From the NCBI RefSeq assembly GCF_963853765.1, contig NC_088854.1, positions 20,522,001 to 20,586,000 on the forward strand: DNA of 64,000 nucleotides, given 5' to 3'. Positions 1-64,000 of this stretch are shown here, one piece after another (within the stretch, counting starts at the first letter, position 1; each line of letters starts with the position of its first letter). The notes beneath the pieces are model-generated. The model saw nothing but the letters and a program-made list of their open reading frames with translations, did no database searches and was not told the origin of the DNA. Made by a program: the position numbers and the translations under genes. Origin of the DNA: Magallana gigas. Its lineage: Eukaryota.

Positions 1-462
1 TCCCAAGAGTTAATATTTTCATCAAATTTGGGCGATTTGGATGAAAAAAAAAATACACATTCTTGTGAAAAAAATTACAATTGAAATCGAAAGAAAAATA
101 TCCAAAATATTTTTATTTAAACATTAGCATTTTTTTTCACTCGAAAAAAACTTAAGTCGTATATTACATGATGATAAGCTAGAGGGGGCGTTACAGATGA
201 GAAATCTTCGAATTTTTCCATACTAAACAAAATGTGAATCGAGGATATCGTGGACAGAGCATAATTCATAAATTGTTTTGTTAAAATAATGATTTCAAGT
301 TTACTTGGTTTTATGGACTTTCGATGTAAGACATTTTCTCCAACAACATCTTATAGTACAATAACTTGAAAATTACATAATACTTACATTGGAAATCTAA
401 AATGATATAGTATGTGGTAATAATATGAAAAATATATGTCGGAAATCTGAAATAACATTTTG

Positions 463-1000
463 TTATACTCCCCGCAAACGAAGTTATTTAGGGGAACATT
501 AGAATCGCCCTGTCCGTTTGTTTGCCTCGCTGTCTGTAGTCGCAATTCTGTCCTCCTATAGATTTTTTTTTACTACTCAATGGAATAGTCTAAATATTTG
601 TACATAATTATGTTGAATCCCATCTGAAAATGTGCACCTGTAATTCTTATTAAGGTCAGATGAAATTTAATGATTTTAAGACAGTTCTCATTTTTCCTAA
701 TATCCTATGTAGTGTACAATGATGTTGAAAAGTAAGGGAAATGACAAATTTTATCAATTTTTTTTTTACATGTATTAGTAACCACTCTAAAATATAATCA
801 TATAAATACATCCAGTATGGAGGATTGTTGTCCATTTTTCATAACTAAATATTTGTATTTTAAGTGTTCTATCAATTCACAATGCAATGTTTCCTTTTGT
901 TCGTCAATGATAAATTCTCAGAAGCTGATAAAACATCAAAGACAATTATGGCTGAGTTCAGTTCTCCCGCTGGGGTCATTATCTGAGCCATGGTTTAGAT
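463..1000 (-). mobile_element. Degenerate Helentron-type non-autonomous element (HINE-like)
   Basis: 463-530 reads TTATACTCCCCGCAAACGAAG...GGGG followed by a decayed GTCC/GTTT tetranucleotide run. This resembles the reverse complement of the microsatellite + terminal hairpin ends at 16337-16417 and 62612-62707. The far boundary is approximate. Confidence 0.4.
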
Positions 1001-2931
1001 GGAGCATGTGTTTAAGGAAAATTGATAATTTCTAAAATGGGCAGTGCTTTGTGTGAAGAGTGCACTTCAGCTTGAAAGAATGAGCCCCTTTCCAGATCTT
1101 TTTATGTAAAAATTTCAACAAATTGCGTTTTTCTGTAATATTTAAGCACCGATGGATACTTTTGATTTAAATATTTATAGAAGCTTAACTCCACCCAAAT
1201 TAGAATACATTTTAAAAAATTGAGGATTTCTGAATGCCTAAAGATAATACAATCCGAAGAATTTGTACCAAACATATTTGAATTGAGTGTATTTAAATCA
1301 GAGAAAAGAGCATTTAAATTTCAATAAATGTTGGTGGATCGATTGGCGCGTTTTCTGAATTATACTTTGTGCGCTTTTATTTTCTGTGAAAAAAAAACCG
1401 CTTTAAGCTTTGAAGTTACCATTGTGAACGAACAGACACACTGAGACATTCCTGACCACACAAAGAAGGAAATCGATTTAAAATGGTCAGTGTTTTACAG
1501 TGAGCACATTTGACAAACGTCTACCTGGATAGAACCCACGTGTTTACATTTATTTGAAATATTTTTTCCATACATGGGTCAACATGGGTCAAGAAGGTAT
1601 TAGCTTTCGCTTGTTATTAGAAAACCTTGAAATGTTCATACATTTTTCATTTTTTAAATTCCAGCCTAATGTTGTACAAATTTTTTCATTTTTCATGTAT
1701 AATGCGTCTTTTGTTTTTGTTTTTCCACAAGTTTGTACACGGTTAGGCTGATAGTAAACAAAGATCAGGAAATGAATGCCCTCCACGATCTACTTAATAA
1801 AAGCACGAATGTCAGCAGTCCCCATCTATGTTGTAAGGCTTCGTTTTATTTTATACTAAATTCAGCGCAAAAACTTGTTGAATCTTATGGTTAAATATCA
1901 ACAGATGATCTGAGATAAAAAAAAAAACCAATTATGCTTAATTTGAATCCTCATATTTTCCACTTTTTACCGGGGCCAACTAATGCACTCGTTCTTTTAT
2001 TTATCCCACTTGAAATTATCATTGTGGGGCTACTAGTCCTAATAGGACAGTTCTGTCGTAAAATAACGCAGGATAACGTTATACTAAGAGTAAAAATCCA
2101 AGATGATAAAGTTTGTGTCAAAAAAATAAAAGCATAAGCCATATTAACGTTGCATTATTTACCCCTTCCGGATCACGCAACAAATCCATCTTGTTTGTGT
2201 CTGCTTGATATATACACCAGACGCGAGCGTTTGAGGGCCATTGAAACAAAGGTCTTTCCCCAACGCTCGTAAGCTGTAAATAAATAACAACTAATATGAT
2301 TAAGTTTCCGATTAAAAATATGATGAACTTGTGCAAAGTCAGACATTCTTTTTTAAATGAACGTTATCAGGAGAGTTGACAGACTGATGCCTACTTCCGG
2401 CGGCTCCACATGGATCCCTGGAGATCAAGCAAAACACTTAGACCGCCCATATCTATTTATGTCTGCCCATGGCTCATTTTGCAATAAATGCCAGTCACTG
2501 ATTATATCATTATACATCAAGAATAATATCGATAAGCTGAGGGGCGCATTCTACATGAGAAAATCAAATAATGAGGAGCAATGAAGTTATATTTAGATTG
2601 GTTTCCTTTACTTGCATGTATCACACAAGCCGGAAGTTATATATTTTATTTCATAATAACACCGTAGATATTAATAATTATACACAATACAATAATATAT
2701 CATTAGGCCCATAGATATAGGGTTTTTATTTTTTACGAGAAAAATATATAACATCAGGTGCTTGTGCCTTATCAAGATTAATGGGGCTTTCAACCTGAAA
2801 AAAAATATTTTGTCATACCTTCTACATAGAGACTTGAAATTGAAATATGTAGAACCATTTTAACAGGAGCTTGGACTTCGGGTAGTTGTGTCAAACAGCA
2901 ATGTGACATAGGCCTGTCTATTTTATTACTA

Positions 2932-3170
2932 TTATCAAAACCGATTTGGTTTGACTTTTCCTATAGCGTCACGATCATTTCTGTCAGCTACGTCATGCAT
3001 AAATTATACACGCCGCCGTTGTGAAAACTTTATGATTGGTTGAGTTAGGCGGAGTTATCAGTACATGCTTATGCAATGCCAGAGCTGAAGGATTTCTCAG
3101 AACAGTTCATTTCCCCCCAATATTATTCATTCAAAATCGACTATCCCCTATGTTTAAATTCTGTGCAAAA

Positions 3171-3246
<76 letters not shown>

Positions 3247-4320
3247 ACGGGCGTTAAACCATAGCCTCAACTCAAGCTACGGTCCAGAGTACGGCGTTAT
3301 AAAAAATATAATAATTAGAAGTTGCATGTTCTAAGCGTTCAATTCATGTAAATACCGTAAATGTGTAATATGCACATGTATTACATACTAACTTGCCAGT
3401 CGAAGTGATAGATATGAATTCCTCGATTTCTACACCTTTCGATCGGCAATCGACAGTCAATAAAAGAATTGAACGATGGTGTGAAAGAACGAGACGGAAG
3501 TGGAGAGTGCAAGGGGGTTTGTACATGTGCGTCTTCATTAGACAAGTGTCCGATTCGTTTCTCTTCTGTTGCCCTATCACTTTCGGTGTAATATATATAT
3601 ACTAAAATATCCACAAACCATTTACTGCAGATTTCTTTATTTTACCTGTCTCTGAACCGCCGATCACCAGCTCCATACATGAACAATGGTTTGTTTACAT
3701 ACATAAAAAATACAGTTCTTGATCAGCCTTCCGAGTACGGAAGAAGGTTGTTTAATAGGAGAAAGTTTGGGGCAAGTAAAATACAATTATTAACAGTAGT
3801 AAACTAAATGAAGAATTATTATTTTTTTCAAAAATAGCGTTATTTTTATATGCGGCAAATTGCCGTAAAGTTTTTTTGTACATGTAAGTATTGTATGCAC
3901 TGTAGCTTTATATTTTCTAACCCAAAATTTATACATAGAGCTACAGCTATATATGTTATGTACCGTATGTATTGTTTTATCACAAGTGTACACTTTCGAA
4001 AAATAGCCCAATTTCGACAGTCACGAGTACCCATGTGAATTTTTCATTCTCAGATATGTTGTTGTTCTGTCCGTGCATAATTTAGTCTTAGTTAACCAGC
4101 AGCCAATCAGCGGTAAGCTGAATCCACCAATAAAAAAATTGTGGTTAAGGTGCGGGTATTGTTTATGTATGACGTAGCTGAAAAAGTTGAACGCGACGCG
4201 ATCGGAAAAGTCAAACCAAATCGGTTTTAGGTTAAGGTGCGGGTATTGTTTATGTATGACGTAGCTGAAAGAGTTGAACGCGACGCGATCAGTAAAGTCA
4301 AACCAAATCGGTTTTAGTAA
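2932..4320 (-). mobile_element. TA-targeting non-autonomous DNA transposon (MITE family X), copy 1, inverted
   Basis: Starts TA|TTATCAAAACCGATTTGGTTTGACTTTTCC and ends GGAAAAGTCAAACCAAATCGGTTTTAG(TAA)|TA. Body is the reverse complement of 4461-5778 and contains a (CT)n run at 3172-3242. Confidence 0.85.
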
Positions 4321-4460
4321 TAAAACCGATTTGGTTTGACTTTTCCGATCGCAAACCAAATCGGTTTTAGGTTAAGGTGCGGGTATTGTTTATGTATGAC
4401 GTAGCTGAAAGAGTTGAACGCGACGCGATCGGTAAAGTCAAACCAAATCGGTTTTAGTAA
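4231..4460. repeat. Array of duplicated MITE-X termini in alternating orientation
   Basis: The ~90-bp terminus GTTAAGGTGCGGG...CGGTTTTAGTAA recurs at 4231-4320 and 4371-4460. A forward terminal fragment (4321-4352) and a reverse fragment (4353-4370) lie between them. Confidence 0.9.
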
Positions 4461-5778
4461 TAAAACCGATTTGGTTTGACTTTTCCGATCGCGTCGCGTT
4501 CAACTTTTTCAGCTACGTCATACATAAACAATACCCGCACCTTAACCACAGTTTTTTTATTGGTGGATTCAGCTTACCGCTGATTGGCTGCTGGTTAACT
4601 AAGACTAAATTATGCACGGACAGAACAACAACATATCAGAGAATGAAAAATTCACATGGGTACTCGTGACTGTCGAAATTGGGCTATTTTTCGAAAGTGT
4701 ACACTTGTGATAAAACAATACATACGGTACATAACATATATAGCTGTAGCTCTGTGTATAAATTTTGGGTTAGAAAATATAAAGCTACGTATACAGTGCA
4801 TACAATACTTACATGTACAAAAAAACTTTACGGCAATTTGCCGCGTATAAAAATAACACTATTTTTTAAAAATATTTACATCATACCATACCACATTTTG
4901 TGCAAATAATCCATTTAGATAATTCTTCATTTAGTTTACTACTGTTAATAATTGTAGCTTTACCCGCCCCAAACTTTCTCCTATTAAACAACCTTTAACC
5001 GTACTCGGAAAGCGGATCAAGAACTGTATTTTTTATGTATGTAAACAAACCAGTGTTCATGTATGGAGCGGGTGATCGGGGGTTCAGAGACAGGTAAAAT
5101 AAAGAAATCTGCAGTAAATGGTTTGTGGATATTTTAGTATATATATTTACACCGAAAGTGATAGGGCAACAGAAGAGAAACGAATCGGACACTTGCCTAA
5201 TGAAGACGCACATGTACAAACCTCCTTGCACTCTCCACTTCCGTCTCGTTCTTTCACACCATCGTTCAATACTTTTATTGACTGTCGATTGCCGATCGAA
5301 AGGTGTAGAAATCGAGGAATTCATACCTATCACTTTGACTGGCAAGTTAGTAGGTAATACATGTGCATTATACATTTACGGTATTTACATGAAATGAACG
5401 CTTAGCACATGCAACTTTTAAATATTATATTTTTTATAACGCCGTACTCTGGACCGTAGCTTGAGGCTATGGTTTAACGCCCGTTTACACACACACAGAG
5501 AGAGAGAGAGAGGGGGGGGGGGGGTTTAGCACAGAATTTAAACATACGGGATAGTCGATTTTGAATGAATAATATTGGGGGGGGGGGGGGAATAAACTGT
5601 TCTGAGAAATCCTTCAGCTCTGGCATTGCATAAGCGTATACTGATAACTCGGCCTAAAAATAGGAGTTAACCAATCATATAGTTTTCACACCGGCGGCGT
5701 GTATAATTTATGCATGACGTAGCTGACAGAAATGATCGTGACGCTATAGGAAAAGTCAAACCAAATCGGTTTTGATAA
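4461..5778 (+). mobile_element. MITE family X, copy 2
   Basis: TAAAACCGATTTGGTTTGAC... to ...CAAACCAAATCGGTTTTGATAA|TA. The two termini share CAGCTACGTCATRCATAAA as a long imperfect TIR. Confidence 0.85.
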
Positions 5779-6330
5779 TATTGCTGCCCACTCAGTGAAA
5801 GCTCATTGAAATCAATACGATTTGTCTGGCTTTTGAGCTATAACTACGCAATTGGTGCATATTTCACTTGAATCCAGCGTCATTTTTAACATGTTTTGAC
5901 GCAAGAAATGATAGCTACGTCCTACGGAAAGTCCAAGGCCTTGTTAAAATGGTTCTAAATAGCACTAAATATGAGCCACAGCTTAATTCTGATTTCCTTA
6001 ATAGATAAACGTAACACATATGGAACAGTGTTTAGGTAGAGATTAAAACACCCAGTCTTTATTTTTTTATATATCAGAATGAGTGTCGAACAAAATTATT
6101 GATTTGATACATCGTCTCAGGATTTGGTGTTGATATAGTAAGATGCCATTAAATATTTTTTGAAACATACGTTGCTGAACTGTACACTTTTTTATTGCTG
6201 GATAATCAATACAAGTCATTAATAACAATGGCAGTACAATATATTTATTGCTCAGGATTTTTTTTCCTTTTCATTTGACGTTCGTGTCCGGAAGATGTAA
6301 ATTGAAAAATTTTCGAACTCTCAAGCTTTA

Positions 6331-7181
6331 TTAATAAAACCGATTTGGTTTGACTTTTCCGATCGCGTCGCGTTCAACTTTTTCAGCTACGTCATACATA
6401 AACAATACCCGCACCTTAACCACAGTTTTTTTATTGGTGGATTCAGCTTACCGCTGATTGGCTGCTGGTTAACTAAGACTAAATTATGCACGGACAGAAC
6501 AACAACATATCAGAGAATGAAAAATTCACATGGGTACTCGTGACTGTCGAAATTGGGCTATTTTTCGAAAGTGTACACTTGTGATAAAACAATACATACG
6601 GTACATAACATATATAGCTGTAGCTCTGTGTATAAATTTTGGGTTAGAAAATATAAAGCTACAGTGCATACAATACTTACATGTACAAAAAAACTTTACG
6701 GCAATTTGCCGCGTATAGAAATAACACTATTTTTTGAAAATATTTACATCATACCATACCACATTTTGTGCAAATAATCCATTTAAATAATTCTTCATTT
6801 AGTTTACTACTGTTAATAATTGTAGCTTTACCCGCCCCAAACTTTCTCCTATTAAACAACCTTTAACCGTACTCGGAAAGCGGATCAAGAACTGTATTTT
6901 TATGTATGTAAACAAACCAGTGTTCATGTATGGAGCGGGTGATCGGGGGTTCAGAGACAGGTAAACACATTTATTGACTGTCGATTGCCGATCGAAAGGT
7001 GTAGAAATCGAGGAATTCATACCTATCACTTTGACTGGCAAGTTAGTAGGTAATACATGTGCATTATACATTTACGGTATTTACATGAAATGAACGCTTA
7101 GCACATGCAACTTTTAAATATTATATTTTTTATAACGCCGTACTCTGGACCGTAGCTTGAGGCTATGGTTTAACGCCCGTT

Positions 7182-7231
<50 letters not shown>

Positions 7232-7475
7232 AGCACAGAATTTAAACATACGGGATAGTCGATTTTGAATGAATAATATTGGGGGGAAATAAACTGTTCT
7301 GAGAAATCCTTCAGCTCTGGCATTGCATAAGCGTATACTGATAACTCGGCCTAAAAATAGGAGTTAACCAATCATATAGTTTTCACACCGGCGGCGTGTA
7401 TAATTTATGCATGACGTAGCTGACAGAAATGATCGTGACGCTATAGGAAAAGTCAAACCAAATCGGTTTTGATAA
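6331..7475 (+). mobile_element. MITE family X, copy 3 (internal ~180-bp deletion)
   Basis: TA|TTAATAAAACCG...CGGTTTTGATAA|TA. Near-identical to copy 2 except that the segment matching ~5096-5275 is missing at ~6965. Confidence 0.85.
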
Positions 7476-9637
7476 TAATATTTTTAAATGTTATTTTTAT
7501 TCTATTTTTTATAGGCCCGTTACCTAGGTAACTAAATGTATTCCTCAATATATATTCTGAGTTTAAACACAGTATATCATTATCTGTTCACCTCAGAGAG
7601 TAGATTTGCGTGAATAGAGATGGTCTATTAAATAATATTTTGTCACCTTAATTCCACTAAAAACGAATTTTTTTTCAAATGAAAATGTGTATAATATAAA
7701 AGTACGTGCGCCGCCATTGTTAACGTGTAAAAGACCCTATCGAGTTCCATCGTAATTGCTGTCTCTGTTCATTTTCCTAAAACGTTTTCTTGTTAGCGAA
7801 CACAGAGGAATGTGTGTTACGGATCACTCAAATATCAACGCCGTCATCGTCACACACTTCTTTCTTCATGATATAACGCTAACCTAAGAAGTGGCAGGAT
7901 AAGATGTTCAAATTCCATCACTGTGTTGTACTGAAGAGTAACAAGGTCAGACGACGGGTAATGGCTGATTATAATTAGAAATAGTGCTCGAATTGAAGTC
8001 AGTCCACATATATATATGATTGGAATCTTTATCGATGTCGTTCAACGTTTACAACAATCATCAATTAGTCTTGTATAGCTGCACTTAAGAGAAATAGGTC
8101 AAGAATATATATTATACAATATTTTGTATCTCTTTGTTGAAATCCTTGCATGGGTGTTTTTCGTTTAAATATGCACATCAATGCTCAAGAGAGTGTAGGA
8201 TCAGTGGGACGCTTCGATCGAAGCAATTGAATACAAAATATCAGAGAAAAAATCCAAAGGAAATATTGTAATTAAAGAAGGATAAACATGTGTAGAAGAG
8301 CATGAATTGTAGTGAATTGACAGATAATGTGAGTTTTATAATCCTTTGCTCAGTTTGATTGACTTCTTGATGTAAACTATTGAAACATATCGGCAATGTA
8401 TGATTGGGCTTTGCGTCATAAGCTTGATGCCCTATATACACATTAAAGGATTGGCCTCTTTCAAACATACAATTTGTTTTGACATTGAGTTTATATGAAA
8501 TATAGATGAACTGCTGAATACACAAGCTGTGTAGACAAAATATACAGGCTCTATATTCAATAAAAATTCAATAAAGATCATTTCATCTTTTTTTCTAACT
8601 ACAAAAATTGCTACACTGATTAATTCTTAATTTTTTTTTCATTATCACATTGGATGAATATTTCTCAACAAACAAATAAACAAAAAATTTAAGAAATTAT
8701 GAGAACATGCCTAAAATATGTTTTGGGTATGTTGTAAGTAAAAAAAAAAAAGAAGTCACGTGATCTCACCTGGAGACAATGTGATCTAAAATAACGTTGC
8801 TACTTTTGATCGAGAGAAGAGATGATAACCTAGATTAATAAAATGGTTGACGCCATCAATACAGCTACTTGATTATTTACACATTAAACTTTTTGTCCAT
8901 AACACTTAACTGGTCATATTTTGAATTAAAAAAAATATTGATCGATGTTTCTTATTCAGTATAATTATGTTGATCGAGCGAATAGATTCAAACATTTGCT
9001 GAAGGAAAACTACAAAATGTTTTTCATCATTTATAGTATTCATTTAGTCGCATGAGGCGCATGAATACCAGTATAGAAAAATATAAATCAATAAAGTTAC
9101 TTTCAATAAATACTCAAACGAAATACATAAGCGTTATTTCCTCAAATATACTTTTTATAATTTGATATTGAAATTTCTATAAAAATAAAAAAAAAATGAA
9201 ATGAAAAAATATTTTTTTTTTAGATCGAAAAAGTTAAATGTTGATAATTTTTGGAACAAAAAAGTGTTGTTATTCTGCTATTTAACGATTAAGTAATTAA
9301 CAAATGTAGTATATAATTAAATTCAAAGATAGTAAATGTTTTAATTACAGTCTCTGCCGACTCGTGAACAATGATGACGTTTTCTTTGATATCAGATTAA
9401 TAATACATGTATGTAGATTCGAAAATTCAGTTTTCAATTTTTCCATTATCTGTTGTGCATGTAATAACACATATAGGAATTGTAAATCCTTTTCTCATCT
9501 TTCTGATACATTTCTACTTTTTAATTGAATGTACAAATATTAGTCCATATTGTTTTGAAATTATGATCACACTAAACATAAAAGTATTCGACACGAGATA
9601 ATCACATTTACATTGTGAATTTGTTTAATAAAACAGT

Positions 9638-12600
9638 CTAATATTTAGCTTTGTCGTAATAAGAGCTTCTCCGTTGGCTGTAGTATAAATCATTCTGAAA
9701 ATAAGAATAAAAGCCCACATGAAAATCTTGAAGAGTTTATGCGCCTCCAAATCGGATCAATTAAAAGTGTATGACAAAAATAGCTATAATTAAATCAATG
9801 AAGAGGTAAACTTAAAATGTATTTTTGACAAGGCGACTAATATTAATGTTAGGCAATTTTCAAGTGCAGTTTTAAATTAATGTTAATTGATTATATTGAT
9901 AATTTTCATACCATATAAATGTTGGTAGATCCGGGTTTTTTACTTGCGGTATTTGGTTTCGAATTTCGATTTTTTTCGATAGCAGTAAATGTAGACAAGA
10001 AATAACAGAAACAATATTAATAGAGCTGCAACTATACCAACGTAGATGAAGATATTGACGTATTCTGAAAGTAAACATTATTAGAAAGAATCAGTTTGAT
10101 TCTAGTTTGTTCTAAATACGCAAGAACTCGGGATTGTATACAATTTTCCCGAAGTCGTTTACCAAGTACTTTTAAGCCCTTGATACAATAAAGAAAAATG
10201 AATACAATAAAACCTCGATGATAGTAAAGTGCTAGGGACCAATAGATTTACCTTTTTATATCCGTATTTTGTTAATATATCCGTAAAACGAGTTCGCAAT
10301 AATAACTATAGCGAATTTACTATATACATGGATTTTTTTTCACCAGACTACTGAAGCGGACAGCCTATTAATATATTTTTGGTTAAAGTTATTTCCCTTT
10401 GATTTATTGATTTTTGATGATTCAATTAATGTTTCCAATAATAACCAATTAGTGTGATGATTATTTGTTGTACAATATTAAATATTCTATGTAAATAAGT
10501 TGTTTGGCATAAGTAGTTTTATATTAGGTTGGATCAGTTTGTTTATTTTTGATTTCCAGTTTTTAGATACTTCAAATTATTTTAGGCCGGCACATATATA
10601 GGGACAGTGTCTATGGCGATTTTAGGAAAACGACTGTTTGGGGTTAAACTTAGACAGGTACGGCTAGATTGAGTGTGCGGACATCCCTTTTTTTCTAATC
10701 TTCGTGTGACTTAACCTACGATACAGAGTGTGCGGTCATCCCTGCTCTGTATCGCATTAATACAAGTGTGCGGTCATCCCTGCTTGTATTGGTGGTGGTT
10801 GAGGCGGAGCACTAGCGTGTGGTCATCCCTGCTGGTGTTCTGGTCTTTCTAACGCAAGTGTGCGGCACTCCCTGCTTGCGTTAGGTTGCGTTGTTGGCGC
10901 AAGTGTGCGGTCATCCCTGCTTGCGTTAACGTTGGTACCTGTTTAGTTGCGTAGGTGTGCGGTCATCCCTGCCTGCGTAACGTTGAGTCCCTATATATGT
11001 GCAGGAGCGGTGATTTAAGTCTGCACTTGTAAATATTGGCAGCAATCAGGGCTATCCGATTCTATCTCGGGTACGGGCCCGCGGGGATCACAGGCAGTGA
11101 CCCCCTTGCACGTTACATAAAATTTGGTGGCAGCGGTGGGATACCCTGGAATTGCTGCAGAGAGGGAGAATGGAGGACATTGACAAAGACATAACCTTTC
11201 TACGGGAGAAGATTGCGGAGATGCGGAAGCGCAGCGACATGGAGACATCAACCCCAATGATCAGAGGTTTTGAAGGGACCACCATGCGCAAAGACGAGGA
11301 ATACCTGTGCGATCATCACTCTGCTAATGAAACATATGCAAACCCGCGCAGCAACGAGATGTTTCCTGACTATTTTGAGCTGTACAATACGCCAAATAGG
11401 AAGACGAGTCATTTGCCAGAAAAATAAGACACTTGGTCTTTGCACAGAGCTGATGCGTTTGGGAAATCTAGGGAAAGGTTCACAAGCCCCGAGATAAGTA
11501 GTACACTGGAAGATGCCTACGAATCGCAAAATTCCATTATACCAGCTACCTATGATGGCAGTGGTCAATGGATCGATTACCATGCGCACTTTGAAGCTTG
11601 TTCTGAAATAAATGGTTGGAGTTACGCTACCAAAGGTCTCTACCTGGCAGCTTCCCTCCGAGGCAGTGCACAAGGATGTCTTGGCAATATCCCAAAGGGT
11701 GAAAAACCAGACTACGAAACACTTGTGTTAGCTTTGGAAGATAGATTTGCTCCACCAAGTCAAGCAGAGCTCTACAGAGTGCAAATGCGAGAGCGTCGTC
11801 AGAGAGCTGGTGAAACTTTTTCAGAGCTGGGACAGGCCATTCAGAGACTTGCAAACATGGCATACTCAACTGCCACTTTTGAATTCAGAGATATGTTAGC
11901 CAGAGATCACTTTGTGGACGCGCTGGACAATTCTGAGGTGCGCATTCGTATACAGCAATCCAGACCGAGAAGCTTGAACGATGCAGTGAAGCTAGCTGTT
12001 AAATTGGAGGCGCACCGAAGAGCAGAGAGGAAATGCTATGCATGCCATCTCAATGTTGAGCCCTCATCTGATAAGCTAGTGGAACTGGTAAAAGCACTGT
12101 CTGCTAAGATCGAGTCTCTCCAGACGGATTTGAGGGATTTACAACTTCAACGCAGCAAGGATAATGCACAGGATACTGTCTCATCATCTAAACGTAGGTT
12201 ATGCTATTTTTGCAGAAAACCGGGACACCTGCGGAGAGATTGCGTAGTGAGAAAGCAAAGCAAGTCCAAGCAATTAAGAAGGCGGCGTAGAAGTAGAGCA
12301 GAAAACCTGACTTGTAAAAGTGATTCCAGTTACAGTGGAAAGAATTCTCGTCAACATAGTGAACCCCAGAACGGAGATGTAGCACAGCATCGACTTGCTG
12401 AAGACTGTTCCAATGGATGCTACCGCGTAGTTACCGTAGAGTCTATGCCAATCCCCACCGACAGAAAAATGGTTAAGGACCAAGTTCGTTGCGAGAAGAT
12501 TATTGCAAACAGCTCCAGTGTTACGGTTGGCAGAACCCTAAAGTCAGCTGAAGGCAAAGAAAAGGACCCCGAGTGGAAGTTGGCCAGAAGATGCAAGAAT

Positions 12601-15600
12601 GGTCGCAGGCGCAAAGGCATGGAAAGAGGATCTCCTGGTATTCGCTGTAGAAGAGGCAAGAAAAGTTCGTCCGAACAGTTGAGACCCCACGGTAACGTGG
12701 CAGATGGCAGCAGATTGCAGGCATCGGATAATATGCCTGGTGAAGTCACAATGCTGGGAATTCCTGACTTGAGAGAGAGTCAGATGTTCCACAAGAGGTG
12801 GAAGACGTCTAGTGCAAGACGGAAAGTTGAAGTGTAAAGCTTGAGGTGATACAATGCAATTTGTGTCTGTCAGCTGCAGTTGTGCTATGTGCACGTGGTC
12901 CAGGAGAGAAAGGGCCAGATATTTTTTTCTTATTGTTTATTTTTTGGGGGAGTATTTTTTTTATATGGATATCACTTCACCTTTTTGTGAAGTAGGGGTT
13001 AGTTTTTAGTTTTGCGAGGACGCAAAATTCTGAGGTGGGGGTAGTGAAGCGGGCAGCCTATTAATATATTTTTGGTTAAAGTTATTTCCCTTTGATTTAT
13101 TGATTTTTGATGATTCAATTAATGTTTCCAATAATAACCAATTAGTGTGATGATTATTTGTTGTACAATATTAAATATTCTATGTAAATAAGTTGTTTGG
13201 CATAAGTAGTTTTATATTAGGTTGGATCAGTTTGTTTATTTTTGATTTCCAGTTTTTAGATACTTCAAATTATTTTAGGCCGGCACATATATAGGGACAG
13301 TGTCTATGGCGATTTTAGGAAAACGACTGTTTGGGGTTAAACTTAGACAGGTACGGCTAGATTGAGTGTGCGGACATCCCTTTTTTTCTAATCTTCGTGT
13401 GACTTAACCTACGATACAGAGTGTGCGGTCATCCCTGCTCTGTATCGCATTAATACAAGTGTGCGGTCATCCCTGCTTGTATTGGTGGTGGTTGAGGCGG
13501 AGCACTAGTGTGTGGTCATCCCTGCTGGTGTTCTGGCCTTTCTAGCGCAAGTGTGCGGCACTCCCTGCTTGCGTTAGGTTGCGTTGTTGGCGCAAGTGTG
13601 CGGTCATCCCTGCTTGCGTTAACGTTGGTACCTGTTTAGTTGCGTAGGTGTGCGGTCATCCCTGCCTGCGTAACGTTGAGTCCCTATATATGTGCAGGAG
13701 CGGTGATTAAAGTCTGCACTTGTAAATATTGGCAGCAATCAGGGCTATCCGATTCTATCTCGGGTACGGGCCCGCGGGGATCACAGGCAGTGACCCCCTT
13801 GCACGTTACACTACAACTGTAGCTGATCCAGGCTTAGAATGAAAATACATTCTTGTGATACCTTTGATGATCGGATTGTGAATTGAAGAATCAATCTTAA
13901 AATAAACACAGGATGAAGCTGTGGCATTCAGTCAACTGACATGTAACTGAAAGGTAACATTTAGTTGACTGAATGGCATATCTATGCCAATCAGTCACCA
14001 TTCAAGACATTTCAGTTAACATTTAGTTGACTGAATGGCAGAGCTTCATCCTGTGACAGTCATTCTAACTAATATGATAAATGGTAGTGCAAAATTTTTA
14101 AAACTGTTATAACTTTGTTATAAAAGTGTTAAATTGGTATATGATAATATGCTTCATTTTAAATTTGAGAAAATTCGGTAAATACATGTATGCATACCGA
14201 CCCTCAAATACATGTGTCTAAATGCCTACAGAGAATGGCTCTTAAATGTAAAGCATGTTTTGGAGTTTTGAAAGATACTTACCATTGGTATTTCCCTTTG
14301 GAGATTCCCTTCAAAATATTAGGTTTTAATTTATTTTATTATTCAGAATATATTTTTACAGTGTATATAATCATAACTTTAATCATTTAAGCATCACCCC
14401 TTTTAGCTGCAGGTCTTTAGCTCTCAGTCTGAAAAAAATTGGATGCAAAACCTGGGAGCTACAGTGCACCCCGCACCCTCAGTAAAAAAACAGCAATTTA
14501 CGGCGTGCAAAAAATTATGCTCTAGATTTGGTTTGAATAATCTTGTTTCCGAACATTTTCTGTAAAAATATTTCATTCCAAAATATTTCTTGGACAATAT
14601 TCTACGGATATCGTTTCTTAACGTGCCTCTGATATCGCTTTAAACAATATCACCAGCCCCGTTTTGTGAAGCGATGCAGTTTGTTTACATGTAAAAATGG
14701 TGAATTGATTCTGAAAAAGTCTGAGGCTAATAAAGAGTCGATATGAGTAGAAACAATGGCAAAATATAAATAACCATATCAAGAATGTTCAAAATATGTA
14801 GGTTATTTTGCTTACCTACACACAGGTCCATTCCTTGTTTCTGCACACACGTGACCGGGTAGACAAGGACTCACTTGTTTTTTAAATTCGCATGATGTTG
14901 TACCGTTTTCAACAATCACTTGACATAAGAAAATTTACAACATTATTATTTGATTAACATAGTTCTTAAGTTCACGAATCCTTATTTCATTTATTTACCA
15001 TTATTTTTAATTTTTTTTGAAGTTGTGATAAAATCACGAATACTACATGTATACTTTGTTCCAAGTTTCGGCTTCCCCCACTTTCTGCGTTATATAATGT
15101 ATCTCGATAATCATAAATCTTAAACTACATCTATTCACTATAAAAAAAAGTTCCGATTATCTTAACTGAAACACCCCTCTACCGCTTTAGGTTTCAATAC
15201 ACAACCCAAAATAGAAAGTCTGACAGGATTTTGCCTTGCAAACAACATTAAGAACCCCGATTGATCTGCGAGATAGCCCGAGAACTTCCGAAAGGGCAAA
15301 AATATGTAAGCATTTCCCATTTTGAATCTCTGTAGGATTTTTGTTTTTGTTCATGAGGAATTCTTCGGAGATAACCAGATAATGTTTTAAAGAAGAAATC
15401 TTGGATATTTTCTCTTTTATGTATTTGATTTGTACTTTATTGACAGGTATTTTTTAAAATAAAAAATCATCGGAAAATGACCAGAGCAATTACTTGGGAC
15501 AGACTATATAGAAACTAAGGTGAAATGAGGTGTAAGGCCTTTAATATATATTTTTTCATTTGAATTCTTGGTTATCCAATATGCAACTTAGTTAACTGGA

Positions 15601-17092
15601 TAAGTTCACTTTTTTTGCCGTATTGCTGCAATTTAAGTCAACTTAAAAGATTTTGTAGATTTCTTATAGTTTTGTTTTCAAACAACAAAGCTGTGACACT
15701 CATTTATAAACATAAATAAAATTGACAGGTTTTTACTTTTACGGTCAAGCAAATGAAAGGCAATTTACGAGCTTTTCCTGATGTGTCCTCAAGAATTACA
15801 GTCGATACAGTCACTTCCTGTCCTTCATACGTCACTTTAGATTTCCCTGTAGCCATGTTTTTAGAGAGGGCTGTCATATTGGTTATTAACTGTGAATCTA
15901 TTGCTGTGTCAACATGATACTCAACTTTTAAGCTGCCTTTTCTACAACACATTCACAGATAAAACAAGATATCTGTGAGCCAATGCTCACTTGTAATACC
16001 CCCTCTCTAATGTGAATATGCAAAATAAGCAAAGTCGGCATTTAACAGGAAGTTTGCATCTGATTAGTATAAAAAGTATCCCACGATATGGCATGGCCAA
16101 AACAGTGTGTTAAAATTTCAAGCATCTGCGATAAATAGTTGGTAAGAAATTTTTGACGAAAATTTGTTTTGAATTTTAGGGTAAAATTAGACAAAGTCGT
16201 CATTTAACAGGAAATTGACGTCCGATTGGTACAACAAAATATCTCACAATATGGCATGCCTAAACAAAAAAGTGTAAAAATTTCAAGCATCTACAATGAA
16301 TAGATGCTGAGAAAAATGTGAAAGAAATTTTTGTTACGGACAGACAGACGGACAAACAGACGGACAAACAGACAGATAAACAGTATACCCCCTTCTCCTT
16401 CGGAGCAGGGGTATAATGATGTGTACGCGAAAAATTGACCAACATATTCTGTTAAGGGGATTAATATGTTACGTGTACATTAAATTGAAGATAATCTTCT
16501 ACGTAAAAGATTAGTATAATAATGTAGAATGTGAGAAATATAATATAATATACAAACCTTATGTTTCGTACAGTACAGCTTATGAATTTCAAACCGTTAA
16601 TGCTATAAAATGAAGTAAGCTGAAAAGTACAAATCGAAAATGATTTCAAGTTGTGCAATAATGATGATGATACGCATGCGATACATGATAGAATTAAATA
16701 AATCCAAAATGTTCGTAAAAATTCACGATGTTTGAATGAAATAATTGAAACATACATACTGCTGCTTGGACTTTTGACCTAACACTTTCGTTTGCATCAT
16801 CATCTGACAAATCATCTGTTATATCAATCAACAAAGTTATTTTTAATCTAAACACAAAAGATGATTTCTGCGTTGTAAGTGGTTTTTGCGTTGTAAGTGT
16901 TTTTTGCGTTGTAATTTGTTGGTAATGTCGTTGTTATAACTGTGGTTTTGCAAGGGTTATTGTACTTGGTGGTTGGTTTCTGTGGGGGTTTGGTTAGTGT
17001 TGGACCACTATAACATGTTCCACAGCAAACAGAAGGATTAGCCGGACAAATAAAAATATAACAACCAGAAGTTCTGTCTCCATACTCACACC
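9638..17092 (-). CDS. 3' exons of the metalloprotease gene: Cys-rich repeat, mucin stalk, SEA, EGF-like, TM, cytoplasmic tail
   Basis: GT-AG exons: 17092-16760 (GCEYGDRTSGC...TTQK repeats...SFVFRLKITLLID), 16620-16559 (LTSFYSINGLKFISCTVRNIR), 15941-15769 (KGSLKVEYHV, SEA-like), 14918-14816 (CEFKKQVSPCLPGHVCAETRNGPVC), candidate 13895-13862, 10064-9912 (YVNIFIYVGIVAALLILFLLFLVYIYCYRK, TM), 9694-9638 (NDLYYSQRRSSYYDKAKY*). Four of these match paralogous exons at 61101-63646. Two apparent +1 frameshifts (~16915, ~9973). At least one small linker exon is unassigned. Confidence 0.8.
10719..10981 (+). other. Array of six stem-loops with a conserved 16-nt loop in the 5' LTR
   Basis: Loop consensus TGTGCGGTCATCCCTG, each closed by a different 6-10 bp stem. 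A degenerate seventh unit lies at ~10665-10701. Confidence 0.9.
11125..11142 (+). promoter_or_regulatory. Primer-binding site complementary to a tRNA-Leu 3' end
   Basis: TGGTGGCAGCGGTGGGAT, 7 nt after the 5' LTR. Reverse complement ATCCCACCGCTGCCACCA matches the eukaryotic tRNA-Leu 3' end + CCA as I recall it. Confidence 0.75.
11170..12837 (+). CDS. gag: Gag (capsid-like + CCHC knuckle + basic tail), one in-frame stop at 11425-11427
   Basis: Track ORFs 11152..11427 and 11440..12837 are in the same frame. Motifs YDGSGQWIDYHAHFE and LCYFCRKPGHLRRDC. No protease, RT or integrase motifs. Confidence 0.9.
13412..13674 (+). other. Same stem-loop array in the 3' LTR
   Basis: Direct copy of 10719-10981 (offset 2693). 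An A-to-G change in stem 5 keeps pairing as G-U. Confidence 0.9.
13907..14055. mobile_element. 149-bp palindromic MITE-like element
   Basis: TIRs CACAGGATGAAGCT...CATTCAGTCAACT / AGTTGACTGAATGGCAGAGCTTCATCCTGTG, with internal repeats of AGTTGACTGAATGGCA. No TSD resolved. Confidence 0.65.
15961..16417 (+). mobile_element. Helentron-type non-autonomous element (HINE-like) with two ~162-bp satellite-like units
   Basis: Start AAAACAAGA...TGAGCCAATGCTCAC. Repeat units begin at 16031 and 16193. (GACA/GACG)n at 16337-16376 and terminal hairpin ATACCCCC...GGGGTAT at 16385-16414. Lies in a SEA-domain intron. Confidence 0.75.
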
Positions 17093-17468
17093 CTAATGAG
17101 AAAAATTAGATCACACAAATAAACATTGAAGTTATATATCTGCATATAGCATTTTTGGCAAAGTAATATTTTTCAGCTATTATAATGGTTTTTATTTAGT
17201 TACTTATCTTTACAAAGTTTGAGATTTAGAGTCTTTCCATACCATTGAAATGACAAGCAACGCTTGTCTATACTTTAAAGTAATAGTCTTGGCAAGAACA
17301 ATTAGCCCATTAATTCTTTATCGCTTCCTAGTTATGGAAAATGTGGGTGGAAGGTCCGAGACAATTTGAAAGTTTCTAAATTTTAGAATAACAAAATTTG
17401 ACCCAGAATTGTACGTAGAAGTGATTGTTTGGGTTGAAAAAGCAGGTAACTCTCAAATCGTTTCAAAC

Positions 17469-18254
17469 CTGCTATTCCGGTGTAGAAGTGTCTGCATTGC
17501 TGGCAACATTTGTCTTTTACGTAATAACAAACCCATGGATAATCACTTATGTCCTCAAAAGAACAAGTGATTTCTTTACTGCTATAAGTCATGACTACTC
17601 CTTTAGCATCTCCTTTAGCTCGCATGCAATCATAAGCGTCAAGTAGTGCAAATGCAAAAGTAGTGCAAATGAATCACAAATAAGTTGTTTATGGGCCACA
17701 TATTGCTGACCATACTAACTTGCAAACGTAAAGAGGGTGTTTCCAAGGTAAAATGTTTAAACCCCATTGTGTCTCCTATTTATACCTATTGTGGTTTATG
17801 ATTGAAAATTTCGGACTATTCTTAAAACATTTACTAGTATTTTTATGATGAACATTTGGAGTTATTTTCTCAGCTCGCTCTGAGATTCTTTGCAAAAACA
17901 GATTTAAATCAAACATCTTGTAGAAAAGTTATATAAAGGTTTTGTGAAGAGATTAAATAAAACTGACTGTTTTAATCTTAAAAAGAATGTTCCACAATGC
18001 ATGTATCTTAATTGTATTGTTTCAATTAAACGAATAAAGGCAATGCATCTTAATAAACATAATATTTGATTATCCAAAATGCTGTGTGTCAGGTTACGAA
18101 AAAAATATCAGCAGTTCTAAAGAACATATACACGTGACTGAAAACTGAAAAATGTTTATTTAATGCAGGTACGTTATTTCTTTTTGAAATAACTAAAAAA
18201 AAGGCATAAATATAAATAAAATATGTATGCAGAAGGCCTTTTATTCATGAATAT
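17469..18254 (-). pseudogene. Eroded duplicate (copy B): Cys-rich exon lacking its acceptor, plus two deletion junctions
   Basis: 17469-17625 matches exon 39672-39830. 17627-18135 matches intron 42170-42668. 18140-18254 matches 53522-53630. The intervening catalytic exons are absent. Confidence 0.85.
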
Positions 18255-18689
18255 AATACCATCTATTTTATGCATATAAAATCGATGACTTTATTTTACG
18301 GGAAAGGGTTATCTTAATTTTGGTCGGGATCGGCCTGCGGCCTTCTTTTATTATTTAAGTCTGGAAGCTCGGGATCAACATCCTTTTCCAAAAGTTGCTG
18401 AATAGGAGTAGGTTGAAAAATTGTATGGGAGTATTTTTTTTAAATTATATGCTGTAAAGTTCTTGCATCCGCCTTAAATATATATGAAATTTCATTAACG
18501 GATAGACAAGTTAATTGTGTTTTACATTAATTTTAATCTGGCGTCTATATTTTCTATTGATGGGGCCGGATTAAAAGCAGGGTGTTATCAGTAGGCACTA
18601 TACATATAATTTGTATTTTTTTTTTAAAAATCGTGTTTTTAATTTCAAGTGAGTTATTGTATGTGTATTGTTCATTTTAATGAGCGGAA

Positions 18690-19682
18690 ATGCCACCAAA
18701 AAATGATAAGCGGAATTGCAGACACCACGAGGGGAAGGGATCAAGGTCAAAGAGGTCAAGACCCGAGCGATCAGCTCCATCCACTGACGATCAGGCATCT
18801 CAGGAACCAGGTCCATCACGAAGCAGGGAATGCGCCATCGCAATAGAAAGTGAAGATGTGGCAACCGTGAACCAAAGTTTGCCCCCAACACCTGTTCCTG
18901 CTTTAGCTATTCAATCAGGTACAAGCATTGGTGTTGAAAGTCAATACGTCGATAGCATCCATACATTGTTATCTAGCAATGTCTCTAACTCATTGAAATC
19001 AAAAATTATCAGTTCGTCATACATTGACATTAGCTTATTGCTTGATAATACTTCTCTGACGGAATCTTCAGAGAAAAGAATATTTTTTAATGATAAGGGT
19101 GAGTTGGTCACAAGAGAGGTAGTTAAGCCCAGCATAAAGATTCAATCTATCAGTAGATGGACAGGTGCATTTTTAGTTTATGCAAGTATCTATGCTTCGG
19201 CCCATCCAGAATCTTTTCAAGGTCTTCTGAAATATTTGCATGACATTAGACTAGGGGCATCAAGATGTGGGGAGGGAGATTTGGGCTGGAAGAAATATGA
19301 TGAACAATTTAGACTTCGCCGCAGTATCGATCCCACCAAACAATGGTCTAAAGTAGACTATGAGTTATGGTTGATGTTTATGACATCATCTCCGCAATCT
19401 AAAGTTACACTTAGCCCAAATAGCCCAGCATTTAACAAGTGCTATAATTTCAATTTCAAGGGAATTTGTGACAGACCGTCTTGTCAGTACATGCATAAGT
19501 GTATAAGATGTTCAGGGGCTCATCCACAATACCAGTGTCCCCTTTCTAACCATGTGTTCAAGGCCACAAATCGCCCCAGGGCACCATTGCAGGGACAATC
19601 CCAGTTTAGACCCCCTGTGTCACACCCAACACAAACCCCAAGACCACAAAGATATATGGGCCCTAGGAACTTCCCCTATTAG
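18690..19682 (+). CDS. gag: Ngaro gag-like ORF1 with C-terminal Cys/His finger
   Basis: 330-aa ORF with CYNFNFKGICDRPSCQYMHKCIRCSGAHPQYQC. Overlaps the RT ORF as in DIRS/Ngaro. Confidence 0.85.
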   Translation: MPPKNDKRNCRHHEGKGSRSKRSRPERSAPSTDDQASQEPGPSRSRECAIAIESEDVATVNQSLPPTPVPALAIQSGTSIGVESQYVDSIHTLLSSNVSNSLKSKIISSSYIDISLLLDNTSLTESSEKRIFFNDKGELVTREVVKPSIKIQSISRWTGAFLVYASIYASAHPESFQGLLKYLHDIRLGASRCGEGDLGWKKYDEQFRLRRSIDPTKQWSKVDYELWLMFMTSSPQSKVTLSPNSPAFNKCYNFNFKGICDRPSCQYMHKCIRCSGAHPQYQCPLSNHVFKATNRPRAPLQGQSQFRPPVSHPTQTPRPQRYMGPRNFPY

Positions 19683-20720
19683 AGCTAAAGTGTTAGATGA
19701 GTATTTACAATCATACCCAGACAAATATGCTGCTAATTATTTAAAAAATGGTTTTTCCAAAGGTTTTGAAATTAATTATACTGGCCCAAGGTTTCATGTG
19801 TATTCAAAAAATCTCAAGTCTGCAACTGAACACCATGATCATTTGATGGATAAGATAAATAAAGAAATTAAGCTGGGCAGGATTATGGGTCCTTTTGACC
19901 AACTGCCTATTTCCAACCTTCACATTTCGCCAGTTGGCATTGTTCCAAAATCGGATGAGGGGTGGCGAATGATAACTCATTTATCCTACCCTAGTGATCG
20001 TGGGATCAATGACTTTATAGATCCAGATTTATGTACAGTTCAATATGCATCTTTTGATGGTGTAGTTGACATGATTGCCAGTTTGGGAAGGGGTGCCTTG
20101 ATAGGGAAGATGGATGTTAAAAGTGCATTTCGTTTAATTCCTATCTATCCAGGGGATTTTGATTTGTTAGGCTTCTCGGTAGATGGCTCATATTACATAG
20201 ACAAATGTCTTCCTATGGGATGTTCTATAAGTTGCAAAATTTGGGAAACATTCGCAACTTTTCTACATTGGCTGACACAGTTTAAGTCTGGGCTGAATAC
20301 CTTAGATCATTATTTGGATGATTTCATTTTTGCAGGAAGGTGTGGAAGTCAAGAATGTGCAATACTTATGTCTACTTTTAGTCACTTAGCTAAAGAAATA
20401 GGGGTACCACTAGTTCATGATAAAACTTCAGGCCCAACAACTAAGTTAATATTTCTAGGTTTTGAAATAGATACATTGGAGATGATTATTAGGATCCCAG
20501 AAGCAAAGGTAAATATCCTTAGGAACCTAATTGAGAGCTTTTTAGGTAGAGAAAAGGTTAGGTTGCAAGAAATGCAATCATTAGTTGGAATGCTGAATTT
20601 TTTCTCAAAGGCAATCAGGTCTAGTAGAGCCTTTATTCGAAGAATGTATGATGCATTTAGAGGGGTTTTTAAGCCACACCATCACATAAGATTATCAGTT
20701 GGAATTAAAAGTGACCTTAA
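19552..20720 (+). CDS. Ngaro reverse transcriptase, 5' part (interrupted by Kolobok)
   Basis: HISPVGIVPK, KMDVKSAFR, CLPMGCSISC and YLDDF motifs. Frame continues as SDLK|MWLVFL at 29560. Confidence 0.95.
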
Positions 20721-21919
20721 AGCTGAAGCGCCGCGATTTAAATAGCCAGTTAGAACATTCAATACCGCTTAGAGTCCTAAAATCGGGGGTTACTCTAAAG
20801 GTTCGCTATGCGTGACTGATTTTAGGCGAGTGTGGTCGAGATGTAAACATCTCGGGGAGTACGTGTCAAAAGTAAAGAAACGGGAATTCCGAACTGAATA
20901 GCAAAAAAAATAAACAAGTACCACTCTTATCCACAAAATAACATGAATTTCGTGCAGACATAGTGTATATAAAGAGATACACTGGCCATTTCTCTTTCTT
21001 TCGAACACGGTCGCGTACGTTCACAGGTATAGACGAATTATAGAAGAAAGTACATTGAGTGGATTCCTGGCGATACAGAAGATAGCGAGTATAGTTGCAG
21101 CACCCGAATACGATACAAAGTAAGTAAGAAGTGTTTCCGACACTATTCCTAAACAATTTCCACATGTTTATTAGTTTATAAAAACTAACTCGTCATGCAG
21201 CCATTATCCGTGCTCGAACTGCTATAAAGTGAACACTGCGCAAGACCGGTATTCTGAAACCGAAAGTTCGATTAGGGGAGAAGTAATTTATAAACAGGGA
21301 AATTTCTTTGAAGTCCCAAACGCAAAAAGATAAGTTACACATAATTGTTTTATGTATTATTAGCGTGAAATCCAATGCGCAATCAATAAAATAACACCTT
21401 TTCTTATTATTTGCTTTTGAAATAATATATAAGATGTATGTTATCCCACCTCAATTTACGCGATTCACATGTAATTTGTAATGTTGCTTATAAGTTATAT
21501 GATATCTGTCATGTTTTGCACAGTGCATTCATTGCCGTCTTGACTATGCATTTCATTTTAAATGAATGCTGTTACTTACAACGTGAGCTTTGATTAAGCT
21601 ATGTTTACTAATTCTATATTATTTTTACGATCTCGAAGCATACTTTTTAAAACTATATACTGGCCTTGGATCAGTCCTTCACCTATACATGTATAGTCGC
21701 ATGTAGGAGAAGGGGATCAGACTGATCTTATACCACATGGTTACATGTACAGTTAGTTTTTGTTTGTATTTAGGTTGTATAGGTTCACTCCAGCACGTTA
21801 TTTTATGAGTAATAGTTGTGTTACAATGCACTGGTGAGAAATTGTTATTAGCCTATGCCAGTATATTTATAATGACTTTTATCTGGACATCATATACCCG
21901 ATTTATAAATTTTTTGCAG

Positions 21920-24900
21920 GTTTCTCATCTTTTGAACATGGAAGACCAACTTGTGGAGAATATGGAGATAGATGAAGATACATGTAATTATAGCTCAGAG
22001 GTATATATTATTAAATTTAAATGAAGATGGTTAGTGCCAAAAGCCATTTAACAATGTATTTATACAGCATGTGAATAACAGAATTGAATATTTATATATT
22101 TTTTAATTATGATGCGTTTTTGCAGAGTGTGATATTTAGACCAGAGACATAAATAACATGAATGTTATTTATATCTCTGGTTAGACTACTACCGTTGCAC
22201 ACACTAGAAAGCTCAATTGGTAGATCACATGACCAGTAGATTCAGGGTCCCAGGTTCTAGTCCTGGTCTCGTCTGTCATGATATTTCCATCTTACTTTTA
22301 TAGTATTGAAATCTTTTCGAATTTACAAATTTAATAGTACAAAAAGGCAAATTTACATGTGATTTACTTTGTGCGTGATGATGCTTCTGATATATGAATG
22401 TGTCTGTTCCTCTCTCATAGGGAATATACCCTCTTTATTCAAACAAAAATAAATCGTAATACATGTACAAATCTCATAATGCCTAATTAGGTTTTTAGTT
22501 GGCTCAATGAAATTTATCAAATTTTGATAATATAGTTAACCAATATAAGATCTTTGAAAATTAGTCTCTGAGCAACAGGCTATTAGGAGATGCTGTTATG
22601 TTATATGTATATTCCCCCTAGGAGGATGATGAAGTCAATGAATTGATAAGAGAGATATTTGGTGATGAAGAATCATTGGAAGAGGAGCATGAGGAGGAGT
22701 ATGAAGATGGAAATGAAATGTGGAATGAGACACGGTATAAACTATGTATCAATATACAAAAATAGAAGATATAATAACCTGGACTTAGCATTCATATGTA
22801 CTTGATATTTGTTTACATATATAATATTTAGTTTGCTACAATGTATGCTAAAATTACCATAAATGAACCCATTATAACATGATTCAGTAAGTTGTGTAAT
22901 AGTACATGTTTTTTTTCTAAAAATATCATAAGTTACATGTGATTATATAAAACTGTATCAATACATGTATTTCTAGAGAAAACTATGAAGATGAATACTC
23001 TCTTCTGAGAGAGAGGAGATTTGTTGTCGGTGAGGGTGCTCTCTTGAGTCTCATCAAGAGGACAACATGCGAGCAGTGTGGGGAGTCCATAGACCCGTCA
23101 ACAGTTGTTGAAGGAGAAAAGATACCAGCAGGAGTGAAGTACAAATTCCTTTGCTGTGTAAGATTACATAATACTCCTTATTGATAAAATTCTAATATTT
23201 GTTGATTACATTAACTGAATTGTCATACATTTATTTGATTTTGTTTGAATTGATACAAAATGTATCAATTAATGCACAATTAAATATAGTTGTGGTATAC
23301 AAAAGTTTCTAAAAGTTTTTTATGACTTGATAGTCTTCGTATTTTTCATGGTTTGGAGGTTTTGATGATTAAATTTTTTACTCTATGAATAAATGTCTAA
23401 TTATTTATGTTCAGACACCACATGTACATGTTTATCCTTATGTATATTAATTTTTAGAATGGCCATCCAGGAAAATGGATTTCCACACCATTTTATGGAG
23501 GCAGAAGCTTCATTAGTATTTTACTCCCAACTCATGGTGCTTCTTACAGGTAGGGAGCTAATTAATATTAATATGTATATGTTCTTGATTGTGCTTTAAA
23601 TTTTGACATTGATTTCATATGAGATTTGTGTTAGAAAACTTATTATGAAATAGGATCTAATAACCATTTTTTACCATTACAATTTCTAATTGCCTAATGG
23701 GTGTGTTTATTACCATATTTGCAGATGCATAAATCAGACAGGCCATTATATACAGTTGTGAACTCATGATAACTTCAAATCTATTCAGAAACTTTGTCAA
23801 TATTTATTAAAAGCTTTGAAGCTGAGAGAGAATATGGTTAATTCCTTATGATATCTGTCATGTTTATTTACATATATATTATAAATCAATGATATTGTAC
23901 ACTGTTAGCCCATATGATATATATACCATGTTGAATCCTCTGCCATTCTACTGTTAATATGCATGTACCTATGAGTCACATGGCTTCTTTTGTCAATAAG
24001 GAATAAAGAATATGCACAGTGTCTGTCAGGGTATCCTTGATTACGTTATGGATAATAATACCGGTTTTTTTTTTACAGTTCTTTGTGAATATTTTTTAGG
24101 TGCTTCTTGGGAAAAATTTGCCTTAGGTGCAAAATTTATAAACCTTGTTGTTGGATCTTCCCGCCAATTTTACAAGATGCAACTTCAGTATAGGGTAAAT
24201 ATTATCTACCGATATAATAAATTTAGTATTTATCTTGAAGTTAATAGAATAAAATGATACATCTAAACAGAAAAACAAAGAAATCCTTTTTTACATGCTT
24301 TTTACAGACTGCAATAGAGGAGAAGTTCCATAAGCACATTTCAGAGGTGTACAAGAAGTTGGGAGGTTTACCACTTAGTGTGGCTGTAGATGTACGATTT
24401 GACTCACCTGGTAAATATTTAAAATTATAAATTACTAACATTTACAACAACTTAGGATGAAGTGCCAAACTAATATCTGCCTGTTGTACATTTTTACTTT
24501 TTTTAGAAACTGTGTTTAATAATTTTTGATCAGGTATTTCCCAATAAATTCCAAATGATAGAATTTTAAATCCCAAACAGATGTTTCCATTATTATGCTT
24601 TCAGGATTTTGTGCAAGTAGATCAACTGCAGTATTTATGGATTCTAACACCAAGGCCATAATACACATGGAAGTAGGCGATTCCAGGGAAGTTGACAGGC
24701 ACAGTTCCAAGATGGAAAGGCTTCTCATTGACAGAGGACTACAACATCTACTCACTGCCTCTCCTCTTGTTATATGGGAAATCATATCTGATGCTAGCAG
24801 AAACATAATTTCTTTGATGAGTAAGTATACATCTGTGTGACAAAAGGTTGATTTTATGAACAGAATTGCAAATACATTATCTGTCTTACTCAATTATACA

Positions 24901-27385
24901 TGCAACTACAGTTACTTTATAATGCCTAGCTGTTGCTACAGTGTCATATTGCATCATTTTCTTGAAAATTCTATTGACATATTCAGGGAAACATTAGGAA
25001 CATCAGCAAATACTAGTAATGTTAAATCATAAAATAATGTACATGTATGTATGCAATCATAAAATCCAAAAAATGACTGCTACTCAACATTTAGTTTCCT
25101 TGATATTTGAATAGCGTGCATAAGTCTTTTTAATGATTTGAAATGTTTTGACATTTACTCACTATCTCTTATACACCCTATTAAACAATATGACACTATA
25201 ATTTTCATTTTAGCCCCGAGGGTGATGTGAAACTGTATTGCATGATTCTAGGACCAATAATGAAATGAGATAAGAATTAACAATTGTGTATTATATTTTT
25301 AGTACTCCCTATTTCTATAAATAAAATTGATTGTAGAATCAGACCCTTACAAGCACCTGCAGCACAGCTTGGACATTTGGCATAAGGCCAAAAAGCTCAC
25401 AACATCTCTTTCTGATATTGCCAAGACACCAGGATGCAGAGGACTGTTGCAATGGATACGGCCTATTGTGAATCATTTTTGGTGGTGCTGCAGTACTTGT
25501 AAAGGCAGTGTCGAGCGTCTGTTGAAGAGGTGGATGGGAATCCTGTACCATATCAACAATAAACATGTGTGGGCAGGTGGACGGTAAATATAATTTAGAA
25601 TTTTTATCTACATAATTATATCATATACTGTACCGATCAGACCCAACCTAACCCCAGAGTAAACCTCAACTAAACCCCGGGTTTACTTTCGGAGTTTACT
25701 TTTGGTTTACATGGGGGTTTGCTTTTTAAATATTTGTGTCCGATCTGGGTTTACTTTTGGTCCACTCTGGGTTTACTCTGGTATTGCTTTTGGGGTCCAA
25801 TTTACCCGCTTATTTGTGAAGCAGATCTGTCTTATCTCTTACTTATCTTACTGTCTGTAAGCCCCACCCCTTGGCCCTTGTATATTCTAAATACACACAT
25901 AGCGTCTGCTTTCTGGGGTCTATTTCTTATCAGGGTTAACTCTCTGTGACCACTCGGGGTTTATTTTGGGTTTATTCAGGGTTAACTTTGGGTCTGCTCT
26001 TGTAAACTCAAGTGCACCCAGAGTAAACCCCAAAAGTAAACTCAGGGTTAAGTGTGGGTTTACTTTCTTTTAGGTTCGTTCTGATTGGTTTCTTCTTCTT
26101 TCATAAGCAACAAACTATTAATTCTTATTTCTGACACCATTTTATGTAGTAAAAGATTGGACACATTGATAAAAGATATGGGTACTTAGTTATAATTTAA
26201 TCACTCTAGTTGTCGACATTCTGAGGAACACGAGACCGAATGCAGCAATTGGCTCCAGAGAGACACGGTGGTTTTCAAGAATCTACGGTTAGTTAATTTC
26301 TTTTTTCAACATTCAAAATTAAAAAATTTATGTGCATATTGAATCAGTCCATTTTCATGTACCGATAAGTCTACAATACTTTGCTTCTTATTCTATGCTG
26401 TAAAGGTTTATGCATTTAATTCATTGTGTTTATATGATCTGACTGAAATGTATTAATCCTTTTTCTAGGATGTTGGTAACAAACAGAGATTGGTGTGGAA
26501 GCATGAAATTTTACACCAACTGTCGACAAACCTGGGCTGTGGAAAACTTTTTTAGCCATACACTCCTTCATTACTGTCCAAAACAGAAATCCTATGGTTA
26601 TGACGCCTATCATATTAGGAACATGCTGGCTGTCATGGACCACAACAACCACCTTGGAAGGATGCCATTGGTTGGACAGGATGGAGAAGTGTATGCTAAA
26701 GGCCAGGTATCCAGGAGGACCAAACAGTGGGTTGCATATGAGGAGAAAGCACCAAAAGATTTTAAATATATTCCAGGTTAGAAACGTAAAACATTTGTGA
26801 AGCCGAAAAAAAATGATTTAATTAGAATCTGTATTTGTTTAAATGTTAAATCACTTTAATGGAAATACTTATGTAGAGCTGTCAATCAAAATACCATTTA
26901 TTTATTTTAGACACACCATAATTAGTCAGATTTTCTCATAGCTTTTAAATTTTTGATTGCATGTCATTAGAAATTCTTTCACATTAGAACATTCATCTAT
27001 TGTAAATCATAGGGCATGGGTCATCTCCATGTGATTTTCATAACTACAATGTTTATGTGAATTACTTATACATTGTATCTTGAGGTACATCATATGCAGA
27101 GTCATGTACATTCATTTACTTTATATATCCAAGTACACTGTATACTGTACAAATTTACATTCAATTTTTGAAATACTTATCACCAGGTACCGGTATAATT
27201 TTTCAGAACTGATGGCTGCTTGCATGAGAGCAACATATGGTGTTTCTGAAACCAAGTTCAGAAAGAGTAGAAAATCCATGTCTTTGGATTCAATTGCCAA
27301 GAATCTTTCTGGGGAAACAAATCCGGGATCACGAATCCTTTTAGCCAAGATGCAGAGCAGAAAAAAGACAGGTGAGAATAAATGA
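21920..27385 (+). CDS. Spliced Kolobok-type DDE transposase (intactness not established)
   Basis: Exon-like segments: acidic N-terminus (21920-22000, 22620-22735), CEQCG (22977-23157), VAVDVRFDSPG (~24290-24410), FMDSNTKAII...MER...IISDASRNI (24603-24820), HSLDIWHKAKK...NHFWWC (25340-25585), VENFFSHTLLHYCPK...LAVMDHN (26470-26776), 27206-27385. Exon boundaries approximate. Confidence 0.8.
22202..22295 (+). mobile_element. Degenerate tRNA-derived SINE head in a Kolobok intron
   Basis: A-box-like AGCTCAATTGGTAGA (22210-22224) and B-box-like GGTTCTAGTCC (22253-22263). No complete cloverleaf. Confidence 0.55.
25633..26088. mobile_element. MITE-like insertion rich in GGGTTTAC/GTAAACCC motifs
   Basis: Imperfect TIR CCGATCAGACCCAACCTAA / TTAGGTTCGTTCTGATTGG, with many copies of the 8-mer in both orientations. 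In a transposase intron. No TSD resolved. Confidence 0.5.
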
Positions 27386-27398
27386 ATTCATTCAATAT

Positions 27399-28380
27399 TT
27401 ATTCAGAGTCATCAGAATTAGCAGAATGGTAACCCCTGTATTGTCCGCTTGCCTCAGGAAAACGTCTTCTCACGGCAACACAAACACAGGCAGGAACTGG
27501 TATTCGCCTTCCAGCTCCCAGTCGCTCATGTTGCCACAGGACAAAGTTTCTGTAGGCCTGGTTTCTGAATGTGGACAGTTGATAACTAGGATCTTGGTTG
27601 GTCCGAAAACTCCAATTCAAAATGTTGGCAACCTCCAATACATCATGCCTCAAGCACAAATTTCTGAATTCGGGTTTTGAGGTGATGCATGGAAATTGCC
27701 TACAACAGATGTTCATGCGGGGATCATCAAAACTTCGACATACCCCACATGAACACCATTGCACATTTGAATTAGAGTTTTCATTCCTTCCACTATCCTC
27801 CATCTGCCTCATTAGAAAAGGTCTTACAAAATCTGGTTCGGCAGCTGTCATGATTTTCACTCTTTGCCGCAGTTCGTCAACAGGCATACTGTCAACAGCA
27901 TTCTATAAAAAAAAAAATTAAAAACTGTGATGTAAAAAAAAATATCAAAAATTTGTTTTCTGTGTATCATTTTGTGAAAAAAAATCAGTGAAATACATTT
28001 CATACCATCAACGAAACACTAAGCTCTTGGTCATTGATATTTTCAGGGCCAGCCGCCAAAGAAAGCTGTTGATTGCGGCTTACTCCTTCATTCTGGATCA
28101 CATTACGACTGCTGTTTGACGCATATGGATGGTGTCGATGCTACAAAATACAACAAAATATTATTCCCTCTCTATCTAGGAGGACCTCATCGTGGTGGGA
28201 GGGTGAACATCAGCAATTGGTGGCCAACACTCCTAAAATTTACATATATACATGTACTTACTGTGCTCACAGGCCTAGTTTGGGTTGACTTGTACTGGCA
28301 GTTTGTGTTGTTACAATTACTGCACGGTCTCCGCTTGCATGCACAACTTTTGCACTTCCCTCTGTTATCACAAGGACAGC
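27399..28380 (-). CDS. Kolobok accessory protein (KolX-like): CXC-type Cys cluster and P2X7 C-terminal-like domain
   Basis: 27399-27900 encodes WCSCGVC...NICC...CLRHDVL...FRNQAYRNFVLW...GRRIPVPACV...FP. 28265-28380 encodes CCPCDNRGKCKSCACKRRPCSNC. Upstream exon structure is uncertain. Confidence 0.75.
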
Positions 28381-29559
28381 ATCTCTACAAAAAAGATTTG
28401 TATATTGAATGTTTCAGGATTTTTTTATTTTGAGTGATATTTATATATCTTTCATACTGGTGTGTAATAAAACAATACTTCTGTATATGCATATATTGGG
28501 CCTTTGCCAATTATTGTAATTGTGTTTGTCTCAATGAAATATATGTATTTATATTTGTGCTTCGAGTTTTGAATTGGTAGATATTATAATCTATAATTAG
28601 AAATTTGGGATCAATCATTCATCAAATATTGCACATAAACATAACTACATGTAAAGTTTTTATGATTATTTGAAGAGATATTAGGCCTGTTATTGTCAAA
28701 AACTATAAAGATTTCAGCATCAGTAAACTCATTGTATAAAAAAGTAATTTGTCATCATACTTCTTTTCCTCTCTTTGCCTCCCCCAGTCATTATTGTAGA
28801 GACAATACACCATTTTATTGCAGTCAAAAATATGACCGTTTAGGCCCATTATTTCAGCTAGGTAAATTCTTGTTTTTGTAAGAATATTTTGAAATTAATT
28901 TCAATTCACATGCACCACAGCATATTTTAATTTTTTTATGTGGGGGGGGGGGGGGATGTGATAAAGAGGTGGGATTTCAGTCATATGGAAATTGTTTACG
29001 TTATGTATTTTAGTAAAATTTTCCCCAAAGAGTTCAAAGTCTCTAAAACGATTCCTTATGGGGGAGATATGATCCGCCCGTTTGTTTTGTTCATTTCCCA
29101 CTTTCATTTTGAAGAAATAATTACTGCTCCCTGATCTGAATTCTACAAACGCTTGAAATCTGCAAACGTCTCATGGACTAAGATGTTTTGATTTCATGGC
29201 TGCACGAGTCAGAACGTGGCACCTGCGTATTATTATAACTGTAGGAACATGGATTTTATCAAAAGTGTTGCGTGCATTGAAGTGATTTGCTTACTTGTGC
29301 ACTAGCTGATGATGCCATGTCTTTGCCTGGTCACCCAATTCTTCGAAAATATTATTCCGGTACTCGGGTGTGTATCGTACTGGATCGATATACTCGAGTG
29401 TTCGATACGTATTCGCGTGACCACGCAGCTCTATTTTGGAAAGCAAATGCATTGAGGCATGACCATACACATAGCGTATATACCGATTCTAGACTCTGCG
29501 TTAGTTCATTTACTTTGGTATCTAAACTGGCTATTTAAATCGCGGCGCTTCAGCTTTAA

Positions 29560-30106
29560 AATGTGGCTTGTGTTCTTATACCACTTCAATGGGGTAGCAT
29601 ATTTTCCTGATACTGTATGGGAAGATTCTAGCATTTTGCAATTATTTACAGATAGTGCAGGCTCAGGTCATTTAGGTTGTGGGGGTTACTTTAGGGGGAG
29701 TTGGTTTTTTCTACAGTGGCCAGCTCATTGGAACAACCAAGACATTTTGAGGGACATGACTTTTTTAGAGCTCATACCTGTAGTATTAGCAATAGAGTTA
29801 TGGGGAATTAGGTTGCAACACAAAAAGGTTCAGTTCCATGTGGATAACCTTTCACTAGTAAGTGTCATCAATACCCAATCTTCCAAATCAAAAAGAGTTA
29901 TGGAATTTGTAAGACATTTGGTTTTTAGACTTATGATGAACAATGTTATATTTAGGGCAAAACACATATTTAGCTTGGATAACAAAGTTGCAGATTCTTT
30001 GTCTCGCAAACAGTGGTACCGCTTCAAGAGGTTGGCACCAGAGGCACACACCAGACCAGACCCAATTCCATTAGAATTAGTCAACATGATTTACAGATTC
30101 AAATGA
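29560..30106 (+). CDS. Ngaro RT tail / RNase H, 3' part
   Basis: LFTDSAG, FLELIPV, HVDNLS and NKVADSLSR carry the RNase H acidic residues. Confidence 0.93.
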
Positions 30107-31014
30107 ACAAATTGTTAGATGCTTCAATCTCCAGCAACACCAAGACATCTTATGAAACAGGGCTAAGATCATTTTTTAATTTCCGGAGAGAATTTGGGTA
30201 CGAGATTTTATGGCCCCCACCACTCAGGGACGTTGTTCAATTTGTTTCTTATTTGTCACTTAAGAAATGTTCTTATGCTACGGCTAGGTCTTACTTATCA
30301 TCCATTAGTTTTCAATGCAAAGTTCAAAATTTGGTTGATGAAACAAAAAACTTCCTTGTTCTGAAGGTTCTTGAAGGTATGAGAAGAATTGGTAGGTCTG
30401 CTGATGCAAGGTTACCTATAACCTTGGAATTACTCAAACAACTTGTGGAGACTTTACCAGGTATTTGTCATGATACCTATGAAACAAAGTTGTTTCGAGC
30501 TGCATATTTATTAGCTTTCTTTGGTTTTCTCAGAATAGGGGAATTTGCATTGTCTACTGGTAATGGTGTTCATTCAATATTGCAAGTGACAGATGTACAG
30601 TTTCAAGCTAATTACTCCAAGCTCTTGGTACTCATAAAAAGCTCAAAAACTGATCAGGATAGGAAGGGTGTTTCTCTGGTCATTGATAGAATTGAGGGAA
30701 TTTTGTGTCCAGTAGCAGGTTTGATTGATTATCTTGCTGTTCGACCAAAAATTAAAGGCCCATTGTTCATTCATTTGGGAAAGAACCCTCTTACTAGGTA
30801 TCAGTTCTCAGCTATTTTAGAAAAAGCACTTCATGTTCTTGGAGTTGAGGGACATTATAGGGCCCATTCGTTTCGTATAGGGGCAGCCACTTTAGCATTT
30901 GAGGCTGGGTGCACACAGGATCTTATAATGGAAGCAGGCCGTTGGAAGTCTAGGGCATATAGGACATACATAAGATGTCCTATTGGGCAGATGTTAGGAA
31001 CAAATAAGATGTAA
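30013..31014 (+). CDS. Ngaro tyrosine recombinase
   Basis: FLRIGE, KSSKTDQ, HSFRIGAAT and GRWKSRAYRTY give the R-K-H-R-W-Y catalytic set. Likely ATG at ~30103. Confidence 0.95.
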   Translation: MVPLQEVGTRGTHQTRPNSIRISQHDLQIQMNKLLDASISSNTKTSYETGLRSFFNFRREFGYEILWPPPLRDVVQFVSYLSLKKCSYATARSYLSSISFQCKVQNLVDETKNFLVLKVLEGMRRIGRSADARLPITLELLKQLVETLPGICHDTYETKLFRAAYLLAFFGFLRIGEFALSTGNGVHSILQVTDVQFQANYSKLLVLIKSSKTDQDRKGVSLVIDRIEGILCPVAGLIDYLAVRPKIKGPLFIHLGKNPLTRYQFSAILEKALHVLGVEGHYRAHSFRIGAATLAFEAGCTQDLIMEAGRWKSRAYRTYIRCPIGQMLGTNKM

Positions 31015-31078
31015 TTTTTAAAAGTACTCAGGTTCAATACTTATTCTTGCTGGAATTGTAGAGGTCCCTGAAGTTACA

Positions 31079-31678
31079 GTGTGGTGTGTGGGCTCATCTA
31101 TTATCAAGAATGCTATGATGGCATCAGTATGCAGACCGGGGGGATCAAATCTAGGACTGGATAGATTGAATATGAATATTTGGTGGCAAGGATATTCAGG
31201 TTTGAAGTTTTTGGAGCTGAAAAGAAAGCTCTTTTTTCTAACACAATATGAAGAATCACCAGACTACTTAATTATTCACTGTGGGGTGAATGATATTGGG
31301 GCTATTGATCCGTTTTCATTAATTCAAAAAATTAAAACCCACTTACAATTTATTAAAGTTCAATTTCCACAGTCCACACTTGTTTGGTCACAGATGCTTC
31401 CACGAAATAAATGGAGGTATTCTAATGATAACAAAGCAATGGAGAGATGCCGTCTCAAGGCCAATAGTATTGGCCTTGAGACGAATAGGGTAGCTGCCTC
31501 ATCAGTTTTAAAATTGGGGGGTTGTTACATTAAGCACCCTGATCTGTTGAGAAACATGTCCCAATTTCTGATGCCTGATGGCGTCCATCTCAACGAGTTA
31601 GGAAATAAGCTCTTCCTCAATAATTTCCAAGGGGGATTAGAATTCTTCCAGTCGCAACTGGGGCAGGTATATCCTTAA
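31079..31678 (+). CDS. Ngaro-associated SGNH/GDSL hydrolase-like ORF
   Basis: VGSSII (block I), IHCGVNDIG (block III), PDGVHLN (block V). Confidence 0.85.
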   Translation: MWCVGSSIIKNAMMASVCRPGGSNLGLDRLNMNIWWQGYSGLKFLELKRKLFFLTQYEESPDYLIIHCGVNDIGAIDPFSLIQKIKTHLQFIKVQFPQSTLVWSQMLPRNKWRYSNDNKAMERCRLKANSIGLETNRVAASSVLKLGGCYIKHPDLLRNMSQFLMPDGVHLNELGNKLFLNNFQGGLEFFQSQLGQVYP

Positions 31679-33918
31679 AACTTGTTCCAGAGAACATTGG
31701 TTCGTGGGGGCTTTTTTCAGTTGCTTGGGTGCTCCCCCATGTGTGGGATGACTGCGAACTCTCCTTTAATTGTTCGCTGTCATGTGGCGCTTGCGCACAC
31801 CAAAGCAACTGAGGCCTATATAAGCTTTGTATTATTGTGAAGTTGTCACCATTGAACTGTGAAGGGGGGTAAAATGCTAAACCATTTTGTTTGTAAAATA
31901 TTTGCTTGATGTGGATTCACATTGTTTTGTGCATATAACTTACATTTAAATAAGTAACCACCCGCGGTTTACCCGGGGTGGCCATTTAACATATGTTGTG
32001 TGTTGTATAAATTTTGATGCATTTGTTGATTTTGTATGGGTTTGCCCAAAAGTTGTGTGTTTATTGGCATCCCACAAAGTAATATGCCACGGCCAATGTT
32101 CGCCAAATAAAACTATAAAATCACATATCTTGTTCTTATTTCCTTGTATAAATAATACCATCTATTTTATGCATATAAAATCGATGACTTTATTTTACGG
32201 GAAAGGGTTATCTTAATTTTGGTCGGGATCGGCCTGCGGCCTTCTTTTATTATTTAAGTCTGGAAGCTCGGGATCAACATCCTTTTCCAAAAGTTGCTGA
32301 ATAGGAGTAGGTTGAAAAATTGTATGGGAGTATTTTTTTAAAATTATATGCTGTAAAGTTCTTGCATCCGCCTTAAATATCCCGCCCACCCTTTCCCAAT
32401 TTGTTTAGGAAATAAAGTTTTCAATGCAGATATATGCTTGTTTTTTGTTTTTTTTGCTGCTGGCTTTTCCTTTGTTTTTGCAGATTATAACATTGAAAGA
32501 CGTATCTATTGGTTCTTTTCAAGAAATGTCGTGGCATAAGCACTGATGTGGCGCTTGCGCACACCAAAGCAACTGAGGCCTATGTAAGCTTTGTATTATT
32601 GTGAAGTTGTCACCATTGAACTGTGAAGGGGGGTAAAATGCTAAACCATTTTGTTTGTAAAATATTTGCTTGATGTGGATTCACATTGTTTTGTGCATAT
32701 AACTTAAATTTAAATAAGTAACCACCCGCGGTTTACCCGGGGTGGCCATTTAACATATGTTGTGTGTTGTATAAATTTTGATGCATTTGTTGATTTTGTG
32801 TGGGTTTGCCCAAAAGTTGTGTGTTTATTGGCATCCCACAAAGTAATATACCACGGCCAATGTTCGCCAAATAAAACTATAAAATCACATATCTTGTTCT
32901 TATTTCCTTGTATAAATAAATCATTTTATACGTACATCGGCAATGTATATCCCAGAATACAAAATGGATATTGTGAACCACAATTGTATAGATTTATAAC
33001 GAACATCGATCTAAAACATACATTGTAATAATTATATTTATAATGGACCTGTATCGTAAATTAAAAATTGAAATTTAAAAATTCAGAAAAAATGTTCATA
33101 CATTTACTGTAAGGATACAAATTATAACGACCCAATTACAACGAAGGAGTAGAACTGTATAATGCTGTTTTTGGCCTCCTTGTCTTTGCCACTAGCGGTC
33201 GTTGCTTGACTACGTATATACCAACTGAAATTTAGGTTTAGTAGCTCTATTGTTATTTTATTTACGCTTCACTGTATTTTTAAAGCAATCCCTTAAGTAC
33301 AATGTGGTTATTCCCTTAACGAATACTGGTAGTACATACTAGTTATAGATTGAATAGTCTATGATGTGTCTTTCAAGTTGGTTAGAAGAGAACATTTGTT
33401 GGCGACTATCTGCATAAGATATGTTGATATGTATTTTTATGTCCTAAGCCATTAGTGTATTCATGTGCTTTGCATTTTTATTTAGAATTATTTTGGTTGG
33501 ATAAATTCAATATAAAATGTTAGGCAAACGACTTGATAAAAGAATCGATTTGTCTAACAGTTGAACATATTACACATGTATGATATCATTTTGTTTTCAG
33601 GATGTCAGTCAAGTAATTTTGACTTCAGGAATAGCCAATTAGGAATAGGAATGATAGAGAGTGATATGATAGCATAACAATCATCTTTTTAAACTACTGT
33701 AAAGTTTATTACAAAAATATCCTACACAATAAAGTGCATCTTTAATCACTTTCAAAATGACACAGAAGTAATAAATTAAGAAACAATAATTAATGTTTTG
33801 ATTTATTTTACCGGTCTTGAGAGGTTGGCTGTGCAATATATGAGTTCTGTTTAGTTTAGCTAATTTGAATTTCATGTCTTTTCCTATATCAGACACGCAG
33901 TGCTCTGGTCTCATCATG

Positions 33919-36900
33919 TAGCTAGTCCAGCTAACGCCATTTTATTGTAAGAACGGTAACTCTTACTTGTGACCTGACGGCCATATTTGATGGTCAGAGA
34001 CGACCACGATAGGCGATATCAAAAATTATATCTGTAAGTATAAATTAGAACAATGACAACTGGATTTAATGAGTTGAATAGATAAAGACTAATGTTTACT
34101 TTGTTTGTATACTTTTAAAGTGAAATAAATTTGGATAACACAATGTGTGACAGTAAAATACAATTATTGTTTTCGTTACCAGTGATGTATTTTTTAAAGT
34201 TTAAAGTTATTTGCTCATAGATTGGAATTAGTTGGATATCATATGAACTTCTACTAATATTTACCTACGTATCCGTGCGAAAGATTTTTTTTTAAATGCT
34301 GCGCTTTTCTGCGATAACAGTTTAAACGTTTCTCTATATCAATAATTGCATTTTATTACCTCCCCCTTGTTATAGTCTGTTTTTAATATTTGTATGTCTT
34401 TTATAGGCTTGTCAAGGACTGTTTCCATTGAAAGAATAGAATTTTCCATATAATGTAAGTCAATTTATTTAATATCTTGTAATATTTGTATGATACATGT
34501 AGTATGAAGCATTTTCATAAATGTACACGTACAACTGAACATTCATATGCATATGTTTTGAAGCTAAACTTCTATATGTTTCATGAAAGTACACTATTCA
34601 TTGCAGAAATATTAAACAATTTTTGATTGATTAACAAAATTCCTACTACATGTAATTTTACAGATATAGATATATGTGTTTTATGTTGTGTGTCTACGTA
34701 TTTGTTCATTGTCTATGTCTATGTGTATTTGTGTACGTCACATCACAAATTAATTATGCTTTTATTAACTTCAAACAGCGTATATGTGGTAAAATTCTTT
34801 TTCTATAACATCACACGTTATCACAATGTCTTTGACCAATGAAAATGTTGTTCAAATATATAAAAAACATAATGGTTCCATGAATGGTGTCCATAAAGAA
34901 ATCTGCCAAACTCTGCACATCGATTCGTGTCAAATAAATAAAAGCAGCTTACATTGGAAAATTAAAAAAATTATCAAAGAATTTGAAAGACTCAATAAAT
35001 CTATAAGTAAAAATCAATATATGAGCAATATAAGAGGAAAGAATTCAAATGTCCATCAAAAACCAATAAAGAACCAGCAAGCACATGTGTACCGTCAGAA
35101 ACAGACACTGAAAAAATAACAACAAGAACTGAACAAGACATTATCATATCCCAACTAAAGAAGGAAAATATTAAACTTAGAGAAAAAATCCGAGGCTATA
35201 GAATTAAAGAAATTAACCAGAAAATGAAACGAACCAAAGAAAAGGTGAGGAAACTGAAAGAAAAAGTGAATGTATATCAGAGGAAGGAACAACAAGAAAA
35301 AGATAATAAAGTTGACAAAGAGTTCAGTGCAACACTCTAAATACTTATATTGAAGAACTCAAATGTGAAATCGACAATCTGATCGCTGAGAAAGATGACA
35401 TTGTAGCAGATGAAGATGATTATGTACATGTAAAGAAGGTTTTAGATTTTAAAGAAAATGGTAAAGGTTGTCCATATAATTATAAATTAAGAAATCTATA
35501 TTATTTTTTTAGAAGTAGAAATATTGGTGTTCACCATATTGGTCCTGTTTTAGAAGCTGTTTTAGATATTTTTAATGTAAGTGTAAACAAATTACCAAGT
35601 AAGAGCACTGCTTCTGTTTTAACGAGTGAAATGGGTGTTTTAAGTAGATGTCATTTGAATGAGGAACTTTTAAACAGTAGTAACATTACAATGCATAGAG
35701 ATGCAACTACAAAAAAAAGGACATCATTTTTATGCAGTTCAAATTAGTACTGGGGAGAAAGTTTTGACAGCAGGTGTGAGAGAAGTGAGTGATGGGAAGG
35801 GAGAGACGTATGTGAGTGCTACCAATGAGATTTTTAATGATATTGTCAATGATGAGAGGGAGAAAGATCAAATTTTTAATTATGTTTCATGTTTTATGAC
35901 AGATAGGAGTTCTACAGAACAGAAGGTTAACAATATTTTATGTCAAGATATATCTCATGATGTTCAATCTTTTAAATGTTCAGTACATCCCCTTCTTCAA
36001 TTTTCTGAGGTTTGTTTGGAAGAAATTTTTCATATTGAAAAAGAGCTAAATATTCATTTTGATGGACACACCAGCTCTACTAAAGAGCCATTTACCATGT
36101 TTATTTTAAGGTGTGTATCTAAATTTTTTTTTAAAGATGGCACTGGCGATCCAAACATTTCTCATTTATATTTTAAAAGCCAGGGCATTGATAGAATTCC
36201 TTTAATGAATATAAGAGGAAATCGTTTTAATGTTTGTTTTTATAATGCTGTTGGTACTTTTTTTATACACAAACTTTTACTTCAATACATTTTATCATCA
36301 AAGAGTTCTTTTAATTTTGTCCAGAATGTTATTGTTTTATCATTACAAAACAAATGTATTTTAACAATTTTAAGAGCACTTGGTATTTTATGTAAATTAT
36401 TAACAGGACCATATTGGTTAAAAACAATGGAGGTGAACAATATTTTATCAATGGGGTCAGTTTTTAAAAGATGTTTACATGTTTTAGATTTATGTGCAAA
36501 AGAACCTATATTGGCTTTAAGACAGAACATTAGACTATTTGAAGGACCAGAATTAGAAGATACTGTTTCTGAATTTTTATTTACATATCCTATTAATGAT
36601 GACTTAACATGTGTTTTTATCAAACGTTTCTGTGTTGTTTTAAAAACCAAAGTAGAAAAACTATTTGCTGATTTTTTAAAAGATGGTAAATATTTTAATG
36701 TACAAAAGAATTTAGATTTTAAGTGTTCATCCTGTCCCACGAGCAATATTTGTGTAGAACAGTTGATGGGACAGGTTGATTATCATGTACAATCATCCTC
36801 CATGTCATCAAATAATACCGTGGAAAGTAAACTATTATATGTTAACAACAAAACTTCAGAATGGTTCAATAACAAAAGTGAGGAAGAGAAAAAAAATCAC

Positions 36901-38403
36901 TGTACAAACCATGAAAAAAACCAGAACATTTATGACCTTAGAGAAACACAGAAAACAGACTTTATTAAGGAAACACCTCACGAACTTAAAAGAAAAACAA
37001 GAGGACATAAAAAGAAAGAAGAAGAAAAAAGAAGACGAACTTGACAAAGTCATAGACCACATCAGAGAAGAAGGACTGTGGGACACTAAAAGTAAAATTG
37101 ATAGTGAACTCCAGAAAATTAAAACCAAAAAAGACAGATTGTCATCCTTAAAAAAACAAATTAACATCCACAAGAAAGTATTTCAAATCAGCAAACAGCA
37201 TAAACATTTATTAAATTTTAGCAAAAAAAGGAAAATTATATGACGAAGGAACATTAAGAAACAATCTAGTAATGTTAATGACTTTAAGAAAAGATAATAG
37301 TGAAACAACTGTCTGCGAAACCTCCTTTTCTCCCATGGACCTGCTCAGTAGAGAGATTATACATACCTGGTCCGAAGATGGCGAGGATGTTCAGTGGGAG
37401 GGAAAAATATTAAGCCATGCTAATGGAGTTTTTAAAGTAATTTAGTCACAAAATTGCACTGCATGATTCTTACAAAAATGGTGTAAATGGCATCCTACTC
37501 CCCTAACCAAGACAAATAATTACTTTTACTTTATGTAAAACGTCATTAAAAGTTATAGCATATTTACTCAGATATATAATTCATTAATCATGAATGGTAC
37601 AATGGCGAGCATTTTACTTACTTAATGTGTTTTAATATATATCAATTTGATACGTTACTAAATTTTATATAAACTTAATAAAAGAGTAATAATAAAAGAG
37701 TAATAATGTTTAACACTGAATCCAAAAGATATTTAAAATTTAGTAAACTGTTCAATGTTTCATGTTTTTGTTTGTCTACGTCAGTGTTTGTGTTTGTGTA
37801 TAAATGTTAGTGTATGTGTTCAAAGTCATATTTAAAAAAAAAAATGAATTTTATCATTAAATTTTTGATTTTAATATTCATAATATCATTTTATAAGGAC
37901 AGACATTACAATTATTTAAATATTTCAGGTTTTGTATTGGAACGATAAAGAAAAGACAGACAGCAGTGTGTTTGACTTGACGGAACAAGAAATAAACAAA
38001 GACATTGAGGACGGAAATTTATTCTTTAAAGGTATTATAATGTTAAATGTATCTATTGGGTTACATTAAATATATTACATTTTATTTATAAAAAAAACCA
38101 CATAACCGGTATTTCATTTATTTTAGACGCAGTAACTAGATTGGATCATTCCTACATTTGAAAAAGACTATAAAAAGAGGAGTTGTCTTTCATAGGTAAT
38201 TTCACTATTATAAAGAGTAGGAGTTATGACCCTTTGGTCACAAGGCCAATTTAATTTGACCAACATATATAGATGATTTGCATATTTATTAACCATCAAC
38301 CAATGAAAAGCTGTTTAGTTCTAGTCAAGGTATGGACAAAGAAACAAGGTTTTGCAAGTTTACTGAAGAAAATTTTATTTTTAAATTTTAGGTGGACTAG
38401 TTA
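33919..38403 (+). mobile_element. hAT-superfamily DNA transposon with 7-bp TSD (hATw-like)
   Basis: TIR TAGCTAGTCCAGCTAA / TTAGGTGGACTAGTTA (14/16). TSD CATCATG at 33912-33918 and 38404-38410. Empty site CATCACG at 54669-54675. Confidence 0.8.
34826..38031 (+). pseudogene. hAT-like transposase with frameshifts and a C-terminal Tudor/Spin-like module
   Basis: TMHRDATTKK (D), FMTDRSSTE (D), CSVH (CxxH), GNRFN, PTSNICVEQLMG (E). Frame breaks at ~35100-35350, ~35715 and ~37000-37240, several in A-runs. Final exons ~37260-37436 and 37929-38031. Confidence 0.75.
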
Positions 38404-39031
38404 CATCATGTACTCGTTGTTTTGATATAAAAATGTTGCAACCTATATATTCAATGTATTATTGTTAATTTCTTATTAAATTAGTGGCATCGAATATCAA
38501 GATTACGATTTCATGACCATCGTTTTAGGTCACCTTGTCTTAAGAATAACACATATTATTGCTAATGATTTGACTACCTCTTGATAGCTTAAATCATACC
38601 ATGCATGACGAAGAGTAGTTTGTTTCTATCATAAAAGAAGCGCTGTGCTTCTGATCTTGATAATATTTCACATTCTGTAAAAAAGATAAAGTTGCTGAAG
38701 AATGAAAAACGTGTTTAAAATGACGTTCTTTTATTATCCATTTGTTAAGAAAAAGTAAATACATAATCTCCATCTGAAACCAAAGTTGCAGTAACTGTTC
38801 CAAATTTGAGTATTTGGCTTGTTCACTCTTTAATGTTTAATGCCAATTTGTTCGGTTATGGGCCAAATTGCTTTAAAAACGAGCCTCTGTTGATGAAACT
38901 GAATATTTAAAGTTTATCGATGCAGAAACAATCTACAAGATCCTAAGATAATCTGTCAGACAACTAAATTTTAAAATAGCAACTATATGTCATAATGAAC
39001 AAGACGTCATAAAGACTATTCACAGCCTTCC

Positions 39032-40453
39032 TCAGTTTGCCTTTCTAGTTTCACAAATAAATAAATACGTGCAAAGACTAATACAACTTATAAATAGCAT
39101 TGTGCCCCCACTTCTAATGATGCAGTTTGTTGCACCCTTATTTGTCATAACTGTGGTTTTGCAAGGGTTATTGTACTTGGTTGTTGGTTTCTGTGTGGGT
39201 TTGGTTAGTGTTGGACCACTATAACATGTACCACAGCAAATGGAAGGATTAACCGGACAAATACGAGTATAACAACCAGAAGCTCTGTCTCCATACTCAC
39301 ACCCTACAGAGAAAAATCAGATCACACATTGAAGTTATATGTCTGCATATAGCATTCTTGGCAAAGTAATATTTTTCAGCTATTATAATGTTTTTTATTT
39401 AGATACTTATCTTTCAAAAATATCAGATTTAGAGTCTTTCGATACCATTGAAATGACAATCAACGCTTGTCTATACTTTAAAGTCATAGTCTTGGCAAGG
39501 ACAATTAGCCCATTAATTTTTTATCGCTTCCTAGTTATGGAAAATGTGGGTGGAAGGTCCGAGACAATTTGAAAGTTTCTAAATTTTAGAATAACAAAAT
39601 TTGACCCAGAATTTTACGTAGAAGTGATTGTTTGGGTTGAAAAAGCAGGTAACTATCAAATCGTTTCAAACCTGCTATTCCGGTGTTGAAGTATCTGCAT
39701 TGCTGGCAACATTTGTCTTTTACGCGATAACAGACCCATGGATAATCACTTATGTCCTCAAAAGAACAAGTGATTTCTTTACTGCTATAAGTCATGACTA
39801 CTCCTTCAGCATCTCCATATAAGCACGCATCTACAATATAATGAAAAACCATCTATTTTACTTGAGTCTTGACGTTCGTCGTTTTATTGTTATCATATGC
39901 TAATATTGCTATCTAATTTTGATACAAGAGTTACTAGTATAATGCATATATAAGTCTGTTTCTGTGGCATTGTATAATGTCATACCAAATAAAAATAAGT
40001 ACTTTGATTGAATTGCACCTGATAAGAAAGTTAGAGTGTTGCCAAATGTAAAACGTTGGGATAAATGTTTCAGTGTATTTACTAAAATTCTTTCCAGCTT
40101 TGTTCCTATTCAACAAAATCTCTTACGATACCTTTTTCTTTTTCAAAAAGCTATTAACAAAAAACAATTTTCCATGATTGTATTGAACAAAATTCCAATA
40201 AAAGTCTGGTCCTGCGGACCACTTGGCAATCTACTGAGCCACAAAACTGAACATAAATTCAATGTTTAGCAAAGATTATTGTTGTTTGATCTGTTAAATA
40301 AAATACACTTTTAACTATATCTGCAATTTGATCATGGTAAAGATTTGGTAGAGATATTCTCTTGAAATAACTATTATATACCATCTCCAGGAGGCGCACA
40401 CTCATCATACTTGCACTTGCCAGAAATACACCACTGAAAAAAAGAAAAGAAAA

Positions 40454-40521
<68 letters not shown>

Positions 40522-40867
40522 GTTTTCAGTAGACGATAACACAATAATCCATTTCTTTCAAATTTAATCCAGAGCGCTTTCGCCTGATCGGCTCTTCAGT
40601 GGATTTCAAATTATAACAGAAATAACAAACGTTGACGTCGTTATTATATATATATACTTAAATAAATAAAACAGAATGCGACAGTCCAAATTAAATAAAT
40701 TGTTTACTGTTAGCGCTTTCAATTGACAACGTTACAAACAACGTTTTTCATTTTGTATAACTGTCTGAAGAGTCGACATGGCTGAAAGCGCTAACAGTAA
40801 ACAATTTATTTAATTTGGACTGTCGCATTCTGTTTTATTTATTTAAGTATTTTTTGCTGTACCAAGG

Positions 40868-40951
<84 letters not shown>

Positions 40952-41234
40952 GGAAAAAAAGTAAAGTGAGCAGCGATATCCTTCGTTTTACAAATTAAGA
41001 AAAAAATCAATCTAAGTAAAATTAGAACCTTTTTATTTCCACACTGAAGGCCATTTCCTGCAACAGCAGAGGTACAAACACCACTTCCGTCTGTTTTCCG
41101 ACACCAAAGTGTAGTGCAGATACTCGAAAAGTTACCATCATAAAGACCCTATGATACATAAGCTATGAATATACATATCAGTTTATTAACTCGATTTCTA
41201 ATTAAGTCGTATTCCAATTTATGCTCTCTCTCTC

Positions 41235-41302
<68 letters not shown>

Positions 41303-44094
41303 TATATGTTACATACGACCATACCCTACAAAACGAAGAACCTGGTCCAACGATGTGTCGACAGTGAGAATCAGCATCATAAATTTCTCCCGGAAGTGAC
41401 GTATACTGTTTAAGTATTCCAGAGTCATAACTAGGACTTAATACAGTCATGCAGTTTTTATCGTCTCTGTTTTAACAAAAATAATTTTTGCCAACATAAA
41501 AAAATATGTACAATGATGCATAAAATTACACGATAACTTAAAAAAGTATTTGAGAGCAGTAAATAGTTAGACGAACATATAGATAATTGTCATCCTATAA
41601 TGTGATGCTTACTGGTTAAGTTTGTTTATAAAGGTTGTAAAATAGTTGACAGAGCATGTTGAGAATTTCCATGGATTTTGGTTTTGCACTGGCCTACTGA
41701 TTGCTGACATTATGTAAGAATCATCGCTGTCACACGCATTACCACTGCCGTCATGCTGAGCACCTAGTCTGGCAGATGGAATATCATCCGAAAATAAATT
41801 TAAAAACTATATCTGAATTTAAAAAGGTTAAGAACATGTATATGAAATTGAAATTGAATTTAACATTTTACAGGATCTTTAAACATAAATATGCACGTTA
41901 AAAAAATAAAAAAGGAACGATTCTTGGTGTGTTTTTGAATACCCGTGTCCTAATTCATGTGCAGCTGATGTGAGTACAGCAAAATCAAAATGATCTTCCA
42001 CCACCGATACCGACTGGTCTGAACACATGCCTGATACGTAGGCAAGTCCCACATTGCTAGAAGATCCTTTGTTGGTAAAGTCATACCTTTGTGAAAAGAT
42101 TGTCATGTTTAAGAAATATTAATTTGATCTACAGCCGCATATATGCATATAACAGGACATCAGAACATGCATGTAATCATAAGCGTCAAGTAGTGCAAAT
42201 GCAAAAGTAATGCACATGAATCACAAATAAGTGGTTTATGGGCCACATATTGTTGGCCATACTAACTTGCAAACGTAGAGAGGGTGTTTCCCAGGTAAAG
42301 TGTTTAAACCCCATTGTGTCTCCTATTTATACCTATTGTGGTTTATGATTGAAAATTTCGGATTATTTAAAAATTTACTAGTATTTTTATGATGAACACC
42401 CAATTGGGGTTATTGTCTCGCTCTGATATTCTTTGCAAAAACAGACTTAAATCGAACATCTTGGAGGAAAGTTATATAAAGGTTTTAAATAAAACTGGCT
42501 GTTTGAATCTGAAAAAGAATATTCCACAATGCTGTATCTTAATTGTATTGTTTCAATTTAACGAATAAAGGCAATGCATCTTAATAAACATAATTTGTTT
42601 ATCCAAAATGCTGTGTGTCAGGTTTTGAAAAAATATCAGCAGTTCTAAAGAACATATACGTGACTGAAAACTTAACAGCATGGTCGACAACAAGACTTAA
42701 AGTGCCAGATAAAGAACTAGGTACGGTAAACACCAAAAACGGCCCTATCTCCAAATTAAACAATATTGTACCAAAAGGTAGACATAACTATGTAATTTCA
42801 TAAAATAGAAAGGTTTTGATAATGAGACCATTATTTTTATCTGTACCACTGCTCCAACGTAAGGTCCTTTCAATAACGTTTCAATGACGTCGTTTAAACA
42901 GTGCAAAGTGATTGGTGGTTTTTAAAATAAGAATTATGTACATGTATAACTAGTCTTAATAATTGTAATCCATGGCTGCATTCCGCTTTAAAACTAACCT
43001 AAAAACCAAATGAGGTAAAATTGTGGCATTTATGTCATTTAATCATGTATATATGTATACTAGTTTAGATTCAAAGTACATAAAAATCCTAACATTTCGT
43101 ATTTTTTCTGAAAAGATTAATAATGAAATCCATTCTAATTCAACAAACAAACAAGTGTTTAATAAATAAACATCAATAACCAGTAAAATCAAATCATGCA
43201 TTGATTTACATTTTTAGTTGAATTATTAAATTAAGTTTAATCGATGAAAACGTGTTTTCTTTCATAAATCTGTTCAGGTGCATACTGTACACATTACATA
43301 TACCGCACAAGTTACATGTAAGTCTGCTAGCTACTCTTCCTGTCCCTGATTATCCAGGGCGTCTTCATCTTCGGAGCTGTCAATGGCTCGAACTGCATCG
43401 TCCACATCCTCTGTCCAATCCCGAACGCCAAGAGACTCATCTCCTGCATTATTATGATGTCTGGCAAAAGCCAAGTACCAAATAATGCAGGATATGTGCC
43501 CACTCATTCCAACGAATCATGCCCCATTCTTACAAGTACAGTACCAGGACAAGATAGTTTCACAGTATTTAATCCACAGTGAGTACTTTTTGGCTGATAT
43601 GTGGCGGCTTTGAATTTTAGCACAAACGATATTGGGAACGTCATTGCTCACCAGAATTTCAACCATTCCATCATCTGTGAGGGCTCTGCTGCATAAGACT
43701 TCGCCGTCTTTAACTGATACACGCCGATGGTGAGTTCTCTAATGTCCTCTTCAGCAAGTCTGGGGAAATCCTTTACGATGTTGCTGTCGGCATCGATGGA
43801 AGTCGATTTCATGGATCTTTTATCCAGTCCAACAGTATTCAAATGTTTCGAGCTTCAAAACGCATATACATATTTGTATATAGTTTATACATGTATACAT
43901 GTCTTTTATATAAGTATTTGCACATTTGCCATCTAGGCAAGACAAAAATCTTGCTTTCGATGACGAACGGCCTAGATGGCCGAGTGGGGAGCGCGGTGGC
44001 CGCTCACTGCTATGAGAATGGGTTCCAGAGGTCGTGCGTTTAAGCCTCGGTCGAGGCGGACGGTGGAGCTCCAAGAAAAGTGAATTTCTCTGTG

Positions 44095-44132
<38 letters not shown>

Positions 44133-46072
44133 CTAGAACCGATTTGGTTGGACTTTTCCGACCGCGTCGCGTTCAATTCTACCAACTACGTCATACATAA
44201 ACAATACCCGCACCTTAACCGCAATTTTTTTTATTGGTGGATTCAGCTTACCGCTGATTGGTTGCTGGTTAACTCAGACTAAATTATGCGAGGACAGAAA
44301 AACAACATATCAAAGAATGAAAAATTCACATGGGTACTCGTGACTGTCGAAATTGGGCTATATTTCGAAAGTGTACACTTGTGATAAAAATACATACGGT
44401 GCATACATATATAGCTGTAGCTCTATGTAGAAATTTTGGGGTTAGTAAATATAAAGCTACAGTGCATACAATACTTACATGTACAAAAAAACTTTACGGC
44501 AATTTACCGAGCATAAAAATAACGCTATTTTTGAAAAGATTTACATCATACCATACCACATTTTGTGCAAATAATCCATTTAAATAATTCTTCATTTAGT
44601 TTACTACTGATAATTATAATAATTGTAGCTTTACTCGCCCCAAACTTTCTCCTATTAAACAACCTTTATCCTTACTCGGAAAGCGGATTTTTTATGTATG
44701 TAAACAAACCAGTGTACATGTATGGAGCTGTTGATCGGTGGTTCAGAGACAGGTAAAATAAAGAAATCTGCAGTAAATTGTTTGGGGATATTTTATTATA
44801 TATACATTTACACCGAAAGTGATAGTGCAATAGAAGAGAAACGAATCAGACACTTGCCTAATGAAGACACACTTGCATTCTCGTCGATTGCCGATTGAAA
44901 TGTGTAGAAATCAAGGAATTCATATCTATCACTTCGACTGGCAAGTTAGTAGGTAATACATGTGCATTATACATTTACGATATTTACATGAAATGAACGC
45001 TTAGCACATGCAACTTTTAAATATTATATTTTTTTATAACGCCGTACTCTGGACCGTAGCTTGAGGCTATGGTTCAACGCTCGTTTACAGAGACAGAGAG
45101 AGAGAGAGAGAGTTTTGCACAGAATTTAAACATATGGGATAGTCGATAATGACTCCATATTAGGGGAAAATGAACTGTTCTGAGAAATCCTTCAGCTCTG
45201 GCATTGCATGAGCGTGTACTGATTACTCCGCCTAAGAAAAGGAGTTGACCAATCATGAAGTTTTCACAACGGCAGCGTGTATAATTTATGCATGACGTAG
45301 CTGACAGAAATGCTAGTGACGCTATAGGAAAAATCCAACCAAAGCGGTTTTGATAATATATATTTTCTATTCAACATATCATTTTCAAGAACAAACTGTT
45401 GTAGTTCGTTTGTTTTCTTGGCCAGCATTATCATTTTAGAAGCGACTGCAATATCATCATCAAATTTTCCTGAGGGGATCGGAGGCCGATATTTGTTGTA
45501 AAGACTACAAACAATCCTGACGTAGTCTCCGATAAATGGAATCTGACTGTTTGCTTTTTGCCAAGATATTTCCATGTTTTCACCCGACCGTTAACAGATT
45601 CAACAACCAATCTGACCTATAATAAACCAACTCTATTTAGCATTTCAATTTTTTTCCTGTGAAATAAAAGCTTATGCTCATATCGGTACATACTCGGTAT
45701 GTAAGTATTGTGTATGATATAGTGATAGTAAAAGAATAAAACATTTAGACTAATCATTTATTTACTTTTGTAACGAGCCTGGGGTTGTTTGCCTCTTCTG
45801 TTGACAGTTGTTTTTTAGCTTTTAGGATAAACGCAGGCATCTCCATTCGAATACCAAGGTCGTTTAAAACAGACTCTGAATCACGGAATCCTCTATCTAC
45901 CACAAATATATCGTCCTCTTTGACCCATCTCTCTCTGTATTTCCTCGGTGTACAAAAGAATGTAATGGTTCAGAATTGAGGAGTCCTTTTTCTTTGGATC
46001 TGCTAGGTACGGGCCAAGGACACTGGCGATATATTCTGTCGTTGAAACAATCATCATATGCTTCAAAAGTGG

Positions 46073-46153
<81 letters not shown>

Positions 46154-47367
46154 TCCGTCCAGCACCAGTATTGCAGGGGCAGTTGTTATGTCTGAAAGTA
46201 GTTGTTGTGCAAGTGGCCTTGTATGGGTCTTAATAATCTCCTCTCTGGTGATGTGGAGAAACCCAATGTTCCTCGTGACATAGTCTGACATAAGAGCCTT
46301 TCTTGCAGACTGTACTGCCCTGCGAATCTGCAAAATATACCTTAATTGATACAAATCGATATTTTTATTATTTGTATACTCAGTACTGTGAGAACATATT
46401 TGCAAATATAACTTTATTGAAATATAAACCTGATATTTTGTCAAATTAAAGATAGTTTCGAGCATTTGGTTGTCCATTCCACAGCGTAGTTTTGTCAGAA
46501 GAATGGCTAAGCAGGTACGGATTGACCTCGTCTTTGTAGGCCTAATGTTGTTCACATGAGTAAGGACGTCATCATAATGCTCCCTGGTGAGTCCAGTTAC
46601 GATGTGGTAGTCAGAGTCACTCAAACATGTGGGATCATCGAACTTAAATCGTTTACCATCCTTTTTAATGACTCTGACCTGCTGTAGAAGCTCAAGTATC
46701 GATGTTCTGTTCAGATTACAATACCTTTGATGGCTCTAACTTTTTCCAAGGCATCTTTTGAAAGAATTCCATCTTCAATATGATATGGACAGCACCTTGA
46801 CCCGGATTTGGCAAATAGTTCACTTTGAATATAGGCCTAAATCTGGCATATGTTGAAGCAACAATTAACTTCGGTCCAGGCTTCTTACAAACAAAACAGT
46901 GTGGGTGACTTGTACTTGTGCTTGGAATGGCTAGTGTCACCGACGGTGGACTTCTGTCTAAATACCGAGGCCTTGGTACCTTCACGGGCGTATTATGAAC
47001 ATCTGAGGCAGATCTTTGACTTTGTGCTATTGTGATTTTATTTTGCTTTTTCTTGTAGCAAAGATGGGAGCATATGTTACATTTCACTGCTGATGCCGAG
47101 ATATCAAAAATTGCAAAATATTTTTCTAAGATCCTTCTTGTTTCATCAATAAATTTCCTCCTTTCCTTTTGAGTATGACGTGTTTTGCATTACACAACTA
47201 TAATGTTTGGATTCATTCATTCTGGAATAATTCAGCATGAGAGAAATCAATACATGTGTACATATGTACTTAAGTAAAAATTTAAAATAAGCACATATCT
47301 ATCTTATTTTCTTTGTAATATTTAATTATATTTAATATTTAATTATAGTATACTTGGCAGTCAGTGT

Positions 47368-47404
<37 letters not shown>

Positions 47405-47444
47405 TGAAATTTAAATTGAATTCCTTCCTTGATTGACCTCCATA

Positions 47445-47486
<42 letters not shown>

Positions 47487-58142: not shown

Positions 58143-61100
58143 ATTGATGTTTATTTCTTAAATATATTTATTATATGTTATCGATTATTTTAATTATATC
58201 AAAATATATACTGAGACATAATTACCCCAGTTTATGTTTTCCTTGGTTTGAAAATCCGGAAACATTGCGACAAGTACGTGCATTTCTATCATAAAGATCA
58301 GCCCTTGATTAATCCAAAATGGAAACATCCTTGCTATATAGAAGATAACTTACTGCTTTATTTATATTTCATATGAAAAACTAACATGCACACATAACGG
58401 AGCTGTTGATATGTGCTAAAGTCAAAAATGGTTATCTAAGTATAATAATTCATCTGATGATATCATAACCTTTATGTCCTTGTCTTTGTTTTAATCATTT
58501 AAATATATTATTCACAAACACAAAGCGAGACTATGAACACGGGTAGCCTTTTCATAGTCTTTGGTATTCAGATGTCAAAATGACTTTAAAAAAAACAAAT
58601 CAGAAGGAAGTTAACCAAAGGAAATACGATAACTGCCTGTTAAGATATTGCTTACAGTATATGAATATTTAACGGTAAACAAAATATCGAGTAAAACCAT
58701 AAAAATATCACCGATGCAATGACTATAATGATAATGATTTGTATTAATTTCGTAGACTAGATGTAATTCAATCATTCTACAAACAAATAAATATGAAAAC
58801 ATACATTTTACTCAAAGGACATGAACATTTGCCATTAGGATCCCCAAACTATCTTTAATACAAGTAGTATAAGCAGGTTATGATAAATTAAAAACAAACT
58901 GCGTGTAAGCTCTCCTAACTCAACGACTTTTAAATCTTTAATCATTTAATCATTTCCTTTTATTTGCTAACTCATTTTTTAACGAAATAAAAGACAGGTT
59001 GAAAATGGAAGCTGATCACAGTAAAGGTATATTTAATAATATCATCCTCCCACTTTTGAAAATAAGAAGTGAAATAAAATCATAAAAATCAACAACATCA
59101 AAATCACTCAACTATTGAAAGGATTTCTCTTAATCCTGTACACGTGTAACCTAAGTATTTTTGACAAAATTAATATGAAAAGTTTTTTTGACAAGGAAAG
59201 AAAATGATGTTTACTCTTGACCTAGATTATAAACAAACATACAAATGTAATGTATTTTATTTGTAAAGAATAAACTAGGCCTGAGTGTTCCAAATTTGCT
59301 TTGTTCTGCTTTTGGACAGATAGAACAGGACAAGGAAGAAAATGAAATTATTCACAAATAATACAAATAAGGAACAAATACTGATGTAACAAGGAGGTTT
59401 TTGTGCTCAAACAGATATATATCTGCGGAAGTTTTAATATCACTTGCTTTCTTCATTCTTCTCGATATCAAACTGTAATTCGTCTATATATGGGTTTGAA
59501 ACTCTTCAACAAAAACCTCGCTTGTCTATTTATCAGGATATAAAAGTATATAACAAACACATTAATAACATTTAGGAAGAATCTATAAATAAGAGTGAAT
59601 ATTTTTTAAAAAAGTGTATAAAAAATGCAAACCTTTTGTAAGAGCAGTCAATATGAATATATGATTGATTCCCGGATTGTGACTCACGGATATTTATTGA
59701 TTCACACCAATATTACAACTGATTCCAGATATCGTTATTTTTATATCATAACACTGTAGATGGGAATGTGACAGTTCGTACACAGTTACAATAAAGCGAC
59801 TATTATTATCACTTCTAAAACGACCGATAAAATATTAATTAACTCAAAATATTTTCGTGAATTTTTTACGCATGGATATGCATTTTCGACCATCTAAATT
59901 AGCAATCTTTCCTTGAAATTTTACTATTTTGGAATGCTAAAACCATAATTCTAGCAATTACATATATTGGTTTGGAATAGCAAGGTATATAGCCTTATGA
60001 ATCCGTACATAAGGGTGACGCTCTGTTTAAAAGTGCGATAAAATATTGTAATATTGCTTATGCACGTATCTATCAAAATCCGGTGTTTTATACATTTATT
60101 CAATATCAGCAGTTATTGTTATGATTGAATAGTGGTTTGGATATTGTTATGGTGTTAACGTATTTACAGTCATTCCAACTGTCGTTTAAGTAGTAAACAA
60201 TAAAAGGCGTCAAAAGAACGACGGCATGTTTATTTTATATGCTATATTTGGTAAAACTAATGAAAAAAATTTTAGGAAAAAGAGAAAAAAACCTATTGAA
60301 AATTAGAAGGAATTGAATATCAAAACACAACTTTGTTTTCCATTAGATGATTCCAAATACTACATGATGATATACTCAAATGTAACGCAAAAATGATTTT
60401 CCTTTTTAGTGGATTTTTTTTTCATTTGAAAAATTATTAAAATACAGAGAAACACTATTTCATTGATTTCAGTAATACGTTTTTCCGCATAGTCGGGCTC
60501 ATTGCGTAAGCAATGATCTGGCTCCAACTATACTATACTCATAACTTATAGTACAAATTCCATGTATAATCTTAGCAAGAAATAAATGAAACGTTAAATG
60601 CCAAAAATTATATTTTTAATAGTAAACATCAATTGGAGTAAACATCAATGAATTCTATGCCACAGTTCTATAACTATATGTGAATTTTTCTAACATTGCT
60701 ATGAAAATAATTTTGCATTTGCATTCACTTTCACCTTATACAACCATCCAAGATATTGATTCATAAAAAATATACGATTATTAAAAGGAAGAAACTAAAA
60801 TAAGATTCATATCGTAATCACGGAACAACAGATTAGACCCAGTCAGTAGAAAATTATGAATCCACATGCAAGTGATACATAAATATTTTGCCAACAGATA
60901 AGTTAAATGTTTTGTGTGTAAGAAACAAATATGGCCTTCGGATATACACTCATAACAATGTCTACTCTCTGTGAGTTAGGTGAAGTTATAACGATATATA
61001 ACTGTTAAACCATATAGCTATAATGAAATAATTGAACACATATACTGAATTTGGCAAAATCAATCATCATTGATATTTAACGTGGGTTGCTAACAGTATT

Positions 61101-63646
61101 TTAATATCTAGCATAGTTGTTTCTTCTTTGGTTGTTATGGTCATCCTGAAAATAATTACATTTGATGTCAAATCACTAAAACTCATATTTTATATCTCAA
61201 TGCTTAAATACAATAAGGAAAACTGTTATGTTTTGATGGTGACGAAATAATTATACAAATGCAAATGATGGATATATTTAATCGACTTGACCACTTTTTT
61301 AGAATGATAAATGATTGAACTCCAATATTTGAAATACGAGTATAGAAATGGTTTACCATAGCATAGTTAGTAATTCCATGCAAAGGGTTTTTATTTCTTG
61401 ATTTTGGTGTTGATCTCCTCTTTTTACGACAACAGCAAACACAAACAATAAATAACAGAGCAAGTAGGACAGCACATACCCCAGCGTAGATGAAATACTG
61501 GTATTCTTAAAAAAAAATAAAAATAACCAATTTTAATTTTACAACACAACAATTATTTTGAAACAAAAATTCGTTTTTATAAATATAATTACAACTAGAA
61601 AACTGACCAGTCAGGAAGGGCCCCGCTATGACAATTAATATAGAGAAGTGAAAAAAACTTTGAATTCCATCCTCTTTATATTAACAATGATGAAAAATAA
61701 ATGCCCGGCAGAAGATGTAAAGAACTGGAATATATAGGATCTCGTGATTTGTAGTTGGATATGATTTTCATCCAACAATTAAAGTGTTTTTTTCTTGAGC
61801 CTTAGTGAGGGGATAAAACACACAAGTTGGATAAAAATCATATTATACTACAAATCATGAGATTCTATTTATCCCATATTTTATACACCGCAATCAATGT
61901 TTACACTGTTTATAAAACTCTACATTATTTTTACTTCATTATGCCTAGGCAAATCCCATTGGAAAGTCACAACTGTGGAATATCAAAAAAATATCCAATG
62001 AGTCATATCCACGGGATAAAGTGGGTTAACATGGGATGAAATAAAATTTGTTAAAAAAACAAAGAATTGATACCAATGCAATGATACCTAGGCTTTGCCT
62101 CTATTCAATAAAACTATCATAAATCATTGTGTACGGTATTTTAACCAAAAAAAATATGAATATTATATTTCAAATCCATATTTCAAAGAATGTACACAAT
62201 ACTACACATCATTCAAAATTGACCTTAACTTCAAAACAAAGTTCATTTGCAGACACAGGCAGTGCAGTTATTAATCTCAATGTGACAGATAAAGATAAAG
62301 CTTAGGATTTTCTTCCTGTGGAAGGTTAATTAATCCCAAAGGACAAATATTGCACAGCCTTCCATGTATACAATGGTAACATTCTCAGCAGTTATCTCTC
62401 TTTGCCCATTCATTCTCAGCAGTTATCTCTCTTTGCCCATTCTTCTTATGCATAGTTAGGAATCTACCCCACCACCCCAGCTCCAAACCAGAAGACATAG
62501 AGAACCAAACTTAGCATCAAAATATGTATTTCTGCCTACTGAACTACCATACCAAATTTGAACTTGATTGGGCAACCATAAAAAATGTTATTAGAAAAAA
62601 ACAGGAAATTTGTGGACGGAAGAGTGACAGACGGACGGACGGACAGAAGGACGGACGGACAGAGTGATTACTATAGGGCACCCGCAAATCCTTGCGGGGC
62701 CCTAATTATGTAGGAAGCGTCGAACGTACACCATGTAATTCTATCCTATTTTATCTACTTACTGTCGAGAAAACTTTCCTCCGATATTTTCCTTAAAAAC
62801 AATTTTAACATTCATTAACCAATATAAATACATTTTGGGAATATAAATAAGAATTATTCACATATAAAAGAACAAAATATGAATCATTAATATGTAAACA
62901 TTGCTAAAATAAATGGTAGATTTAAGTTTATTGAGGTGAAATACATAGACAAGTGAATAATTTTGCTCACCTACAGATCGGTTCATTGTTAGATTCCTCA
63001 CACACGTGACCGGATGGACATTCACTCAATTGTTTTAAAAAATCACATGCTGATGTACTGTTTCCAACAGTCACTAAATTTAGAGACACACTTATTCAGT
63101 GACGGAGACGTGATAAAATATTTATCAACTTTCATGCAGCATATTTTCGAAATAATGAATCGATGATCAGCTATTTTTAAAATGTTGATGAGGACACAAA
63201 ATTTGTTTTGAATTTATGGTAAAATCTAATCTTGCTTGACCTCAGTGAATTTTAATTTAGTTAAAATAAGATTAAACCTTCATTTCATATCTAAAGTACA
63301 AAACCTTGCTTTAGATAATAAACCTTTCTGTAATCAAAATATATAAATTGCATTACCAAAAGTAAACAGCACAATCTTTTTGTCATCAGTAACCACAAAC
63401 AGATTTACATGACAATTTTTGTGGTTTTGCTTTTCTTGAAAATTGATATCAAGTATATTAAAAGTCATCTTACGAGAATTTCCGGATGTGTCTACAAGAG
63501 TTACGGAAGAAACAGTCACTTCGTGTCCTTCATAAGTCACTTTAGATTTCCCTAAAACCATATCTTTGGAAAGAAATGTCATGTCGGCTACCACTTGGGA
63601 ATTCATTGCTGTGTAAACTTCATAATCAACGTTCAAACTGCCTTTT
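61101..63646 (-). CDS. 3' exons (SEA, EGF-like, TM, tail) of an upstream tandem paralog
   Basis: Exons 63646-63474 (173 nt, same length as 15941-15769), 63073-62971 (103 nt, same length as 14918-14816), 61505-61357 (YFIYAGVCAVLLALLFIVCVCCCRKKRR), 61145-61101 (DDHNNQRRNNYARY*). All open. Confidence 0.85.
62053..62707 (+). mobile_element. Helentron-type non-autonomous element (HINE-like)
   Basis: (GGAC)n at 62612-62662, then hairpin TAGGGCACCCGCA...TGCGGGGCCCTA (62674-62704). Left boundary approximate. Confidence 0.6.
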
Positions 63647-63838
63647 CTACAAATTATTAAAAAATCTATAAAGAACAGATTGATACACATTAGTGTTGAA
63701 CATCTGACACATTTGAAGAGTTGTTATTGGTATACCTGGTTGCTAAATCACTATACATTATTATACTGCACATGCCTTACTTGAAAGAAAGAAAGAAAGG
63801 CGGTAAAAACTACTGAGTAACCTTATAAAATTACTTAA

Positions 63839-64000
63839 AGGGACATGATCACGATTTGGGTCAAATACTATTTCTCCGATTTAAATGTTTACAATGCTTC
63901 ATAAGGCATTTTAAATATGCAACCAAAATTTGAGTGCCATTTGTTGAGTTATTAGCGAGTAACACAGCTTACAATTCTTTGCTATGTAAACAAAGCCTTT
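63839..64000 (+). mobile_element. Left end of a TTAA-targeting (Kolobok-type) MITE, cut by the window edge
   Basis: TTAA|AGGGACATGATCACGATTTGGGTCAAA start: RR terminus after TTAA. The other end is outside the window. Confidence 0.5.

What the first reader, a model, noticed from the sequence alone, without database searches (positions are those of the whole stretch)
10719..10981. LTR carries an array of RNA hairpins with one conserved 16-nt loop and six different, covarying stems
Seen: loop TGTGCGGTCATCCCTG (variants C/TGTGTGGTCATCCCTG and TGTGCGGCACTCCCTG) is closed by CGATACAGAG/CTCTGTATCG, AATACAAG/CTTGTATT, CACTAG/CTGGTG, CTAACGCAAG/CTTGCGTTAG, TTGGCGCAAG/CTTGCGTTAA and GTTGCGTAGG/CCTGCGTAAC. 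The stems differ in sequence yet all pair, which simple tandem duplication plus drift would not maintain. Every imperfect pair is G-U on the gag-sense strand (it would be A-C on the other strand). An A-to-G change between the two LTRs also gives G-U. A GG-NNNN-CC mini-stem is kept in the loop variants. Inference: a selected multivalent RNA scaffold for binding Gag or a host protein, for export, or for packaging by a helper element. It lies upstream of a TATA-like CTATATAT (10991) and an ATTAAA (13706), so it is probably U3 and would appear in the 3' UTR of the genomic RNA. I know no described LTR element with this architecture, but could not search.
Basis: partly seen in the sequence, partly recalled or inferred. 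Interest (0 to 1): 0.85.

Follow-up and report, generated by a model that had tools for sequence, protein, structure and literature searches.

The report
Covarying RNA hairpin array in oyster LTR
The long terminal repeats of an oyster Ty3/Gypsy retrotransposon and of its gag-only dependent carry seven RNA hairpins with one constant core on different, compensating stems, which looks like a selected, undescribed RNA signal whose protein partner and task are still unknown.

Summary
The stems are 10-12 bp and differ in sequence, yet all pair. Eleven of 12 stem positions show two-sided changes. In the intact hairpins every non-Watson-Crick pair is G-U on the gag-sense strand. The sense RNA folds at z = -6.4 and the antisense at z = -1.0. 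The "16-nt loop" is really an irregular extension of the helix ending in a 3-4 nt apical loop.

The element is a 3.46-kb gag-only, non-autonomous Ty3/Gypsy element of an oyster. An autonomous partner in Magallana gigas carries the same array. Between the two, the hairpins have 1 fixed change in 228 columns, against 4 in 70 for the interleaved spacers and 39 in 268 for upstream U3. A second family (pol 69% identical) has an otherwise unalignable LTR but keeps two hairpins with the same core.

Selection on RNA structure is well supported. The function is inferred: a multivalent protein-docking signal on the genomic RNA, most likely for Gag-mediated selection or for a host export or stability factor. 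Whether the array lies in U3 or in R is unresolved. No Rfam family and no paper matches it.

The parts
10348..10351 (+). Target-site duplication CTAC, left copy
   Evidence: The same 4 nt flank the element at 13811-13814.
10352..11117 (+). 5' LTR, 766 nt, TG...CA ends
   Evidence: Aligned with the 3' LTR; 5 differences.
10595..10601 (+). Upstream TATA-like box inside a 25-nt island conserved between the window and L213
   Evidence: If this box is used, the array lies in R.
10664..10701 (+). Hairpin H0, decayed copy (core with 2 changes, stem broken by a small deletion)
   Evidence: The L213 version folds at -9.9 kcal/mol, z = -2.3. Model R1 scores the window copy 36 bits.
10719..10754 (+). Hairpin H1, 10-bp Watson-Crick stem plus the constant core
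   Evidence: Folds at -17.4 kcal/mol, z = -4.3.
10755..10794 (+). Hairpin H2, 12-bp stem with 2 G-U; abuts H1
   Evidence: Folds at -14.9 kcal/mol, z = -4.6.
10805..10842 (+). Hairpin H3, 11-bp stem with 3 G-U. The first core base is C here and T in the 3' LTR; both pair with the last core base.
   Evidence: Folds at -20.4 kcal/mol, z = -4.2.
10848..10885 (+). Hairpin H4, 11-bp stem; the apical loop differs from the others
   Evidence: Folds at -17.1 kcal/mol, z = -3.9.
10892..10931 (+). Hairpin H5, 12-bp stem with 3 G-U
   Evidence: Folds at -18.8 kcal/mol, z = -4.2.
10946..10981 (+). Hairpin H6, 10-bp stem with 2 G-U
   Evidence: Folds at -17.2 kcal/mol, z = -4.7.
10991..10998 (+).
   Evidence: It lies in a 127-nt stretch with no fixed difference from L213.
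11013..11018 (+). Poly(A)-signal-like hexamer: ATTTAA here, ATTAAA in the 3' LTR at 13706-13711 and in both L213 LTRs
11125..11136 (+). Primer-binding-site-like TGG... stretch, shared with family 2
11170..12837 (+). gag (capsid-like core, one CCHC zinc knuckle, basic tail). The frame is broken once, by one in-frame stop. No pol follows.
   Evidence: The longer open piece is 95% identical to the uninterrupted 565-aa P0001.
13032..13044 (+). Polypurine tract directly before the 3' LTR
13045..13810 (+). 3' LTR with the same seven hairpins at +2693: 13357-13394, 13412-13447, 13448-13487, 13498-13535, 13541-13578, 13585-13624 and 13639-13674
13811..13814 (+). Target-site duplication CTAC, right copy

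Best explanation
The array is a set of RNA hairpins that act in the sense transcript of the element.

Shown:
- Each unit is a 10-12 bp stem of free sequence.
- The stem carries an invariant irregular helix: A-U and G-C closing pairs, a U-G/G-U wobble step, two single-base bulges, a G-C pair and a GG/CC mini-stem.
- The helix ends in a small variable apical loop.
- Pairing is kept by compensating changes and by G-U pairs that exist only on the gag-sense strand.
- The core is kept in an autonomous Ty3/Gypsy element, in its gag-only dependent and in a second, distant family.

Inferred:
- The constant helix is a docking site for one RNA-binding protein, and the repeats (2 to 7 per LTR) give a multivalent platform on the full-length RNA. 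The platform sits upstream of the poly(A) signal, so it lies at the 3' end, or at both ends if the array is in R.
- My preferred task is selection of the genomic RNA by element-encoded Gag (zinc-knuckle region) for particle assembly. That would explain why a gag-only element dependent on a partner's enzymes keeps the array almost unchanged while its upstream U3 and its gag drift.
- The stems differ because long direct repeats are readily lost during reverse transcription. Only copies that kept the structure while shedding sequence identity would persist.

Confidence that RNA structure is under selection is about 0.85. Confidence that it is a protein-docking, post-transcriptional signal is about 0.6. 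Confidence in Gag-mediated selection specifically is about 0.35. The single figure given for this explanation (0.45) is for the statement as a whole.
For: - Covariation and paired fraction are far above the shuffled and slid controls. RNAalifold finds the same helix independently and extends it into the 'loop', whose end bases vary as U-G, U-A and C-G.
- In the true register the non-Watson-Crick cells are 10 G-U, 0 A-C and 0 other. Slid registers give 79 G-U, 40 A-C and 214 other.
- The array folds at -136.1 kcal/mol (z = -6.35) as sense RNA and at -85.9 kcal/mol (z = -1.03) as antisense RNA.
- Fixed differences between the window and L213:
  - hairpins 1 of 228 columns, and that one change is G-C to G-U;
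  - interleaved spacers 4 of 70 (Fisher p = 0.012);
  - upstream U3 39 of 268.
- Post-insertion changes are not depleted in hairpins (6 of 228 against 9 of 504), so the mutation rate there is normal.
- Family 2 (L215, L219, L221; pol 69% and gag core 54% identical) keeps two hairpins with the same core. The rest of its LTR is unalignable except the last ~17 nt and the primer-binding site.
- The central part of the core differs in length between families (6 against 8 nt). A hairpin tip tolerates this; a fixed-spacing DNA site would not.
- Thirty-seven chance occurrences of the same 17-mer in unrelated DNA score 15-22 bits with model R1, against 36-56 bits for the LTR hairpins.
- The gag-only architecture is shared by independent copies L001 and L002, and the window copy has a target-site duplication, so the family has moved as such.
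Against: - No binding, expression or structure-probing data exist. The partner protein is a guess.
- The evidence rests on few independent copies: 2 elements of family 1 and 3 of family 2. The hairpins are paralogues, and the tested structure was derived from these same sequences.
- Packaging signals of studied retroelements usually lie in the 5' leader, so a U3-only position would be unusual for that task.
- Four related families (L216, L217, L218, L220) lack the motif, so it is not a general need of the clade.
- The low divergence of the 3' half of the LTR could partly reflect recent recombination between the two elements, although the hairpin-versus-spacer contrast argues against this as the whole cause.
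- The G+T-rich composition weakens the G-U against A-C test on its own: p is about 0.02 against the slid-register ratio.
Confidence: 0.45

Rival explanations
1. The hairpins are docking sites for a host factor rather than for Gag. They would form a constitutive export, stability or translation element for an intronless retroelement RNA, working like the transport elements of simple retroviruses and mouse retroelements, and multimerised for strength.
For: All the structural evidence applies equally. The position just upstream of the poly(A) signal, near the 3' end, is where such elements usually lie (my own knowledge; reviews listed, not read in detail). The core is unchanged although the Gag proteins of its carriers differ widely: 63% identity between the window and L213, 54% in the core against family 2. 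A conserved host partner explains that more easily.
Against: There is no match to any Rfam family, including the known transport and stability elements held there. Related families in the same genomes do without it. Nothing here identifies a host protein.
Confidence: 0.25
2. The array serves reverse transcription itself. As a long structured R region it would guide strand transfer. Alternatively, it would hold contact sites for the primer tRNA near the 3' end that bring the two RNA ends together, as in the bipartite primer-binding site of yeast Ty3.
For: A conserved TATA-like island upstream of the array, together with the A-poor composition (15% A), fits what PMC3601003 describes for long R regions with stem-loops. 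Ty3, of the same superfamily, has two primer-binding segments in its 3' UTR (PMC4974528). Distinct stems would keep repeats in register during strand transfer.
Against: The conserved bases are paired inside a helix, not free for tRNA contact. No tRNA gene was available to test complementarity. The copy number varies from 2 to 7, which is odd for a register-critical R. The borders of U3, R and U5 are unknown.
Confidence: 0.1
3. The constant 16-mer is a DNA site for a transcription factor, repeated as a U3 enhancer. The flanking inverted repeats would be incidental or a by-product of how copies arise.
For: Repeated motifs in U3 are a classic enhancer layout. Part of the array registers as a 45-nt tandem repeat. 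From memory the motif resembles composite sites for two families of animal transcription factors; I did not test this and give no letters.
Against: An enhancer needs no stems, yet all six pair with compensated changes. The mismatches are strand-specific G-U. The folding energy is strand-specific. The centre of the motif differs in sequence and length in family 2, while the stem-proximal bases are kept.
Confidence: 0.07
4. The hairpins are a neutral product of tandem duplication of a palindromic unit, or a source or target of small RNAs, with no role for the element.
For: Some stems are related by descent (H4, H5 and H6; H1 and H2). H0 shows that copies can decay.
Against: Neutral decay should give A-C and transversion mismatches and a paired fraction near the shuffled 62%. 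Instead H1-H6 are fully paired. Fixed changes avoid the hairpins while private ones do not. Stems of 10-15 bp are short for known small-RNA processing (my own knowledge).
Confidence: 0.05

Closest known systems
Constitutive and RNA transport elements of simple retroviruses and mouse retroelements (CTE, RTE and MTE type)
   Same: They are structured cis-acting RNA near the 3' end of an unspliced retroelement RNA. Conserved internal-loop or irregular-helix modules sit on otherwise free stems, they work better when repeated, and they act by docking a protein. This rests on my own knowledge; the papers are listed.
   Different: There is no sequence or structure match (Rfam). Here the module is a short hairpin repeated 2-7 times inside the LTR itself. 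The host is a mollusc, and the partner protein is unknown.
Retroviral and Ty packaging and dimerisation signals bound by Gag
   Same: Several stem-loops present short conserved motifs to a zinc-knuckle Gag. Dependent elements must carry them to be taken up (PMC4974528; repeated structural motifs in RNA viruses, PMC8206606, listed).
   Different: Known signals lie in the 5' leader or in gag. This array lies in the LTR upstream of the poly(A) signal. No Gag binding has been shown.
3' stem-loops shared by partner LINE and SINE elements
   Same: A dependent element keeps the same small hairpin as its autonomous partner, with a conserved tip and a free stem, so as to be recognised in trans (my own knowledge).
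   Different: That is a different class of element with a different replication mechanism. It has a single hairpin at the very 3' end, not an array in an LTR.
LTRs that carry small structured RNA modules: Cassandra, Helenus and Ajax (5S- or tRNA-derived) and retrozymes (hammerhead ribozymes)
   Same: They are non-autonomous LTR elements whose LTRs embed a structured RNA motif (PMC10886601).
   Different: Those modules derive from cellular small RNAs or ribozymes and act as pol III promoters or self-cleavers. Here ARAGORN and Rfam find no tRNA, 5S or ribozyme.
U3 enhancer repeats of retroviruses and retrotransposons
   Same: They are repeated short motifs in the promoter-distal part of the LTR.
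   Different: Enhancer repeats are plain direct repeats read as DNA. Here each repeat is a hairpin with covarying arms and strand-specific wobble pairs.

Membership tests
Ty3/Gypsy (Metaviridae) LTR retrotransposon | Paired LTRs with TG...CA ends, a short target-site duplication, a primer-binding site and a polypurine tract | tested here: met
   The LTRs are 766 nt with 5 differences. The duplication is CTAC. A TGG... stretch follows the 5' LTR after a short spacer, and a purine tract precedes the 3' LTR.
Ty3/Gypsy (Metaviridae) LTR retrotransposon | pol with the order protease, reverse transcriptase, RNase H, integrase | tested here: not met
   The window element has gag only. The partner in L213, whose LTR is 92-93% identical, has all these domains in that order. 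The window element is therefore a non-autonomous member of the family.
Ty3/Gypsy (Metaviridae) LTR retrotransposon | Gag with a capsid-like core and a CCHC zinc knuckle, related to Gypsy Gag proteins | tested here: met
   The zf-CCHC hit scores 20.3 bits, just under the 20.8-bit cut-off. There are 115 relatives, many fused to aspartic protease and reverse transcriptase.
Any described RNA family (Rfam 15), including transport elements, triple-helix stability elements, ribozymes and packaging signals | A covariance-model match at or near the gathering score | tested here: not met
   Nothing in the array matches at E up to 10. Nothing in the whole window reaches a gathering score.
Small-RNA-derived LTR modules (Cassandra, Helenus, Ajax) | A tRNA-like or 5S-like sequence inside the LTR | tested here: not met
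   ARAGORN finds no tRNA in the window. Rfam gives no 5S or tRNA hit.
Protein-docking cis-acting RNA element (transport or packaging type) | A conserved structure maintained by compensatory change on the transcribed strand | tested here: met
Protein-docking cis-acting RNA element (transport or packaging type) | Presence in the mature full-length RNA and binding of a defined protein | not testable with these tools
   No transcript or binding data could be reached. The short contigs L001, L002 and L214 stop before the array and look like genomic assemblies.
U3 enhancer repeat (DNA) | Direct repeats whose conservation is independent of strand and of flanking complementarity | tested here: not met
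   The arms covary, the mismatches are strand-specific, and the motif centre changes length between families.

The most novel reading that the evidence does not exclude
The hairpins are a modular 'address tag' read by Gag. One small irregular helix is repeated on deliberately dissimilar stems so that it survives reverse transcription. The tag marks RNAs for uptake into particles, and a gag-only parasite copies it to ride on its autonomous partner. This would be a natural counterpart of engineered hairpin-array tags and the first defined cis-acting RNA signal of a molluscan retrotransposon. It would be conserved between families whose LTRs are otherwise unalignable.
Probability: 0.3. Interest if true: 0.8.

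Novelty: new variant of a known kind. Interest (0 to 1): 0.62.

Why it matters
Little is known about cis-acting RNA signals of LTR retrotransposons outside yeast and vertebrate retroviruses. For Ty3 the RNA structure was still uncharacterised and packaging sequences had not been precisely defined as of the 2016 review (PMC4974528).

This is a compact, repeated and strongly constrained RNA module in an invertebrate Gypsy lineage, shared by an autonomous element and a gag-only dependent. It gives a concrete handle on how dependent elements stay recognisable to their partners. It may also show how repeats are kept stable through reverse transcription. In addition, it offers a 36-40 nt motif that can be searched for across mollusc genomes.

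Tried and rejected
- **Rfam.** The scan of the element at E up to 10 and of the whole window at gathering scores found nothing relevant.
- **ARAGORN.** No tRNA was found in the window or in 7 loci, so complementarity to the primer tRNA could not be tested.
- **Exact-pattern scans.** Scans for the 17-mer in metagenome, prokaryote-genome and viral collections gave only single chance hits. These were useless for finding copies, so I reused them as a negative control.
- **IMG/VR search.** A gag search there found nothing.
- **My first generic hairpin-scanning script.** It rejected hairpins whose loop ends can pair, so it missed the array; I discarded it.
- **Short contigs L001, L002, L214 and L222.** They stop before the array and say nothing about transcripts.
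- **Host of family 2.** A flanking gene gave no named relative, so the host stays unidentified.
- **Six literature searches.** They found no description of such an array.
- **A remembered likeness of the motif to two transcription-factor sites.** I did not pursue it, because the relevant bases are not kept in family 2.
- **Complementarity of the core to the leader and U5.** I inspected this by eye and found at most 5 contiguous pairs, so I dropped it.
Full report
**1. What is there**

The window holds a 3,459-bp LTR element at 10352-13810, flanked by a 4-bp duplication (CTAC).
- The two LTRs are 766 nt each and differ at 5 positions.
- A TGG... primer-binding stretch follows the 5' LTR after a short spacer, and a purine tract precedes the 3' LTR.
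- The 1.9-kb interior encodes only a Gag-like protein with a capsid-like core, one CCHC knuckle and a basic tail. Its frame is broken once by an in-frame stop, and no pol follows.
- Its relatives are bivalve Gypsy Gag proteins. The closest named ones are from Magallana gigas.

**2. The observation**

The constant 16-mer or a close variant occurs seven times in each LTR. It occurs nowhere else in 64 kb apart from one 3-mismatch site, and 0.14 matches are expected by chance.
- Extending outward from each copy gives stems of 10, 12, 11, 11, 12 and 10 bp for H1-H6 in the 5' LTR. These hold 11 G-U pairs and no other mismatch.
- A seventh copy, H0 (10664-10701), has a damaged core and stem in the window and is better kept in the partner element.
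- Each of H1-H6 folds at -15 to -20 kcal/mol with z between -3.9 and -4.7.

**3. More than chance or drift**

*Covariation.* I aligned 18 distinct hairpins from five LTR sources.
- The 12-pair stem is paired in 84.7% of cells, against 61.8% in column shuffles (0 of 500 reach the observed value) and 30.6-51.4% in slid registers.
- Eleven of 12 pairs show two-sided changes. The covariation score is 0.68 against 0.24.
- RNAalifold predicts the same helix on its own.

*Mismatch type.* In the true register the non-Watson-Crick cells of the intact hairpins are 10 G-U, 0 A-C and 0 other. Slid registers give 79, 40 and 214.

*Strand.* The whole array folds at -136.1 kcal/mol (z = -6.35) as sense RNA and at -85.9 kcal/mol (z = -1.03) as antisense RNA.

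*Caveat.* The hairpins are paralogues and the tested structure came from them. The slid-register and strand controls speak to that caveat, but they do not replace a large census.

**4. The 'loop' is a helix**

RNAfold and RNAalifold both continue the stem into the 16-mer. Bases 1 and 16 pair, bases 2 and 15 pair (a wobble step), one U and one C bulge, a G-C pair follows, and then a GG/CC mini-stem is closed by a 4-nt tip.

Variation agrees with this. Bases 1 and 16 appear as U-G (12 rows), U-A (3) and C-G (1). The tip varies freely.

**5. Relatives**

*Autonomous partner.* A locus in the M. gigas assembly GCA_963853765.1 (L213) holds an element with two long open frames. The domains run Gag, protease, reverse transcriptase, RNase H, integrase. 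Its LTRs are 92-93% identical to those of the window element and carry the same seven hairpins. Its Gag is only 63% identical.

*Dependent family.* Two independent short contigs (L001 and L002, 94% and 91% identical) share the gag-only layout. The window element is therefore a member of a gag-only dependent family that shares its LTR with an autonomous Ty3/Gypsy element.

*Family 2.* Three copies (L215, L219, L221) come from one ENA assembly whose host I could not identify.
- Pol is 69% identical, the best match found, and the Gag core is 54% identical.
- The LTR cannot be aligned with ours except for the last ~17 nt and the primer-binding site.
- It still holds two abutting hairpins with the same stem-proximal core bases, a centre 2 nt longer, and different stems (10 bp with one G-U, and 6 bp).

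*Families without the motif.* Four further related families lack it (L216, L217, L218, L220).

**6. Selection**

I counted sites where both LTRs of the window element agree, both LTRs of L213 agree, and the two elements differ.

| Region | Fixed differences | Columns |
|---|---|---|
| Hairpins H1-H6 | 1 (G-C to G-U) | 228 |
| Interleaved spacers | 4 | 70 |
| H0 | 3 | 39 |
| Upstream U3 | 39 | 268 |
| TATA-like box to LTR end | 0 | 127 |

- Fisher's test gives p = 0.012 for hairpins against spacers and p = 4e-7 for hairpins against the rest of the LTR.
- Changes private to one LTR arose after insertion. They are as frequent in hairpins (6 of 228) as elsewhere (9 of 504), and they include core changes and one A-C mismatch.
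- The hairpins therefore mutate normally but lose their changes while the lineage is active.

**7. Negative control**

A covariance model of the 42-position motif (R1) scores the LTR hairpins 36-56 bits. It scores 37 chance occurrences of the same 17-mer in unrelated DNA 15-22 bits. The model is a search profile of the hairpin only.

**8. Where it lies in the RNA**

That layout would make the array U3, with a very short R.

A second TATA-like box at 10595-10601 sits in a 25-nt island conserved between the window and L213 amid variable sequence. The array is A-poor (15% A). PMC3601003 notes that long R regions of retroviruses are A-depleted and hold stem-loops, and that the borders cannot be set without RNA data.

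I rate U3 and R as about equally likely. Either way the array lies upstream of the poly(A) signal on the sense strand.

**9. How it most likely works**

Shown: a conserved, strand-specific RNA structure under purifying selection, repeated 2-7 times, and shared by an autonomous element, its dependent and a distant family.

Inferred:
- The invariant irregular helix is a protein docking site and the array is multivalent.
- I prefer recognition by Gag for selection of the genomic RNA. The dependent element keeps the array, R/U5, the primer-binding site and the leader nearly unchanged, while its gag and upstream U3 diverge.
- A host export or stability factor is nearly as likely. A role in reverse transcription is possible. 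A DNA enhancer reading is poorly compatible with the data.
- The unlike stems are best explained by the known instability of direct repeats during reverse transcription (my own knowledge). Structure is kept while sequence identity is shed.

**10. Comparison with what is known, and novelty**

The array works like retroelement transport or packaging elements and like the shared 3' hairpins of LINE/SINE partners. It is not a member of any described RNA family. It is not a small-RNA-derived LTR module. Six literature searches found no description of it. I file it as a new variant of a known kind.

**11. Conduct**

I fetched only retrotransposon copies that the tools returned from gag or pol relatives, and no named virus.

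I declare two slips.
- While reading the ORF table, I worked out in my reasoning where the single stop in gag lies.
- I recalled from memory a few short consensus motifs (transcription-factor sites, core-promoter motifs and loop motifs of known retroviruses) as leads.

Noticed in passing
window 10994-11031: An eighth, unrelated hairpin with a 16-nt loop. Its 5' arm overlaps the downstream TATA-like box and its loop holds the poly(A)-signal-like hexamer. It is not significant on its own (z = -1.0).
   Followed up: partly
window 13909-14053: A long palindrome directly 3' of the element. It gives weak hits on both strands to a plant miRNA family (MIR807, 32 bits against a gathering score of 113). 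It looks like a small inverted-repeat transposon.
   Followed up: no
window about 48436-51914, minus strand: A second, unrelated gag-only LTR element. Its ~200-nt LTRs lie 3,270 nt apart, it has a primer-binding-site-like TGG stretch, and a 521-aa ORF (48903-50468) carries a zinc knuckle and a weak PNMA-like hit. The region is G+C-rich (0.50). Visual inspection of the LTR alignment showed no hairpin array.
   Followed up: partly
L215 8700-23378: Family 2 copies lie head to tail and share LTRs (LTR-interior-LTR-interior-LTR, period 5,633 nt).
   Followed up: no
L219 about 9770, compared with L215 14335-14362 and L221: A 27-nt stretch just upstream of hairpin A is absent from L219. In L215 and L221 it is itself a small inverted repeat.
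   Followed up: no
L220 6489-8681 and 17180-19015: A related family has LTRs of roughly 2 kb that contain 178-nt tandem repeats and no hairpin motif.
   Followed up: no
window 10729 and 10767; L215 14374 and 14412: In both families the first two intact hairpins abut, with the same 38-nt start-to-start spacing. This may be the ancestral two-hairpin unit, although the stem similarities do not give a simple one-to-one orthology.
   Followed up: partly
window 16015-16383: There are 162-165-nt direct repeats and a 12-nt microsatellite downstream of the element. They are unrelated to it.
   Followed up: no
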